Part shown: piece by piece, positions 1-60,764 of the stretch
How positions within the stretch are numbered: the stretch's first letter is position 1
Layout of the letters: each line of letters begins with the position of its first letter
Source of the DNA: an uncultured Bifidobacteriaceae bacterium
Lineage (GTDB): Bacteria > Acidobacteriota > Vicinamibacteria > Vicinamibacterales > UBA2999
Length of the DNA: 60,764 nt
Assembly (NCBI GenBank): GCA_964619705.1
Contig: CAZUGF010000011.1
Location: 1 to 60,764, forward strand
Direction of reading: 5' to 3'
Notes under the pieces: generated by a model
Told to the model about the DNA's origin: nothing
What the model saw: only the letters and a program-made list of their open reading frames with translations
Database searches by the model: none
Position numbers and translations under genes: made by a program

Positions 1-2790
1 AAGCCCATACATTTCGTGATACGCGATCCACGAGTACTTCTTGCCGTATCGCTCCACCCGATTGGGCTCTGTTGAACGACTCAGACTCCTGCCGCCAATC
101 TCGAGGTCGACATCCTTGAAGCGAGCCTGCGTCCAGCCCAAATCAGCAACACGCGCAAGAACTTGGCGACGCAGTCGTCGATATGCGCGATGCTTCATGT
201 CATAGTTCGAGCGATTCTTCACGAGCGAGCCGAGGGTGTAGTTCTCGAAATCCATCCGGATCGCGCCCTCTGCATCCGTCATCCGCTGTCTTGAATAATC
301 GATTCCGAGAAAGGGATTGACGGTCTGTCGATCACGTGCCAATCGCCACTCGGCCAGACGGCCCTGAACGGCCCGCGAACGCCGCGCGGCCAATTCCACG
401 ACTCCCTGGAGATTGTCACGGATCAGGGCATGGGGCGTGCGAAGTCGCCCCGACGGCGCAGATGATTCCGCCATCAGGTATGACGCCGTTCGAGCCAGTT
501 GCCGCTGAAGAGCTTTCGCGTCGGGCACATTCCACTTTGACATCGCGACGCCATAGAACGCCGCGAGCAGGCGCTCGGTGATGTAAGCGTCATTGCTGGC
601 AAGGGTGGCACGTATCTGATCTGCCAATACACGAGGCTGCGACTCACCGAGCTTCACCAGAGCGCGGGTAGCCCTGTCTCGGAGTGGCACGTCAGTGCTC
701 GTCAGGACGAGCGAGAGTACCCGCGCCATTTCGGCGGCGACCTCCGCCGACAGCTCGATCGTCTCGTTCCGCTCAGTCCAACTCAGAATCCGCTCAACTG
801 AACCACTGCGATCTCGGACCCGGAGGAATTCCGTCCAGTAGAGGTCCCGCTCCACGAGCGACATGCCCATGAGAGCGTTCCAAATTCGTTTGGCTGCCCA
901 TGGATGGTTAGGCCGAACGGCTAGCGATAGCACGACTTCCAAAGTGCGCCATGACGTGTCGCCCCCCGCACGCCCATTCAGCAAATCCACGATGAGAGCG
1001 TCTGTTGTTTTTGAGAACGATGGTACTGTTCGCCATGGTAGCCCCCGGACAAAGGGGTCGAAATATCGCCGGAGATCCCCCCCGCCCTCTGGCAGGAAAT
1101 CGTACAACTCGCGGCCAGCCCGGCGATCCAATCGCTTGAGTCGCTCAGGGAACTCCACGATGAGTGCTTCGCGCCACCCACCTCTTCGAGGGTCTGGCTC
1201 CTCGTTGGCGAAGAGCCGACCAAGTGGCGCATCGATCTGAAATGCTGCCCGAAGGGCGCGTCTCGTTAAAGGACTCGGCAGATGTCGCTCAAGCAAATGA
1301 CGCGCAATCAGATGGTCAGAGAAGCGTTGATATGGCAACCTGATGACCGCTTGCCAGTCAGTCCCAGTCCACTGGCGATCCTCAAGCAGGACGCCGGCAG
1401 CTAGCATCTGATTCAGGACTTCGCGTCGTCGCGTGACGTTCCAGTGCGGAAGGCGCGGAGAGAGAAGTTGTAGGAGTTCCGGCTCCGTGGCCCACTCTCG
1501 TTCCTCGCGCACCATCAAAGCGCACACGCCGTCTTCATCTTTCAAGAAACGCCAACAGAACTTGCCTGGTAGATTGAGCCGATTCTGAAGGTCTGCACTC
1601 GCCGCGTCGACGAAACGCTCGAACACGAACGTCATCGACTTCTGGCCGGACGCGATGCCGGAGATGCCCTTCTTCTTGCTCTCGCGCGTGAGGTCCTTGA
1701 AGGCTTCGCAGATCAACTTCAGCGTCAACGGACGCGAGAACTCGTCTGCCAGCAGCGGCACTTCGGGCAGCGGCAGATCGTAGAAATCGAAGAAACTCTT
1801 CTGGGCGTCGAACTCTTCGCCTTCGAATCCGGGATGGACGAGAGATGGGAGCGTTTGCAGCTCGTCGCCGCTGAACATAAGTCGTTCAAATGGGCTTCGA
1901 CAGGTCAGCGCTACCCCCACCCATTGAAAGCGAGAAGCCGACCGAATCAGGGTCTTGCAGGCGCGAGACCACCCCTCGCGGTTGCCTTCATTGATTCCGT
2001 CCAGAATGATGAGCGTTCGAGTTCCCCTCGCTCGACCCAGCGCATTGAGACCAGATAACAGATCGACGAGCCTCGATTCGTCGAGCGACTGAATCGCGTC
2101 TCGGAGTGGCTGGCCGCCGGCGAAGTCCTTCGCCAAGAGCAATAAGGTGGGCAAGTTGTCGAGCAAGCGAGCCAGACTCGCATCGCACACGGAGTGTGTC
2201 TTTCCAGTGCCCCATTCTCCGACTAGCAGGAGGTGCCCACGCTCAAACGCGGCGGTCGCGGGCGCTTCCAAAAACTGCTCGACGCCTCGGAATACGGACC
2301 GCACCTCACGCAGAATCGAGGAGTTGCGGTCGGCCCGAGAACGCTCCGCTTCCGGTGCCTCGCGCGAGACGTCATGACTCTGAGGATTCGCCTGGTCGAG
2401 GCGCTGGACCACATCATGGACCGCGGCGATACTGATTCGAAGAGCCGCGATCGTTCGTGCGGCCTTTCGTGGTGGCAGCGTCGTTAGCCGTCGCAACAAG
2501 GCGACGAACCGCTCGATCGCCTCCGTCTCATTCGCTTCCGGTGCAGCCGAAAGATAAGCGAGGTCACGAAACCCTTTGGCGAAGCCTTGCGTCTGCTTCT
2601 CTCGTTCCGCCTTCCATCCCTGTGTGCCGGCCAGGGCCGCCAAAGCGCTGGCGACCGTCTCGATGACGAGATTTGGTGCACCCTGTGCGGCGTTCGGCGT
2701 GTACCGCGGGCCTGCGCTGCGCACAGACCGCCTCGTTTGACGCACAATCCGCGATAGAAGGTCTTCCGCAGGCCTCCTCGTTTGCTTCAT
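1..2790 (-). CDS. NACHT-like STAND P-loop NTPase, partial (C-terminus lies beyond window start; at least 930 aa)
   Basis: Absent from the ORF track because there is no stop inside the window. My manual minus-strand translation from ATG at 2790 stays open to position 1 (930 codons, in frame). Walker A GEWGTGKT (2197-2220), Walker B-like LIILDGINE, TCRSP (resembles NACHT TSRP) and PLTLKLI motifs, then HEAT/ARM-like helical repeats (PLRDRATRALVKLGESQP). Confidence 0.75.
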   Translation of the reverse strand, partial: MKQTRRPAEDLLSRIVRQTRRSVRSAGPRYTPNAAQGAPNLVIETVASALAALAGTQGWKAEREKQTQGFAKGFRDLAYLSAAPEANETEAIERFVALLRRLTTLPPRKAARTIAALRISIAAVHDVVQRLDQANPQSHDVSREAPEAERSRADRNSSILREVRSVFRGVEQFLEAPATAAFERGHLLLVGEWGTGKTHSVCDASLARLLDNLPTLLLLAKDFAGGQPLRDAIQSLDESRLVDLLSGLNALGRARGTRTLIILDGINEGNREGWSRACKTLIRSASRFQWVGVALTCRSPFERLMFSGDELQTLPSLVHPGFEGEEFDAQKSFFDFYDLPLPEVPLLADEFSRPLTLKLICEAFKDLTRESKKKGISGIASGQKSMTFVFERFVDAASADLQNRLNLPGKFCWRFLKDEDGVCALMVREEREWATEPELLQLLSPRLPHWNVTRRREVLNQMLAAGVLLEDRQWTGTDWQAVIRLPYQRFSDHLIARHLLERHLPSPLTRRALRAAFQIDAPLGRLFANEEPDPRRGGWREALIVEFPERLKRLDRRAGRELYDFLPEGGGDLRRYFDPFVRGLPWRTVPSFSKTTDALIVDLLNGRAGGDTSWRTLEVVLSLAVRPNHPWAAKRIWNALMGMSLVERDLYWTEFLRVRDRSGSVERILSWTERNETIELSAEVAAEMARVLSLVLTSTDVPLRDRATRALVKLGESQPRVLADQIRATLASNDAYITERLLAAFYGVAMSKWNVPDAKALQRQLARTASYLMAESSAPSGRLRTPHALIRDNLQGVVELAARRSRAVQGRLAEWRLARDRQTVNPFLGIDYSRQRMTDAEGAIRMDFENYTLGSLVKNRSNYDMKHRAYRRLRRQVLARVADLGWTQARFKDVDLEIGGRSLSRSTEPNRVERYGKKYSWIAYHEMYGL

Positions 2791-2818
2791 CGATTGGTAG
2801 AAGGCGTATGAAGGCGGC

Positions 2819-3157
2819 TCACGCCGCAACAACTGTGATTCGACCGCTCTTGCGCGAACGGGGTGTTTGACGGATCACGATCTCAACGTCTCGATCCAGC
2901 GCCGTTAACAAGTTCATTAGCCGTTCGACCGAGAACCCCGCGAGCTTGTAGTTGCGGAGTGCAGAGACCTTAGGCTGGGTCAACCCCAACACCGCCGCAG
3001 CTTCGGCCTGCGACAGTTTGCGCGATTCAAGCACCTGATTGAGTGCGTATGCCAAGCGAAGTCTTGCTTGCCGCTCGGCGGCGTCCAGGCATCCAAGGTC
3101 CACGAAGATGTTCTTCGTGCCACGGACGATCGTGTCATCACGGCTTTGCCTGGCCAT
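2819..3157 (-). CDS. XRE-family helix-turn-helix regulator (HigA/HTH_37-like antitoxin-type architecture)
   Basis: Track ORF 2819..3298. The conserved part starts at MARQSRDD (ATG 3157; alternative ATG 3172). It has NIFVDLG..DAAE, then LSQAEAAAVLGLTQPKVSALRNYKLAGFSVERLMNLL, a typical XRE HTH. It ends 29 nt upstream of the NTPase start. Confidence 0.8.
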   Translation of the reverse strand: MARQSRDDTIVRGTKNIFVDLGCLDAAERQARLRLAYALNQVLESRKLSQAEAAAVLGLTQPKVSALRNYKLAGFSVERLMNLLTALDRDVEIVIRQTPRSRKSGRITVVAA

Positions 3158-3259
3158 GGCTCTCCTTCGCATCTTCTTCAGTATTCCAGTTCTGGGATAT
3201 CCGCGCAACCGATTGTGTGCGCTGGACACGCCGGAATGGTCCCTGGACTTCGCTGCGTA

Positions 3260-3295
3260 GAAGTACTGCCACTTGTGGACAAGTGGCAGTACTTC
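3260..3295. promoter_or_regulatory. Perfect palindrome (17-bp arms, 2-bp spacer): candidate operator upstream of the XRE gene
   Basis: GAAGTACTGCCACTTGT-GG-ACAAGTGGCAGTACTTC read directly. It lies about 100 nt upstream of the XRE start. A 2-nt loop is too tight for a simple RNA hairpin, which favours a dimer-binding site. Confidence 0.45.
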
Positions 3296-3949
3296 CACAC
3301 ACGCCGGTTGGTGACGCCGGTCGAGCCGTGCGGCACCTTTCTCTTGACGGCCGCGGGCAACGGGCGTAGCCTTTTTCCCATCGTTCGACGGCGACTCAGT
3401 CGCCCTCCTCCATGCGGCCTCAAGCCCTTGGAGGGCTCTTCTCTCGTCGCCCTCAGGGCACGCGAGCGAGCACCAATCAATTCCGGCATCGGATCACTCG
3501 GCTCGAACGGTCTCGTTCGTCAGCATCGGCCCAAGGCCACCTGACCAGCAGGGACGGAGCACGAGAGAGCGCTCACCTTACGCGAGTTCGCCCTCAGGGC
3601 AGTCGCGGGCGGATTGGGCGCCGACCGAATCGACCGGAACCCCTAACGACAGAGGCACCACGCGCGGGCTCCTCCTCAGGAGAGCTCGCCCAAGCGTGCC
3701 GCGGGCGCCGGCGCATCGTGGTTACCACCTTGCGCCACGTCCCGCACTCGTCCGCGCCATCTGGCGCGGAGACTGGTCGTGCCCGCGATCAACGATCGCG
3801 ATTCGCACGCCTCAGGCTCGGCGGTCCGGGACGACGCTCAGCGCGTCATCGGCCGACCGGAGTTCCGCTCCGTTCTCAGGACGGAGCGGCCAGCCTCGAG
3901 TTGATTCATCAACAACAGTTTCATGGTTGCGAGTCAACGCGGGGTTATC

Positions 3950-4155
3950 ATGCGTGGACGAAAGCGATCGGGGCTCTGGCCGCCGGCGCGAACGCCGGAT
4001 GTTGTTTCGCACCACGACGACGCGCCGATTGATGCAGACGCGCAGACGGATGCCGCGCTCCTGGCGCTCGTTCGATTGCTTGCGCGGCAGGCAGCGCGCG
4101 AGCTCTTCGCTCAAACCGTGACCGAGTCGCATCGTTCCATCGACGAGGACCGCGA

Positions 4156-4159
<4 letters not shown>
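3950..4159 (+). CDS. Small hypothetical protein translationally coupled to the serine recombinase gene
   Basis: Track ORF 3923..4159 (ATG at 3923 or 3950). Its stop overlaps the recombinase start as ATGA (4156-4159). C-terminal helix motif LLALVRLLARQAARELF. No recognised domain. Confidence 0.35.
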
Positions 4160-5832
<1,673 letters not shown>

Positions 5833-5909
5833 ACAGGGAAAATCCGATTGTAGCACGGGACCCTGAATTCGCAAACCCTCGGCGTCCACGATGACCGGGA
5901 AAGGGGACT

Positions 5910-6491
5910 CTATCCCTTCCTGACGTACTCCAGCCCAATCACGCCGGTGGGGTAGGGCGTCGCCGACACCAGCGTGAACGCGCCGTGCGTGTCCTCGTCC
6001 CAGAGGCGCTTGCCGCGGCCGAGCGTCAGGGGATAGAGCAGCAGGTGCAGCTCATCGACCAGGCCGTGCGCGAGGAGCATGCGCACGAGCTGGCTGCTGC
6101 CATCCGTCAGGATCCGCCCGCCGGGCTCGGCCTTCAGCCTCCGCACGGCCTCCACCGGGTCGCTGCGAATGATCGTCGTGTTGCGCCACAGCGGCCGCTC
6201 CAGCGTCCGCGAGACGACGTATTTCTGTGGCGGGTTCATCATGTCGCCGAAGGGGTCACCCGGCGGCATCGGCTCGAACGCCTCGGCATGGATCTCGTAC
6301 GTCCGGCGGCCCAGCAGGAAAGTATCGACGCCCTGCATCACCCTCCCGAAGCTGGCGCCGATGTCGTCGTGCCAGTACGGCAGCGTCCAGCCGCCATGCT
6401 CGAAGCCGCCATCCCGATCCTCGTCCTTCCCTCCCGGCGCCTGGATGACGCCGTCCAACGACACGAACTCGGACACGACCAGTGTGCGCAT
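5910..6491 (-). CDS. Dihydrofolate reductase family protein (RibD C-terminal domain, YwjB/YyaP-like)
   Basis: MRTLVVSEFVSLDGVIQAPGG..., LLGRRTYE, LTDGSSQLV, DELHLLLYPLTLGRGKRLW: typical RibD_C family pattern. GAGGGAG Shine-Dalgarno upstream. Confidence 0.9.
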   Translation of the reverse strand: MRTLVVSEFVSLDGVIQAPGGKDEDRDGGFEHGGWTLPYWHDDIGASFGRVMQGVDTFLLGRRTYEIHAEAFEPMPPGDPFGDMMNPPQKYVVSRTLERPLWRNTTIIRSDPVEAVRRLKAEPGGRILTDGSSQLVRMLLAHGLVDELHLLLYPLTLGRGKRLWDEDTHGAFTLVSATPYPTGVIGLEYVRKG

Positions 6492-6607
6492 ACTCCCTCT
6501 TTCCCGTCAGGCGTGCGACGGGCGGCGCCATTGCCGCCCCGTTCCCTATGGATACGTCGAACGAGGGGCCGCCGGATCGACCCGGCACTGCAGGAGAAGA
6601 CCGAGGC

Positions 6608-7186
6608 TCAGCGGTTGGTGCTTCCGGCTGAGGGTGGGGATGGCTCACGCACGGAGCCTGGTCCGTCGAGCCGGCGGTAGAACACGGTCGTGCTGCAGAG
6701 GCCGCCGGCCGGCATCAGCGCATAGCCGGGGATGTCGCCCACACGCACCCAGCCGAGCCGCGCGTAGAGGCGCGCCGCATCGCCATCGGTCACGGCATCG
6801 AGCACCAGGAGCGTCCTGCCGCAGGCACGCGCGGTGTCCTCCGCCGCGCGCATCAGCGCCTCGCCGAGCCCCTCACGCCGCCGGCGCCGGTGCACCAGCA
6901 TCTTCGCAAGGTCCGCGCGGTGCGGCTGGTTCTCGGGCTGCGCGAGGATCACCTGCACGGTGCCGCAGATGCCCTGCGCGTCCTCGGCCACCACCAGCGC
7001 GCGCTCGCCGGCTGCCACGCCGGACGCGACCCGGCGCCAGAAGTCCTCGGCCCGGGTGGGGGAGAGCGGCGCCATGAAGCTGACCGACGCCCCGCCGTCG
7101 ACGCAGTCCACCAGCAGCGCCGCGAGCTGCGCAACGGCCTCGTCGTCCACCGCGTGCAGCCGCCGGATCGTCCACGCGTCCGTCAT
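6608..7186 (-). CDS. GNAT family N-acetyltransferase
   Basis: Real start MTDAWTIRRL (ATG 7186) inside track ORF 6608..7396. Acetyl-CoA motif region LVHRRRRREGLGEALM, then ARLYARLGW. Confidence 0.85.
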   Translation of the reverse strand: MTDAWTIRRLHAVDDEAVAQLAALLVDCVDGGASVSFMAPLSPTRAEDFWRRVASGVAAGERALVVAEDAQGICGTVQVILAQPENQPHRADLAKMLVHRRRRREGLGEALMRAAEDTARACGRTLLVLDAVTDGDAARLYARLGWVRVGDIPGYALMPAGGLCSTTVFYRRLDGPGSVREPSPPSAGSTNR

Positions 7187-7220
7187 CGTCTCGCGCGCCG
7201 GCCGTGCAGGAGCGTGCGCG

Positions 7221-8120
7221 TCACGAGCCGAACAGGCGCTCGAAGTTGCCGCCGAAGATGCGGGCTGCCGCGTCCTCTTCCACGCCGAGCTCATCGAGGA
7301 TGGCGCGCTGTGCACCGTGGATGACGCGCCGCCAGCCGCGCGGGAAGAACGAGGAGTCGGACCCGAAGACGATCCGCTCCGGCCCGGCCACGGCAATCGC
7401 CCGGCGGAAGACTTCCACGAGCGTCAGGCCGGGCACGAACTTGATCCAGCCGTTGGAGCTCGATGTGTCGAAGTGGATCGACGGACAGGCATCGGCCGCC
7501 ATGAGCGCCTCGCGGAAGAACCCGCCGCCGAAGTGGGGCAGGATCACCGGCACGGTGGGGAAGCGCGCCGCGACGGCCGCCACCGCGAGCGGATCGCCCA
7601 GGCGCAGGTCGAGCAGCGTCGGCAGGCCGAGGCGCGTGCGGGCCTCGACCGAGAAGTAGCCGCAGTGCACGAACACCGCGCCGCCGTAGCGGGCGGCCGC
7701 GTCGAAGACGGCGGCCACGCGCTCATCGTCCAGCCGGTAGCGGTGCAGGGCGGGGAAGAGACAGGCGCAGCGCAGCCCGAGCTCCGCGTAGGCGCGGCCG
7801 GCACGCTCCACACCGTCCGGCGCCGCCGGGTTGACGAGGAAAAAGCCGACGAATCGCGTCGGGTGCGCGCCGACGGCTGTGGCCACGGACTCCTCGTCGC
7901 CGGGGATGCTCGCAATCAGCGTCGCGCGCGACACGTGGTGCCGGTCGAGCTCCGCTACCCACCGCCGCGCCAGGGCCAGCGGGTCGCCCGGCGGCTCCCA
8001 GCCGAGCTCCGCGGCCACCGCGTCCGCCGTGGCCCCGGCGTCCGTGCCGTGCTTCTCGCGGCCGAGTGCCTCGAAGAACCGCCTGGAGAAGAAGTGGCAG
8101 TGGCTGTCGTGGACCGTCAT
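7221..8120 (-). CDS. Amidohydrolase family protein (amidohydrolase_2 / TIM-barrel metal hydrolase)
   Basis: N-terminal DSHCHFF metal-binding motif, VFVHCG, ILPHFGGG, and FGSDSSFFP near the C-terminus. Confidence 0.85.
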   Translation of the reverse strand: MTVHDSHCHFFSRRFFEALGREKHGTDAGATADAVAAELGWEPPGDPLALARRWVAELDRHHVSRATLIASIPGDEESVATAVGAHPTRFVGFFLVNPAAPDGVERAGRAYAELGLRCACLFPALHRYRLDDERVAAVFDAAARYGGAVFVHCGYFSVEARTRLGLPTLLDLRLGDPLAVAAVAARFPTVPVILPHFGGGFFREALMAADACPSIHFDTSSSNGWIKFVPGLTLVEVFRRAIAVAGPERIVFGSDSSFFPRGWRRVIHGAQRAILDELGVEEDAAARIFGGNFERLFGS

Positions 8121-8165
8121 TGCACCTGTTCCTGCGCGCGCGTGTGTCCGGTGGAGCCGCCCATC

Positions 8166-9491
8166 TCAGAAACTGTACTCAAAGCCGATGAGCGGCGTGA
8201 CCTTGTCCCGCAGCCCCTTCTCGTCGAGCTTGAAGAGCAGGTTGACGTCCACGAGGGCGCGCCCGAACACGTTGGCCTTCAGCCCGATGGACCCGCTGAG
8301 CGCGTTGTAGGAATCCCGCCCGAAGACGATGTTCGGGAAGGTGGAGCGGCCGTCGAGCCCGTGGAACTGCTCGAGCCGGAGGCGCTCGGCGTCGATCAGG
8401 TACCGGCCGAGCACGTCGAAGGCCACCGTCAGGTGCGGGCTCACGCTCACGTCGGCGCCGACGCCGTAGCTGACCTGATTCTGGAAGTGCGCGGACTCGC
8501 CCGTGGCGGGGTTGCCGGCGAGCACGCTGGACCCGTTCCACTTGTACCCCGCGTTCGCGTGCGGGGAGAGGCGCTGGTAGGTGGCGGACCAGATCGCAAA
8601 CGGCTGCACGCCCGTCGCGCCGCTCCCGAGCAGGTTCATCTCGTCGCCCGTCGGCAGCCGCAGGTCCACGCCGAGCGCCACGCCCCCGCGGTCGGTCTTG
8701 TGGACGGTGCCCTTCAGGCGGACCATGAGGTCGCCGATGCCGCTCGCCCGCCCGACAGCGGTGAAGATGCGCTGGTCGCCCACGCTGCCGTCGGACTGCC
8801 GGTAGAAGTGCGTCAGTTCGTTGGTCGTGCCCAGCCGGCGGATGCGGGCGTGCGACACGATCTTCAGGTCCGTGGAGACGATCGGCACCGCCAGCGAGAC
8901 ATCGACGCTATCCGTGATGCCGTAGGTGACGAACATCGTGGACTGGCTGACCCGTGCCTCGATGGCATTGCTGGTCGTCACGACGTCCTCGCGCCCGCCG
9001 AGCAGCTCCGCGTTGTCGTGCGTGAAGACCGCGGGCACGCTGCCGAGCGAGATCCCCTCGACCGAATCGAAGGTGAAGCGCTGCACGGCAAAGCCGACGG
9101 ACACGCGCCGCGCGCCGATCGTGTCGGCGCGATCCGCCAGGATGGGACCGAAGCTCTGCGTGGTGCGCTGGAACACGCCGAGCGACGGATCGAACTCGAA
9201 CGTGAAGCCGCCGCCGGGCGACGGCAGCGGCACGCTCACCAACTGGCCGACGAGGGCCGTGCTGAACTGGCCGAAGTTGAACTGGAAGTCGCTGACGAAG
9301 TGCGCGGTGTGCTCCTGCTCACCGGGCAGCGTGGCGAGGCTGTCCACGATCAGGCCGCGCGGCCCGAAGATGTCCGTGAAGATCGTGGCCAGGTTCGGCA
9401 CCGGCGCCGACAGGTTGTAGGGCTCCTGCGCCCCGGCCGTCCGGGCCGTCAGCACCACGCACGCGAACGCCGCCACCAGTCGCCATGCCAT
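8166..9491 (-). CDS. Outer-membrane beta-barrel protein (MetA-pathway/transporter-like)
   Basis: Signal peptide MAWRLVAAFACVVLTARTAGAQE after a strong GGGGAGGG Shine-Dalgarno. Alternating beta-strand pattern. C-terminal GFEYSF with terminal Phe. The track ORF extends to 9539. Confidence 0.75.
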   Translation of the reverse strand: MAWRLVAAFACVVLTARTAGAQEPYNLSAPVPNLATIFTDIFGPRGLIVDSLATLPGEQEHTAHFVSDFQFNFGQFSTALVGQLVSVPLPSPGGGFTFEFDPSLGVFQRTTQSFGPILADRADTIGARRVSVGFAVQRFTFDSVEGISLGSVPAVFTHDNAELLGGREDVVTTSNAIEARVSQSTMFVTYGITDSVDVSLAVPIVSTDLKIVSHARIRRLGTTNELTHFYRQSDGSVGDQRIFTAVGRASGIGDLMVRLKGTVHKTDRGGVALGVDLRLPTGDEMNLLGSGATGVQPFAIWSATYQRLSPHANAGYKWNGSSVLAGNPATGESAHFQNQVSYGVGADVSVSPHLTVAFDVLGRYLIDAERLRLEQFHGLDGRSTFPNIVFGRDSYNALSGSIGLKANVFGRALVDVNLLFKLDEKGLRDKVTPLIGFEYSF

Positions 9492-9560
9492 ACACCCTCC
9501 CCTGAAGTATCGCGACGTGCCCATGCCCGCCCTGCGCACCGCACCGCACGCGGCGCCGGG

Positions 9561-11600
9561 TCAGCGGATCTCCTCGATGACCCAGCGGCCCGATGATCGG
9601 CTGAGCGCCAGCGTCTGCCGGCTTTCGACCGTCTGCCGCCGCCCGCGGACGTCGAGTACGTCGCGGCGATTGACGACGACGACGGCGTTGTCGTCCGTGC
9701 GGTCGATGGACGCCACCGTCAGCGCCACCTGCTGGGACGTCACGGCACGGAAGCCCTCCATGAGCCGCCGCTCCTCGTCGCTGGAGAGGTTCGGCTTGAT
9801 GGACCGGAAGAGCGCGATGTCCTTCTGCTCGATCGCGCGCCCGTAGGTGGCCACCACGTTGCGAATGGCTGTCTCGTCCGTCTCTGCCGGGACGGGCGGC
9901 GGCTCCGGCGCGACGGGCTTCGGCGGCTCCACGCGCGCCGGCGGCGGCGCCTCCACCGGTACGGGCGTGACCGGCTGCGCTGACCGTGTCGTCGAGGGTG
10001 CCGTGCCGGTCGCCGGCAACGGCTGCACCTGCACGGGACTCGGCGTCGGCGCGGGGGGCGGCACAACCGGCGGGGGAGCCGGCTCGGGCGCCTGGGCCAC
10101 GCGCGGCGGCGCCGCCTCCGCGGGCCGCGGTGCCGGACGCGCGGCCTCTCGCGACACGCGCTCGCGCGCGGCCGCCTCCCGCTCACGCACGAGGTCCGCC
10201 AGCCGCGAGCCAATCTCGACCACGCTCGGCGCGGACGGATCGAGATCCCGCGCCGCTTCGAGGCTCCGGGCCGTGGCGCTCACGTCTCCGCGCGCGAGAT
10301 CGGCGCGCGCCTGCTCGATGGTTTCTTCGAACCGGGCGAGCATGGCCTGCGCCTCGTCGCGGACACGCGCGGCGTCGGCGCGATCCGGTTCGGCGGCCAG
10401 GATGGCCCCGGCATACGCGAGGGCCGCACGGTAGTTGCGCGCGTCCAGGCTGGCCTGCGCCAGCGCGATGTCCACGGCCGCCCCGGGAGGAGGCGCCGTC
10501 ACCGGCGTCCCACCGCCGGCCTCCGGGATCGTCGTCGTCCGCGGCCAGAACACGTAGGCGCCGGCGAGGACGGCCAGCGCCGCGAGGACCGCGCCCGCCC
10601 TGAGGATCCGCGACGAGGTGGCCGCGCCCGGCGCCGATGCGTGCGACGACGATGCCGCCGCCGAGCCCGCGCTGTTGGCATCCAGGCCCGCCCCGCTCGC
10701 CGAGGATCCCGGATGGGAACGAGAGGTGGCCTCCACCGCTTGCGTGTGGCTGGACTCGATGTCGCGCCGCAGGCGCTTGAGGTCCGCGCGCAGGTCGGCC
10801 GCCGACTGGTAGCGCAGCTCCCGATCCTTCTCCAGGCAGTTGTTGATGACCTCCTGCAGGCGCAGCGGGAGATCCGGGTTGATCGTCACCGGTGCGGCCG
10901 GTGCGCGGTTGAGGATGGCCGCCAGGATCACGGCGGACGTCTTTCCCGGGAACGGATGCCGCCCCGTCGCGCACTCGTAGAGGACCACGCCGAGGGAGAA
11001 GAGATCGGTGCGTCCGTCCAGCTCCTCGCCGGCCGCCTGTTCGGGCGACATGTAGGACACCGTGCCGATGGCAACACCGGCCACGGTCTGGTGCACGACC
11101 TCGTTCGTCGTGCTCGACGTGCCGAGCGTCCGCGTGAGCTTGGCAAGGCCGAAATCCAGGACCTTGACGTGCCCGCGATCGGTCAGGAAGATGTTGCCCG
11201 GCTTGATGTCGCGGTGGATGATCCCGTCGCTGTGCGTTGCGTGCAGGGCGTCGGAGATCTCGATGCCGATGTCCACGAGATGATGGACCTTGAGCGGGCC
11301 GTCCACGAGCCGGTCCCGCAGCGTCCGCCCCTTCATCAGCTCCATGACGATGAAGGGGTGGCCCTCGTCCTCGCCGACGTCGTAGATGGTGCAGATGTTG
11401 GCGTGGTTGAGCGCCGATGCGGCACGCGCCTCGGACCGCAGCCGCTGCATGGCGTGATCGTCGTGCGCGGAATCCTCGGACACGAACTTGAGCGCCACCT
11501 CGCGCCCGAGCCGGACGTCTTCCGCGCGATAGACCACGCCCATACCGCCGGCACCGAGCGGGGCAACGATCCGGTAGTGTGAGAAGGTACGTCCTACCAT
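9561..11600 (-). CDS. Ser/Thr protein kinase with transmembrane segment, helical region, Pro-rich linker and NTF2-like C-terminal domain
   Basis: Start MVGRTFSHYRIV (ATG 11600). Kinase motifs GAGGMGVVY, ALK, HRDIKPGNIF, DFG and SPEQ. TM helix AGAVLAALAVLAGAYVFW. The upstream part of track ORF 9561..12098 is non-coding. Confidence 0.9.
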   Translation of the reverse strand: MVGRTFSHYRIVAPLGAGGMGVVYRAEDVRLGREVALKFVSEDSAHDDHAMQRLRSEARAASALNHANICTIYDVGEDEGHPFIVMELMKGRTLRDRLVDGPLKVHHLVDIGIEISDALHATHSDGIIHRDIKPGNIFLTDRGHVKVLDFGLAKLTRTLGTSSTTNEVVHQTVAGVAIGTVSYMSPEQAAGEELDGRTDLFSLGVVLYECATGRHPFPGKTSAVILAAILNRAPAAPVTINPDLPLRLQEVINNCLEKDRELRYQSAADLRADLKRLRRDIESSHTQAVEATSRSHPGSSASGAGLDANSAGSAAASSSHASAPGAATSSRILRAGAVLAALAVLAGAYVFWPRTTTIPEAGGGTPVTAPPPGAAVDIALAQASLDARNYRAALAYAGAILAAEPDRADAARVRDEAQAMLARFEETIEQARADLARGDVSATARSLEAARDLDPSAPSVVEIGSRLADLVREREAAARERVSREAARPAPRPAEAAPPRVAQAPEPAPPPVVPPPAPTPSPVQVQPLPATGTAPSTTRSAQPVTPVPVEAPPPARVEPPKPVAPEPPPVPAETDETAIRNVVATYGRAIEQKDIALFRSIKPNLSSDEERRLMEGFRAVTSQQVALTVASIDRTDDNAVVVVNRRDVLDVRGRRQTVESRQTLALSRSSGRWVIEEIR

Positions 11601-11808
11601 CACGGGGTCGAGTCTCAGGCGCGTCGTTCGAGCGGCTTCATCATACCCTCCGGCCCCGGAATGGCCCACGCCGGACCACCGGGTCCGCGGGCTGAGCCCC
11701 TGACCATGGTGCGCCGCGGGCGTCGTCCGTTTCGACGGCGCGGCGCGGCCGCCAGGAGCGGATTTTGCTGGCAATAATACGCGTTGCGCGCGAGGGGCAG
11801 TACGATGG

Positions 11809-12618
11809 ATGCCCATGATCAACCCGAGACCCGAGCCTCTTCCTCTCCGCGTCGCCCTTTCTGCCTGTGCCGTCGTCCTCCTCGCCGCCGCGTGCGGCAG
11901 CGACTCGTCCACCCCGACGCCCACAGCCCCCACGCCTCCATCGGTGACCGTGACGGCCCTGACGGTGAACGGCTCGTCACCATTGACTACGCAGGGAGCG
12001 ACGACGCAGTTCACGGCCATCGCGACGCTCTCCAACGGGACCTCGGAGGACCGGACGGCCACGGCCACGTGGATCTCCGACAACCCGGGCGTCGCCACGG
12101 TGTCCGGTCAGGGCCTGGTCGCCGCGGTGGCCAACGGCGCGACGTCCATCACGGCCAGCGTGGGCGAGGTGCGCGGCAGCCGCTCGATCGCCGTCAGCAT
12201 CCCCAACCGCACGCCGGACCCGCCGGCCGGACAGCGCATTCCGATGCCGGACGTCCGGGATTTCGTGACGGCGGCCTCCAACGCACGCCCGGACCTGATG
12301 GCCCAGTCCTGCAACGCCGGCATCAAGTACGTGACCAACCCGTGGCTCGACTACATGGTGGACCAGTTGCGCACGCTCGACACGCGCTGGGGCTACAACG
12401 CCAAGCCGACGCGCACCGCGGCGGACAACGAGGGCGTGCCTGTAGTGGCAGCCGGCGACGAGGTGGCCTATCACTACGGCGCCGGCCCGGACCAGGGGTC
12501 CACGGAGGTCTACCTGATCGACATCCTGCAGAACCACTGCGGGCCCACACCTGTCGTGACCTACCGCGTGTTCACGGGCGAGGAGCCGGGACGCTGGACG
12601 GGCGCGGGGAGGTTTTAG
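11809..12618 (+). CDS. Lipoprotein with bacterial Ig-like (Big_2) domain
   Basis: Lipobox LLAAAC, a Thr/Pro linker, then a Big_2-like segment (TALTVNG...TTQFTAIATLSNGT..DRTATATWISDNPGVATVS..GLVAAVANGATSITAS). Confidence 0.8.
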   Translation: MPMINPRPEPLPLRVALSACAVVLLAAACGSDSSTPTPTAPTPPSVTVTALTVNGSSPLTTQGATTQFTAIATLSNGTSEDRTATATWISDNPGVATVSGQGLVAAVANGATSITASVGEVRGSRSIAVSIPNRTPDPPAGQRIPMPDVRDFVTAASNARPDLMAQSCNAGIKYVTNPWLDYMVDQLRTLDTRWGYNAKPTRTAADNEGVPVVAAGDEVAYHYGAGPDQGSTEVYLIDILQNHCGPTPVVTYRVFTGEEPGRWTGAGRF

Positions 12619-12880
12619 GGGGGAAGGTGCTGGGGAGGTGCTGGGGAGGTGCTGGGGAGGTTCGGGGAGGTTCGGGGAGGTGCTGGGGAGGTGCTGGGGA
12701 GGTTCGGGGAGGTTCGGGGAGGTTCAGCACGGTCCCAGCTTCCGGCACCTTCCGGCACCTTCCGGCACCTTCCGGACCTTCCCGCACCTCCCCGCACCTC
12801 CCCGCACCTCCCCGCACCTCCCCGCACCTTCCCGAACCTCCCCGAACCTCCCCGAACCTCCCAGAACCCTCCCCGAACCC
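12606..12880. repeat. Inverted array of tandem 10-11-bp repeats: G-rich units followed by their C-rich complements
   Basis: Left arm: about 10 units GGGGAGGTGCT / GGGGAGGTTC (12619-12724). Centre: CAGCACGGTCCCAGC. Right arm: TTCCGGCACC x3, TCCCCGCACC x4-5, TCCCCGAACC x3-5 (12741-12880). It begins inside the stop region of the preceding CDS. Confidence 0.95.
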
Positions 12881-12965
12881 TGAGAAACGCCGGGAAGCTG
12901 TTGGGAGCGTTCGCCGATCCCGTGACATCATCAGTCGATTGTCACACCCGCAGGGAGAGACTCGC

Positions 12966-13385
12966 GTGTCCAGCACCGTCCGTTCCACCGCCTGGCGCCG
13001 GCTGACCGCAGCCGCGGCCGTCGTCGTCAGCATGGCCTGCACACCGTCGGCGGGAGAGGGGCGCGATGTGCCCGTCGCCGGCGCGGCGCAGCGTGATGGC
13101 CAGGTGCTGGTCATCGACCACGTGGCGCCGGAGCGGGACTCCACCGGCCGCGCCCCGGTGCGATTCGAGTGGACACCGGCCCCGGGCGCCGATCGGTACG
13201 CCATCGGCATCTGGGACGAGGTGGATCGCCTGATCTGGCGGCGCGACGACGTCCAGGCGACGTCTGTCGCGCGGCCCGACGATCTGCTCCTCGAGCCGGG
13301 CACTTATTTCTGGTCTGTCTCGGCGCTGAGCGGCGGCCGCCAGATCGCCGAGTCCGGGCTCTCCGCGTTCGTCGTCACCGAATGA
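12966..13385 (+). CDS. Small lipoprotein with FN3/Ig-like fold signature
   Basis: GTG start after AGGGAGAG Shine-Dalgarno. Signal and lipobox AAAVVVSMAC. Motifs RFEWTPAPGADRYAIGIWD...PGTYFWSVSA. In frame with track ORF 11784..13385, whose upstream part is not coding. Confidence 0.6.
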   Translation: MSSTVRSTAWRRLTAAAAVVVSMACTPSAGEGRDVPVAGAAQRDGQVLVIDHVAPERDSTGRAPVRFEWTPAPGADRYAIGIWDEVDRLIWRRDDVQATSVARPDDLLLEPGTYFWSVSALSGGRQIAESGLSAFVVTE

Positions 13386-13476
13386 GGCGTCGCGCCGGCG
13401 TCTCGGCGCGCATCCGCCGCGCGGCGGTGTCCCACGCGTCCCTTCCGCACGTCGCCCGCTATAATCGGGACTGCTG

Positions 13477-14433
13477 ATGGATGCCGAGAGTCTCGATCGG
13501 ATGTGGCACCTCGTGCTGGGCGCCGCACGCTGGTCGGAGCGGCTGAGTCAGTCCGCGGAGCCCGCCGCGTTCACCCAGGACGACGATGGCGAACTGCAGC
13601 CGCCGAGCGGGGATGCGGCGGCCGTGCTCGACTGGGATCCGGCCACCGGCTGGACGACAAGGTTCGCGGAGGACGATCCGCGCCGCGCGTTCGCGGATCT
13701 CTACCTGCCGCTCGCCGGCGCCACCACGCAGCGGCCGCTGACGATCGGACACCTGGGCCAGAGCCTCGACGGCTTCATCGCCACGCGCGCGGGTGAGTCG
13801 CGCTACGTGACCGGCGGCGAGAACATCGTCCACCTCCACCGCCTGCGCGCGCTGAGCGATGCCGTCGTCGTCGGTGCGGGGACCGTGGCCGCGGACGATC
13901 CGCAGCTCACGACACGCCTGGTCCGCGGACCGAACCCCCTGCGCGTCGTCGTCGATCCGGGCCGGCGCCTCGATGACCGCCACCGCATCCTGAGGGACAC
14001 GGACGCCGACACGCTCTACATGTGCTCCCGATCGCTGATGCGTCCCGGCGAAGCGCGCTTCGGCCGCGCCCTCATCGTCGGGCTGGAGGATCATCCCGAG
14101 GGCCCGGGCGACATCAACGCGGCGGCTGTCATGGCCGCGCTGCGGGCGCGCGGGTGCCATCGCGTGTTCGTGGAAGGCGGCGGCGTCACCGTGTCCGCGT
14201 TCCTGGAGGCGCGGCTCCTCGATCGGCTGCACGTGGCCATCGCGCCGCTGCTCATCGGCGACGGCCGTCCGGCGATCCGCCTGGCCACGCGCGACGTCCT
14301 CGGGGAGTGCCCGCGTCCCGCCTATCGCGTGTTCCGCATGGGCGGGGACGTGCTCTTCGATTGCGACCTGACCGCCGCCCAGGCGCCGGCCGGCGACGTC
14401 GATGGCCACGCGCCGGTCCAGCGCGTCATCTGA
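13477..14433 (+). CDS. RibD C-terminal-domain reductase family protein with an N-terminal extension of about 80 aa
   Basis: GHLGQSLDGFIATRAGESRYVTG, LHRLRALSDAVVVGAGTVAADDPQLT, VFVEGGGVTVSAFL, LHVAIAPLLIGDG: pyrimidine reductase / DHFR-like pattern. TATAAT at 13460-13465, just upstream. Confidence 0.85.
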   Translation: MDAESLDRMWHLVLGAARWSERLSQSAEPAAFTQDDDGELQPPSGDAAAVLDWDPATGWTTRFAEDDPRRAFADLYLPLAGATTQRPLTIGHLGQSLDGFIATRAGESRYVTGGENIVHLHRLRALSDAVVVGAGTVAADDPQLTTRLVRGPNPLRVVVDPGRRLDDRHRILRDTDADTLYMCSRSLMRPGEARFGRALIVGLEDHPEGPGDINAAAVMAALRARGCHRVFVEGGGVTVSAFLEARLLDRLHVAIAPLLIGDGRPAIRLATRDVLGECPRPAYRVFRMGGDVLFDCDLTAAQAPAGDVDGHAPVQRVI

Positions 14434-15334
14434 CGGGCGCGCCCGGCGGCGACGCGGCAATGTCGGTGTGCCCGACGACGAGCGTCGAGCGGCCGTCCTC
14501 GATGTGCGTCGTGCGCCGCCGTCCCCACGCGCGGACGCGCGCGTCCTGTTCCGGGGCGATGGCGGCAGCGGCCTCAATCCAGCCGCCGACGAGCGCCGCC
14601 TGCAGCGTCGAGTGGCGCGCGTTCAGCACCCAGTCGGACGGTGCGCTCCACACCGCGTAGCCGGCAGCGGCCAGACACTGCAGGGCCCGCGGCGCGGCCT
14701 CCGGTCCCATGGCCGTCCCGAGCCCCTTGTCCGTCTGCTGGTGCCGGTTGACGAGCGTCCGGACCAGCTCGTCGTCCGGATCCTCGGGCGTGCACTGCAC
14801 GCGCCCGTCGTAGTTGAGCGCAAAGAGCACGTGCGCCCCGTCGCGGCGGCACTGCGCGGCCACGGCCTCGAACCACTCGGCGGAGACCAGGTCGAGCAGG
14901 GCGGATGCCGTGACCAGGTGATGACCATCCACGAGATCATCGGCCGCGCCGGTCAGGCCCAGGTGGCGCACGGACGTGGACAGGCGCCAGTGCAGCCCGT
15001 CCCCGTGGATGTCGATGCCGGGACCGGTCCGGTCAGCCGTGCGCGTGACCGAGAGCGCGCGGGATGCGGCCCATGCGTGCAGACGGCCGGGCAGGGCGTC
15101 GAGCAGGCCGGCATCGTGGTCGACGAGACGCCAGGCCTGGCGAGGCGCGCCGAGGCGCTCGGCCAGGTAGCGCAGGTTGGCGCCGGTCCCGGCGCCGAGA
15201 TCGAGCACGCGCAGGGGCGAGGATGCGGGCGCGTGGGTTGTCAGCGCGCGTGCGAGACTGCCGGTGAGGCTTGTCGATCGCGCCGCCTCGTCCACCGGTT
15301 CGCGCAGGCTCAGCCAGTCAGCGCTGAAGGTCAT
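14426..15334 (-). CDS. Class I SAM-dependent methyltransferase
   Basis: Start MTFSADWLSLREP (ATG 15334). SAM motif I VLDLGAGTGAN. Its 5' end overlaps the glycosyltransferase stop by 17 nt, and its 3' end overlaps the convergent reductase gene by 8 nt. Confidence 0.8.
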   Translation of the reverse strand: MTFSADWLSLREPVDEAARSTSLTGSLARALTTHAPASSPLRVLDLGAGTGANLRYLAERLGAPRQAWRLVDHDAGLLDALPGRLHAWAASRALSVTRTADRTGPGIDIHGDGLHWRLSTSVRHLGLTGAADDLVDGHHLVTASALLDLVSAEWFEAVAAQCRRDGAHVLFALNYDGRVQCTPEDPDDELVRTLVNRHQQTDKGLGTAMGPEAAPRALQCLAAAGYAVWSAPSDWVLNARHSTLQAALVGGWIEAAAAIAPEQDARVRAWGRRRTTHIEDGRSTLVVGHTDIAASPPGAPVR

Positions 15335-16382
15335 CGGCGCCAATCCGCTGGAGGACGCCGTCCAGGGCCGCGGCCTGCGTGTCCCAGTCCGGGAGCCGTC
15401 CGCGCATCTCCCGTGCGCCGCGGGCCAGACGCTCGCGCGCCGATCCATCCGTGATGACGAGCGACAACGCGTCGGCGAGCACGCCCACGCGTCCCGGCGG
15501 CACCATCAGCCCGGCGACATCGCTGAGGATGCCCGGGATGGCGCCGACCGGCGTGCTGACCACCGGCAGCCCGCGCGCGACCGCTTCCGCCACGGCCATC
15601 CCGTAGCCCTCGTACCGTGTGGGGAGGACGAAGACGTCCGCCTTGTCGTAGCAGGCGGCCAGCGCGTCCTCCCGCGCTTCGCCGGCGAGCGTCACGCGGT
15701 GATCGAGGCCCCAGGTGCGGAGGAGCTGCCGCTGGCGTTCCACGAACACGGGGTCGCGCGTGAGGCTGCCGACGCACGTCAGGTGCCACGAGAGCCCCGT
15801 GAGCGTGGACAGCGCGCGGAAGAGCGTGTCGTGTCCCTTGCGGGGCGTCATCGTGGCCACGGAGAGCAGCGCCGGCTCGGTGCCGTCCGTTCCGGTGGCC
15901 AGCGGCGCGGGGTCGGTCCCGGGCTCGATCGCCACGATGCGTTCGGGGGCCACGCCGTAGTCCGCCAGGGAGGCGGCCGTCACCGGGCTGGTCACGATGA
16001 TGGCGCGTGCGACGGCGAGCGCCCGCCGCTCGCTGTCCGCGAGACGCGTGGCCTTGATCGAGGGGAGTCCCGTCTCGGCCGCGAGTGGATGGTGGACGAG
16101 GGCGACGAGACGCAGCCGCGGCGCTTCGCGCGCAACCTCTTCCGGCATGCCGCCGTACGCCAGGCCGTCGACCAGCACGAGGCCGCCGTCGGGGATGCCG
16201 GCCATGATGGCTGCCGCCTCTTCCCGGGCGCGGACGGTGGGGAAGGGGAAGCTGTCGTCCAGTTCTCGGATGGAGACGGTCCACCCCCGCGCGCGCAGAC
16301 CGGCTGCCATGCGGCGGTCGTAGGCGTAGCCGCCTGTCAGCGTGTCGAGGCGGCCCGGGACGAGCAGCACGAGCGAGGTCAT
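15318..16382 (-). CDS. GT-B fold glycosyltransferase (GT4-like)
   Basis: Start MTSLVLLVPGRLDTLTGGY (ATG 16382). E-x7-E motif EGYGMAVAEAVARGLPVV. RKGHDTL region. Confidence 0.85.
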   Translation of the reverse strand: MTSLVLLVPGRLDTLTGGYAYDRRMAAGLRARGWTVSIRELDDSFPFPTVRAREEAAAIMAGIPDGGLVLVDGLAYGGMPEEVAREAPRLRLVALVHHPLAAETGLPSIKATRLADSERRALAVARAIIVTSPVTAASLADYGVAPERIVAIEPGTDPAPLATGTDGTEPALLSVATMTPRKGHDTLFRALSTLTGLSWHLTCVGSLTRDPVFVERQRQLLRTWGLDHRVTLAGEAREDALAACYDKADVFVLPTRYEGYGMAVAEAVARGLPVVSTPVGAIPGILSDVAGLMVPPGRVGVLADALSLVITDGSARERLARGAREMRGRLPDWDTQAAALDGVLQRIGADDLQR

Positions 16383-16407
16383 CGCGCGGTTTTCGCTTTC
16401 TCGCGTC

Positions 16408-16806
16408 CTAGACGCGGTTCTCGTACGAGGCGGATGCCACGTGCGACTCGTGCAGCGTGACGCGCAGGCTCTCGACGGCGTAGCCGCCAGGGCCGAGCCG
16501 GTCCTGCCTGATGGCCGCCACCATGCGATCGAAGATCTCGCGTGCGATGGCCTCGGTGGTGGAGTTCCGCCCGGCAAACGCGGGTTCGTCGTCGAGGTTC
16601 CGGTAGCTGAGATCCGCGAGGACGGCGCGCAGCGCATCGGTGGCCTTGCCGATGTCCACGACAATGCCGTCCTCGTCGAGGTCCGGCCGGCGGAGCTCGA
16701 GATCGACCACGTAGGTGGCGCCGTGCAGGCGCTGGGCGGGCCCGAAGACGTCGCCGCGGAAGCTGTGGGCGATCATGATGTGGTCACGGACGGTCACGGT
16801 GTACAT
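16408..16806 (-). CDS. 6-pyruvoyl-tetrahydropterin synthase / QueD family (COG0720) protein, atypical active site
   Basis: 132 aa. IAHSF..(x)..[15 protein letters not shown] aligns by eye to E. coli QueD AAHRL..KCGRLHGHSFMVRLEI. VVDIG and LHES segments are also conserved. Confidence 0.85.
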
Positions 16807-16857
16807 GGGGAACGGGTCTCCCGCGCCGCAGGGGGGCGGCGCGTGCTGGTTGATGCC

Positions 16858-17832
16858 TCAGTAGCGTATCCGGTGACAGAGCGCGGCGGAAGACGGTTTT
16901 GCGAGGGACGCCATCACCGCCGGCAGGTCGTCGAAGGGGCTCTCCCCGGAGATCAGGACGTCCAGCTCGTCGTGGACGAGCAGCGAGAGCGCCAGCGCCA
17001 TGCGCCGCCGCGTGTCCCATCGGCGCCGCTGCACCGGCGACACCGTCCCGACCTGTGAGGACTGCAGGCGGAGTCTGCGGGCGTGGAACGCCCGGCCGAG
17101 CGGCAGGGCCACCTCTCGGTCGCCATACCAACTGAGCTCGGTGATCGTCGCCTCGTCCCCGGCAACGTCGAACGCGAGCGCGAGGCCTTCCTGCGACGCG
17201 CTGGCGTGAATGACGATGTCGGCGTCCGGTGCGACGCGGCCGGGAGGGACGAAGGCGACGCCCAACGCCCGGGCCGCGGCCTCGCGGGCCGGGTTGACGT
17301 CCACCAGTTCCACCGCGCAGCCGGGCATGCGCCCCGCCAGCCACGCGCAGAGACAGCCGACGGCGCCGCCGCCGATCACGACGACCCGGTCGCCCACGTG
17401 GACGTCCGCGTCCCAGACGGCGTTGACGGCCGTCTCCAGGTTGGCGGCCAGCACGGCACGGCCCGCCGGGACGGCGTCCGGAACGAGGGCGGCGGAGGTT
17501 GCGGGCACGACATAGCGGGTCTGGTGTGGATGGAGCACGAACACCGTGCGGCCAACCAGGCCCGGCGGTCCTTCCTCGACGTCGCCGACGCTGGCGTAGC
17601 CGTACTTGACCGGGGCGGGGAAGTCCCCCTGCTGGAAGGGCGCGCGCATGCGCGCGTGCTCGCTGTCGGGCACGCGGCCCGTGAAGACAAGCGACTCGGT
17701 GCCGCGGCTGACGCCGCTGAAGCGGGTGCGGATCAGGACGTCCCCGCTGCCGGGCGCCGCGAGGGACTCGTCCCGAATCTCGCCGTGTCCCGGCGCGGCA
17801 ATCCAGAACGCACGGGCGCCATGATCGAGCAT
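16858..17832 (-). CDS. Zinc-type medium-chain dehydrogenase/reductase (MDR) family protein
   Basis: Start MLDHGARAFW (ATG 17832) inside track ORF 16858..18315. GVSRGTE, Rossmann VIGGGAVGCLCAWLA, GVAFV. Confidence 0.85.
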   Translation of the reverse strand: MLDHGARAFWIAAPGHGEIRDESLAAPGSGDVLIRTRFSGVSRGTESLVFTGRVPDSEHARMRAPFQQGDFPAPVKYGYASVGDVEEGPPGLVGRTVFVLHPHQTRYVVPATSAALVPDAVPAGRAVLAANLETAVNAVWDADVHVGDRVVVIGGGAVGCLCAWLAGRMPGCAVELVDVNPAREAAARALGVAFVPPGRVAPDADIVIHASASQEGLALAFDVAGDEATITELSWYGDREVALPLGRAFHARRLRLQSSQVGTVSPVQRRRWDTRRRMALALSLLVHDELDVLISGESPFDDLPAVMASLAKPSSAALCHRIRY

Positions 17833-18597
17833 CCGTTCATTCTGGTGCCTCCACCGCCACGTTACAATCCCGTCAGGGTGCAGGCGCGGAATCGGGAAGC
17901 CGTCGTGACAGGGGTGGCGGCGCTCGCGGGCACCGTGGCGCTGGCCGCTGCCGTGCGCGGGCCGCTCGCGCTCGGTGACGCCTATGTCCCGACGGCCGCG
18001 GCGGGCCTGGCCGTCGTGCTGGCCGTGATGCTCGCCGGCATCGGCTCCCATCCCCAGGCCCGATTCGGCGCGGCGAACCGCGTGACGCTCGGCCGTGCGG
18101 CCCTCGTGTCGCTCCTGGCTGCCGCGATCGCGCAGCAGCCCTCGCCGGCTCTCGGGGCGGCCATTGCGGCCACCTCGCTGGTGGCCGCGCTGCTCGACGG
18201 CGTCGATGGATGGCTCGCGCGGCGTTCGGGGACCGCCAGCCGGTTCGGCGCCCGATTCGACATGGAGATCGACGCGCTCCTCATCCTGGTGCTGTCCGTG
18301 CTGGTGTGGCGGCACGGTCGCGCGGGGATGTGGATCCTCCTGGCGGGACTCCTGCGCTACCTGTTCGTCGCCGCCGGGTGGCTGCTTCCGTGGATGCGGA
18401 AGCCGCTGCCGCCGAGCGTCAGGCGACAGGCGATCTGCGTGGTGCAGATTGGCGGTCTCATCCTGGCGATGGCGCCGTTCGTGCCGCGCGAGACGGGCGT
18501 GGCGGCCGCGGCCATCTCGCTGGCCGCGCTGGCGGGTTCCTTTGCGGTGGATACGGCGTGGCTGGCCCGCTCAGACCGAGGAGAGCAGGTGGCCTAG
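17821..18597 (+). CDS. CDP-alcohol phosphatidyltransferase family membrane protein
   Basis: Signature D-G-x2-A-R-x8-G-x3-D-x3-D is present as DGWLARRSGTASRFGARFDMEID. Multiple TM helices. Start is uncertain: the ATG at 17821 would overlap the divergent MDR start by 12 nt. Confidence 0.8.
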   Translation: MIEHPFILVPPPPRYNPVRVQARNREAVVTGVAALAGTVALAAAVRGPLALGDAYVPTAAAGLAVVLAVMLAGIGSHPQARFGAANRVTLGRAALVSLLAAAIAQQPSPALGAAIAATSLVAALLDGVDGWLARRSGTASRFGARFDMEIDALLILVLSVLVWRHGRAGMWILLAGLLRYLFVAAGWLLPWMRKPLPPSVRRQAICVVQIGGLILAMAPFVPRETGVAAAAISLAALAGSFAVDTAWLARSDRGEQVA

Positions 18598-19215
18598 CTT
18601 GGCCTTCTTGGTGGCCATGTACTGGCGCGTGGTGTCCGAGACGGGCATCTCGATCGGGAGCAGTTCGCTGACGAGCAGGCCGTGGCGCTCGACGCCGGCG
18701 CGCTTGCGCGGGTTGTTGGTCAGCAGGCGCATCGAGCGCACGCCGAGGTCCGACAGGATGTGGACGGCCGGCCCGTACTCGCGGAGGTCCGCGTCGAAGC
18801 CGAGCCGCTCGTTGGCTTCCACGGTGTCGAAGCCCTGCTCCTGGAGCGCGTAGGCGCGAATCTTGTTGGCGAGGCCGATGCCGCGGCCTTCCTGGTTCAG
18901 GTACACGATGATGCCGCGTCCCTCGTCGGCCACGCGGGCCATGGCGGTGTGCAGCTGTGCGCCGCAGTCGCACCGGGCCGAGTGGAAGACGTCGCCGGTG
19001 AGGCACGAGGAGTGAATCCGGACCAGCACCTCGGTGCCGTCGCCGACCTCGCCGAGCACGAGGGCGACGTGCGTCTGGCCGTCAGATTCCTGCTCGTAGA
19101 CGTGGATCCGGAAGTCACCGAGGTCCGCAGGCAGGTGGGCCGAGGCAACCCGGCGGACCGGGGGGCCGCCCAATGCGACGCGCACGCGGGAACGAAGTCG
19201 ATCGAAGACAGACAA
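18571..19215 (-). CDS. ribA: GTP cyclohydrolase II
   Basis: Zinc site CLTGDVFHSARCDCG, YLNQEGRGIGLANKIRAYALQ, LRDYG-like LREYG, MRLLTNNPRK. Convergent 27-nt overlap with the phosphatidyltransferase gene. Confidence 0.9.
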   Translation of the reverse strand: MSVFDRLRSRVRVALGGPPVRRVASAHLPADLGDFRIHVYEQESDGQTHVALVLGEVGDGTEVLVRIHSSCLTGDVFHSARCDCGAQLHTAMARVADEGRGIIVYLNQEGRGIGLANKIRAYALQEQGFDTVEANERLGFDADLREYGPAVHILSDLGVRSMRLLTNNPRKRAGVERHGLLVSELLPIEMPVSDTTRQYMATKKAKLGHLLSSV

Positions 19216-19238
19216 CCTGACTGTAAGCGTACTCCATA

Positions 19239-20927
19239 GTGCACGGCACCGTGCAGGTGAGTTACTGTCATGTCGTGCCTTCGTGGAAGCTGCCGGTCCG
19301 CGTCGCTGCGGCGGCCCTGGCCCTCGTCCTCCTCAATTTCTCGCTCACTTTCGGCAACACCTGGCCCACGCCGACCGTCACGTGGCGCAACGAGCTGTCG
19401 GTCGAGCTGGCCGTGCTCGTCCTGATCCTCGCCCTGGCGCATCACCGCGGGCGCGCCTCGCGGTGGCTGCTGGGCGGGATCGCGGCGGTCTGGTCCCTGC
19501 TCGTGGCGGGACACTACGTGGACGTCACCGCGTCCGCGCTGTTCGGGCGCGACATCAACCTGTACTGGGACCTGCGCTACGTGCCGGACGTCTTCGCGCT
19601 CATGGCGCGCGTGGCGCCGACGTGGCTCGTCGCCAGCCTCGGCATCGGGGCCGTCGTGGCGGCGGCGCTCGTCTACATCACCACACGGTGGGCCATCGGC
19701 CGCGTCAGCACCCTCGTCGCCCGGCCGCAGCCTCGACGCGTGGCCGCCGGCATCGCGGTGGCGGCGGTCCTGCTCTTCGCGGGGCTGCGCCTCACGGGGC
19801 AGGCCCAGCCGGCCGTCTACGGGATCCCGGTGACCGAGACGTACGCGAAGCAGGTCTGGCTGGCGGCACGCGCCATCGGCGGCGGGATCGCGCTGCCGGC
19901 CAGCCCCTCGATGGAGTCGGACCTCGAGGCGGCGCGCGGGACCGACGTGATGCTCGTCTTCCTCGAGTCCTACGGCGCGATCACGTACGACCGTCCCGCA
20001 TTTGCCGAGGCGCTGGCGGAGAGCCGCGCGGACCTCGCGGCCGCCGTGGCCGAGACGGGCCGGCAGGTCGTGTCGGCGTTCGTGGAGTCGCCCACCTTCG
20101 GCGGATCCTCCTGGCTGGCGCACATCAGCCTGATGTCGGGCATCGAGGTGCGGGAGCCGGACACGAACGCGCTCCTGATGACCGCGCGCCGGGACACGCT
20201 GGTGACCACGTTCTCGCGCGCGGGGTACCGTACGCTCGCCCTGATGCCGGGCCTCACCAAGCGCTGGCCCGAGGGCGTGTTCTACGGGTTCGACGAGATC
20301 TACGGCGGCGAGCAGCTCGGCTACAAGGGGCCGCCGTTCGGGTGGTTTGCCACGCCGGACCAGTTCACGCTGGCGCGGCTCGATACGATCGCGCCGCCGG
20401 AACCCGGGGCCTCGCGCTTTGTCTTCTTCCCGACGATCAGCACGCACACGCCGTTTCGCCCGACGCCGCCCTACCAGCCGGACTGGGCGCGCGTGCTCAC
20501 GGACCACCCGTACGACGAGGAGGATCTCCAGCGGTCGCTCGCGCAGGAGGTGGACTGGCTGAACATGGGGCCCGCCTACGTCGATGCGATCGCTTACGCC
20601 CATCACTCGCTGGCCGGGTACCTGCGCGCCATCGGCGACCGCGATGTGATCCTCATCGTCATCGGCGATCACCAGCCGCCGTCGCTCGTGACAGGGGAAG
20701 GCGCCCCCTGGGACGTCCCCGTGCACATCATCGCGAGCCGTGAGGCGGTGCTGGATCGGCTGCGGGCGCACGGGTTCCGGTCCGGGCTCGGGCCGGTGCG
20801 GCCGCACCTCGGCCGCATGCACACGCTCCTGCCAATGCTGCTGGAGGCCTTCGGCGGAGACACGGACGCCTCACCGGACGGCGCGCTGCGGCCGGCGGCG
20901 GATCAGGTGTCGAGCTCGAAGCGGTAG
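19239..20927 (+). CDS. Membrane-anchored sulfatase / alkaline-phosphatase superfamily transferase (LtaS/OpgB/EptA-like architecture)
   Basis: Five or so N-terminal TM helices, then a soluble domain with VFLESYG, SPTFGGSSWLAHISLMSG and IGDHQPP (sulfatase-fold metal and nucleophile regions). GTG start at 19239; alternative GTG at 19275. Confidence 0.8.
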   Translation: MHGTVQVSYCHVVPSWKLPVRVAAAALALVLLNFSLTFGNTWPTPTVTWRNELSVELAVLVLILALAHHRGRASRWLLGGIAAVWSLLVAGHYVDVTASALFGRDINLYWDLRYVPDVFALMARVAPTWLVASLGIGAVVAAALVYITTRWAIGRVSTLVARPQPRRVAAGIAVAAVLLFAGLRLTGQAQPAVYGIPVTETYAKQVWLAARAIGGGIALPASPSMESDLEAARGTDVMLVFLESYGAITYDRPAFAEALAESRADLAAAVAETGRQVVSAFVESPTFGGSSWLAHISLMSGIEVREPDTNALLMTARRDTLVTTFSRAGYRTLALMPGLTKRWPEGVFYGFDEIYGGEQLGYKGPPFGWFATPDQFTLARLDTIAPPEPGASRFVFFPTISTHTPFRPTPPYQPDWARVLTDHPYDEEDLQRSLAQEVDWLNMGPAYVDAIAYAHHSLAGYLRAIGDRDVILIVIGDHQPPSLVTGEGAPWDVPVHIIASREAVLDRLRAHGFRSGLGPVRPHLGRMHTLLPMLLEAFGGDTDASPDGALRPAADQVSSSKR

Positions 20928-21616
20928 CCGAGCCCGTAGACCGTGATGATGAACCGCGGGTTGCGCGGGTCGGGCTCGAGCTTCTGGCGGAGCCAGCCGA
21001 CGTGCACGTCCACGGTCCGCGTTTCCGGCGTGGCCTGGTAGCCCCAGACGGCGTCCAGGAGCTGATCGCGGGAGAAGAGCTGGCCGCGATGGCGGACGAA
21101 GAAGCAGAGCAGCTTGAACTCCTGCGCGGCCATCCGCACGGGCACGCCGGCCCGGAGCACGAGGCCGCCGCCGGGGCGGACGCGGACGTCCCCGAACGTG
21201 AACTCCTCCGGTTCCGGTTCGGCGGCGCGTCCACGGCGGAGCAGGGCCTCGACGCGCGCGAGCAGTTCCGCGCACTCGAAGGGCTTCGTCATGTAGTCGT
21301 CGGCGCCGCTCTTGAGGCCGACGATCTTGTCGGCCATGGCGTCGCGGGCCGTGAGCATCAGGACCGCGGTCGACACGCCGTCGCGGCGGAGGTCGCGGCA
21401 GACGTCCACGCCGTCCTTGGCGGGGAGCATCAGGTCCAGGATGACCACGTCGTAGTCCCGTTCGCGGACGAGCTTCTCCGCGGAGACGCCGTTCGATGCG
21501 GTTTCGACGGCGTAGCCTTCGGCCCGCAGGCGATCGGAGAGCGTCTTCCGCAGCCCCGGCTCGTCGTCTACCACGAGGATCTGCCTGACGGTCTCGTCGG
21601 CGCTGACGCTCGTCAC
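20903..21616 (-). CDS. OmpR/PhoB-family response regulator
   Basis: GTG start overlapping the kinase stop (GTGA). ILVVDDEPGL, DVVILDLMLP, winged helix LLCFFVRHRGQLFSRDQLLDAVWG...TVDVHVGWLRQKL...GLGYRF. Confidence 0.85.
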   Translation of the reverse strand: MTSVSADETVRQILVVDDEPGLRKTLSDRLRAEGYAVETASNGVSAEKLVRERDYDVVILDLMLPAKDGVDVCRDLRRDGVSTAVLMLTARDAMADKIVGLKSGADDYMTKPFECAELLARVEALLRRGRAAEPEPEEFTFGDVRVRPGGGLVLRAGVPVRMAAQEFKLLCFFVRHRGQLFSRDQLLDAVWGYQATPETRTVDVHVGWLRQKLEPDPRNPRFIITVYGLGYRFELDT

Positions 21617-23331
21617 GAGGGAGCCACCTCGGCCAGCCGGGCGGCCGCGGCCGGCCGCATGGCCGGCAACTGGAGGGTGAAGCGCGTGCCTGCGGCCTCG
21701 CGGCTCGACACGCGCACGCTGCCGCCGTGCGACCGCACTACCTGCTGCACGATGCTGAGCCCGATGCCGCTGCCGTCGACTTCCATGTCCTTCGCCGCGC
21801 GCCCCCGGTAAAAGGGTTCGAAAACCTTCGCCATCTCCTCGGCCGGAATGCCCGGCCCCTCGTCCTCGACCGCGATCCAGACCTCGCGCGCGGTGCCCGC
21901 GTACCGTTCGCCGACGCTCACCCGGACCGACCGGCCGCCGCCGTGCCGGACCGCGTTGACGATGAGGTTCTTCACGGCCATCCGGAGCGCTTCCCGGTCG
22001 GCGAGGACGGGCGGCAGCGCGGGCTCGACGGCCAGGGCGATCGCGGCCGGCTCGTCGCCGGTCATCATCTGCGCGTCCGACAGCGCCAGGTCGACGACGT
22101 CCGCGACGTTCGTGGGCTGCAGGTCGAGGACGGTATCGGGCCGCGCCTGGAGGCGGCAGCAGAGCAGGATGTCGCTCAGCGTGCGCGTCAGCCGGCGCCC
22201 TTCGCGCATGATCATCTGGCCGTACTGCTGCGTGCCGTCCGGGCCGTCGACCACGTTGTCCGCCAGGTTCTCTCCGGCGCACGTGATGGTGGAGAGCGGC
22301 GTGCGGAGCTCGTGGGAAATTCGCGCGACCAGCTCCAGTTGCTCGCGCGTGGCCTGTTCCACGCGGCGCATCGACGCCACGAGGAGGCCGATGCTCAGGC
22401 CGAGCAGCGCCAGCACGCCGATCCCGATCCCGAAGTTGCGGCGCCGCGCGGCGCCGACGGCCGCTTCCAGTTCACCCGTCCTGGGCTTGATGTAGAGGCG
22501 CCAGCGGTGGGCGGGCGCGTCCGGCCGGAGGCCGTGGGCCGCCGCGGTGTTCAGGTCCCGGTTGTGGATGGCGAACATCGGCACGTAGGTCACCCACGAC
22601 CGGAAGTCACTCCGCGTCAGCCCGGGCCCGCTCTGGTACACGACGTCCTCGAACGGGTCCTCGCGGTGGATGAGGACGTCGTAGTTCACGGGGATGCCGC
22701 CCTCGAGACAGCCGGCCAGCATGGCCGGCAGCAGCTCGTCGAGGATCACCTGCCGGTCGAGTTCGATGGCGGCCCAGCGGCTCGCCGGCTGCGGGGCCAG
22801 CCTCACGACGATGGCCGGCACTTCCTCGAGGATGGTGCGCTGGAGTCCCGCGGGCAGGGCGCTCAGGTCATCGTCCTGGCCGAAGCCGCCGGCGGCGGTG
22901 CCTTCGAGCCAGGCCGGCCATGCGCCGGGCCCGGCCTCGCGACCGTCGGCATCGAGTGCGTGGCTGGTGAAGACGCCGCCGGGGCTGCGCTCGATGATGT
23001 GGACCTGCTTGATGAGCCCGGCCGGCGTCACGGGCCGGATCGCGCGTCCCTCGTGTCCGCCGATCGGCGAGCCCGTCTGGCTGGAGTGGTAGGTCGCGTA
23101 GACGCCGGCAAGCATCGTGTCGAACTGGCTGGAGAAGCGCTGCGCCGCGGCTTCGAGGTTGTCCTTGGCGCGCACCTGCTCGAGGGTGCTCAGTTCGCCG
23201 AGCCACTGGTATTGCAGCAGTGCGAGCGCGGGCAGGAGGAGGGCGATGACGGCCACGAGCACGACCGTCCGATGGCGGCTGTGGGTCCGCACGGCGTGGA
23301 TGGTAACAAGGTCCAGGAGTCTCATGGTCAC
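21613..23331 (-). CDS. Sensor histidine kinase with periplasmic domain
   Basis: Two TM segments, H-box ISHELRTPLS, N-box NLIVNAVRH, G-boxes DEGPGIP and GSGIGLSIV. Start is GTG 23331 or ATG 23325. Confidence 0.9.
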   Translation of the reverse strand: MTMRLLDLVTIHAVRTHSRHRTVVLVAVIALLLPALALLQYQWLGELSTLEQVRAKDNLEAAAQRFSSQFDTMLAGVYATYHSSQTGSPIGGHEGRAIRPVTPAGLIKQVHIIERSPGGVFTSHALDADGREAGPGAWPAWLEGTAAGGFGQDDDLSALPAGLQRTILEEVPAIVVRLAPQPASRWAAIELDRQVILDELLPAMLAGCLEGGIPVNYDVLIHREDPFEDVVYQSGPGLTRSDFRSWVTYVPMFAIHNRDLNTAAAHGLRPDAPAHRWRLYIKPRTGELEAAVGAARRRNFGIGIGVLALLGLSIGLLVASMRRVEQATREQLELVARISHELRTPLSTITCAGENLADNVVDGPDGTQQYGQMIMREGRRLTRTLSDILLCCRLQARPDTVLDLQPTNVADVVDLALSDAQMMTGDEPAAIALAVEPALPPVLADREALRMAVKNLIVNAVRHGGGRSVRVSVGERYAGTAREVWIAVEDEGPGIPAEEMAKVFEPFYRGRAAKDMEVDGSGIGLSIVQQVVRSHGGSVRVSSREAAGTRFTLQLPAMRPAAAARLAEVAPS

Positions 23332-23486
23332 GAGATGTCTCTTTACAACATCTTGACCGATTCTTGTCGAGTTCTTGAAGTTGCGTCACATCCGTGTCTG
23401 ATAGCGTCCGTGCGGCGCTCTCCCACTGCCACGCGGTCGTGGCGATTGCCAGGGACGTGTGAACGACCTGCTTTCACCCAGGAGGA

Positions 23487-26400
23487 TTGATGATTCGGAT
23501 TCTGAAACGTGCCGCCTCGCGGCTCGCACTGGCTGCGTTGCTGGCCGTCATGCTCCCGGCCGGCGCCATGGCGCAATCCTCCCAGGGCGGCCTGCGCGGT
23601 ACCGTGAAGGACGCCCAGGGCGTCATCCCCGGCGTGGCCGTGTCCCTGGTCAACGAGGCCACCACGGTGGCGCGCGAGACCGTGACCAACGCGTCCGGTG
23701 AATACTCGTTTCCTGCCGTGGAGCCCGCGACCTACACGGTCCGCGTGAGCGTGCCCGGCTTCAAGTCCTTCGAGCGCCAGGGCGTGCGGATCAGCACGCA
23801 GCAGTTCGTGGGCCTCGACGTCGTGCTCGAGGTCGGCACGCTCGAGGAGACGATCACCGTCACCGCCGACGCGCCGCTCATCGAGTCCACGAACGCCTCG
23901 GTCGGCGGCGTCATCGATACGAAGATGCTCGAGGCCATCCCGACGGCGGGCCGGAGCGTGTTCCTGATGGCGACGCTCGAGCCCACGGTCCAGGCCAGCG
24001 GCAACGCGCACTGGAACCGCATGCAGGATCAGGTGGGCAACTCCGCCGTGTCGATGGGCGGCGGCCCGGTCCGGTCCAACAACTTCCTGGTCGACGGCTT
24101 CCCGGTCACGGACCTGCAGAACCGCGCCTCGACGAACCCGTCGATGGAAGCGGTGCAGGAGATGAAGGTGCAGGTCCACACCTACGACGCGGAGATGGGC
24201 CGCACCGGCGGCGGCGTCATGAACATGTCGGCACGCTCCGGCGGCAACACGTTCACCGGGTCCGGCTACGCGGTCTTCCGCCCGCAGAAGCTGCAGGACC
24301 AGCTGCTCATCCCGGAGCTGCGCAACCAGGAGTTCGTGCCGGAGTACTGGCGCAACGGCGGCGGCGGGGGCGGCGGCCCCATCGTGCGGAACCGCACGTT
24401 CTTCTGGGTGGCCGGCGAGAAGTACGTCAACAACCAGCCGCAGCAGAACTCGTTCCTGCTGCCCACGATGGCGGAGCGCGGCGGCGACTTCTCGGGCCTG
24501 ACCCGCAACGGCCAGCCGGTGATCATCCGTGACCCGCTGACCGGCGAGGCGTTCCCCGGCAACCGGATTCCCGCGCACCGCATCGACCCGGTGGGGCAGT
24601 CCCTCATCAACGCGTTCCCGACGCCGGACAGCGAAGTGGACAACGGGTCGCCGAACTTCAGCATGACGGACCTGCTGCCGAACAGCGCCTACCAGTTCAC
24701 GACGAAGGTCAACCACACCTTCAACAACGCGATTGCCGTCAGCGGCTTCGTGCTCCGCCAGGTGACGCACGAGGCGAATGCCAACTACAACCCGACGAAC
24801 AAGTACGTCGGCGGCAGCTACCAGCTCGACCGCGTGATCAACACGTTCGTCCTGAACAATACGTACATCCTCAACAACTCCACCGTGCTGACGCTGCGCG
24901 GCGGGTACAACAAGTTCGACGACAACTACAACCTGCCGTACGACTACGACGCGGCGGCGCTCTACAACAATCCCGCCTTCACTAACCAGCTCTCGGACAC
25001 CAACCGGTTCCCCTCGCTGACGATCAACGGCTACAAGAGCGCGGGCTTCACGAACCGGCAGGCGAACGGCTACTACCAGTACGGCGCGAACGGCACGCTG
25101 AGCCGGCTGGCCGGGGCGCACAACATCAAGGTGGGCGGGGACTTCCGCGTCCTCGGACAGAAGTCGCTCAACTACGGCACCTCGACGGGGACCTTCACGT
25201 TCTCGGGGAACTACAGCGGCAACTCCGCAGCGGACCTGCTGCTCGGGTACCCGCAGGCGGGCAACGTGCCGCTCAACACGGAGCTCGACGGGTTCGTCCG
25301 CTACTACGCCGGCTACGCGCAGGACGACTGGCGCGTGAACGACCGGTTCACGCTCAACTACGGCATCCGCGTGGAGCGTGAAACGGGGCTGATGGAGCGG
25401 GACAACCAGTTCACCGTGGACTTCAACCGGGGCGCCGTGAGCCCGCTGAACGACATGGTGAACCTGATCGACCCGGTGACCGGGCAGCGCCGCGACATCA
25501 TGGGCGGCCTGGTCTATGCCGGCGTCAACGGCGCACCGAGCGTGCAGGGCAACCAGCCCGCCGTGAAGATCGCGCCGCGCATCGGCGCGGTCTACAGCTT
25601 CAACGAGAAGACCGTCCTCCGCGGCGGCTGGGGCCTCTACTGGGCGCCCTGGAACTACGCGGCAGCGGGCCTGACCGGCTGGGGCCAGATCGGCTACTCG
25701 GCCACGACCTTCCTGCAGCAGCCGCAGGGCGCCGGCGCCGTGCCGACGACGAGCATCAGCAACCCGTTCCCGAACGGCATCGAGCGGCCGAGCGGCAACC
25801 AGGGCGGCCTGCTGACCGGCACCGGCGGGGACATCTACTTCGTGGACCCGACGAAGGGGGCGCCGCGCGTGCAGCAGTACTCCTTCGACCTGCAGCGCGA
25901 GCTGCCCGGGGCCATGAGCGTCAGCGTGGGCTACACCGGCCTCACGGGCGCGCAGCTCAGCTGGGGCGGGTCGACGAACGCCCTCATCAACATCAACCAG
26001 CTCGATCCCGTGTACCAGGATCTGGTGCCGAACACGCTGGCGCTCGTGCCGAACCCGTTCCGCGGCGTGGCCGCGGCGGGTGCGTTCGCCAATCGCGAGA
26101 CGATCGAGGTGGGACGCCTGCTGCGCCCGTACCCGCAGTTCGACAACGTCTACATGCAGCAGTCCACCGGCGCCCGGTCCCAGTACCACGCGGCCGTCGT
26201 CCAGCTCCGCAAGCGGGTCGTCGGCTTCTGGGGCGGCAACTTCAGCTACACCTGGAGCCGGCTGAACGACAACCAGTTCGGCCAGGACAACTACTACTCG
26301 AGCTCGCCCGGGCTGCAGAACAACTACACGGTGGTCCCCGACTCGCCGTACTTCAACCCGGACCAGGAGTACGGCCGGAGCCTCCTCGACACGCCGCACA

Positions 26401-26969
26401 AGATCGTCCTCGCGCCGACCGTGCTGCTGCCGTTCGGCGAGGGACGGCCCTTCCTGTCCTCCAGCGTGTGGGGGGACCGCCTCCTGGGCGGCTGGTCCAT
26501 CACGCCGGTGATGACGTTCAACAGCGGGTTCCCGATCGGCGTCAGCCAGAACCTGACGACGACGGCGTTCCTGTTCGGCGGCACGCCGCGTCCGAACATC
26601 GTGCCCGGCCAGGACTTCCTGGTGCCCGGCGACATCACCGATCGCATCCGCCAGAACGTGGGCGACAACCTCTACCTGAACAAGAATGCCTTCGCGACGG
26701 CGCCGGCCAACCAGTTCGGCAACGCCCCCCGCACGCTGCCCGGCGTCTACTCGCCGTGGCGCAACAACGTGGACCTGTCCATCCAGAAGAACGTCCGGAC
26801 GGGTGGGCGGACCTCGGCACAGCTCAAGGTCGAGGTGATCAACCTGCTGAACCTCGTGCAGTGGGCGGCGCCCGCCAGCGGCGCGTTCAACAACGCGTCG
26901 TTCGGGCAGATCACGAACCAGGCGAACAACATGCGCGTCGTGCAGTTCATGGCCCGGTTCCAGTTCTGA
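23487..26969 (+). CDS. TonB-dependent receptor with carboxypeptidase-regulatory-like N-terminal domain
   Basis: GGAGG Shine-Dalgarno, signal peptide ...PAGAMAQ, GLRGTVKDAQGVIPGVAVSLVNEAT...TNASGEYSFPAVEPATYTV, plug region, beta-barrel, C-terminal ...FMARFQF. Confidence 0.9.
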   Translation: MMIRILKRAASRLALAALLAVMLPAGAMAQSSQGGLRGTVKDAQGVIPGVAVSLVNEATTVARETVTNASGEYSFPAVEPATYTVRVSVPGFKSFERQGVRISTQQFVGLDVVLEVGTLEETITVTADAPLIESTNASVGGVIDTKMLEAIPTAGRSVFLMATLEPTVQASGNAHWNRMQDQVGNSAVSMGGGPVRSNNFLVDGFPVTDLQNRASTNPSMEAVQEMKVQVHTYDAEMGRTGGGVMNMSARSGGNTFTGSGYAVFRPQKLQDQLLIPELRNQEFVPEYWRNGGGGGGGPIVRNRTFFWVAGEKYVNNQPQQNSFLLPTMAERGGDFSGLTRNGQPVIIRDPLTGEAFPGNRIPAHRIDPVGQSLINAFPTPDSEVDNGSPNFSMTDLLPNSAYQFTTKVNHTFNNAIAVSGFVLRQVTHEANANYNPTNKYVGGSYQLDRVINTFVLNNTYILNNSTVLTLRGGYNKFDDNYNLPYDYDAAALYNNPAFTNQLSDTNRFPSLTINGYKSAGFTNRQANGYYQYGANGTLSRLAGAHNIKVGGDFRVLGQKSLNYGTSTGTFTFSGNYSGNSAADLLLGYPQAGNVPLNTELDGFVRYYAGYAQDDWRVNDRFTLNYGIRVERETGLMERDNQFTVDFNRGAVSPLNDMVNLIDPVTGQRRDIMGGLVYAGVNGAPSVQGNQPAVKIAPRIGAVYSFNEKTVLRGGWGLYWAPWNYAAAGLTGWGQIGYSATTFLQQPQGAGAVPTTSISNPFPNGIERPSGNQGGLLTGTGGDIYFVDPTKGAPRVQQYSFDLQRELPGAMSVSVGYTGLTGAQLSWGGSTNALININQLDPVYQDLVPNTLALVPNPFRGVAAAGAFANRETIEVGRLLRPYPQFDNVYMQQSTGARSQYHAAVVQLRKRVVGFWGGNFSYTWSRLNDNQFGQDNYYSSSPGLQNNYTVVPDSPYFNPDQEYGRSLLDTPHKIVLAPTVLLPFGEGRPFLSSSVWGDRLLGGWSITPVMTFNSGFPIGVSQNLTTTAFLFGGTPRPNIVPGQDFLVPGDITDRIRQNVGDNLYLNKNAFATAPANQFGNAPRTLPGVYSPWRNNVDLSIQKNVRTGGRTSAQLKVEVINLLNLVQWAAPASGAFNNASFGQITNQANNMRVVQFMARFQF

Positions 26970-26975
26970 TGAAGC

Positions 26976-27010
26976 GGGGTCAGATCTTGAATCACTCAAG
27001 GTCTGACCCC
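26976..27010 (+). terminator. Hairpin after the TonB receptor gene (15-bp stem, 1 mismatch, 5-nt loop), no U-tract
   Basis: GGGGTCAGATCTTGA-ATCAC-TCAAGGTCTGACCCC, 7 nt after the stop codon. Confidence 0.45.
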
Positions 27011-27104
27011 GAACGCTTCCCCGGGGAACCCATCAGGACCTGACCCCGAGGGCCCCGCAAAACAGGATCTGATCCGCCGGCATCCAAGGGGAAAGAGGCC
27101 CTTC

Positions 27105-28010
27105 ATGTCCATCAGACCTGTCCGCCAGATCCTCGAGTCCCAGCCCACCATGGAGGGCGCCGGCGTGCACCTGCGCCGGGCCTTCGGCTTCGGCAAGACC
27201 CAGGACTTCGATCCGTTTCTGCTCTTCGATGACTTCCGGAACGACAACCCCGACGCGTACCGTGCCGGCTTTCCGTGGCACCCGCACCGCGGGATCGAGA
27301 CCATCACCTACGTGCTGGCCGGCACCGTCGACCACGGCGACAGCCTCGGCAACGAGGGCACGCTCGGCGCCGGCGACGTGCAGTGGATGACCGCCGGGAG
27401 CGGCATCATCCACCAGGAGATGCCCCGCGGCGACGCCGGCGGGCGGATGCACGGCTTCCAGCTCTGGGCGAACCTGCCGCGTGCGCTCAAGATGACCGCG
27501 CCCCGCTACCAGGACATCAAGGCCGGCGACGTGCCGACGGTGACCGACGACGACGGGACGCACGTGCGCGTGATCATCGGCTCGTTCTGGGGACAGACGG
27601 GCCCGGTGGAGGGCATTGCCGCGGACCCGCGCTACCTGGACGTCTCCGTGCCCCCGGGACGCCGGAAGACGCTGCCGGTCGAGCTCGGACGGAACGCGTT
27701 CGCGTACGTGTTTGCCGGCTCGGGGACGTTCCGGGATGCCTCGGGCCCGCGCAAGGTCGCGACCGAACTGGTCGGGCAGGGCGAGACGCCCGTGCTCACC
27801 GACGTCGGCAACCGCTCACTGGTGCTGTTCGATCAGGGTGACGAGGTGACCGTGCAGGCAGGGGAGGAGGGCATCCGGTTCCTGCTCGTCTCCGGCCGGC
27901 CCATCGAGGAACCCGTCGCGTGGTACGGGCCCGTCGTCATGAACACGGAGGAGGAGCTGCGTCAGGCCTTCGCCGAGATTCGCGAGGGAACCTTCATCAG
28001 GAACACGTAG
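27105..28010 (+). CDS. Pirin family protein (bicupin, quercetin 2,3-dioxygenase-like)
   Basis: GFPWHPHRGIETITYVL.G...H.DS.GN, WMTAGSGIIHQEMP. Confidence 0.9.
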   Translation: MSIRPVRQILESQPTMEGAGVHLRRAFGFGKTQDFDPFLLFDDFRNDNPDAYRAGFPWHPHRGIETITYVLAGTVDHGDSLGNEGTLGAGDVQWMTAGSGIIHQEMPRGDAGGRMHGFQLWANLPRALKMTAPRYQDIKAGDVPTVTDDDGTHVRVIIGSFWGQTGPVEGIAADPRYLDVSVPPGRRKTLPVELGRNAFAYVFAGSGTFRDASGPRKVATELVGQGETPVLTDVGNRSLVLFDQGDEVTVQAGEEGIRFLLVSGRPIEEPVAWYGPVVMNTEEELRQAFAEIREGTFIRNT

Positions 28011-28070
28011 CGGTGGTGACGCTGGCCCGGCCCTGCCCGGGCAGACGGCCGCGTGCGCGGGAGCCACGCA

Positions 28071-28098
28071 GCGAAGCCGGGCGGAACCCCGGCTTCGC
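28071..28098. terminator. GC-rich hairpin between convergent pirin and osmC genes (possible bidirectional terminator)
   Basis: GCGAAGCCGGG-CGGAAC-CCCGGCTTCGC: 11-bp perfect stem. Confidence 0.5.
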
Positions 28099-28106
28099 CG
28101 CAGCCC

Positions 28107-28532
28107 TTATGCGGTGAGCGTGGCCTTGAGCGTCATCGGCGTCGCGGCCAGCGCGCGCGAGATGATGCAGCCCGACTTCGCCTTCTCCGCGTGATCCTGG
28201 AACGTCGCCTCGTCCACGCCCGGGACGGTGGCGTCGACCGTCAGGTCGATCTTCGTGATCAGGAACCCCTTGTCGTCCTTGCCGAGGTGCACGTCCGCCG
28301 TGGTGCGCACGCTCGTCGCCGTGAAGCCCGCGGTGGCCAGCGAGTTGGCGAGCGCCATCGAGTAGCAGCCCGCGTGCGCGGCCCCGACCAGCTCCTCGGG
28401 ATTGGCGCCCGGCTTGTCCTCGAAGCGCGTCGTGAACGAGTAGTCGCCCTCGTAGGCGCCGCTGCCGAGCTTCACGCGCCCGACACCGCTCTTGAGATCG
28501 CCCTTCCATTCCGCTGTTGCCTGACGTGCCAT
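28107..28532 (-). CDS. osmC: OsmC family peroxiredoxin
   Basis: Start MARQATAEWKGDLKSG after GAGGAGG Shine-Dalgarno. ELVGAAHAGCYSMAL and KSGCIISRAL (two conserved Cys). Confidence 0.9.
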   Translation of the reverse strand: MARQATAEWKGDLKSGVGRVKLGSGAYEGDYSFTTRFEDKPGANPEELVGAAHAGCYSMALANSLATAGFTATSVRTTADVHLGKDDKGFLITKIDLTVDATVPGVDEATFQDHAEKAKSGCIISRALAATPMTLKATLTA

Positions 28533-28581
28533 CTGTACCTCCTCAATGAGTGCCGAAAGTACAGATGGTAGCAAACGCGGA

Positions 28582-28944
28582 CTACTTCTTCGCGACGTCC
28601 TTGACGATGAAGAGCTTCTCGCCCGGCTTGATCAGCCCGAGCTGGCCGCGCGCGAGCGCCTCGATGGCCGCGGGATCCTCCCGCAGGCGCCGCGCCTGAT
28701 CGCGCAGCGCCGCGTTCTCCTCGCGGGCCGTCTCGAGCGCGCGCTCGACGGCCGAGAACTCCCGCCGTGCCTGGACGAGCGCCAGCACGCCCTTCTCGCC
28801 GAAGACGGCGTCGACCAGCAGGACGGCCGTGACGAAGACGAGGACGTAGCGGGCCAGGCCGGCCCATCGACGGGCTGCCGGCAGCGGTGGAGGAGGTGCG
28901 GCGGAGGCGGGCCCGGTGCCGCGGGCGTCGAGGTCGCCCGTCAT
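28582..28944 (-). CDS. ftsB: Septum formation initiator family protein (FtsB/DivIC-like)
   Basis: Start MTGDLDARG (ATG 28944). One TM helix, coiled coil ...ENAALRDQARRLREDPAAIEALARGQLGLIKPGEKLF. Confidence 0.75.
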   Translation of the reverse strand: MTGDLDARGTGPASAAPPPPLPAARRWAGLARYVLVFVTAVLLVDAVFGEKGVLALVQARREFSAVERALETAREENAALRDQARRLREDPAAIEALARGQLGLIKPGEKLFIVKDVAKK

Positions 28945-29165
28945 CGGTCGTCGGACCCCGTTCGCGTGGCGGTGCTGTCGCCAGTACCGAGGTAGGCCTC
29001 GAGGGCGCGGATCAGGACGCTGCGGAGATCGGAGCGCTCGTCCATCGCGCGGATCTTCGCCGCACGCCACAGCTCTCCCGGAAGCTCGACCGTCGTCTTG
29101 ACCGTATCGCTGTTTGTGCGCTTTCCCGCCACTGCGGAAAGCAGTCTAGGCTTGAACGTGGCCAT
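28941..29165 (-). CDS. Ribbon-helix-helix (CopG-like) small protein
   Basis: 74 aa. TVELPGELWRAAKIRAMDERSDLRSVLIRALEAYL fits a beta-strand plus two-helix RHH pattern. Its stop overlaps the ftsB-like start (ATGA). An AT-rich promoter region lies upstream. Confidence 0.55.
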   Translation of the reverse strand: MATFKPRLLSAVAGKRTNSDTVKTTVELPGELWRAAKIRAMDERSDLRSVLIRALEAYLGTGDSTATRTGSDDR

Positions 29166-29291
29166 ACGGCAAGGTTTAAGGACGTCTTACTGCGCACGAA
29201 TTTATACATAGTTACGCAAATACATGCAAGCTTATTTATGCTTCCACGGCTTTACGGTTACACTCATCCGTATCAGCCCGGATCCGAGACC

Positions 29292-29624
29292 ATGACCGAC
29301 TTCGCCATCGTGCTCACGACGCTGCCCCCCGACGCCGACGCGGACACCCTGGCCCGGCGCCTCGTCGAGGAACGCCTCGCCGCCTGCGTCAGCGTGCTGC
29401 CGCCGATGACATCGACCTATCGCTGGAAGGGGAGCGTGGAGACGGCGGCGGAACGCCAGGTGGTCATCAAGACGCGAGCCTCGCTCGCGGACGCCCTGCA
29501 GCGCCGCATCGCCGAGCTCCATCCCTACGACGTGCCGGAGCTGCTCACGCTCCCGCTGAGCGGCGGAGGCGCCGCCTATCTCGACTGGCTGGCGTCGTCG
29601 ACGTCGTCAGACGCGGGCGGATGA
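29292..29624 (+). CDS. cutA: Divalent-cation tolerance protein CutA
   Basis: MTDFAIVLTT.P....A..LA..LVEERLAACV...P.MTS.YRWKG.VE...E..V.IKT...L..HPYDVPE. Confidence 0.9.
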   Translation: MTDFAIVLTTLPPDADADTLARRLVEERLAACVSVLPPMTSTYRWKGSVETAAERQVVIKTRASLADALQRRIAELHPYDVPELLTLPLSGGGAAYLDWLASSTSSDAGG

Positions 29625-29837
29625 TCGCGGGTCGGTGATCGAGGTGGCCGCGCGCGCGCGAGAGTTGGCGGCGGCCGGTCCGGTGTGGACCAACGGAAGA
29701 ACGATCCGCTCGGACGGGGGGAGCCCGTCCAAGCGGATGCTGGCAGCATTCTGTGCAGGGTGTCGAGCCGCGCCGTGCTCAGGCCGGCGCCGGACAGGGT
29801 CCTTCCCTGCGGACACGCGTCGGGGCCCGGCGCACCG

Positions 29838-30065
29838 CTACGGTGCTTCGAGCTGACCGACGTCGCGTGACAGGCCGATCCGCGGCGGATCGACAGGCAT
29901 CGACGTGCGACCGGTGTGCGAGTACACCTTGGAGTCGGACGTGTCGATGCGGATGGCGTAAGCGATCGGCAGGAGCGCGAGGATGTTCGACAGCGCTGCA
30001 ATCAGCACCGGCGCAATCGCGTTCTCGTCGTCGGGGGTCAGGGAGGATGTGAAACGAATGGTCAT
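29838..30065 (-). CDS. Hypothetical 75-aa protein
   Basis: High GC3 codon bias typical of this genome's genes. No recognisable domain; one hydrophobic stretch (IAPVLIAALSNILALLPIAYAI). Lies downstream of the receiver gene. Confidence 0.45.
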   Translation of the reverse strand: MTIRFTSSLTPDDENAIAPVLIAALSNILALLPIAYAIRIDTSDSKVYSHTGRTSMPVDPPRIGLSRDVGQLEAP

Positions 30066-30086
30066 GGGCGTTCAGGCCCTACCAGG

Positions 30087-30104
30087 GAGCAACTTCTGTA
30101 CCCC
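30087..30104 (-). promoter_or_regulatory. Possible sigma-54 (-24/-12) promoter upstream of the 75-aa ORF
   Basis: Minus strand reads GGGGTACAGAAGTTGCT. It has the correct GG-N10-GC spacing and a TTGCT -12 box, but the -24 box is GGTAC rather than GGCAC. The -12 GC is only about 24 nt from the ATG and no Shine-Dalgarno is visible. Confidence 0.25.
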
Positions 30105-30307
30105 TCGGATGACGGGAGTCGTCCCCAGCCTGCAGGTGGGCCGCGCCGGATGGGGCTCCTGACCGGAAAATCCCTGTAAACCGTGTGCAACGCGCGTGCG
30201 GAGATGCCGTGCAGCGCTCCCGTTGCGGCCCGATTCGGGCAGCCGGACGAAGGAATGTAAAGGGGAAGGGCGTCGGCGAGGCGACTATTGTAGTGAAGCC
30301 CGACGAC

Positions 30308-30712
30308 TTAGGCCGAGGCGTGCGAAAGGTATCGGCGCAGGAGGGCCAGGTCGATAGGCTTGGTCAGGTACACGGCGCCGAGGCGCGTGGCTTCCGCCCG
30401 CAGGACGGGGTCGTCGAAGCCGGAGACGACGAAGAGCCGTGTGGCCGGGCTCTTCTGCTGAATCAGGTGGACGAGTTGTAAACCGTTGTAATCACCGAGC
30501 CGCACGTCGACGATGGCGACTTCGGGCCTGGCGTGGGCGAGATAGGCGCGCGCGTCCTCGAAGGACGTGAACGTGACGGTGGCGTGGCCCCACAGCGTGA
30601 CGATCTGCTCGATCGCCGTCAGGCAGCTGACGTCGTCGTCCACGATCATCACGGAGCGCGTGATGTCGCTCGTCTCGTCGCCGTGCGCGGCGGTTTGCCG
30701 GTTCTGTGTCAT
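30308..30712 (-). CDS. Stand-alone response-regulator receiver domain protein
   Basis: VMIVDDDVS..., EVAIVDVRLGDYNG, LFVVSGF, YLTKP. Start is ATG 30712 or GTG 30736. Confidence 0.85.
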   Translation of the reverse strand: MTQNRQTAAHGDETSDITRSVMIVDDDVSCLTAIEQIVTLWGHATVTFTSFEDARAYLAHARPEVAIVDVRLGDYNGLQLVHLIQQKSPATRLFVVSGFDDPVLRAEATRLGAVYLTKPIDLALLRRYLSHASA

Positions 30713-30758
30713 CGGCCACTCGAAGGTCCCGCCCACTCCGGAGCCGGCTGGACCAGAA

Positions 30759-31913
<1,155 letters not shown>

Positions 31914-32522
31914 CTCATTTGTCCTTTCACCTGTGCTGGTTAGCCGGCCCGGCGGCAAAAGGTGCCGGTATCCAGAAACCAAAGGCTGCCGTACTGGCGA
32001 CATCTTATCCTGACTCACAGTGCCTTCGTCAACTCTTTTTTGCCACATTGTCCTCTCGTGTCATATCCATGACGACAATGTCCAGACGCCGTAAATCAGA
32101 ATTGTCAATATTCACGCAGTTTTGTCGCCGGTCGCGTGAACTTGCCGGACGAATTGGCCGACTTTCCGCGGGACGCACGGGTGGGCTGTTTTTCGGCCGG
32201 GAGCGACCTCGCGCGGCGAGGCGGCGTCGGGTGCCCGGCCGGTGCCTGGATGCGTCACGGCGAGGTTGCGCGGACGTCGCCGGGCTGTCCGAAGTCACGC
32301 TGATCGCGGACTTTAATCCGCGCGCCGGGGCCAGTTCTGGCAGATCGCGGGTATAGGGATTCGGCCGCACACGTCCGGCGCCGCCCCGTTATCCATTGAC
32401 AGGCAAGGAGATACTCCCGATTGCCGTCCATGGTCGCGGTAGGTGGTGTCTTTGCACTTCAACCGGGCAACCCGTTCCGTGCGGGCGCTCCAGGGCGCGC
32501 CGGACAAGGGGGGCGACCAGAT

Positions 32523-33623
<1,101 letters not shown>

Positions 33624-33644
33624 GGGGCGCCGCGCCGGCGCCCC
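33624..33644. terminator. Short GC hairpin between convergent genes
   Basis: GGGGCGCC-GCGCC-GGCGCCCC, immediately after the activator stop. Confidence 0.35.
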
Positions 33645-33653
33645 GCCCGGTCC

Positions 33654-34805
33654 TCACCCGAGGGCCTGGGCCAGATCCTCCTTCAGATCCTCGATGTCCT
33701 CGATGCCGACGGACACGCGCACGAGCCCGTCGGTGATGCCGAGGGCCGCGCGCCGCTCCGGCGGCACCGACGCGTGCGTCATCACCGCCGGGTGCGAGAT
33801 CAGCGTCTCGACGCCGCCGAGGCTCTCCGCGAGCGCCATCAGCCGCACGCGTCCGAGCAGGCGCGTGGCCGCCTCGAGCGAGCCCGTGTCGAACGAGATC
33901 AGCCCGCCGAACCCGCGCATCTGACGGCTGGCCAGTGCGTGGTGCGGGTGCGAGGGCAGCCCGGGATAGATGGTGGCCCGGACCTTCGGATGGCCCGACA
34001 GGAACTCCGCGATGGCCATCGTGTTGGCGTTGGTCCGCTCCATCCGCACGGTGAGCGTCTTGGTCCCGCGCAGCACCAGCCACGCGTCCATGGGCCCGAG
34101 GATCGCGCCCGCCGCGTTCTGCACGAACCGCATCCACTCCACATCGTCCTCGTGCTTGACGACGACGATGCCGCCGACGCTGTCGCTGTGGCCGTTGAGG
34201 AACTTGGTCGTGCTGTGCGTGACGATGTCGGCGCCGAGCGCGAGGGGCTGCTGCAGGTACGGGCTCGCGAACGTGTTGTCCACCACGACCCGCACCCCGT
34301 GCCGGTGCGCGATGGCGCTCGCGGCGGGGAGGTCCGTGATGTTGAGCATCGGGTTCGTCGGCGTCTCGACGAACAGGTACTTCGTCTTCGGCGTGATCGC
34401 CGGCTCGATACGGTCGAGCTCGGACGTGTCCACGTAGGTGAAGTCGAGGCCGAACTTGCGGCGCACGCGCTCGAAGAGGCGGAACGTGCCGCCGTAGGTG
34501 TTGTCGCTGACGAGGACGTGGTCCCCGGCTTCGAGCCGCGTCAGGATGGCGTCGATGGCCGCCATGCCCGACGCGAAGGCGAACCCGGCCGTGCCGGCCT
34601 CGATCGCCGCGAGGTTGCGCTCGAGCGCCATACGCGTGGGGTTCTGCGTGCGGCCGTACTCGTAGCCCTTGTGCCGGCCGAGCCCTTCCTGCACGTAGGT
34701 CGACGTCTGGTAGATCGGCGTGATGATGGCGCCGGTCGACGGGTCGGGCTCCTGCCCGGCATGGATGCAGATGGTGCTGAAACGAGCGGTGTCTTTGAGC
34801 TTCAT
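33654..34805 (-). CDS. Cys/Met-metabolism PLP-dependent enzyme (cystathionine gamma-lyase / gamma-synthase family)
   Basis: Start MKLKDTARFSTICIHAG (ATG 34805). YGRTQNPT, HSTTKFLNGHSD (PLP lysine), ESLGGVETL. Confidence 0.9.
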   Translation of the reverse strand: MKLKDTARFSTICIHAGQEPDPSTGAIITPIYQTSTYVQEGLGRHKGYEYGRTQNPTRMALERNLAAIEAGTAGFAFASGMAAIDAILTRLEAGDHVLVSDNTYGGTFRLFERVRRKFGLDFTYVDTSELDRIEPAITPKTKYLFVETPTNPMLNITDLPAASAIAHRHGVRVVVDNTFASPYLQQPLALGADIVTHSTTKFLNGHSDSVGGIVVVKHEDDVEWMRFVQNAAGAILGPMDAWLVLRGTKTLTVRMERTNANTMAIAEFLSGHPKVRATIYPGLPSHPHHALASRQMRGFGGLISFDTGSLEAATRLLGRVRLMALAESLGGVETLISHPAVMTHASVPPERRAALGITDGLVRVSVGIEDIEDLKEDLAQALG

Positions 34806-34910
34806 GCGTGAGGGTCCAAAACGGTAACGATACTCTGATATCATTTTCGCGCGCAATCGCCGTCATGTTCTCCGGCGTGCCGTGCGCGCCCGTCCCTGCT
34901 CCCGCGCCTC

Positions 34911-37085
34911 ATGGCCGAACCCGTCCGCCCGCCCGTGCTCCTGGTCGGTGCCGCGCCGTCTCGCTGGCTCGCGTGGCGGCGCTGGCTGCTCGGCAGCCTC
35001 CCGGGGCGCGCGCTGCTCATCGGCGCCGCGATCAAGGCCGTCACGTGGACGGTGGAAGCGCTCGGCGGATCCCTGCCGCGATGGCTGGAAGCCCTGGACA
35101 CCATGGGGAGCCTCGCGCTCCTCTTCGTCTGCTTCTACGGCCTCACGCGCCTGTTCTTCTGGGCCAAGCGCCGCCTCCTGTGGCGCGTCCGGCGCAAGCT
35201 GATCCTCTCCTACGTCTTCGTCGGCGTGGTCCCGGTCCTGCTCGTCATCACGTTCTTCCTCCTGGCCGGACTGCTGCTCTTCTTCAACGTGAGCTCCTAT
35301 CTCGTTCGCTCCCGCATCCAGGCGCTGACCGATCAAGCCCAGTTCCTGGCGCAGACGACCGTCGTGGAACTGCAGCGGAGCCCGTCCCCGGCCTCGCTGG
35401 TGGATACGCTCGAGCGCCGGGAGGCGAGCGTCGCGCCCCGATATCCGTTCGTGTCCGTGGCTGTCGTGCCGGTGAACGGCCGCGCGTGCCAGGCGCGGAC
35501 GGCCGCCGCGCGGGTGCCGCGCACGCTGCCCGTCGCCCTGCCCGTGTCGGTCGGCGCGTGGGCGCATCTGGATGCCCCGACGGCGCTGCCCGCCTGGATC
35601 CCCTGCGAGGGATTCTCCGGCCTCCTGGCGTACACCGTGCCGCCCACCGCGGCGATCCCGACCGCGCACACGAAGCTCGTGATGCGCGCGGTGGCGTTCC
35701 AGGAAGTGCCCAACCCGACGTGGGCTGTCGTGCTCGACCTGCCGTTCTCGAACGCCGTAGAAGGGCGGATGCGCGAGGAGACCGGGATCCGCCTCGGCGA
35801 AGTGACGGCGACGCCGTTCGGCGAGCGCGTCGGCGCGCGTCCCGTCACGGGGCGGGCCATCGAGCCGGTCACCTCCGACGCCGCCGGAGCGGAGGATCCC
35901 GCGTCGCTGACGACCCCGAGCTGGGTCGCCTTCCTGGACTACACGGACTGGGCGACGGGCGAGGCCTCCGGCGCGACGCTCGCCATCAGCATCAACGCCT
36001 GGACCATCTACGATCGCCTGTCCGCGTCCCCGGCCGCCGCCGGCGAGAACTTCGGCCAGATCCTCCTCGCGGTGCTGGCCGTGCTCGGCGGGCTCTTCCT
36101 GATGATCCAGTTCGTCGCGCTGGTCATCGGCCTGGTCCTCGCGCGCCAGATCACCGGCGCCGTCCACGACCTGTTCACCGGGACGCAGCACCTGCGCAAC
36201 CGCGATTTCGCGTACACGATCCCCGTCCGCAAACGCGACCAGCTCGGGGAACTGGCGGAGTCCTTCAACGCGATGACGGGCGAGGTGACGACCTTGCTCG
36301 GCGAGGTGGCGGAGAAGGGCCGGCTGGAACAGGAGATGCACGCCGCCCGCGACATCCAGCAGAAGCTGCTGCCGCCGGCGCCGCGCCACATGAACGGCCT
36401 GACGATCGCGGCCTTCTGCGAGCCCGCCCGCGAGGTCGCCGGGGACTACTACGACTTCCTGCCGATCACGGACACGATGATCGGCGTGCTCATCGCGGAT
36501 GTGGCCGGCAAGGGCCTGGCGGCCGGCCTCTACATGGCGCAGCTCAAGGTGATCGTGCAGTCGCTCGCGCGGCTCCATCACGAGCCGCGCGCGTTCCTCA
36601 TCGAGGTCAACCGCGTCGTCGCGCAGAACATCGACGCGAAGAGCTTCATCACGATGACCTACGGCGTCATCGACCTCGAGCGCCGGGAGATGACCTTCGC
36701 GCGCGCGGGCCACTGCCCGCTGGTGCTGGTCCCCGGGCGGGACCCGGCCGGGCTGCGCAAGGCCGAGCTGCTCGCGCCGGATGGCCTCGTCGTGGGCCTG
36801 AACATCGACGACGGGACGCTCTTCGAGTCCATCCTCCAGCAGCAGACCATCGCGCTCGGCACCGACGACCTGCTCGTCCTCTTCACCGACGGCATCAGCG
36901 AGACGATGAACGAGGCGTTCGACTGCTTCGGGGAAGCACGCCTCGCCCGGGTGATCGAGCAGTACGCCCACCTGCCCTTCGATCACCTGCGGTCCTACAT
37001 CCTTGCCGAGCTCCGTTCCTTTTCCGGTGCGGCCGATCAGCACGACGACATGACGATGATTCTCCTGAAGGTGGGCGCGTGCTGA
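34911..37085 (+). CDS. Membrane sensor with HAMP domain and PP2C/SpoIIE-type phosphatase domain
   Basis: TM helices, large extracytoplasmic region, HAMP (LARQITGAVHDL...LGELAESFNAM), then ARDIQQKLLP, GDYYDF, IADVAGKG and FTDGISE. Confidence 0.9.
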   Translation: MAEPVRPPVLLVGAAPSRWLAWRRWLLGSLPGRALLIGAAIKAVTWTVEALGGSLPRWLEALDTMGSLALLFVCFYGLTRLFFWAKRRLLWRVRRKLILSYVFVGVVPVLLVITFFLLAGLLLFFNVSSYLVRSRIQALTDQAQFLAQTTVVELQRSPSPASLVDTLERREASVAPRYPFVSVAVVPVNGRACQARTAAARVPRTLPVALPVSVGAWAHLDAPTALPAWIPCEGFSGLLAYTVPPTAAIPTAHTKLVMRAVAFQEVPNPTWAVVLDLPFSNAVEGRMREETGIRLGEVTATPFGERVGARPVTGRAIEPVTSDAAGAEDPASLTTPSWVAFLDYTDWATGEASGATLAISINAWTIYDRLSASPAAAGENFGQILLAVLAVLGGLFLMIQFVALVIGLVLARQITGAVHDLFTGTQHLRNRDFAYTIPVRKRDQLGELAESFNAMTGEVTTLLGEVAEKGRLEQEMHAARDIQQKLLPPAPRHMNGLTIAAFCEPAREVAGDYYDFLPITDTMIGVLIADVAGKGLAAGLYMAQLKVIVQSLARLHHEPRAFLIEVNRVVAQNIDAKSFITMTYGVIDLERREMTFARAGHCPLVLVPGRDPAGLRKAELLAPDGLVVGLNIDDGTLFESILQQQTIALGTDDLLVLFTDGISETMNEAFDCFGEARLARVIEQYAHLPFDHLRSYILAELRSFSGAADQHDDMTMILLKVGAC

Positions 37086-38026
37086 CGGTCGTCTTCCGGA
37101 CGCGCTCGGACATCGAGGCCAACGTGGTCCAGGCCCTCCTCGAGAGCCACGGCGTGGAGTCCGTGCGCACCGCCGGGGCGCCGCAGGGCGTGTTCCCCTT
37201 CACCGTGAGCACCCTCGGCGAGACGCGCGTGTCCGTGCGCACCGACGAGGCCGACGCCGCCGTGCGGATCATCGAGGCGCACCGCGAGCAGGTGGGCGGG
37301 GGCCAGGTCGTGCCGCTCTCGCAGCAGTTCGTGGACCTCGAGCACCGCCTGGGCTACCGCTTCCGGGATCGCGGCCTGCTGGAGCACGCCATGACGCACC
37401 GCTCCAAGGCGCACGAGGACCCGAGCGGCGGGGTCGTGGACAACGAGTCGCTGGAGTTCCTCGGTGACGCGGTCCTCGGCCTGGTCGTGGCGGACATGCT
37501 CTTCCGCACGTTCCCGACCTACTCCGAAGGGCAGAAGTCCAAGATCAAGGCCAACCTGGTCTCCACCGCGTCGCTGGCCGAGATGGCCGACGGGCTCGGC
37601 CTCGGCGACCACATGATCCTGGGACGGGGCGAGGAGAAGACGGGCGGGCGTCGCAAGCAGGCCCTGCTGGCCGACACCTGCGAAGCGCTCATCGCGGCAC
37701 TCTACATCGACGGCGGCCTGGAGACGGCGCGGCACTTCATCGTGCGCGAACTCTCGGCGCGCATCGACGAGGCGCGGCAGCCCGGCTACTTCGGGCGCGA
37801 CTACAAGTCGCGGCTGCAGGAGCGCCTGCAGAGCCTGGGCCGATCGCTGCCGGCCTACCGCGTGTCCGGCGAGGCCGGGCCGGAGCACCGGAAGCTCTTC
37901 CACGTGGAGATCCTGGTGGACGATCAGCCGATCGGGCAGGGCAGCGGGCGGACGAAGAAGGACGCCGAGCAGGAAGCCGCGCGCCTCGCCATGGAGACGC
38001 TCGACGAGGCCGGGCCCCCGGCCTGA
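37079..38026 (+). CDS. rnc: Ribonuclease III with an in-frame N-terminal DUF2007-like extension
   Basis: RNase III signature ESLEFLGDAVLGLVVAD, and dsRBD ...FHVEILVDDQPIGQGSGRTKKDAEQEAAR. GTG 37079 overlaps the preceding stop. An alternative internal GTG at 37310 would give a canonical-length protein. Confidence 0.85.
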   Translation: MLTVVFRTRSDIEANVVQALLESHGVESVRTAGAPQGVFPFTVSTLGETRVSVRTDEADAAVRIIEAHREQVGGGQVVPLSQQFVDLEHRLGYRFRDRGLLEHAMTHRSKAHEDPSGGVVDNESLEFLGDAVLGLVVADMLFRTFPTYSEGQKSKIKANLVSTASLAEMADGLGLGDHMILGRGEEKTGGRRKQALLADTCEALIAALYIDGGLETARHFIVRELSARIDEARQPGYFGRDYKSRLQERLQSLGRSLPAYRVSGEAGPEHRKLFHVEILVDDQPIGQGSGRTKKDAEQEAARLAMETLDEAGPPA

Positions 38027-38066
38027 GCGGCGGCGGGACCGGGCGTTCGGCGGCTGAGGTCCGCGA

Positions 38067-39188
38067 TCAGTCGATCTCGATGATGCCGACCGCGCGCCGA
38101 TCGCCGGCCACGCGCGCGACGGGCGCGGGCTGCACCTCGGGGAGGCGCGTGGACGCGTAGGCCTGGACCTGGTGCGCCACCTCGTCCACCGAGGGCGGCA
38201 CCGGCCGGCAGTGCAGCCGGACCCAGAGCCGGAGGAGCGGGTCGACGAAGCTGTAGCGCTTCTGCCGCGACACGACGAGGTCCACGTCCTCGAGCCAGGA
38301 GAGGTAGTCCTTCGTCGATCCGGGCGTCCGCCGGAGGCGCAGCGCGATCTCGGTGAGCGTCAGCGGCTCCTCTTCGGCGAGGATCTCGAGGATGGCCTTG
38401 AGCGCGCCGTAGCCGCGTGCCCGGTGCAGGCGCAGCTCGTAGCGGTATCCGCACCACGTGGTGAGCGCGCCGTCCGCCGTGAGGAGCGCGGTGAGGGCGC
38501 TGATCGGATCGCCGCCGCGCGGCCCCATGGCGGCCGTGGCCTCGCCCATGGCATGGACGTAGGCGGCGCGCCCGTCGGTGAGGGCGTGGATGGTGCTGCC
38601 GAGAAACTCGCGGTCGTCCGTGCTCATCTCGCCCATCGGCGGCAGCATGCCGGTCACCTCGGCCGGCGTCAGGGCCGGCAGGTGGATGACCTCGAAGCGC
38701 GCGCCCGCGTCGCGCAGCAGGCGATGCGCCCGCGTCGTGTAGCGGCTCGTCAGGATGAAGCGGTTGTCGCTCCCGGCCAGCGAGTGGAGCAGGTCGCGGA
38801 GGACGTGCCGCAGGCCGGGGAAGCTCTCGAACGTCCGCAGTTCCAGCGTCTCGTCGAGCAGGAACGTGCTGCCGGCGCCACTCGGCCTCGGGCTCGTGAA
38901 GAGGGCGAGCGTCCGATCGAAGGCGTCGCGCGGCGACGTGGGCGCCGCGGGCGCGCGGCCGACGAAGGGCGACCCCGCGGCAATGGCGCCGAAGAAGCGC
39001 TCCGGCGTGCTGGCCGCGCGTTCGACGTCGATGTACTGGCAGCGATCGCGCCCGAGGCGATCCGCGATGCCGTGCAGCAGCGTCGTGCGGCCCGTGCCGC
39101 AGCCGCCGAGGACGACCGGGATGCGGGGCGGCGTCGCCTCCACGGCGGCAAGGACGCGCCGTTCCAGTCCGGTGTGCGGCGCCATCAT
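38067..39188 (-). CDS. AAA-type ATPase with C-terminal winged-helix (archaeal-ATPase/DUF234-like architecture)
   Basis: Start MMAPHTG (ATG 39188) overlaps the hutU stop (ATGA). Walker [10 protein letters not shown], Walker B FLLDE, C-terminal [10 protein letters not shown]...[13 protein letters not shown]. Confidence 0.7.
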
Positions 39189-40855
39189 TCTCCTGCCTGC
39201 TCCGCCATGGGGATCCTGATGCCGCGCGCGCGCGCGGTCTGTATCGCCTCCGGGTACCCGGCGTCGGCGTGGCGTACGACGCCGGTGCCCGGATCGCAGG
39301 TCAGGACGCGTGACAGCCGCTCGTCGGCATCCGCCGAGCCGTCCGCGACGATGACCATGCCGGCATGAATGGAGTAACCGATGCCGACGCCGCCGCCGTG
39401 GTGGACCGACACCCAGGTGGCGCCCGCTGACGCGTTCAGCAGGGCGTTCAGGATGGGCCAGTCCGCGATGGCATCGCTGCCATCCCGCATCCCTTCGGTC
39501 TCGCGGTTGGGCGAGGCCACCGATCCGGTGTCGAGGTGATCGCGCCCGATGACGATGGGCGCGGAGACGGCGCCCGTCCGCACGAGCTCGTTCAACTTGA
39601 GGCCGAAGCGCGCGCGGTCGCCGTAGCCGAGCCAGAAGATGCGGGCCGGCAGTCCCTGGAAGGCCACCTGCTCGCCGGCCATGCGGATCCACCGGCAGAG
39701 TGCCTCGTCGCCGGCGAACATCTCCAGCGCGGCGCGGTCGGTGACGCGGATGTCCTCCGGATCGCCGGAGAGCGCGACCCAGCGGAACGGGCCCTTGCCT
39801 TCGCAGAAGAGCGGGCGGATGAACGCGGGGACGAACCCCGGGATCTCGAACGCGTCGGCCACGCCGGCCCGCACCGCCTGCGCGCGGATGTTGTTACCGT
39901 AGTCGAACACGACGGCGCCGCGATCCTGCAGCGTGCGCATGGCCGCCACGTGGCGGCCCATGGCGGCAACCGAGCGGCGCTCGTACTCCGCCGGGTCCGA
40001 TGTGCGGAGCCGTGCGGCGTCCCCGAGCGACAGGCCGTCCGGCACGTAGCCGACCAGCGGGTCGTGGGCGGACGTCTGGTCCGTGACGACGTCCGGCGTC
40101 AGTCCCCGGCGGACGATCTCCGGGAGCACCTCCGCGGCGTTGCCGAGCAGGCCGATCGAACGGGCCACGCGACCGGCCGTGTACTCCTGTGCACGGGCGA
40201 GGGCCGTATCGAGATCGTCGGTGGCTTCGTCGAGGTAGCGGCTGGCGAGCCGCCGTTCGATGCGCGTCGGATCCACCTCGATGACGAGCGCGACGCCCTC
40301 GTTCATCGTCACGGCGAGCGGCTGCGCGCCGCCCATGCCGCCGAGTCCGGCCGTCACGGTGAGCCGGCCGGCCAGCGTCCCGCCGAAGTGGCGGCGGGCG
40401 AGCTCCGCCAGCGTCTCGTAGGTGCCCTGGAGGATGCCCTGCGTGCCGATGTAGATCCAGCTCCCGGCCGTCATCTGCCCGTACATCGTGAGGCCGCGAT
40501 CCTCGAGATCGCGGAACGTCTCCCACGTGGCCCACTTCGGGACGAGGTTTGCGTTGGCGATGAGCACGCGCGGAGCGTGGGCATGGGTGCGGAAGATGCC
40601 GACGGGCTTACCGGACTGGACGAGGAGTGTCTCGTCGTGGCCCAGTGCCCGCAGCGCGCGGACGATCGCGTCGAAGGCGTCCCACGATCGGGCCGCCCGT
40701 CCGGTGCCCCCGTAGACGACGAGATCCTCGGGCCGTTCCGCGACCTCGGGGTCGAGGTTGTTCATCAGCATGCGCAGGGCGGCTTCCTGAGGCCAGCCTT
40801 GACACGTCAGCGAGGTGCCGCGGGGAGCGCGGATGGAGCGGGTAACCGTAGTCAT
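39185..40855 (-). CDS. hutU: Urocanate hydratase
   Basis: 556 aa. [36 protein letters not shown] and other family-wide blocks. Confidence 0.95.
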
Positions 40856-40897
40856 GTGCAGCGAGCGTGGCCGGGCGGGCGAATTCGCGAAGATAAG

Positions 40898-40926
40898 AAA
40901 CTAAGCACCGTGGCGCATCTTGTCAA
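40898..40926 (-). promoter_or_regulatory. Sigma-70-like promoter in the hutH-hutU spacer
   Basis: Minus strand reads TTGACA-N17-TAGTTT, in an AT-rich 91-nt gap. Confidence 0.35.
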
Positions 40927-40946
40927 ACTGAAAATGGAAAACGAAA

Positions 40947-42461
40947 TCAGTTGACAATCGCGCGCGTCGCGTGTTCGAGCGCACCTGTCTCGATCAGCGC
41001 GGCAATCGCATCGAGATCCGGCGCCGGCGGCCGGTCGTCGGTGAGCATCGGCACGACCGCGCGCACCGCCGCGTGCGCGCCCATCAATGGCGCCGTGCTG
41101 ACGAGCGGCGCACGCAGGTCGACGGCCTGGCACGCACAGAGAATCTCGACGGCGAGCACGAGGCGCGCGAGGTGCAGCGCGCGCTCCGCCTTGAGCGCCG
41201 CGCCCATGCTCATGCTGACGTGGTCCTCCTTGTTGGCCGACGTGGGAATCGTGTCGACCGACGCCGGATGGCAGAGCGTCTTCAACTCCGACGTCAGGGC
41301 CGCGGCCGTGACCTGCGCCATCATGAAGCCGGACTGGAGGCCGCCGTTCGCCGTGAGGAACGCCGGCAGGCCGCTGTGCGCGGGGTTCACCAGGCGCTCC
41401 GAGCGCCGCTCGCTGATGGTCGCGAACTGCGTGACGGCCATGGCCAGCAGGTCCGCGGCCAGCGCGACGGGCGCGCCGTGGAAGTTGCCCCCGGACACGA
41501 TGTCACCCGTGAGGGCGAAGACCATCGGGTTGTCGGTGGCGGCGTTCATCTCCACGCCCACCATGTGACGGACCCAGGTGAGCGCTTCCCGCGCCGCGCC
41601 GTGGACCTGCGGCACGCAGCGTTCGGAGTAGGCGTCCTGCACGCGCCCGCAGGCGGCGTGCGAGGCGTTCAGGGGGCTCCCCTCGATGAGCCGCCACAGG
41701 TTGTCCGCGGACGCCGCCTGGCCCTCGAAGGGGCGGGCGGCGTGGACCCGCGGATCGAACGGCTTGCGGGATCCGAGCAGTGCATCGATGCTGAGCGCCG
41801 CGGTGATGTCGGCGGCGCGGGCCAGCCGCGCGGCCCCGGCGGCGGCCAGCGCCAGCACGGCGGCCGATGCCTGCGTGCCGTTGATGAGCGCGAGGCCTTC
41901 CTTGGCGCCGAGCGCCACGGGCGCGAGGCCGGCGTCCGCGAGCGCCTGTGCGCCCGGCACGGTGGTGGTCCCGTCGAAGACCTCGCCCTCGCCGATGAGC
42001 ACCAGCGCGAGGTGGGCCAGCGGGGCCAGGTCGCCGCTCGCGCCGACCGAGCCGCGGCTCGGCACGCGCGGGTGCACGTGCCGGTTGAGCAGGGCGAGCA
42101 GCGCCTCGAGCGTCGCGATCCGGATGCCGGAGTGTCCCTTGGCCAGCACGTTCGCGCGCAGCGCCATCATCGCGCGCACGGCGCGCACCGGCAGGGGCGC
42201 GTCCACGCCGGCCGCGTGGCTCCGGACGAGATTGACCTGCAGGGCCTCGAGGTCCGCGCGCGCGATGCGCGTCTCCGCGAAGTTGCCGAAGCCCGTGTTG
42301 ATGCCGTAGACGGCTGCGTCGCCGTCCGCCTTGTCGTCCACGACCTGCCGCGCCGCGGCCACCCGGGTCCGCGCGTCGGGCGCGAGCCCGACGGGCGCAC
42401 CTCCGTCGGCAATCTGTACCAGCTGATCGAGTGTCAGGGTGGCCCCGTCGAGGAGGATCAT
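40947..42461 (-). CDS. hutH: Histidine ammonia-lyase
   Basis: Start MILLDGATLTL (ATG 42461). MIO-forming GSVGASGDLAPLAH. The upstream part of track ORF 40947..43727 is a shadow of purA. Confidence 0.95.
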   Translation of the reverse strand: MILLDGATLTLDQLVQIADGGAPVGLAPDARTRVAAARQVVDDKADGDAAVYGINTGFGNFAETRIARADLEALQVNLVRSHAAGVDAPLPVRAVRAMMALRANVLAKGHSGIRIATLEALLALLNRHVHPRVPSRGSVGASGDLAPLAHLALVLIGEGEVFDGTTTVPGAQALADAGLAPVALGAKEGLALINGTQASAAVLALAAAGAARLARAADITAALSIDALLGSRKPFDPRVHAARPFEGQAASADNLWRLIEGSPLNASHAACGRVQDAYSERCVPQVHGAAREALTWVRHMVGVEMNAATDNPMVFALTGDIVSGGNFHGAPVALAADLLAMAVTQFATISERRSERLVNPAHSGLPAFLTANGGLQSGFMMAQVTAAALTSELKTLCHPASVDTIPTSANKEDHVSMSMGAALKAERALHLARLVLAVEILCACQAVDLRAPLVSTAPLMGAHAAVRAVVPMLTDDRPPAPDLDAIAALIETGALEHATRAIVN

Positions 42462-42470
42462 CGTTCGTAG

Positions 42471-44513
<2,043 letters not shown>

Positions 44514-44591
44514 CAGCCGCTGCGGGCCGTGGCGGCCGGCGGCGCCCGATTGTCGTGCGATCGCACGGAGCCCTCTCGTAGAATAGCGGGC

Positions 44592-45527
44592 GTGTCGTCC
44601 GACTCGCCCGCGCTGCGGTGCCGCGGCCTCGTCAAGCGCTACCCGGACATCACCGCCGTCGACGGCCTGGACCTCGAGATCGCGCGCGGTGAGTGCTTCG
44701 GGCTGCTCGGCCCGAACGGCGCCGGCAAGACAACCACCATCGAGATCCTCGAGGGCCTGCTCGCGCCCGACGCGGGTGACGTCGAGGTGCTCGGCCGCCG
44801 CTGGGCGACCGACAGGGCCGAGCTCCGCCGGCGACTCGGCGTGCAGCTGCAGGAAACACAACTGGCGGACAAGCTCACGGTCGAGGAAACCGTCCGGCTC
44901 TTCCGGTCCTTCTACGACGACGGTCCGGGCGTGGCGGAACTGCTGGACCTGGTGGAGCTGTCGGCCAAGCGGACGGCCTGGGTCGGCAAGCTCTCCGGCG
45001 GGCAGAAGCAGCGCCTCTCGGTGGCCTCGGCCCTGGCGGGCCGGCCGGAGCTGCTCTTCCTCGACGAGCCCACGACCGGCCTGGACCCTCAGTCCCGCCG
45101 CCAGCTCTGGACGATGCTGGCGCGCTTCAAGGCGGAAGGGCGGACGATCCTGCTGACGACCCACTACATGGACGAGGCGCACGTGCTTTGCGATCGCGTC
45201 GGGATCATGGATCACGGACGGCTCATCGCGCTCGGGACGCCCCGCGCGCTCGTGGCGTCGCTCGGCGCGGAGCACATGGTCGAGTTCGCCGTCGGCGACG
45301 GCACGCCGCCCGGCGACGATCGGCTGGGCCGCCTGCCCGGGGTCCTCGACGTGCAGCACCGCAACGGACATGTGGCGCTCGCGACAAGCGAGCTGCACCT
45401 CACCGTGCCGGCGCTGCTCGATGCGCTCCGCGAGGCGCAGGCCTCGCTCACGCTCCTCAACACGCACAGCGCCACGCTCGAGGACGTGTTCGTGTCGCTC
45501 ACCGGGAGGCACCTCCGCGATGGCTGA
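44592..45527 (+). CDS. ABC transporter ATP-binding protein (ABC-2 type)
   Basis: GTG start at 44592. Walker A GPNGAGKTT, signature LSGGQKQR, Walker B LLFLDEP. Confidence 0.9.
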   Translation: MSSDSPALRCRGLVKRYPDITAVDGLDLEIARGECFGLLGPNGAGKTTTIEILEGLLAPDAGDVEVLGRRWATDRAELRRRLGVQLQETQLADKLTVEETVRLFRSFYDDGPGVAELLDLVELSAKRTAWVGKLSGGQKQRLSVASALAGRPELLFLDEPTTGLDPQSRRQLWTMLARFKAEGRTILLTTHYMDEAHVLCDRVGIMDHGRLIALGTPRALVASLGAEHMVEFAVGDGTPPGDDRLGRLPGVLDVQHRNGHVALATSELHLTVPALLDALREAQASLTLLNTHSATLEDVFVSLTGRHLRDG

Positions 45528-46566
45528 CCGCGGCGGCGCATCCCATCCCCTGCTCGAGCTCACGCTCTCCCGGTTTCGCGAGTTCCTGCGGGAGCCGGAG
45601 GCGGTGTTCTGGGTCTTTGCCTTCCCGGTGATCATGACCTGCGCGCTCGGCGTGGCCTTCCGGTCGCGCGGTGCGGAGCCGGTCATCGTGGGCGTCGTCG
45701 AGCAGGACGGTGCCGCGGCCATCCGGCAGGCCCTCGATGACGCGGGCGGGTTCACGGTCCGCGACGTCCCCGCCGCGGACGTGGACCGGGCCATCCGCGA
45801 CGGCCGCGCGCCCGTGGTCGTCGTCCCGGGCACGCCGCCGGCCTACCGGTTCGATCACGCGCGGGCGGAGAGCCAGGTGGCGCGGCTGGCCGTCGATCGC
45901 GCGCTCCAGCGGGCCGCGGGCCGCGTGGACGCGTTCGACGCGGACGAGCAGCCGATCGAGGTGGCCGGCTCCCGGTACATCGACTGGCTGGTGCCCGGCC
46001 TGCTCGGCATGAACATCATGAGCACCGGGCTCTGGGGCGTCGGCTTCTCGATCGTGCAGGCGCGGATGAAGAAGTTGCTCAAGCGGCTCATCGCCACGCC
46101 GATGTCACGCGCCGCGTACCTGGCGTCGCACGTCCTCAGCCGCCTGATCTTCCTCGCCCTCGAAACGACGGTCATCGTCGGGTTCGCGTGGCTGGTGTTC
46201 GGCGTGGAGGTGCGCGGGGGACTGGCGGCGCTCGCCGGGCTGGCCCTGATCGGCGCGCTCAGCTTCGGCGGCCTCGGCCTGCTCATTGCGAGCCGCGCGC
46301 GCACCATCGAAGCGGTGTCCGGGCTGATGAACATGGTGATGCTGCCGATGTGGGTGCTCTCCGGCGTGTTCTTCGCCTCGAGCAACTTCCCGGACGCGAT
46401 GCAGCCGTTCATCCGGGCGCTGCCGTTGACGGCGCTCAACGACGCGCTGCGCGCGGTGATGAACGAGGGCGCCCCGCTCACCGCGCTCGGACAGGAGACC
46501 GCGATCCTGCTGGCGTGGGGCCTGGCCTCGTTCGGCGCGGCGCTCCGGCTCTTCAGATGGCAGTAG
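45520..46566 (+). CDS. ABC-2 type transporter permease
   Basis: Start MADRGGASHP (ATG 45520) overlaps the ATPase stop. Six or so TM helices plus a large first extracytoplasmic loop. Confidence 0.85.
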   Translation: MADRGGASHPLLELTLSRFREFLREPEAVFWVFAFPVIMTCALGVAFRSRGAEPVIVGVVEQDGAAAIRQALDDAGGFTVRDVPAADVDRAIRDGRAPVVVVPGTPPAYRFDHARAESQVARLAVDRALQRAAGRVDAFDADEQPIEVAGSRYIDWLVPGLLGMNIMSTGLWGVGFSIVQARMKKLLKRLIATPMSRAAYLASHVLSRLIFLALETTVIVGFAWLVFGVEVRGGLAALAGLALIGALSFGGLGLLIASRARTIEAVSGLMNMVMLPMWVLSGVFFASSNFPDAMQPFIRALPLTALNDALRAVMNEGAPLTALGQETAILLAWGLASFGAALRLFRWQ

Positions 46567-48742
46567 ACGACGGACGATCGCCGGACGTGTAGTGCGCGAG
46601 CAGCAGCTGCTGTGAGTCCACGGCCGCGGATCCGGGCTCGGGCGCGGCGCGGACATAGGTGCCGTCCGTCTGCAGTTCCCACGCGCGATTCGTGTCCGCC
46701 ACGATCGCCGAGAGCACCACGTCCTGGAGGTGGGCCCGGATGTCCGGGTCGGCGATCGGGCAGAGGACTTCCACGCGCCGGTCGAGGTTGCGCTCCAGCA
46801 GGTCCGCGCTCCCGATGTAGATCTCGGGGTGGCCGGCGTTCTCGAAGAAATAGATCCGCGAGTGCTCCAGGAACCGCCCGACGATCGAGCGGACGCGGAT
46901 CCGATCGCTGATGCCCGGGATGCCCGGACGCAGGCAGCAGAGGCCGCGGACGATCATGTCGATGGGGACGCCGGCCTGCGAGGCGCGGTAGAGCGCCCGG
47001 ATCATGGCGGGGTCCGCCACGCCGTTGTTCTTGATGACGATGCGGGCGGGCCGCCCGGCGCCCGCGTGCTCCATCTCCCGCTCGATCAGGGCCCGCAGGC
47101 CCTGGCGCAGGCCCACCGGGGCCACCAGCAGCGCCCGGTACGATCGCTGGCTCGAGTAGCCGGTCAGCGAGTTGAAGACCTCCGTCACGTCATCGAGGAG
47201 CGCGTCGTCCGCGGTGAAGAGGCCGAGGTCGGTGTAGACCTGCGACGTCACGCGGTTGTAGTTGCCGGTCGCGAGGTGCGCGTAGCGGCGGATGCCGTCG
47301 GCTTCCTTGCGGACGACGAGGCACAGCTTGCAGTGCACCTTCAGGTTCACCAGGCCATAGACGACGTGGATGCCGGCCGATTCCAGGCGGGTGGCCCAGG
47401 CGATGTTGTTGCGCTCGTCGAAGCGGGCCTTGAGCTCCACCAGGACGGCCACCTGCTTGCCCTCTTCCGCCGCCTCGATCAGCAGATCGATCAGCGGGGA
47501 GTTGGCGCCGATGCGGTAGAGCGTGATCTTGATGCCGATGACGCCGGGGTCGGCGACGGCGGCGCGGAGGAACGTCTCGACGGAGGTGAACGAGTCGAAC
47601 GGGTGATGAATCAGGAAGTCCTGGTCCGCGATCTGCTCGAACACGCGGCCCGCATCGTCCGGCGCCCAGAGCGTGTGGGGCGTGAAGACCGGATCCTTGA
47701 GGGCGGGGCGGTGGAGGCGCGTGAGCGCGTGGAGATCGCCGAAGCCCATGCGCTCCGACGTCCGCATGACGACGTCCTCCTCCACCTCGAAGTTCTCGAT
47801 GAGGATGCTCAGCACGCGGCGCGGCATGTCGGACTCGACCTGGAGGAGCGAGAGCGCGCCGTAGCGGAGCTGCTTGAGGCCGCGGTCCACCGTCTCGAGC
47901 AGGTCGTCTGCCTCGTCCTCCTGGATGACCATGTCCGTGTCGCGGATGACGCGGAAGAGGTGGGCGCTCTCGACCTGCGTGCCGGGGAACAGCTCCTGCA
48001 CGTTGCGCCGGATGACGTCTTCCAGGAAGACGTGGGTCAGGCCCGGCTGCGACGACAGGTGCTCGGGCAGCGGGATGAAGCGCGGGAGCATCCCCGGCAC
48101 CTTGACGCGGGCGAACTTCGTGCGGCCGCCGTGGCGGACCCGCACGGCGAGGTTCATGCTCAGGTTGGAGATGTACGGGAACGGATGGCCGGGGTCGAAC
48201 GCCAGCGGTGTCAGGACCGGAAAGATCTGCGCCTTGAAGTAGGCCGACAGCCAGGTGTCGACGGCCGGCGTATAGGCGGCCGGGTCCATGAAGTGGACGC
48301 CCTCGGCCGCGAGCTGCGGGCGCAGCTCGTGGACCCAGCAGGCGATCTGTTCGTTCATCTGCGCGACGGCCCGCTCGCGGATCGCCGCCAGTTCCTGTTC
48401 CGTGCTCAACCCGTCGAAGGACGTCTCCTCGATGCCCGCGCGGAACTTCTTGAGGATGGTCGCGACGCGGACCATGAAGAACTCGTCGAGGTTGGTCCCG
48501 GCGATCGCCAGGAACTTGACCCGCTCGAGGAGCGGATGCCCCGGGTCCCGGGCCTGGGCGAGGACCCGCCGGTTGAACTCGAGCCAGCTCAGCTCGCGGT
48601 TGATGTAGAGGGCCGGGGCGCTGAGATCCTGCGGGTCGAGTGTCGACCAGTCGACGGGCGCGGGGCCCGGGCTCTGGGCGGCCGGCGTGCGCCGGCGGCG
48701 GCCGCGGCGGGACGGCAGGGGAACGCCCGGGGACAACGGCAC
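46553..48742 (-). CDS. ppk: Polyphosphate kinase 1
   Basis: YINRELSWLEFNRRVL, NLDEFFMVRV, two PLD-like HKL motifs (VHCKLCLV...). GTG start. Confidence 0.95.
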   Translation of the reverse strand: MPLSPGVPLPSRRGRRRRTPAAQSPGPAPVDWSTLDPQDLSAPALYINRELSWLEFNRRVLAQARDPGHPLLERVKFLAIAGTNLDEFFMVRVATILKKFRAGIEETSFDGLSTEQELAAIRERAVAQMNEQIACWVHELRPQLAAEGVHFMDPAAYTPAVDTWLSAYFKAQIFPVLTPLAFDPGHPFPYISNLSMNLAVRVRHGGRTKFARVKVPGMLPRFIPLPEHLSSQPGLTHVFLEDVIRRNVQELFPGTQVESAHLFRVIRDTDMVIQEDEADDLLETVDRGLKQLRYGALSLLQVESDMPRRVLSILIENFEVEEDVVMRTSERMGFGDLHALTRLHRPALKDPVFTPHTLWAPDDAGRVFEQIADQDFLIHHPFDSFTSVETFLRAAVADPGVIGIKITLYRIGANSPLIDLLIEAAEEGKQVAVLVELKARFDERNNIAWATRLESAGIHVVYGLVNLKVHCKLCLVVRKEADGIRRYAHLATGNYNRVTSQVYTDLGLFTADDALLDDVTEVFNSLTGYSSQRSYRALLVAPVGLRQGLRALIEREMEHAGAGRPARIVIKNNGVADPAMIRALYRASQAGVPIDMIVRGLCCLRPGIPGISDRIRVRSIVGRFLEHSRIYFFENAGHPEIYIGSADLLERNLDRRVEVLCPIADPDIRAHLQDVVLSAIVADTNRAWELQTDGTYVRAAPEPGSAAVDSQQLLLAHYTSGDRPSSTAI

Positions 48743-48779
48743 GCGGGTAGCTTACCAAACGGATGTAACACGCCCGGGC

Positions 48780-49535
48780 TCAGGTCAACCACAGCAGGAC
48801 CGCGAAGACGATCACGGCAGCCGTCACCACGCGCTCCAGCCAGGCATGTCCGCGCAGCACGGCCACCCGCACGCCGATCAGCCCGCCGGCGAGGTTCCCG
48901 GCGCCGAGCGCGAGCCCGCGCGGCCAGTCCACCGCCCCGGCCCCGGCGAAGATGGCCAGCGAGAGCAGGGTGATCGTCAGGATGGTCAGGACCTTGATCG
49001 CGTTGCCGCGCACCATGTCGAACCCGGTGGCGCTGGTCATGGCCAGCACGAAGAACCCGACACCGGCCTGGATGAACCCCCCGTACAGCCCGACGAGGAA
49101 GAAGCCGAGCGCGCCGGGCCAGCCCATGTGCGGCATGCGCTGCCCGTCGGGCGGCCCCTGCGGGCGGGCCTGACGCTGCCGCCAGACGGAGAGAAGCGTG
49201 ATGCTCACCATGGCCGTGGCGAGGATGCGCGTGAACGCGAAGTCCGGCACGCGCAGCGCTCCCCAGGTGCCGAGTGCCGCCCCCGCCAGTGCGGGCACGA
49301 CGGCCGCGGCCGCCCAGCGCCAGTCCAGGGCGCCGTGCCGGTGGTAGCCCCATGTGCCACTGAGGTTCTGGGCGAGGACGCCGACGCGGTTGGTGGCGTT
49401 GGCGACCGTCGCGGGCAGCCCGAGGAAGAGCAGCAGGGGCAGGGTGAGGAACGAGCCCCCGCCTGCGACGACATTGATGGTGCCGGCCACGAGACCGGCG
49501 GTGGCCAGGAGCGCCAGTTCGAGCGGGTAGGGCAC
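48780..49535 (-). CDS. TauE/SafE family sulfite-exporter-like membrane protein
   Basis: GTINVVAGGGSFLTLPLLLFLG, a second half-repeat GLYGGFIQAGVGFF. I prefer GTG 49535; the track ORF runs to 49697 through a non-hydrophobic low-complexity leader. Confidence 0.75.
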   Translation of the reverse strand: MPYPLELALLATAGLVAGTINVVAGGGSFLTLPLLLFLGLPATVANATNRVGVLAQNLSGTWGYHRHGALDWRWAAAAVVPALAGAALGTWGALRVPDFAFTRILATAMVSITLLSVWRQRQARPQGPPDGQRMPHMGWPGALGFFLVGLYGGFIQAGVGFFVLAMTSATGFDMVRGNAIKVLTILTITLLSLAIFAGAGAVDWPRGLALGAGNLAGGLIGVRVAVLRGHAWLERVVTAAVIVFAVLLWLT

Positions 49536-49626
49536 GCGCGGCGATCGTAGCCGATCGGGGCCGGCTGACGTGGTGAGGGCCCGGAATGCGGGCACTTTCG
49601 GCCCGCCGGGGGCCCGGCCCGCGCAT

Positions 49627-49659
49627 TGGCCACCCATAAGCGCATAAAATGTGTAGAAT
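49627..49659 (+). promoter_or_regulatory. Candidate promoter region upstream of the aminotransferase pair
   Basis: TGGCC-N..-AAGC with GG-N10-GC spacing (49628-49641; weak -12 box), followed by a TAGAAT -10-like hexamer (49654-49659) in an AT-rich patch. AAGGAGG Shine-Dalgarno at 49704-49710. Confidence 0.25.
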
Positions 49660-49716
49660 CCTGTCGGATCGGATACCGCAGGTGGCGCAACCCGCACAGA
49701 ACCAAGGAGGCATCGT

Positions 49717-50898
49717 ATGTCGCTGACCCGTCGGCGGCTCTTTCAGCAGCTCACAACCCGTGAAGGGTCCACGTCTCACGAGTGGATTTCGGCACGCGGT
49801 CGGGAGGCCGGTCTGATGGAGTCTGGCGAACAGGCCATGCCAGCAGGCGTGAAGCCCGTCCGCATTGCCAGCAACGAAAACCCGCTCGGTCCGGGGCAGC
49901 ACGTGCTCGATGCCCTGGTCGGCAAGTTCCCGGAAGCCGCGCGTTACCCGTTCAATGCGAAGCAGACGGAAGGGGCGCTCATCGGCGCGCTCGCCACGTC
50001 GCTCGGCGCCAAGAACGAGAACGTGCTCCTCGGCCCCGGATCAGGTGAGCTGCTGACGCACGCCGTTCGCGCCTTCACCTCCCCCACGAAGCCCCTGGTC
50101 ACCGCGTGGCCGTCCTTCGAGAACCCGCGCGACACCGCCCAGAAGATCGGGTCGGCCATCCGCGAGGTCAAGCTCGACGACCAGCTGCGGATCGACGTGC
50201 CGCAGATGGTGGCCGCTGCCAAGGGCGCGGGCCTGGTGTTCTTCTGCAATCCCAACAACCCGACGGCCACGGTGCACAACCGGACGACGGTCACGGACAT
50301 GGTCAAGGCCATCCGTGCCGCCTCGCCCGACACGGTCATCCTGATCGACGAGGCGTACCACGACTACGTGACGGACGCGTCCTACCAGACGGCCATGGAC
50401 CTGGCGCTCTCGACACCCAAGGTGTTCGTGACGCGTACCTTCTCCAAGGCGTTCGGCATGGCGGGGCTGCGCGTGGGCTACGCGGTGGGTGACCCGGCGA
50501 CGGTCAAGTCGCTCGCGGCCTACAAGATGCCGTACGCGCTCGGCACGCTGTCGCTCGGCGGCGCCATCACGGCGTTTGCCAACACACAGCACATCGAGGC
50601 CGAACGCGCCCGCAACACCGCCGTCAAGGCCTTCGTCGTCAAGGCGTTTGCCGACATGGGCTACCAGGGCACGGACTCGCAGGGGAACTTCATCTTCGTG
50701 AACCTGCGGCGCCCGGCGGCCGGCTTCCGCGACGCGTGTCGCGCCGAAGGCGTGCTGGTCGGACGCGACTTCCCGCCCTATGAGGCCACGCACTGCCGCA
50801 TCTCCATGGGCACCATGGAAGAGATGCAGCGCGCCGTGGGGGTGTTCAGGAAGGTGCTCGGCAGCACCACGACCACGTCCAGCAAGGACGGGCGGTAA
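49717..50898 (+). CDS. HisC-like class-II PLP aminotransferase, N-terminal RR motif without a hydrophobic core
   Basis: IASNENPLGP, YP, FFCNPNNPTA, TFSKAFGMAGLRVGY (PLP Lys). N-terminus MSLTRRRLFQQLTTREGSTSHE. Confidence 0.85.
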   Translation: MSLTRRRLFQQLTTREGSTSHEWISARGREAGLMESGEQAMPAGVKPVRIASNENPLGPGQHVLDALVGKFPEAARYPFNAKQTEGALIGALATSLGAKNENVLLGPGSGELLTHAVRAFTSPTKPLVTAWPSFENPRDTAQKIGSAIREVKLDDQLRIDVPQMVAAAKGAGLVFFCNPNNPTATVHNRTTVTDMVKAIRAASPDTVILIDEAYHDYVTDASYQTAMDLALSTPKVFVTRTFSKAFGMAGLRVGYAVGDPATVKSLAAYKMPYALGTLSLGGAITAFANTQHIEAERARNTAVKAFVVKAFADMGYQGTDSQGNFIFVNLRRPAAGFRDACRAEGVLVGRDFPPYEATHCRISMGTMEEMQRAVGVFRKVLGSTTTTSSKDGR

Positions 50899-50928
50899 AC
50901 CGTGTCCAAGGTCAAGGAGGTTTCCACC

Positions 50929-52083
50929 ATGTCGCTCTCGCGACGTTCGTTCGTTCAGACGCTGGGCGTCGGCGCTGCCGGGATGTGGATCGGATCGCGC
51001 GGACGCGAAGGCTCGCTCTTCGGATCCGAGCCCCTGTTCGCCCAGGGGCCGGCGCCGTCGGTCATCCTGTCCAGCAACGAGAACCCGCTCGGCTGCCATG
51101 CGGACGTGCTCGCCGGCGTCCGCCGCTCGTTCACCGAAGCCGGCCGCTACCCGTTTGCCACCATCGCGGAGGTCTCGGACCTCGTGGCGAAGAAGCACGG
51201 CGTAAAGCGGGAGAACGTCCTGCTCGGCGCCGGCTCCACGCAGATCCTGCGCACGTCCACGCACGTCTTCACCTCGAAGACGGCGGGCCTCGTGGCGCCG
51301 ATTCCGGCGTACGAGGAGTGCGCGGACTACGCGCGCCTGATGGGCCACCCGCTGACCGGTGTCAAGCTGACGCCGGATCTCAGGATGGACATCGACGCTC
51401 TGCAGGCGGCCTCCAAGGGCGCCGGCCTCGTGTTCTTCTGCAACCCGAACAACCCCGTCGCGACGGCCGTCACCGCCGCCGACACCCGGAGCTACATCTC
51501 CACGCTGCTCAAGGGCTCGCCGGACACGACCGTGCTCGTGGACGAGGCCTACTTCGAGTACGCGACGATGCCGGGCTACGAGACGATGATCCCGCTCGCG
51601 GTGGACAACCCGCGCGTGGTCGTGGCGCGGACGTTCTCCAAGTGCTTCGGCATGGCCGGCCTCCGCGTGGGCTATGCCATCGGGCACAAGGACACCATCG
51701 CGAAGATGGCAGCCTGGGACGGCTCCGGCCAGATGAGCGTGCTCGGCCTCGAGGGCGCGCGCGCCGCGCTCGCCGTCCCCGAGCAGTGGGTCAAGGAGGA
51801 ATCGGCGCGCAACGCCGAGGCTCGCAGCTTCACCCAGAAGTGGTTCGCGGATCACGGGTACACGCCCACCGATTCGCAGACCAACTTCATGTTCGTCGAC
51901 ATCAAGCGCCCGGCCCGCGAGTTCCGCGAGGCCTGCCTGGCGCAGGGCGTGCTCGTCGCGCGGGACTTCCCGCCCTACGAGAAGACGCACTGCCGGATCT
52001 CCGTCGGCACCATGGCGGAGATGCAGAAGGCCGTCGCGGTCTTCCAGAACGTCCTCTCCCAGCCGGCCAAGGCGGCCGCCTAG
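50929..52083 (+). CDS. HisC-like class-II PLP aminotransferase with a twin-arginine signal peptide (tandem paralog)
   Basis: ATG 50929, 7 nt after AAGGAGG (the track uses an upstream GTG at 50902). MSLSRRSFVQTLGVGAAGMWIG, LSSNENPLG, FFCNPNNPVA, TFSKCFGMAGLRVGY. Confidence 0.85.
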   Translation: MSLSRRSFVQTLGVGAAGMWIGSRGREGSLFGSEPLFAQGPAPSVILSSNENPLGCHADVLAGVRRSFTEAGRYPFATIAEVSDLVAKKHGVKRENVLLGAGSTQILRTSTHVFTSKTAGLVAPIPAYEECADYARLMGHPLTGVKLTPDLRMDIDALQAASKGAGLVFFCNPNNPVATAVTAADTRSYISTLLKGSPDTTVLVDEAYFEYATMPGYETMIPLAVDNPRVVVARTFSKCFGMAGLRVGYAIGHKDTIAKMAAWDGSGQMSVLGLEGARAALAVPEQWVKEESARNAEARSFTQKWFADHGYTPTDSQTNFMFVDIKRPAREFREACLAQGVLVARDFPPYEKTHCRISVGTMAEMQKAVAVFQNVLSQPAKAAA

Positions 52084-52154
52084 CAGGGGACGTCAGCACC
52101 ACACGGCACGGCCACCGGCACACGGGAGCTGCACGCCGAACGGACAGCCACACG

Positions 52155-52208
52155 AACCGGGTTTCTGTCTCGCGCACGCGGGCACGGAAACCCGGTTTTG
52201 CTTTCTTG
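52155..52208 (+). terminator. Rho-independent terminator after the aminotransferase pair
   Basis: AACCGGGTTTC ... GAAACCCGGTT: 11-bp stem with a 21-nt loop, followed by TTTGCTTTCTT. Confidence 0.6.
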
Positions 52209-52339
52209 CGAGGAGGACGCGCCATCCCTCGACCCGGCCACCCTCATCTCCCGGGCCCGCCGCCCTGACCCGCCTCGCACGGGTCATCGGGCTCTCCCAC
52301 GCCACGGCGCTCGTCGTCGGGACGATCCTGGGCGCATCG

Positions 52340-53584
52340 GTGTTCGTCCAGGCGTCGGAGATCACCGCGCAGGTGGGGTCCGCCGCGGGGGTGCTGCTGG
52401 CGTGGCTCATCGCCGGCGTGCTCACGCTCCTCGGGGCGCTCGTGTGCGCCGAGCTCGCCTCCGCGTTCCCGCGGACGGGCGGGGTCTACGTGTTCCTCCG
52501 CGAAATCTACTCGCCCGCCCTGGGCTTCCTCTGGGGATGGGCCATGTTCTGGATCATGCACAGCGGCATCGTCGCGGCGATTGCGACGGTGTTCGCGCGC
52601 TATGCGGGGACGTTCGTGCCGATGGGGGAGACGGGGACGCGCGTGACGGCGGTCCTGGCCATCCTCGCACTCTCGGCGGTCAACTACGTCGGGACGCGGG
52701 CCGGGACGCGCGTGCAGTCGGGCATCACGCTCGCCAAGGTGGCGGCCGTCGGGTTGATCATCGGCGCGGGCTGGTGGCTCGTGCCATCCGGCCCGCCGCC
52801 GGCGGAGGCCGCGGCCGGGCTCGCGCCGGTGACGCCGGGCGGGCTGATGCTGGCCGTCTCCGCGGGCCTCTTCGCCTTCGGCGGATGGCACATGGTCACC
52901 TACACCGCCGAGGAGACCGTGGATGCGGAGCGGACGATTCCGCGCGCGCTGATGCTCGGCATCGTGGTCGTGACGCTGTGCTACATCGGGCTGAACGCGG
53001 TGTACCTGCGCGTGCTCTCGGTGCCGGAAGTGATCGCGTCATCCCGCGTGGCGGCGGACACGTTCGACCGGCTCGGGCCCGGCGGGGGCAACGTCATTGC
53101 CGGCCTCGTGATGCTGAGCGCCTTCGGCGCGCTGAACGGCATCATCCTCCTCGGGCCGCGCGTGTACTACCAGATGGCACAGGACGGCCTCCTGTTCCGC
53201 TGGGCGGGCGCCGTGCACCCGCGCTTCCAGACGCCGTCGCGGGCCATCCTGCTGCAGGCCATCTGGTCGTCCGCGCTGGTGTGGACCGGGACCTACCGGG
53301 CGCTGTTCACGCGCGTCATCTACACGGAGTGGATCTTCTTCGCGCTGCTGGGCGTCGGGATTCTGGTGCTGCGGCGCCGGTCCGGCTACAATCCGGCGTG
53401 GCCGATGCCCCTGGCTCCCGTGGCGCCGCTCCTCTTCGTCCTGGCGTCACTGGCCATCGTCGTCAACCAGCTCCGTGCGGACCCGGCGGAGAGCGCTGTC
53501 GGCCTGGCGCTCGTCCTGTCCGGCCTGCCCGTCTACTGGATCTGGGCCCGTCGATCCGCCGCGGTCCAGCGGCCGGGGCCATGA
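52340..53584 (+). CDS. APC-superfamily amino acid permease (5' end unresolved)
   Basis: About 12 TM helices. AELASAFPRTGGVYVF. Family-typical N-terminal residues (LTRLARVIGLSHATALVVGTILGAS) continue in frame upstream of the first canonical start at 52340. Confidence 0.85.
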   Translation: MFVQASEITAQVGSAAGVLLAWLIAGVLTLLGALVCAELASAFPRTGGVYVFLREIYSPALGFLWGWAMFWIMHSGIVAAIATVFARYAGTFVPMGETGTRVTAVLAILALSAVNYVGTRAGTRVQSGITLAKVAAVGLIIGAGWWLVPSGPPPAEAAAGLAPVTPGGLMLAVSAGLFAFGGWHMVTYTAEETVDAERTIPRALMLGIVVVTLCYIGLNAVYLRVLSVPEVIASSRVAADTFDRLGPGGGNVIAGLVMLSAFGALNGIILLGPRVYYQMAQDGLLFRWAGAVHPRFQTPSRAILLQAIWSSALVWTGTYRALFTRVIYTEWIFFALLGVGILVLRRRSGYNPAWPMPLAPVAPLLFVLASLAIVVNQLRADPAESAVGLALVLSGLPVYWIWARRSAAVQRPGP

Positions 53585-53663
53585 ACGGCGGCGCCGGACA
53601 CGTGCCCGTGACCGTCGCGGTGTGCGTCGTGCCTTCCCGTCATCCCATTCCCGGGGTTCCGAC

Positions 53664-54638
53664 ATGATCATCGACTTCCACAATCACTACTACCCGCCGG
53701 AGTACCTGGATGCGGTCAAGGCGGGACGCTCGCGAATTCGCATCGACTACGACGCGGAGGACAACCCGCGGCTCCACTACCCGGGCGACTACAACATCCT
53801 CGTGCCGGGCCACCGGGACCTGGACGTCCGTGAGACGGTGCTGGCCGGACACGGCGTGGACCTGCAGGTGGCGACATTCACGACGCCGGGCACGCACATG
53901 GAGGAGCCCGCGCTGGCCGTGGAACTCGCGCGCGCCGTCAACGACGCGTACGCCGCGGAGCGGCAGCGCCGCAAGGCGTTCACCTTCCTGGCCACGCTCC
54001 CGCTCAACGATCCGGCGGCGTCCGTCGCGGAGCTCGAGCGCGCCATGACGACGCTGGGCCTGCCGGGCGCCATGGTGTTCAGTAACGTGAACGGCGTGGC
54101 GCTGGCCGACGCGCGGTACGAGCCGTTGTGGCGCGCAGCCGACGAACGCCGGGCCGTCATCTACATCCATCCCGCGCACCCGCTGGGCGTGGAGGCGATG
54201 GAGCAGTACTGGCTGATGCCGCTCGTCGGCTTCCTGATGGACACGACGCTCGCCGCGGCGCACCTGGTCTTCGCCGGCGTCCCGCGCCGCTATCCGCGCA
54301 TCACGTGGGTGCTGTGCCACATGGGCGGCGCCATCCCGTATCTCGCCGAACGGCTGGATCGGGGCTACGAAGCCTTCGCGGACTGCCGGGCCCACATCGA
54401 CAGGCCGCCGAGCGACTACCTGCGGGAGTTCTACTACGACACGGTCAACTTCGACCCGAAGGCGATGGCCCTGGCGTCCGCGTTTGCGGGGACGGATCAC
54501 ATCCTGGCCGGGAGCGACTACCCGCACCAGATCGGATCCATCCCGAAGATGCTGGAGTCCATTCGCGCGCTGGACCTGCCGGAAGGGGAGCGCCGTGGCA
54601 TACTCGGCGGGAACGCGGCCAGGATTCTGAACCTGTAG
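53664..54638 (+). CDS. Amidohydrolase_2 family protein (ACMSD-like decarboxylase/hydrolase fold)
   Basis: Start MIIDFHNHYYPPEYL (ATG 53664). IYIHP, CHMGG, AGSDYPH. Confidence 0.9.
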   Translation: MIIDFHNHYYPPEYLDAVKAGRSRIRIDYDAEDNPRLHYPGDYNILVPGHRDLDVRETVLAGHGVDLQVATFTTPGTHMEEPALAVELARAVNDAYAAERQRRKAFTFLATLPLNDPAASVAELERAMTTLGLPGAMVFSNVNGVALADARYEPLWRAADERRAVIYIHPAHPLGVEAMEQYWLMPLVGFLMDTTLAAAHLVFAGVPRRYPRITWVLCHMGGAIPYLAERLDRGYEAFADCRAHIDRPPSDYLREFYYDTVNFDPKAMALASAFAGTDHILAGSDYPHQIGSIPKMLESIRALDLPEGERRGILGGNAARILNL

Positions 54639-54680
54639 TGAAGCGGGTGCGTCCACGCGGCCGCACCGGGAGGCGAGACG

Positions 54681-55070
54681 ATGACAGGAACGTGGAAGAG
54701 CGTGTGCGTGGCAGCCGCCATCTGCGCGACGACGGGCGTGGTGGATGCCCTGCAGCAGCAGGCCACGCCCAGCCGGCGGGAGCCGCAGTTCGAGAACAGC
54801 GAAGTGAAGGTGTGGAAGTCCATCATCCACCCCAATCAGCCCCTCGCCCTCCATCGGCACGATCACGGGCGTACGATCGTCACGCTCAAGGGCGGCACGC
54901 TCGACGTCGTGGACGCCAAGGGGGCCACGACGCAGAAGATGGTGTGGGAGACCGGCAAGGCCTACTGGCTCGACGCGGATCCGCCGGGAACCGAGCACGG
55001 CGACATGAACCGCGGCACCGAGACGATGGAAGTGATCGTCGTCGAGTTGAAGAACGACGTGAAGCCGTAG
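54681..55070 (+). CDS. Secreted cupin-domain protein
   Basis: GGGAGG Shine-Dalgarno, signal peptide MTGTWKSVCVAAAICATTGVVDA, cupin His motif LALHRHDHGRT...GTEHG. Confidence 0.75.
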   Translation: MTGTWKSVCVAAAICATTGVVDALQQQATPSRREPQFENSEVKVWKSIIHPNQPLALHRHDHGRTIVTLKGGTLDVVDAKGATTQKMVWETGKAYWLDADPPGTEHGDMNRGTETMEVIVVELKNDVKP

Positions 55071-55096
55071 GCGGCGCGGGGGCCGGTCTCCGCACG

Positions 55097-56327
55097 CTAC
55101 TGTGATCGGCCCCGCGCGGTGATCGGCCACACGGCCTCGACCGTCTCGCCGCGGATGCCGTAGATCTGGTCGTACAGGTTCACCACCGGATCGCAGTGCG
55201 GCACGATCATCTCGATGCGGTCGCCCATCCGGTAGCGGCGCGCGGCCTCCGTGTAGCTGATGACGCCGAACTCATCCGAGCCGGCGTTGTAGTCCATGCC
55301 CGGCTCGCCGACGACCCCGGCGCGCGGCGTGTTGAGGGTGAGCGCTTTGGCTCCGGCATCGGTGGTGAGGCGTCCGGGAAAGCGGTTGTTGAGGATGGTG
55401 GCCACGACCGTCAGCGACGGCTCGAAGTCCCGATAGACCGCGTCGCCGTCCTCGCTGCCGATGGCCAGGTACTGCATGTCCATGAAGACGTAGCTCCCGA
55501 CCTGCACGTCGGTGAAGCCCGGCGTCTGGTGCTGCACGCTGTAGGTGCCCGTCCCGCCGCCGCTGAAGATGTCGGTGCTGAGGCCCGCGCGCGCCATCCG
55601 CGCGCGCGTCTCGGCGTTGGCGGCGACACCCTCCAGTGCCCGGGCCTTGCGCGCGGCAAACCCGTTGACGTGCTGCGCACCGCCGTCGTAGGAGAGCAGG
55701 CCGCGCAGCGTCAGGTTCGGCAGCGTATCCACGAGCGTCGCGAGTTGCAGCGCCTGATCGCCCGCCGGAATCCCGCTGCGCGTCCCGACGGCGACGTCGA
55801 TGACGACATCCGCGGTCACGCCGGCCTCGGCAGCCGCGGCGGAGAGGTCCCGCGCGTTCTGCTCCTCGTCCACCGCCTGGATGAACCGGGGGTTCCGCTT
55901 CGCCAGCTGCATGGCTCGCCGGATCTTGCGCGGCGACAGGTTGGCGGTGGTCATGCAGATGGGCTCGATGCCCTCCGCGGCGAGGGCCTCGGCCTCACCC
56001 AGCTTGGCCGTGCAGATGCCGATGGCGCCGGCGGCGAGCTGCAGCCGCGCAATCGCGGCGCACTTGTGCGTCTTGGCGTGCGGACGGGCGGCAATGCCGT
56101 TGGCCGCGAGGCGCGTCTGCAGCGTCTTGATGTTCCGCTCCAGACGATCGAGGTCCACCGCGAGCGCGGGCGTATCGAGGTCCCACTTGGAGATGCCGAC
56201 GTCCGCCGTGTCGATGCGGCGCATCTCCGCGGCGGTGTAGCCCTTGACGGGCCGGGGGATCCAGATGCCGGCGGCCGCCGTGCCGGCGGTCGTGAGGAAG
56301 GCGCGGCGGGAGGACATGCGGCACATT
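55097..56327 (-). CDS. DSD1-family PLP enzyme (D-serine dehydratase / D-threonine aldolase-like, alanine-racemase N-domain fold) with Tat signal
   Basis: MCRMSSRRAFLTTAGTAAAGIWI. RPHAKTHKC (PLP Lys), C-terminal HCDPVVNLYD. The rest of track ORF 55097..57124 is a shadow of the racemase gene. Confidence 0.85.
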
Positions 56328-56379
56328 CTAGTCCCCTGGAACCACGATGGCTCACGTAATTCCCGGGCGGCGAACGGCC

Positions 56380-57606
56380 CTACTGCTCGGTCATGACGTA
56401 GCGCGTCAGCATCGGGTTGAGGTGCATCAGCAGGTCGTAGACCGATGCGCCGCAGGCGGTGGCCACGTCCTCCGGCCGCGAGCCGTCCTCCCAGTCGAAG
56501 AAGGTGGCCACGTCGCCGGCCCGCACCGCCTCCTCGGCGCCGATCTCGACGAGGGTGTGGCTGGCGGAGACGGACGCGATGACAGGGTAGTGCCGGCCGT
56601 TGATGCGGACGCGCGCGCCGCTGGCTGCGGCACGGGGCCAGCCGTCCGCATGGCCGACCGGGAGCGTGGCGATCCAGGTGTCGCGCGTGGCCATGTACGC
56701 ACGGTCGTAGCCGGCGCTCGTGCCCGCCGTCAGTTGCTTCACGTACACGACGCGCGCGCGGAGGGCGGCGGCCGGCCGGAGATCGAGGCGGCCCCCGGCG
56801 CGCGCCGCCGTGCGGAACGCCGGCGACGGATAGACCCCGTAGAGCACCATGCCGGTCCGCACCATGTCCAGCCACGCGTTGTCGTGCTGGAAGAACGTGT
56901 AGCTCGACGCAGCGTGGCGGCGTCCGAGCGCGATGCCCTCGCGGGCGAGCCCGCCGGTGAGCGCCGTGAACCGCGCCAACTGCTCCTGGTCGAACGCCAG
57001 GTCCTCCGTGAAGGTCATCATCACGCCGGCCAGGCGGACATTCCGTCGCGCCGCGAGGTCCCGGATGAGCGCCGCGGCCTGGCCGTGGGGCACACCGACG
57101 CGGCCGATGCCCGTGTCCACGCACACGTGGATGTCGAGCGGGCGCGCCAGCGATGCGGCGGCCCGTTCCAACTCCGCCCCGATGGGCGTGTAGACCATCG
57201 GCATGACGTCACGCGCCGCCATCGTCTCGAGGTCTGCCGGCGTGAACGGCCCCATCAGCAGCACGGGCTTCGTGATCCCGCGATCGCGCAGCGTGATCGC
57301 CTCGTCCAGCTTGACGACGGCGAAGCCGTCCACGTCCGGCAGTGGCTCGAGCAGCCGCGCGGCGGTGGCGACGCCGTGGCCATAGGCGTTGTTCTTGACG
57401 ACGGCGAGGATCGGCCGCGCACCCGAGGCACGGGCGACTTCGCGGACGTTGTGCGCGAGGTGGGCGGGGTGTACTTCGATCCAGGGGTCGAAGCCGTCGG
57501 TGGGTGCCTGTGCGGGCTTCGATTGCCGGGCGAGGGCAATACGGGGAGGCACGGCCGCCGCCAGCGTGCCGAGCGCGGCGGTGGACAGAAAGGCACGTCG
57601 GTTCAC
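56380..57606 (-). CDS. alr: Alanine racemase family enzyme with Tat signal peptide (periplasmic racemase-like)
   Basis: GTG start. MNRRAFLSTAALGTLAAAVPPRIALA. AVVKNNAYGHG (PLP Lys), VCVDTGIGRVG, GYDRAY, LPVGHADG. Confidence 0.9.
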   Translation of the reverse strand: MNRRAFLSTAALGTLAAAVPPRIALARQSKPAQAPTDGFDPWIEVHPAHLAHNVREVARASGARPILAVVKNNAYGHGVATAARLLEPLPDVDGFAVVKLDEAITLRDRGITKPVLLMGPFTPADLETMAARDVMPMVYTPIGAELERAAASLARPLDIHVCVDTGIGRVGVPHGQAAALIRDLAARRNVRLAGVMMTFTEDLAFDQEQLARFTALTGGLAREGIALGRRHAASSYTFFQHDNAWLDMVRTGMVLYGVYPSPAFRTAARAGGRLDLRPAAALRARVVYVKQLTAGTSAGYDRAYMATRDTWIATLPVGHADGWPRAAASGARVRINGRHYPVIASVSASHTLVEIGAEEAVRAGDVATFFDWEDGSRPEDVATACGASVYDLLMHLNPMLTRYVMTEQ

Positions 57607-57662
57607 GAGCGGAGTATAGCGCCGTGCGCGTGGGGCGGCGAAGGCCCTCCAGGCCCGCCGCG

Positions 57663-59885
57663 CTAGCGTTCGGCGTCCGCGGCGGTTGTCCGCAGCAGCA
57701 GCGCGTCACCGTTCTGCAGGGACCAGCGTGCGAGTGCGCCGCCAAAGGCCGGGTGCGTGCGCAGTGACGCGAAGGCCGGGTCGCGCCGGAGCCAGTGCTC
57801 GTTGTAGTAACAGGGCCGGCTGAACATCGTCTCCAGCGTGGCGAAGGCCGCGTCGTGCAGGCCGGCTTGCGCCTGGATCCGGGCCAGCAGGTAGAGGTAG
57901 AGCGGGCCCTGTGTGGCATCCTTGCTGACGGGCAGCAGCGCCACGGCGCGCTCGGCATGGTCGATGGCCTCCGCCGTGCGGCCCAGGCCGATTGAGACGA
58001 GTGCCAGGGCGGCAACCACCTGAAAATCGTCGGGCGTCCGCTGCAGCCTGCGATCCAGTTCAGCCCTGGCGGCCTCGTAGCTCCTGGCCGCGGCCTCGGG
58101 CCGGCCCATGCTCTGGTAGACCTGTCCGGCCAGCACCGCGGCGGGGAAGCGGAAGTTCGGCGCCATCCAGGCACCGGCCTCGTCCATCGAGTCGATCAAC
58201 TCGAGTGCGCGTTCGTGGCGGCCGTCGAACCACTCCAGCCGCGCGAGCAGGCCCTTGGCGCGGGCGTCGGCCGGCGTCCGCGACTCGAGGGCGGCCTCGA
58301 GCAGTGCCCGCGCGCCGGCAATGTCACCGGTCTCGGTGAAGAGCGTCCAGGCTTCGGGCGTCAGCACGCCGGAGCGGTTGGCCGCCCGTGCGATCCCGAT
58401 GAATCGGCGCGCCTCGGGGAACTGCCGCAGGTGCAGGTAGTGAACGGCGATGAGGTCGGCCGTCGACACCGGGTCGATCGCGAACGCCCGCTCGTAGTTG
58501 GCCCTCGACTCGCGCCAGTGCCCCTGCCGCTGGTCGAGCCAGGCGATGAGCTGCAGGATCTCGGGCGAGTTCGGCAGGCCGAGGGAGGCGATGTCCAGTT
58601 CACGGCGCGCTTCTTCGTACCTGCCGTCGGTGAACAGCATCTGCGCGAGGCCGACGTGACCGTCAGGCAGCGCGGGATCGAGCGCGATGGCCGTGTGCGC
58701 CGCGCGGTACGCGTCCTGTCTGACGGCCGGCGTCCTCTCGGTGGCCGTCCGGTACAGCGACGCGTAGGTGCGCGCCAGCCAGCTCCAGGCGAGCGCGAAT
58801 CGCGGGTCGCGGGCGACGGCCTCTTCCAGTTCCAGGCGTGCCTGTCCGAGGTTGGCCGTGTCCGACGCGCCCTGCTGGTAGGCGGACATGCCGCGAAGGT
58901 ACGCGGTATACGCGTCCACGTCCCCGGTGGGCCGCGCATCCACCAGGCGGCGCTCGCGGGCGTCGAGCACCACCTGCATGGCGCCGGTTACCTGATAGGC
59001 GAGGTCGGCCTGCACGTCGAAGAGATCGGCGAGGGGTGTCTCGTACTGCTCGCTCCACACCGTCGTGTCGTCGGCCGCCCGGATCAGGTGTGCCGAGATC
59101 CGCATGCGCGTCTGGTCCGAGGCGTGGGTCCACCGGATGGCGCCCTCGATGACATACGCGACGCCGAGCTCGGCGGCGATCTGCCGCATGCGCTTGCCGC
59201 CGCGATCGTAGGCACGGGCGGTCGTGCCCGAGAGCACGGACATCCGGTCCAGCCGCGCGAGACGGCTCGTGATCTCCTCCGTCATGCCGGCGACGAAGGA
59301 CTCGTCGGCCGGTCCGCCCAGGTTGATGAACGGGAGCACGGCGACGCGGATCGTGCCGGATGCTGCCGCATCGGCCGGTCCCTCGTTCCACAGCCGGGAC
59401 GCGGCGGTGACGGCCAGCACCACGACCGACAGGGCCGCGGCGGCGGCCCACCACGCGGTGCGCCGTGCCGGAGGGCCGGGTGTGGGTGCCACGGACGGAT
59501 CCGCGCCGCTCGGTGTGCCGCTGTCCGGCGCAGCGGGGCCGGCGTCCGGCGAAGGAGCGGTGCGCTCCACGACCGTGCCGACGAACCGGTAGCCGCGCCT
59601 GGGGACCGTCTCGATGAACGGCGCCCCTCCGCTGCCCTCGCCGAGGGTCCGGCGGAGCAGCGAGATGTTCTGGGCGAGGTTGTTCTCCTCGACGAAGGCA
59701 TTTGGCCACACGAGCCGGAGCAGTTCGTCCTTCGTGACGAGGGTGCCGTGGCGCTCGACCAGGACCACCAGCGTTTCGGTGGCCTTCGGCGTGAGCGGCA
59801 GCGGGCGTCCGTCGAGGAACAGCACCTTCTGCGCCGCGTCGAGGCGGAAGCGGCCGAACTCGTACCGGGATGGGCGGGGGACCAT
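57663..59885 (-). CDS. CadC/OmpR-type winged-helix transcriptional regulator with TM segment, TolB-like and TPR domains
   Basis: YEFGRFRLDAAQKVLFLDGRPLPLTPKATETLVVLVERHGTLVTKDELLRLVWP...ETVPRRGYRF, one TM helix (WWAAAAALSVVVLAV), and a long TPR-like C-terminus. Confidence 0.85.
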   Translation of the reverse strand: MVPRPSRYEFGRFRLDAAQKVLFLDGRPLPLTPKATETLVVLVERHGTLVTKDELLRLVWPNAFVEENNLAQNISLLRRTLGEGSGGAPFIETVPRRGYRFVGTVVERTAPSPDAGPAAPDSGTPSGADPSVAPTPGPPARRTAWWAAAAALSVVVLAVTAASRLWNEGPADAAASGTIRVAVLPFINLGGPADESFVAGMTEEITSRLARLDRMSVLSGTTARAYDRGGKRMRQIAAELGVAYVIEGAIRWTHASDQTRMRISAHLIRAADDTTVWSEQYETPLADLFDVQADLAYQVTGAMQVVLDARERRLVDARPTGDVDAYTAYLRGMSAYQQGASDTANLGQARLELEEAVARDPRFALAWSWLARTYASLYRTATERTPAVRQDAYRAAHTAIALDPALPDGHVGLAQMLFTDGRYEEARRELDIASLGLPNSPEILQLIAWLDQRQGHWRESRANYERAFAIDPVSTADLIAVHYLHLRQFPEARRFIGIARAANRSGVLTPEAWTLFTETGDIAGARALLEAALESRTPADARAKGLLARLEWFDGRHERALELIDSMDEAGAWMAPNFRFPAAVLAGQVYQSMGRPEAAARSYEAARAELDRRLQRTPDDFQVVAALALVSIGLGRTAEAIDHAERAVALLPVSKDATQGPLYLYLLARIQAQAGLHDAAFATLETMFSRPCYYNEHWLRRDPAFASLRTHPAFGGALARWSLQNGDALLLRTTAADAER

Positions 59886-59901
59886 GGCGCTGACGAGTCG
59901 A

Positions 59902-59930
59902 TTTCAGGGAATTTTCAGGATTCTCTCAGG
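59902..59930. promoter_or_regulatory. Three direct repeats at 11-bp phasing in the divergent promoter region
   Basis: TTTCAGG (59902), TTTCAGG (59913), TCTCAGG (59924). They lie 17-45 nt from the start of the winged-helix regulator gene. Confidence 0.4.
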
Positions 59931-60007
59931 TCGGGCTAACGACTTCAAGCCGCCCCGGGGCCAGCCTGCCACACATACGGAGCGCGCGCTCCGATACGGA
60001 GGATTGC

Positions 60008-60514
60008 ATGAACACGAGGATTCGCTGCTGTATCACCGCTGTCGCCGTCATGACGGGCGTGCTGGCCGTCCAGGTGCAGGCGCAGGTGCCGGGCCAGATC
60101 CGGGTCGACGGCCACGTTCACGACTTTACCGGGGCGATGACGCCACCCGACCCACTGGGCCCGTGGCAGATCGACGGCGACTGGACGGTGACCTATTCCA
60201 TCGCGTCGGGCACGGTCGACTTCGTCGCGTCGCTCAACATGATCCGCTCCGACAACACCACGCGTGCGGCCCACACGCATCATGTGCGGATGAGCGGCGC
60301 CCAGGTGACGGAGATCGCCGGCGGGTACCGCATCACGGGCGCGGCGTCGATCACGTCGAACGGGGCGCTGGCCGGGTTCTCCGGTTCACCCGTCGAGATC
60401 GACCTGACGGGCGGCCCGGCACTGGCGTTTGCGACGGTGAAGGTGCGGTTCGGCGGAGCGGCCGCGGCGCACTTCGGCGAGGCGCCGCTCGGCGGCGTGG
60501 TGGTCCTGCAGTAG
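60008..60514 (+). CDS. Secreted hypothetical protein
   Basis: GGAGG Shine-Dalgarno, signal peptide MNTRIRCCITAVAVMTGVLAVQVQAQ, high GC3, no recognised domain. Confidence 0.65.
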   Translation: MNTRIRCCITAVAVMTGVLAVQVQAQVPGQIRVDGHVHDFTGAMTPPDPLGPWQIDGDWTVTYSIASGTVDFVASLNMIRSDNTTRAAHTHHVRMSGAQVTEIAGGYRITGAASITSNGALAGFSGSPVEIDLTGGPALAFATVKVRFGGAAAAHFGEAPLGGVVVLQ

Positions 60515-60764
60515 ACGGCAGTACGCATCCCGGGGGCCTTGCGTTCCTCGTCCTGTCGTCGCCGGCCAGCCGGCCGGCGCCGCCGCGGAGGTGCGCGCGA
60601 ATGCGCGCGACGTGCTCAGCGAATGGGCGACGAGCTGAACCCGGGCGGCTGGTGACGCGTCAGCCGAGGAACGCAAGGGCTCGAGATCCAACGCGTGGGC
60701 GTTCTTGCCGTTCCGGCGGCACGTGGTGCGCCAGGGGACCCATTCGAGCTGATCACAAGCCGCA

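Follow-up and report, generated by a model that had tools for sequence, protein, structure and literature searches.

Gene content of the locus

Within the window, the whole 60,764-nucleotide stretch of DNA analysed here, positions 13477-20927 carry eight genes on alternating strands, an arrangement that makes a single operon impossible. All eight open reading frames lie where the original prediction had placed them, strands included, and the motifs quoted there could be read directly in the translations; the predicted domains were likewise found, the assignments of the medium-chain dehydrogenase/reductase (MDR) and the methyltransferase being weaker than claimed. The flanks encode a Ser/Thr kinase, a Big_2 protein, an OmpR-type regulator with a histidine kinase, and an outer-membrane barrel. 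These flanks proved free of rib, cof and fol genes, in agreement with the original observation that ribH/ribE, cofG/H and folE are missing alongside, and an Rfam search detected no riboswitch at the cluster, the FMN riboswitch included. Regulation by the adjacent OmpR/histidine kinase pair, also proposed earlier, is not supported, such a regulator occurring within 20 kb in only 16 of 160 related loci and at variable positions.

Two genes encode putative GTP-processing enzymes. The first (18571..19215, minus strand) specifies a monofunctional GTP cyclohydrolase II (GCH II) of canonical type (Pfam GTP_cyclohydro2, E 1e-69) that passes the NCBIfam RibA cut-offs (PRK00393, TIGR00505) and carries the cysteine triad (SSC...RCDC) and the tyrosine of KIRAYALQ, equivalent to E. 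coli Tyr105. The established activity of this family is conversion of GTP to 2,5-diamino-6-ribosylamino-4(3H)-pyrimidinone 5′-phosphate. Orthologues with 61-72% identity are found at the equivalent place in further Vicinamibacterales clusters, and at least four GCH II types among the clusters indicate repeated recruitment: the short canonical type of the window, a type with a long N-terminus that adjoins a creatininase-family amidohydrolase, an actinobacterial type, and a Streptomyces type in which Met takes the place of Tyr105. The second gene (13477..14433, plus strand) encodes a stand-alone RibD_C-type pyrimidine (ribosyl) reductase (Pfam RibD_C, E 8e-37; below NCBIfam equivalog cut-offs) with conserved DDPxLT and EGG motifs, no deaminase domain and, at the N-terminus, an extension of about 85 amino acids that is poorly conserved. 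Its best PDB matches, 6P8C (E 6e-22) and 2AZN (1e-21), are archaeal-type 2,5-diamino-6-ribosylamino-pyrimidinone 5′-phosphate reductases, with bacterial RibD behind them (1e-16).

A T-fold protein of the PTPS/QueD family (16408..16806, minus strand; Pfam PTPS, E 4e-24) matches PDB 3D7J, deposited as 'Uncharacterized protein SCO6650' of S. coelicolor, with an E-value of 1.6e-48 and 63% identity, and is 60-73% identical across phyla. It has HGA in place of HGH and lacks both the catalytic Cys and the Asp-His pair, leaving it without the PTPS catalytic set; the Glu of its LHESH motif, the residue that anchors 2-amino-4-oxo-pyrimidine rings, is conserved. The predicted MDR dehydrogenase (16858..17832, minus strand) held up as a weak match of the polyol-dehydrogenase kind (ADH_zinc_N below gathering score) but is without the catalytic zinc cysteine, GVSRGTE replacing GxCxxD, with GxGxxG present. 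Its best NCBIfam match is BchC (4e-12), and weak PDB matches include idonate, butanediol, sorbitol and threonine dehydrogenases.

The gene at 15318..16382 (minus strand) encodes a GT4 retaining glycosyltransferase (Pfam Glyco_trans_1_4, E 3e-27) with the E-x7-E motif EGYGMAVAE, whose best PDB relatives are sucrose-phosphate synthase (SPS) 6KIH (2e-19), MshA (5e-11), BshA and PimB. Most of these enzymes glycosylate small polyol or sugar phosphates. Next to it (14426..15334, minus strand) lies a class I SAM-dependent methyltransferase of small-molecule type with the motif VLDLGAGTGAN, an assignment that Pfam matched only below the gathering score but that was upheld by an AlphaFold2 model (pLDDT 95.4) showing the class I fold. 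Foldseek matched this model to class I small-molecule methyltransferases at E-values of 3e-11 and weaker, matches that point to no specific substrate class.

The remaining two genes encode membrane enzymes. A CDP-alcohol phosphatidyltransferase of a divergent subfamily (17821..18597, plus strand; Pfam CDP-OH_P_transf, E 8e-15), whose start codon overlaps that of the MDR gene head-to-head in ATGATCGAGCAT, falls under every NCBIfam equivalog cut-off, and a PDB sequence search with it returned no match. The full D-G-x2-A-R-x8-G-x3-D-x3-D motif, which reads DGwlARrsgtasrfGarfDmeiD in the window, is conserved among 52 orthologues. The gene at 19239..20927 (plus strand) encodes an LtaS/EptA-like membrane phospho-head-group transferase (Pfam Sulfatase, E 8e-10) with some five transmembrane helices at its N-terminus and an alkaline-phosphatase-fold domain on the extracytoplasmic side, for which the distribution of charges in the loops fits a predicted N-in, C-out topology. 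Residues E243, S291, D477 and H478 are invariant and the LtaS-type metal and nucleophile site is intact; Foldseek top matches of the AlphaFold2 model (pLDDT 87.6) were LtaP/LtaS, PbgA, MCR-1/EptC and GacH. Start codons in the cluster are uncertain, and the LtaS-like gene may begin at an in-frame GTG approximately 36 nt downstream.

Conservation and modularity of the cluster

Related loci were collected with the PTPS-like T-fold protein as seed and, reciprocally, with the CDP-alcohol phosphatidyltransferase, taking the best-scoring 80 per seed, a non-random sample. These 160 loci span Acidobacteriota, Gemmatimonadota, Myxococcota, Actinomycetota and the Alpha-, Beta- and Gammaproteobacteria. 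Across them a block of MDR, PTPS-like, GT4 and methyltransferase genes is nearly invariant and is accompanied by the phosphatidyltransferase, LtaS-like, RibD_C and GCH II genes; all eight families lie within 7.3-14 kb in 22 of the 160 loci, and seven families in 61. Among the best 80 loci of the T-fold seed, the MDR gene adjoins the PTPS-like gene in 79, GT4 is present in 77 and the methyltransferase is collinear with GT4 in at least 57, the four genes being collinear in nearly all; the phosphatidyltransferase gene is divergent upstream of the MDR block, and RibD_C, GCH II and the LtaS-like gene are found in most. The phosphatidyltransferase seed retrieved the same cluster in 53-56 of its best 80 loci.

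That the eight genes are neighbours by chance is barely credible. The alternating strands, which preclude a single operon, could be cited in favour of chance, but the same families recur side by side in over 100 loci representing at least six phyla and two of them occur fused, so that the synteny data already refute it. Likewise, the objection that synteny is not conserved elsewhere fails decisively because the genes co-localise across many unrelated taxa, and the adjacency is non-random. The eight genes belong together and, in our preferred reading, form one functional unit, composed of a soluble and a membrane module and representing a widespread uncharacterised pathway, the chemistry of which we infer below.

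Fusions of CDP-OH_P_transf and Sulfatase domains account for six of the top 120 LtaS-like homologues, one of them (locus L161) divergent to MDR, T-fold, GT4 and methyltransferase genes, and the phosphatidyltransferase and the LtaS-like enzyme act together. Neither GCH II nor RibD_C was called within 10 kb at L161, and two Streptomyces loci, L078 and L079, showed neither RibD_C nor the LtaS-like gene nearby; the cluster is therefore a modular rather than a fixed gene set. In approximately 15 loci the membrane module stands alone, with no soluble module within 10 kb, and it could serve other head groups. Accessory genes in the clusters, encoding an LPG_synthase_TM flippase-like protein (a partner in many loci), YceI and cytochrome b561, point to membrane lipid and redox functions. 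In some Alphaproteobacteria (Devosia, Roseovarius, Paracoccus, Sulfitobacter) a ThiY-like ABC importer replaces the GTP-processing genes: the phosphatidyltransferase, LtaS-like, flippase-like and GT4 genes are kept, and GCH II, RibD_C, MDR, T-fold and methyltransferase genes are absent within 10 kb. The ThiY-like (pyrimidine-binding type) assignment has modest E-values of 4e-12 and 3e-8, and the NMT1 family also binds non-pyrimidine ligands.

Comparison with characterised systems

In S. coelicolor the orthologous cluster is SCO6648-SCO6655. The gene order in Streptomyces L078 and L079 (phosphatidyltransferase, MDR, T-fold, GT4, methyltransferase, flippase-like, creatininase-like, GCH II) fits this numbering. 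In the Streptomyces GCH II the Tyr105 position is taken by Met, whereas the window encodes the canonical Tyr type, for which no deformylase is needed; conversely, the window has a RibD_C reductase and an LtaS-like protein, both missing nearby in Streptomyces, and lacks the flippase-like gene. SCO6655, a GCH II homologue, has reportedly been assayed. Two papers of 2008, by Spoonamore and Bandarian in Biochemistry and by Spoonamore et al. in Acta Cryst F, are reported to have found that SCO6655 stops at the formylated product (FAPy) and that SCO6650, free of zinc and inactive as a PTPS, retains a binding site of pterin type, and reportedly left the pathway unassigned. We found no paper describing a product, in line with the original statement that no characterised one was known of; the cluster is not wholly new, its S. 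coelicolor orthologue being SCO6648-SCO6655, with the SCO6650 structure deposited as 3D7J.

As in the archaeal ArfA/ArfB/ArfC route, GTP would be converted to a diaminopyrimidine and then acted on by a stand-alone reductase, here closest to the archaeal enzymes, and in some clusters the conversion would, as with ArfA/ArfB, pass through a formylated intermediate and a creatininase-family deformylase. Unlike archaeal riboflavin and F420 pathways, there is no downstream deaminase, lumazine synthase or FO synthase, their place being taken by a glycosyltransferase, a methyltransferase, the T-fold and MDR proteins, and lipid enzymes. The pairing of a phosphatidyltransferase with an alkaline-phosphatase-fold transferase bearing a Glu/Ser(Thr)/Asp/His site recalls lipoteichoic acid (LTA) and head-group transfer systems (PgsA with LtaS; EptA/MCR-1; OpgB; GacH), but identity to those transferases is only 12-17%, Ser takes the place of Thr at the nucleophile position, fusions of the two enzymes exist, and they are tied to GTP-derived and not glycerol or ethanolamine chemistry. 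Entry into phosphatidylinositol/PIM and mycothiol synthesis (PgsA1, PimA, MshA) similarly combines a polyol phosphate and CDP-diacylglycerol with GT4 glycosylation, and MshA and PimB are among the solved structures matched by the GT4 of the cluster. Unlike that system, the cluster contains no inositol-phosphate synthase, all equivalog cut-offs were missed, and the polyol would be a ribityl or pterin side chain. In toxoflavin synthesis (ToxABCDE) a dedicated GCH II paralogue feeds a methylated pyrimidine-derived product, a likeness shared by plant vicine/convicine, where the pyrimidine product is glycosylated. ToxC- or ToxD-type genes were not seen in the cluster, which, unlike both systems, has T-fold, MDR and phospholipid enzymes.

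Proposed pathway and alternative readings

Our preferred reading, to which we give a probability of roughly one half, is that GTP is converted to a glycosylated pyrimidine or pterin head group that is joined to a phospholipid and passed on by the LtaS-like enzyme beyond the membrane. The predicted coupling of GTP chemistry to phospholipid head-group machinery gains independent support from the fusions, the LtaS-type site, the accessory genes and the importer variant; the nature of the product, originally suggested to be a methylated, glycosylated ribityl-pyrimidine or pteridine lipid head group, is something we infer. GCH II would open GTP to its diaminopyrimidine product, and the archaeal-type RibD_C reductase would then turn the ribosyl moiety into ribityl; as there is no deaminase, the 2-amino-4-oxo ('pterin-type') ring would be retained. 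More speculatively, the zinc-less MDR and the catalytically stripped T-fold protein may remodel the side chain, our best guess being that the MDR re-oxidises C2′ to an Amadori-type ketone, with ring closure falling to the T-fold protein and giving a 6-substituted 7,8-dihydropterin resembling neopterin phosphate, a role suggested by chemical reasoning only. The MshA/SPS-like GT4 would add a sugar and the methyltransferase a methyl group, after which the phosphatidyltransferase would couple the head group to CDP-diacylglycerol at the cytoplasmic face. At the outer face, the LtaS-like enzyme may transfer the phospho-head group to an envelope acceptor, polymerise it or release it.

An alternative primary-metabolism route leading to cofactors of the riboflavin, F420 or folate type, flanked by unrelated genes, appears very improbable. 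GCH II, the optional ArfB-like amidohydrolase and the archaeal-type reductase do mirror the first archaeal riboflavin/F420 steps, but the deaminase, lumazine synthase, riboflavin synthase, DHBP synthase domain and cofG/H are absent from the cluster and its flanks, the T-fold protein lacks PTPS, QueD or FolB-replacing catalytic residues, and no FMN riboswitch was found; the distribution is also patchy, and glycosyltransferase, methyltransferase and lipid genes accompany the set. Somewhat less remote, but still unlikely, is an LTA-like system, with the GT4 supplying a glycolipid anchor, the phosphatidyltransferase a special phospholipid donor and the LtaS-like enzyme adding phospho-polyol units to the anchor by polymerisation or transfer, giving an envelope polymer with ribityl-aminopyrimidine phosphate units. 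LtaS and LtaP are indeed the Foldseek top matches, and GT4, the flippase-like LPG_synthase_TM, the LtaS-like enzyme and the phosphatidyltransferase parallel YpfP, LtaA, LtaS and PgsA; against this, the GT4 resembles small-molecule glycosyltransferases more than it does glycolipid synthases, there is no sign of polymerisation, and the hosts are mostly diderm bacteria, in which LTA is not known to occur.

The strongest competitor, although doubtful, is that the soluble genes yield a pyrimidine or pterin glycoside that stays soluble, perhaps serving as a cofactor, a pigment or a redox-active metabolite in the manner of biopterin glucoside, solfapterin or plant vicine, the membrane pair having a separate envelope function and either riding along or being co-regulated. 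Such a product would suit a GT4 closest to enzymes with small soluble acceptors (SPS, MshA, BshA), the occurrence of the membrane module alone in about 15 loci and the lack of an LtaS-like gene near the Streptomyces loci, and it has a precedent in vicine, a GCH II-derived pyrimidine glucoside (bioRxiv 10.1101/2020.02.26.966523). However, six phyla share the divergent arrangement of the phosphatidyltransferase gene and the MDR operon, the phosphatidyltransferase/LtaS-like fusion gene occurs within the same cluster context, the GT4 stays with the membrane genes in the importer variant, and the Streptomyces clusters retain both the phosphatidyltransferase and the flippase-like gene.

Annotation of the eight cluster genes

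All eight reading frames of the cluster (window positions 13477-20927) were found in the ORF list at the originally predicted coordinates and strands, and every motif quoted in that prediction was seen in the translations. Profile annotation with Pfam and NCBIfam bore out six of the eight gene identities, whereas those of the methyltransferase and the MDR dehydrogenase were weaker, both proteins scoring below Pfam gathering scores. Genes flanking the cluster code for a Ser/Thr kinase, a Big_2 protein, an outer-membrane barrel, and a histidine kinase with its OmpR-type regulator. The window has a G+C content of about 70% and its closest relatives are Vicinamibacterales (Acidobacteriota). An Rfam search of the 11-24 kb interval returned no family, and hence no FMN riboswitch.

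The GTP cyclohydrolase II (GCH II; 18571-19215, minus strand) matched Pfam GTP_cyclohydro2 with an E-value of 1e-69 (233 bits against a cut-off of 23) and passed the RibA cut-offs of NCBIfam models PRK00393 (247 against 148) and TIGR00505 (228.6 against 205.85). Its translation contains the zinc-binding Cys triad (SSC...RCDC) and, within KIRAYALQ, the equivalent of E. coli Tyr105, a residue that distinguishes full GCH II from FAPy-forming variants; by these sequence features the enzyme is of the canonical type. The RibD_C reductase (13477-14433, plus strand; Pfam E-value 8e-37) conserves the DDPxLT and EGG substrate and cofactor motifs and has no deaminase domain. It missed the equivalog cut-offs of TIGR00227 (122.8 against 150), TIGR01508 (101.7 against 186) and TIGR00326 (104 against 156), which places it in a divergent subfamily, and it was nearer to the archaeal 2,5-diamino-6-ribosylamino-pyrimidinone 5'-phosphate reductases 6P8C and 2AZN (E-value about 1e-21) than to bacterial RibD (1e-16).

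The T-fold protein (16408-16806, minus strand) matched the PTPS profile (Pfam E-value 4e-24) and scored 41.5 against the QueD equivalog, below its cut-off of 89.25. It aligned to PDB entry 3D7J ('Uncharacterized protein SCO6650') with 63% identity over 130 residues (E-value 1.6e-48), and this close full-length similarity assigns it, at the level of sequence, to the SCO6650-type subfamily. The catalytic set of PTPS and QueD, a three-His zinc site with a catalytic Cys and an Asp-His pair, was not found in 79 orthologues, which carry HGA for HGH and so lose one zinc histidine, have no Cys, and show RNLD for DH. Across the same 79 sequences the protein has its own invariant motifs, among them LHESH, whose Glu anchors the 2-amino-4-oxo-pyrimidine ring in PTPS and QueD. 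In a representative protein library, three tandem SCO6650-like T-fold domains occur in four proteins of 375-855 aa (P0242, P0244, P0250 and P0283). A search for T-fold fusions gave one possible T-fold/GT4 fusion, P0318, which may be a gene-call artefact.

The MDR protein (16858-17832, minus strand) scored 21 against ADH_zinc_N, below the gathering score of 31.8. It keeps the Rossmann GxGxxG motif, and the catalytic zinc ligands (Cys ... His-Glu) are absent from 79 orthologues, which have GVSRGTE and KYGY instead; the protein is weakly related to polyol and secondary-alcohol dehydrogenases and to BchC. The GT4 glycosyltransferase (15318-16382, minus strand) has a GT-B C-terminal domain (Pfam E-value 3e-27) with a conserved E-x7-E motif (EGYGMAVAE), and its nearest relatives are sucrose-phosphate synthase, MshA, BshA and PimB. 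Motif I is present in the translation of the methyltransferase (14426-15334, minus strand), and its AF2 model (pLDDT 95.4) has a predicted class I SAM methyltransferase fold; Foldseek E-values against methyltransferases reached 3e-11, with generic class I enzymes as the only matches.

Two further genes encode the membrane module. The CDP-alcohol phosphatidyltransferase (17821-18597, plus strand) carries the complete D-G-x2-A-R-x8-G-x3-D-x3-D motif, DGWLARRSGTASRFGARFDMEID, and matched Pfam CDP-OH_P_transf with an E-value of 8e-15 (55.9 against a cut-off of 22). It fell into none of the known-acceptor subfamilies PgsA, PssA, PIPS, Pcs and Cls (best score 34.3 against the pgsA cut-off of 109.1) and had no sequence match in the PDB, where the MDR and LtaS-like proteins found weak relatives or none. 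The LtaS-like protein (19239-20927, plus strand; Pfam Sulfatase E-value 8e-10) gave an AF2 model (pLDDT 87.6) with helices at residues 18-185 and a catalytic domain that begins near residue 236, and its best Foldseek matches were LtaP/LtaS, PbgA, MCR-1/EptC and GacH. As modelled, it consists of a polytopic N-terminal membrane domain and an alkaline-phosphatase-fold domain resembling LtaS or EptA. Loop charges fit five transmembrane helices and a catalytic domain located outside the cell. In 43 aligned sequences residues E243, S291, D477 and H478 do not vary, and in the model they lie at the expected secondary-structure positions, with Ser rather than Thr at the nucleophile position; they are putative counterparts of Glu255, Thr300, Asp475 and His476, the metal and nucleophile set (Mn/Thr site) of LtaS.

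Conservation of the gene neighbourhood

Seeding a one-genome-per-species scan with the T-fold protein located relatives at 60-73% identity encoded at no fewer than 570 loci, in Acidobacteriota, Gemmatimonadota, Myxococcota, Actinomycetota (Micromonospora, Actinoplanes, Streptomyces and Pseudonocardia) and Alpha-, Beta- and Gammaproteobacteria. In the best 80 of these at least 570 loci, families were counted by tblastn and all-against-all ORF clustering: MDR and T-fold genes were each present at 79, GT4 at 77, the methyltransferase at 57, RibD_C at 56, the phosphatidyltransferase at 52, the LtaS-like gene at 41 and GCH II at 37. Gene order was kept, with the phosphatidyltransferase divergent from MDR / T-fold / GT4 / methyltransferase. 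RibD_C, apparently absent at first from the Micromonospora clusters, proved to be present there as a more divergent gene immediately following GCH II; the best NCBIfam model for this gene was the archaeal diaminopyrimidine reductase. The reciprocal seed, the phosphatidyltransferase, yielded 80 further loci, of which 53-56 carried the T-fold and MDR genes.

Across both seeds, all eight families lay within 7.3-14 kb at 22 of 160 loci, and seven families were found at 61 of 160. These loci are the top scorers of two seeds and no random sample; even so, chance adjacency can be rejected because the same families occur together across so broad a range of taxa. Co-occurrence in unrelated taxa, the check proposed with the original prediction, was found in several phyla among the 160 loci, and the eight genes very probably form one functional unit, a conserved orphan pathway without a characterised counterpart. 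The adjacent OmpR/histidine kinase pair, put forward earlier as the regulator of the cluster, was not conserved with it in the same loci. Two contigs with an acidobacterial-type cluster (L005 and L092; 64-73% T-fold identity) bear the label of a Bifidobacteriaceae or Bifidobacterium MAG and are probably mis-binned.

The GCH II of other clusters differs in type. Some have a long form extended by about 200 aa at its N-terminus, others an actinobacterial form, and in Streptomyces the Tyr position is occupied by Met (or by Leu or His). That several GCH II lineages have been recruited speaks for a genuine requirement of the pathway for the GCH II product. Several of the non-window types lie beside a creatininase-family amidohydrolase, which in Streptomyces is weakly similar to ArfB, the archaeal formamide deformylase. 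Long ORFs of 400-510 aa were noted at five loci (L041 13221-14459, L014 12841-14178, L036 15220-16569, L057 967-2181 and L026 5976-7514), with an N-terminal region of about 190-330 aa that has no Pfam match. They are not RibBA fusions, as no DHBP synthase domain is present, and this region may represent either a genuine, uncharacterised domain or an ORF called too long in high-GC DNA.

Links between the soluble and membrane modules

Among the 120 best LtaS-like homologues, six join an N-terminal CDP-OH_P_transf domain to a C-terminal Sulfatase domain in one polypeptide. One such fusion gene is divergent to the MDR / T-fold / GT4 / methyltransferase block, in a neighbourhood that also contains FkbM and other methyltransferases. 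Four accessory genes recur: those for an LPG_synthase_TM flippase-like protein and an FkbM methyltransferase at about 43 loci each, YceI at about 22 and cytochrome b561 at about 10; none of the four is present in the window. About 15 loci have the membrane pair, often accompanied by FkbM, and no soluble genes within 10 kb; some of these are visibly split clusters.

A variant with an importer was found in Devosia, Roseovarius, Paracoccus, Sulfitobacter and one Rhodobacterales MAG (alphaproteobacterial locus L113, 9156-17499; also L110, L126, L128, L132 and L134). Its order is cytochrome b561 (where present) / phosphatidyltransferase / LtaS-like / flippase-like / NMT1-type binding protein / ABC ATPase / permease / GT4, and GCH II, RibD_C, MDR, T-fold and methyltransferase genes are absent within 10 kb. 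The sole PDB relatives of the binding protein, at modest E-values, are 4NMY and ThiY (3IX1); ThiY is a formylaminopyrimidine-binding protein. We infer from these modest matches that import may stand in for synthesis of a pyrimidine-type head-group precursor in this variant.

Known pathways and the proposed product

Pathway-specific enzymes of five known routes were sought in the eight cluster genes and five flanking genes, namely RibD deaminase, RibH, RibE and RibB (riboflavin), CofG/H (F420), FolE/B/K (folate), QueC/E (queuosine) and ToxC/D (toxoflavin). None was present in either set of genes, which agrees with the earlier view that these gene sets do not match, and a primary riboflavin, F420 or folate route is rejected. 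The cluster is orthologous to SCO6648-SCO6655 of S. coelicolor, and the gene order at two Streptomyces loci (L078 and L079) fits that numbering. SCO6650 is reported to lack both zinc and PTPS activity, and SCO6655 to form the formylated product; to our knowledge, no product has been assigned to the SCO6650/SCO6655 pathway. In plant vicine, GCH II can feed a pyrimidine glycoside. We know of no characterised pathway that couples GCH II chemistry to a CDP-alcohol phosphatidyltransferase and LtaS-type head-group transfer. Full-text literature searches, with most subscription journals outside their scope, found neither the cluster nor its product described. A review of COG0720 notes further PTPS subfamilies of unclear function (PMC5041015), and SCO6652, the methyltransferase by position, is given in PMC3610822 as strongly induced in late mycelium.

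From family knowledge, GCH II would make the diaminopyrimidine ribotide from GTP and the RibD_C reductase would give its ribityl form, the 2-amino-4-oxo ring being kept since there is no deaminase. The polyol-dehydrogenase-like MDR could then re-oxidise C2' to the ketone expected from an Amadori rearrangement, and the T-fold protein, with the ring-binding Glu alone retained, could promote closure onto the 5-amino group to give a 6-substituted 7,8-dihydropterin; we regard this ring-closure step as speculative and rather unlikely. GT4 and the methyltransferase would decorate the dihydropterin, the phosphatidyltransferase would join the decorated product to CDP-diacylglycerol, the flippase-like protein or the LtaS-like membrane domain would expose the lipid-linked head group, and the LtaS-like domain would pass the phospho-head group to an envelope acceptor.

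The original prediction of a GTP-derived lipid head group is supported in so far as the genes co-localise with lipid enzymes, and is not supported as to two-component regulation from next door; the chances that a GTP-derived product becomes a phospholipid head group appear evenly balanced. For the full reading we estimate a probability of roughly 35%: a new lipid or envelope class in at least six phyla, in which a GTP-derived aminopyrimidine or pterin glycoside head group is built in the cytoplasm, placed on CDP-diacylglycerol, flipped and passed on by the LtaS-like protein, with a GTP cyclohydrolase I-independent pterin route by MDR and T-fold and a possible function as a redox cofactor. Such a redox-active role at the membrane or in the periplasm is proposed in view of the recurrence of cytochrome b561 and YceI as neighbours. 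The hosts would be soil and aquatic bacteria.

If correct, this reading would mean a new class of head group for bacterial lipids or envelope polymers, account for SCO6650 and SCO6655, two proteins that have long been orphans, and correct many '6-carboxytetrahydropterin synthase' or 'PTPS' annotations (at least 8,000 candidates scored, all with E-values of 1e-10 or below). It might also explain how pterin- or pyrimidine-type cofactors get to the periplasm. Genetically tractable hosts of the cluster, in which the model can be tested directly, are S. coelicolor, Variovorax, Rhizobium and Micromonospora.

Gene starts, repeats and base composition

Gene starts in the cluster are uncertain. The annotated start codons of the MDR (minus strand) and phosphatidyltransferase (plus strand) genes overlap head-to-head at 17821-17832, in ATGATCGAGCAT, which leaves no intergenic promoter space; the true start of one or both may lie downstream, or the promoters may lie within the neighbouring gene. 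For the LtaS-like gene, the true start may be about 36 nt downstream of the called one.

Just upstream of the cluster, at 12621-12879, are two tandem arrays, one of 9.7 copies of GGGGAGGTGCT (12621-12723) and one of 12 copies of GCACCTCCCC/CCGAACCTCC (12739-12879), the reverse complement of the first. Together they constitute an imperfect inverted repeat of about 100 bp that could fold into a long hairpin. The first 6 kb of the window (1-6000) has a G+C content of 59-63%, compared with about 70% in the remainder, and may be a foreign or otherwise distinct segment.

Follow-up and report, generated by a model that had tools for sequence, protein, structure and literature searches.

Genes for putative extracytoplasmic amino-acid chemistry in a Vicinamibacterales genome may form a neighbourhood of separately inherited units

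The window that we analyzed is a stretch of 60,764 nucleotides from an uncultured soil bacterium of the Vicinamibacterales, Acidobacteriota (GenBank assembly GCA_964619705.1, contig CAZUGF010000011.1). The locus of interest holds two aminotransferase genes (AT1 and AT2), a permease, an amidohydrolase and a cupin on the forward strand, and a DSD1-type enzyme, an alanine racemase (Alr) and a CadC-like regulator on the opposite strand (Table 1). All of the genes named in the first-pass annotation were present, and the leaders quoted there read exactly as given; the DSD1 leader start, placed at 56327, was corrected to an ATG at 56326, or to an ATG at 56317 for the reading that begins MSSRR. Contigs from three runs of one study spanned the gene junctions; two of these runs may be the source of the assembly, and the support is not fully independent. 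A strong AAGGAGG ribosome-binding site preceded both AT1 and AT2. The permease start was non-canonical: reading-frame analysis found no ATG, GTG or TTG upstream of TM1, and the CTG at 52265 lay within a conserved CTGA.

Table 1. Features of the locus, with positions counted from the first letter of the window.
Feature	Position	Strand	Assignment and basis
AT1	49717..50898	+	HisC-like PLP aminotransferase; Aminotran_1_2, 3.9e-43
AT2	50929..52083	+	HisC-like/PtaA-like PLP aminotransferase, Aminotran_1_2; full Tat leader MSLSRRSFVQTLGVGAAGMWIG
Hairpin	52154..52209	+	GC-rich hairpin with U-rich tail, probable intrinsic terminator ending the AT1-AT2 unit; folding versus shuffles
Permease	52265..53584	+	APC-family (LAT-like) amino-acid permease; AA_permease_2, 3e-49; start uncertain
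Amidohydrolase	53664..54638	+	ACMSD-family Amidohydro_2 enzyme; Amidohydro_2, 2.3e-36
Cupin	54681..55070	+	Small secreted metal cupin, Sec-type signal; fold from AlphaFold2 and Foldseek
DSD1	55097..56326	-	DSD1-type fold-type III PLP enzyme, Tat leader MCRMSSRRAFLTTAGTAAAGIWI; Ala_racemase_N and D-ser_dehydrat, both over cut-off
Alr	56380..57606	-	Alanine racemase with Tat-type leader VNRRAFLSTAALGTLAAAVPPRIALA, followed by RQ; TIGR00492
Regulator	57663..59885	-	CadC-like regulator; winged helix Trans_reg_C, 1.9e-15, and TPR families

AT1 and AT2 were 48% identical to one another. Neither reached the cut-off of HisC (TIGR01141, 276.55 bits; the two aminotransferases scored 213 and 226 bits) or of the PtaA equivalog (NF051461, 500 bits; 236 for AT2 and 234 for AT1), and AT2 scored 271 bits against NF006580, below its cut-off of 444. 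The alignments of AT2 to NF006580 and NF051461 began at residue 2 and so took in the leader. The pair probably does not supply the genome's sole hisC, given the sub-cut-off TIGR01141 scores and a separate, signal-less HisC-like copy on contig C2 (C2:119584-120591), which was the only other HisC-type match in the genome. The nearest characterized relative of AT2 is PtaA of fluorescent Pseudomonas (NF051461; related NF006580/PRK09105), likewise a HisC-like PLP aminotransferase of class I/II that begins with a twin-arginine leader; Tat export of PtaA with bound PLP was shown experimentally (PMC6206403, PMC13673990). Exported HisC-like transaminases are thus already known, contrary to the earlier remark that they are non-standard. 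AT2 differs from PtaA in its bit scores and in having no pyoverdine context, and the pair differs in being a conserved tandem whose first member lacks a hydrophobic core.

The racemase scored 246 bits against TIGR00492 (cut-off 168), and its PLP lysine, in AVVKNNAYGHG, and catalytic tyrosine, in SAGYD, aligned with those of solved Alrs. Its closest solved relatives were ordinary Alrs (4y2w, 8e-49; E. coli 2rjg, ~1e-47), and the Aeromonas Alr 4bf5 matched at only 4e-31. Against NF009879/PRK13340, a signal-bearing Alr subfamily that we take to hold the Bsr-type racemases, it scored 106.9 bits (cut-off 434). A second, signal-less Alr, 30% identical to the Tat-leader copy, was found on contig C30. 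Like BsrV of Vibrio cholerae and 4bf5, the racemase combines an Alr fold with a probable N-terminal export signal and occurs beside a cytoplasmic housekeeping Alr; unlike them, it has a twin-arginine-type rather than a Sec-type leader and is closer to ordinary Alr.

The DSD1-type enzyme shared its two-domain architecture with BhcC and D-threonine aldolase, at E values in the 1e-61 to 1e-65 range (6qkb, 1e-65; 7dib, 7e-65; 4v15, 6e-61). The residues aligned to K59, H193, H347 and D349 of 4v15, which we take to be the PLP lysine, the catalytic histidine and the two metal ligands, respectively, were conserved. Both domains and these key residues place the enzyme in the DSD1/D-threonine aldolase family, and the catalytic residues of racemase and DSD1-type enzyme alike are intact. 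The DSD1-type enzyme is unlike BhcC in having no BHAC-cycle context and in scoring 285 bits against the BhcC equivalog NF045642 (cut-off 690), and unlike all of its solved relatives in a ~40-residue N-terminal Tat leader that lies outside their aligned range. Our literature search found no paper on a periplasmic member of the D-threonine-aldolase/BhcC group, and neither the Tat-leader Alr clade nor the Tat-leader D-threonine-aldolase clade seems to have been described experimentally.

We scored the leaders against TIGR01409, which models an RR motif with a hydrophobic region after it (cut-off 16.7 bits). AT2 (21.1 bits) and DSD1 (17.1 bits) passed, and Alr (14.9 bits) fell just under the cut-off; by eye, the Alr leader has RRAFL (RRxFL), a 17-residue hydrophobic stretch, and ALA followed by RQ at the likely cleavage point. 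An RR leader occurred in 119/120, 111/120 and 108/120 of the nearest homologue clusters of AT2, DSD1 and Alr, respectively, and orthologues as distant as 56-62% identity still had the leaders. Within the AT2 leader, 90, 81 and 309 differences were counted at the three codon positions; because they fell mainly on third positions, this leader appears to be translated and under purifying selection. TatC was encoded on contig C105 (PF00902, 5.8e-64), and PhoD and molybdenum oxidoreductases, classical Tat substrates present in the genome, carried the same leader type. We judge from these results that the leaders of AT2, Alr and DSD1 are real, as first proposed, and under selection, and that the three enzymes and the cupin are very probably extracytoplasmic.

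A reading in which the RR leaders serve as membrane anchors at the N-terminus, or as cytoplasmic extensions, with the enzymes at the inner membrane face or in the cytoplasm, seems to us highly improbable. It would accommodate the sub-cut-off score of Alr, the RR motif of AT1 (below), which lacks a hydrophobic core and so may have some other role, and the leaders of AT2 and DSD1, in which the conserved motifs SRGREG and WIPRPVKGY come directly after the hydrophobic stretch with no clear AxA site. It fits poorly with the TIGR01409 scores of AT2 and DSD1, with the RRxFL motif, hydrophobic region and ALA-R junction of Alr, with the leader type shared by PhoD and the molybdenum oxidoreductases, and with PtaA, which has the same architecture and is exported by Tat (PMC6206403).

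Without a clear cleavage site, AT2 and DSD1 could be membrane-anchored, not soluble.

The N-terminus of AT1 is a half-leader: the RR motif was kept (MSLTRRRLFQ), and a polar, charged stretch, QQLTTREGSTSHE, replaced the hydrophobic region and was conserved in orthologues. AT1 gave no match to TIGR01409. The half-leader was kept within the genus and in the orthologues of two more distant genomes, G028 and G029, and AT1 always adjoined AT2. Because AT1 has no hydrophobic core, always adjoins AT2 and probably shares AT2's transcription unit, we suggest that it most likely pairs with AT2 in a heterodimer and hitch-hikes out with it; alternatively, it may stay cytoplasmic.

The hairpin 3' of AT2 had a folding energy of −35 kcal/mol (z = −4.6), and 0/200 shuffles were equally stable. 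It was present in most of 27 related loci, and because the stems differed between relatives, the structure rather than the sequence appears to be conserved. A T-rich tail was flagged in 14/27 of these loci, and several unflagged ones were T-rich by eye. The other junctions of the neighbourhood had no significant hairpin, including those between the regulator, Alr and DSD1 genes, which run in the same direction with gaps of 53-56 nt. AT1 and AT2 are probably a bicistronic unit that ends at this conserved terminator-like hairpin, and the hairpin argues against co-transcription of all the genes. The neighbourhood would then comprise AT1-AT2 with its terminator, permease-amidohydrolase-cupin, and, on the opposite strand, regulator-Alr-DSD1.

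The best solved relative of the amidohydrolase was human ACMSD (3e-36, full length), in agreement with its first description as ACMSD-like; next came LigW and gamma-resorcylate decarboxylase. It shares the Amidohydro_2 family with these enzymes, has the N-terminal HxH metal motif, and is probably of the non-oxidative decarboxylase or hydratase type. Because it has no signal peptide, we predict that it is cytoplasmic. Unlike ACMSD and LigW, it has no kynurenine- or lignin-pathway neighbours and is paired with an APC permease and a secreted cupin. The signal peptide claimed for the cupin was borne out and is of Sec type. Despite a Pfam Cupin_2 score of 17.6, under the cut-off of 27.2, its cupin fold was confirmed by modelling: the AlphaFold2 prediction had a pLDDT of 90.5, and the best Foldseek matches were 3lag and 2fqp, cupins of unassigned function. 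In the alignment H58, H60, H62 and H106 were invariant among close orthologues. The cupin resembles RPA4178 (3lag), BP2299 (2fqp) and the Mn-cupin TM1459 in its single-domain fold and His-rich metal site, and differs from them in its signal peptide, a conserved N-terminal RREPQFEN motif and a different HxHxH spacing. It matched 477 representative clusters, and the full-length homologues listed mostly had a signal peptide. The regulator had TPR repeats and, by eye only, a hydrophobic stretch resembling a membrane segment.

We compared the neighbourhood across about 130 related loci. Counts centred on the cupin covered 80 loci, with denominators restricted to those with enough flank. The amidohydrolase was directly upstream of the cupin in 42/75 loci, and the permease was present in 35/69, the AT pair in 24/58 and Alr in 16/44. 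Neither the DSD1 gene nor the CadC-like regulator was found in any of the 44 cupin-centred loci with enough flank (0/44 each). Genes for ppk and TauE belonged to the same conserved backbone, which points to inherited synteny and not to selection for co-regulation. The sequence comparisons suggest at least three separate units (AT1-AT2, permease-amidohydrolase-cupin, and the racemase), with only the first two conserved as units.

These results bear on the original proposal of one co-regulated periplasmic D-/L-amino-acid module, in which racemase, D-specific aldolase and transaminases would act in series before the permease under CadC-like control. All of its parts lie within 10 kb, three with Tat leaders, and the regulator, Alr and DSD1 genes are closely spaced and co-directional. 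In relatives, Alr and the cupin flanked a gene for a secreted S9 peptidase. Near the cupin, Alr occurred only in loci that also held the AT pair (10/17 versus 0/18; relatives are not independent samples). Among the 31 genomes sampled, each with a Tat-Alr also had an AT2 match (E ≤ 1e-60), with the AT pair in tandem wherever the assembly shows it. The racemase and the transaminases may thus have a looser functional link. Nonetheless, we consider the single module unlikely, in view of the conserved hairpin after AT2, the counts of 0/44, and the placement of DSD1 and Alr in relatives. DSD1 and the regulator adjoined the racemase only in the source genome and its nearest relative, G003, where the order of Alr and DSD1 was swapped; the regulator falls outside the conserved neighbourhood. 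A third genome of the genus (G018) had DSD1 ~7 kb from the racemase; in G013 and G014 DSD1 was on other contigs, and on the single contig of G028 it was >1 Mb from either AT pair. Orthologues of DSD1 kept the leader while their neighbours varied. The racemase was near the AT pair only within the genus; in G020, G028 and G029, from the three other families that have both, the two were on different contigs or >1.5 Mb apart. Moreover, the amidohydrolase is predicted to be cytoplasmic and does not belong with amino-acid enzymes, its type being that of aromatic-carboxylate decarboxylases. The suggested check of synteny in relatives therefore upheld AT1-AT2 and permease-amidohydrolase-cupin and did not uphold one D-/L-conversion module of nine genes.

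With moderate confidence we prefer to read the stretch as a set of neighbouring genes that are inherited independently and serve amino-acid chemistry outside the cytoplasm, and not as one pathway operon. Because of their leaders, the conservation of these and the presence of TatC, we infer that three enzymes (AT2, the racemase and the one of D-threonine-aldolase type) would acquire their fold and their PLP in the cytoplasm and then cross the inner membrane by Tat. In the periplasm the racemase could interconvert D- and L-alanine, and perhaps other amino acids, and the aldolase-type enzyme could cleave D-beta-hydroxy-amino acids to glycine and an aldehyde, neither needing a co-substrate. The AT1/AT2 pair may turn amino acids, or metabolites that bear an amino group, into keto compounds, as is the case for PtaA. 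A second, better conserved unit would consist of the permease, the ACMSD-type enzyme and the secreted cupin. The clustering would then reflect both inherited local synteny and the export of many amino-acid and amide enzymes in this lineage.

Tailoring rather than scavenging offers another account: non-canonical D-amino acids from the racemase would serve in peptidoglycan editing, as with Bsr, and the transaminases would act on a secreted compound, in the way of PtaA and PvdN on pyoverdine. PtaA is a periplasmic tailoring enzyme that is found also in species without pyoverdine (PMC6206403), cell-wall remodelling by periplasmic racemases is established (PMC7890096), and the genome has a housekeeping Alr without a signal at another site. 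We nevertheless regard this account as decidedly unlikely, given how far AT2 and Alr fall below the PtaA (236 vs 500 bits) and NF009879 (107 vs 434 bits) cut-offs, the lack of NRPS or siderophore biosynthetic genes in the neighbourhood, and the permease, peptidase and amidase neighbours, which suggest catabolism.

Our preferred reading of independently inherited genes is consistent with the Tat-leader repertoire of the genome. There were at least eight Tat-leader PLP enzymes, three at the locus and five more, and the 20 further Tat candidates included three Aminotran_1_2, two Aminotran_5 and one DAO-family protein, an FAD oxidoreductase, as well as an asparaginase, an amidase and an Amidohydro_1 protein. 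The idea of an extracytoplasmic amino-acid route fits this repertoire, although not as one nine-gene module, and periplasmic amino-acid processing across the lineage is a better reading than a D/L-conversion operon. It is conceivable, though doubtful, that the Tat-PLP battery of the Vicinamibacterales handles much amino-acid turnover in the periplasm, with the racemase, the aldolase and the AT1/AT2 heterodimer (AT1 hitch-hiking on the AT2 signal) salvaging D-amino acids of soil necromass before uptake. In other genomes, cupin homologues were found beside a Tat-leader DAO, a Tat-leader beta-eliminating lyase, a secreted amidase and a secreted Amidohydro_2 protein.

The genes considered here (listed in the table below) lie in a 4.4 Mb metagenome-assembled genome (G000) of 170 contigs, of which the window is the entire contig C11; the closest protein matches of the window were labelled Vicinamibacterales/Acidobacteriota. 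Positions 49000–57627 or the whole stretch were bridged by contigs of three metagenome runs belonging to the same study, two of these runs being possibly the source of this DNA, and because of this bridging the gene arrangement was not considered an assembly artefact. In the gap between the stop of the regulator and the start of the racemase (57628–57656), the three runs differed by substitutions and single-base insertions, and the contigs of two runs ended there; these differences and breaks indicate strain variation.

Genes of the putative amino-acid neighbourhood and their positions in the window
Gene	Position	Strand	Remark
AT1, PLP aminotransferase	49717-50898	+	HisC-like
AT2, PLP aminotransferase	50929-52083	+	HisC-like
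APC permease	end 53584	+	
Amidohydro_2 enzyme	53664-54638	+	
Cupin, 129 residues	54681-55070	+	
CadC-like regulator	59885-57663	-	converges on plus-strand genes
Alanine racemase (Alr)	57606-56380	-	converges on plus-strand genes
DSD1-type enzyme (DSD1)	56326-55097	-	converges on plus-strand genes

The first-pass annotation had quoted twin-arginine leaders on AT2, DSD1 and Alr. All three were present exactly as written, and the evidence supports their being conserved and translated; the catalytic residues of Alr and DSD1 are intact, and G000 encodes TatC. Scored against the Tat leader model TIGR01409 (cut-off 16.7 bits), AT2 (21.1 bits) and DSD1 (17.1 bits) exceeded the threshold and Alr reached 14.9 bits; AT1 and the cupin gave no match to this model. 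The Alr leader consists of RRAFL, a hydrophobic stretch and then ALA|RQ. Alignments to solved homologues began at residues 37–49 of Alr and 41–49 of DSD1, and thus each of these proteins is extended at its N terminus by about 40 residues. Among the nearest 90%-identity clusters the leader was kept in 119/120 (AT2), 108/120 (Alr) and 111/120 (DSD1), those lacking it being mostly truncated gene calls, and orthologues in other families of the order kept leaders down to 56–62% identity. Leader differences fell mostly at the third codon position (first/second/third: 90/81/309 for AT2 and 52/44/141 for AT1); for Alr and DSD1 the ungapped matches were too few for this test. Two unrelated enzymes have leaders with similar ends, GAAGMWIG in AT2 (50929–51000) and AAAGIWIP in DSD1 (56326–56250); in each a conserved polar motif comes next, and a clear AxA cleavage site is missing from both.

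The nearest profiles to AT1 and AT2 were NF006580 and PtaA (NF051461), with scores below both cut-offs, and the profile alignment of AT2 took in the leader; the sole other HisC-type match in G000 was a signal-less separate copy on contig C2. Alr scored 246 bits with the general alanine racemase model (cut-off 168) and 107 bits with the signal-bearing subfamily NF009879 (cut-off 434), and is nearer to ordinary alanine racemases than to the signal-bearing Aeromonas enzyme. Periplasmic broad-spectrum racemases carry Sec-type signals. A second Alr of G000, on contig C30, is signal-less and 30% identical to that of the window, and is likely the housekeeping copy. Alignment to solved alanine racemases showed the PLP lysine and the tyrosine of Alr to be intact, and DSD1 matched K59, H193, H347 and D349 of the D-threonine aldolase 4v15; the DSD1 protein showed its closest likeness to D-3-hydroxyaspartate aldolase and the D-threonine aldolases (1e-61 to 1e-65). 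The amidohydrolase, which lacks a signal, is ACMSD/LigW-like. For the cupin, whose fold was predicted with a pLDDT of 90.5, searches of PDB sequences, the protein atlas and Foldseek yielded no matches beyond cupins whose function is either unknown or unrelated. At E<=1e-3 the family of this cupin holds 477 representative clusters; of the full-length members inspected, most have a Sec-type signal together with an RREPQFEN motif. A kynurenine pathway, with the cupin as 3-hydroxyanthranilate dioxygenase beside ACMSD, was weighed but rejected: the cupin is a secreted protein with a mature form of ~105 residues, the Pfam scan gave a weak Cupin_2 match alone, and no other pathway genes lie nearby.

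The first-pass annotation had further proposed that these genes may form a single periplasmic D-/L-amino-acid conversion module. The clustering of PLP enzymes with Tat leaders favours this proposal; however, DSD1 and the regulator were each found, at any position, in 0/44 of those loci centred on cupin homologues that had enough flank. We compared 20 loci around AT2 homologues, 80 around cupin homologues (GTDB species genomes) and 10 around DSD1 orthologues. The backbone order in the genus was ppk, TauE, AT1, AT2, (an HD-like gene), permease, amidohydrolase, cupin, (a variable S9 peptidase/pirin/PD40 segment), Alr. Counting only the cupin-centred loci with enough flank, the amidohydrolase lay directly upstream of the cupin in 42/75, the permease upstream in 35/69, the AT pair within 10 kb in 24/58 and Alr within 9 kb downstream in 16/44. 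The AT pair occurred without the permease and amidohydrolase in three relatives (G004, G008, G015), and the permease, amidohydrolase and cupin often occurred without the AT pair.

The linkage expected of one module was not borne out beyond close relatives. In the three other families that hold both the tandem AT pair and a Tat-leader Alr orthologue (genomes G020, G028 and G029), the two were on different contigs or >1.5 Mb apart. The neighbours of DSD1 also varied: it adjoins Alr only in the window and in the nearest relative, G003, where the gene order is reversed; it lay ~7 kb from Alr in G018; and in G013, G014 and G028 it was on other contigs, or on the same contig but >1 Mb from either AT pair. 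Around the cupin, Alr was found only where the AT pair was also found (10/17 vs 0/18). Among the 31 genomes sampled, each one with a Tat-leader Alr had an AT2 match at E<=1e-60, and a tandem pair wherever the assembly shows it, and several of the 31 had the AT pair without Alr. This association does no more than hint at a looser functional tie between Alr and the AT pair, because the relatives are not independent samples.

Several further genes were seen at these loci. In many genus relatives a 271-residue HD-like gene (L022:7306-8121; also loci L021, L025 and L026) lies between AT2 and the permease; its protein carries an RR leader (MDIDRRAFLASVGG) and matches the HD domain weakly, and the gene is absent from the window. 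Between their racemase and cupin genes, relatives have a secreted peptidase of the S9 (prolyl-oligopeptidase) type (listed loci L025:5854-7977, L021:6856-9003, L025:8107-8994), together with a pirin in L025; in the window this position is taken by the DSD1 gene. Two RR-leader genes (391 and 412 residues; listed at 3169-5579 and 7983-9215) precede another family's DSD1 orthologue in locus L145 (G029:C39).

Folding placed a hairpin (52154–52198, -35 kcal/mol, z -4.6), followed by UUUUGCUUUCUU, just 3' of AT2, and found no significant structure in the other intergenic gaps of the neighbourhood. Most of the 27 related loci examined had a GC-rich hairpin 3' of AT2 with differing stem sequences; a T-rich tail was scored in 14/27, and by eye several of the unflagged loci are also T-rich. 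The AT2 hairpin therefore looks like a conserved intrinsic terminator, as judged from sequence. A scan for consensus promoters and terminators found nothing, its loop limit of 3-8 having missed the long AT2 hairpin. From the terminator-like hairpin and the unstructured remaining gaps we read three predicted transcription units: AT1-AT2, permease-amidohydrolase-cupin and regulator-Alr-DSD1. Within 52198–52342, the permease frame has no ATG, GTG or TTG upstream of TM1; CTG 52265 and ATC 52286 are the sole near-cognate starts in frame. The CTG sits in a CTGA conserved in relatives, and in most of those listed it shares bases with a TGA in another frame, apparently the stop codon of the HD-like gene upstream; the permease of these relatives may thus be translated by termination-reinitiation. 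GAGGAGGA (52210–52217) lies 47 nt upstream of CTG 52265, too far to serve it.

We consider it moderately probable that this part of the window is best read as a neighbourhood of genes, each inherited and transcribed separately from the others or in small units, that would serve periplasmic amino-acid chemistry. The first-pass observation stands and its interpretation is supported in part; genes clustered under similar leaders, suggestive as they are, do not necessarily make up an operon.

Similar leaders recur across the genome. Among 19 class I/II aminotransferase matches in G000, four have a full Tat leader (AT2 and those on C65, C115 and C9) and AT1 has a half-leader, an RR motif without hydrophobic core; leaders occur on 2/7 Ala_racemase_N matches, both in the window. 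A further 20 strong Tat candidates include classical cargo (two PhoD, four molybdenum oxidoreductases), three Aminotran_1_2 and two Aminotran_5 enzymes, a DAO-type flavoenzyme, an asparaginase, an amidase, an Amidohydro_1 enzyme and a TldD-like protein. Judged by predicted leaders, this lineage habitually directs enzymes of amino-acid and amide chemistry to putative export, which makes several such genes in 10 kb less remarkable than first seemed. In other Acidobacteriota genomes, cupin homologues adjoin Tat-leader DAO flavoenzymes, Tat-leader beta-eliminating lyases, a secreted amidase or a secreted Amidohydro_2 enzyme (listed at L122:8735-9973, L112:8725-9963, L094:11308-12486, L110:14012-15193, L117:10285-12168 and L100:10383-11345), a hint that the cupin's substrate is a product that exported amino-acid enzymes share. 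A second pairing in G000 joins an APC permease paralogue to a Tat-leader class I/II PLP enzyme (C9:6460-7407, C9:8449-9837).

PvdN and PtaA are PLP enzymes whose export by Tat is established, PLP is named among Tat-carried cofactors, and PtaA homologues have been noted in species without pyoverdine (PMC6206403, PMC13673990); periplasmic broad-spectrum racemases are also known (PMC7890096). No paper describing an alanine racemase with a Tat leader, or a D-threonine aldolase in the periplasm, turned up in our literature search, and the Tat-leader Alr and DSD1 clades would be new, by prediction only. Extracytoplasmic PLP enzymes are still held to be unusual, the studied cases being PvdN and PtaA. 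In the abundant soil lineage considered here, Tat leaders are conserved in two clades, one of racemases and one of D-threonine aldolases, that occur beside PtaA-like transaminases, and several more PLP, FAD and amidase enzymes are putatively exported. If truly exported, these proteins would widen the known range of Tat cargo and indicate D-/L-amino-acid processing outside the cytoplasm in soil, with relevance to how peptidoglycan-derived D-amino acids are turned over.

Parts of the Vicinamibacterales-type cluster were also seen, at 56-80% identity, on loci labelled Bifidobacteriaceae, Lysobacterales or Acidimicrobiia (L065, L074, L121, L067, L129 and L134). Their content varies by contig, the cupin occurring with ppk, TauE, the AT pair, permease/amidohydrolase or Alr, and they are probably mislabelled or mis-binned records.
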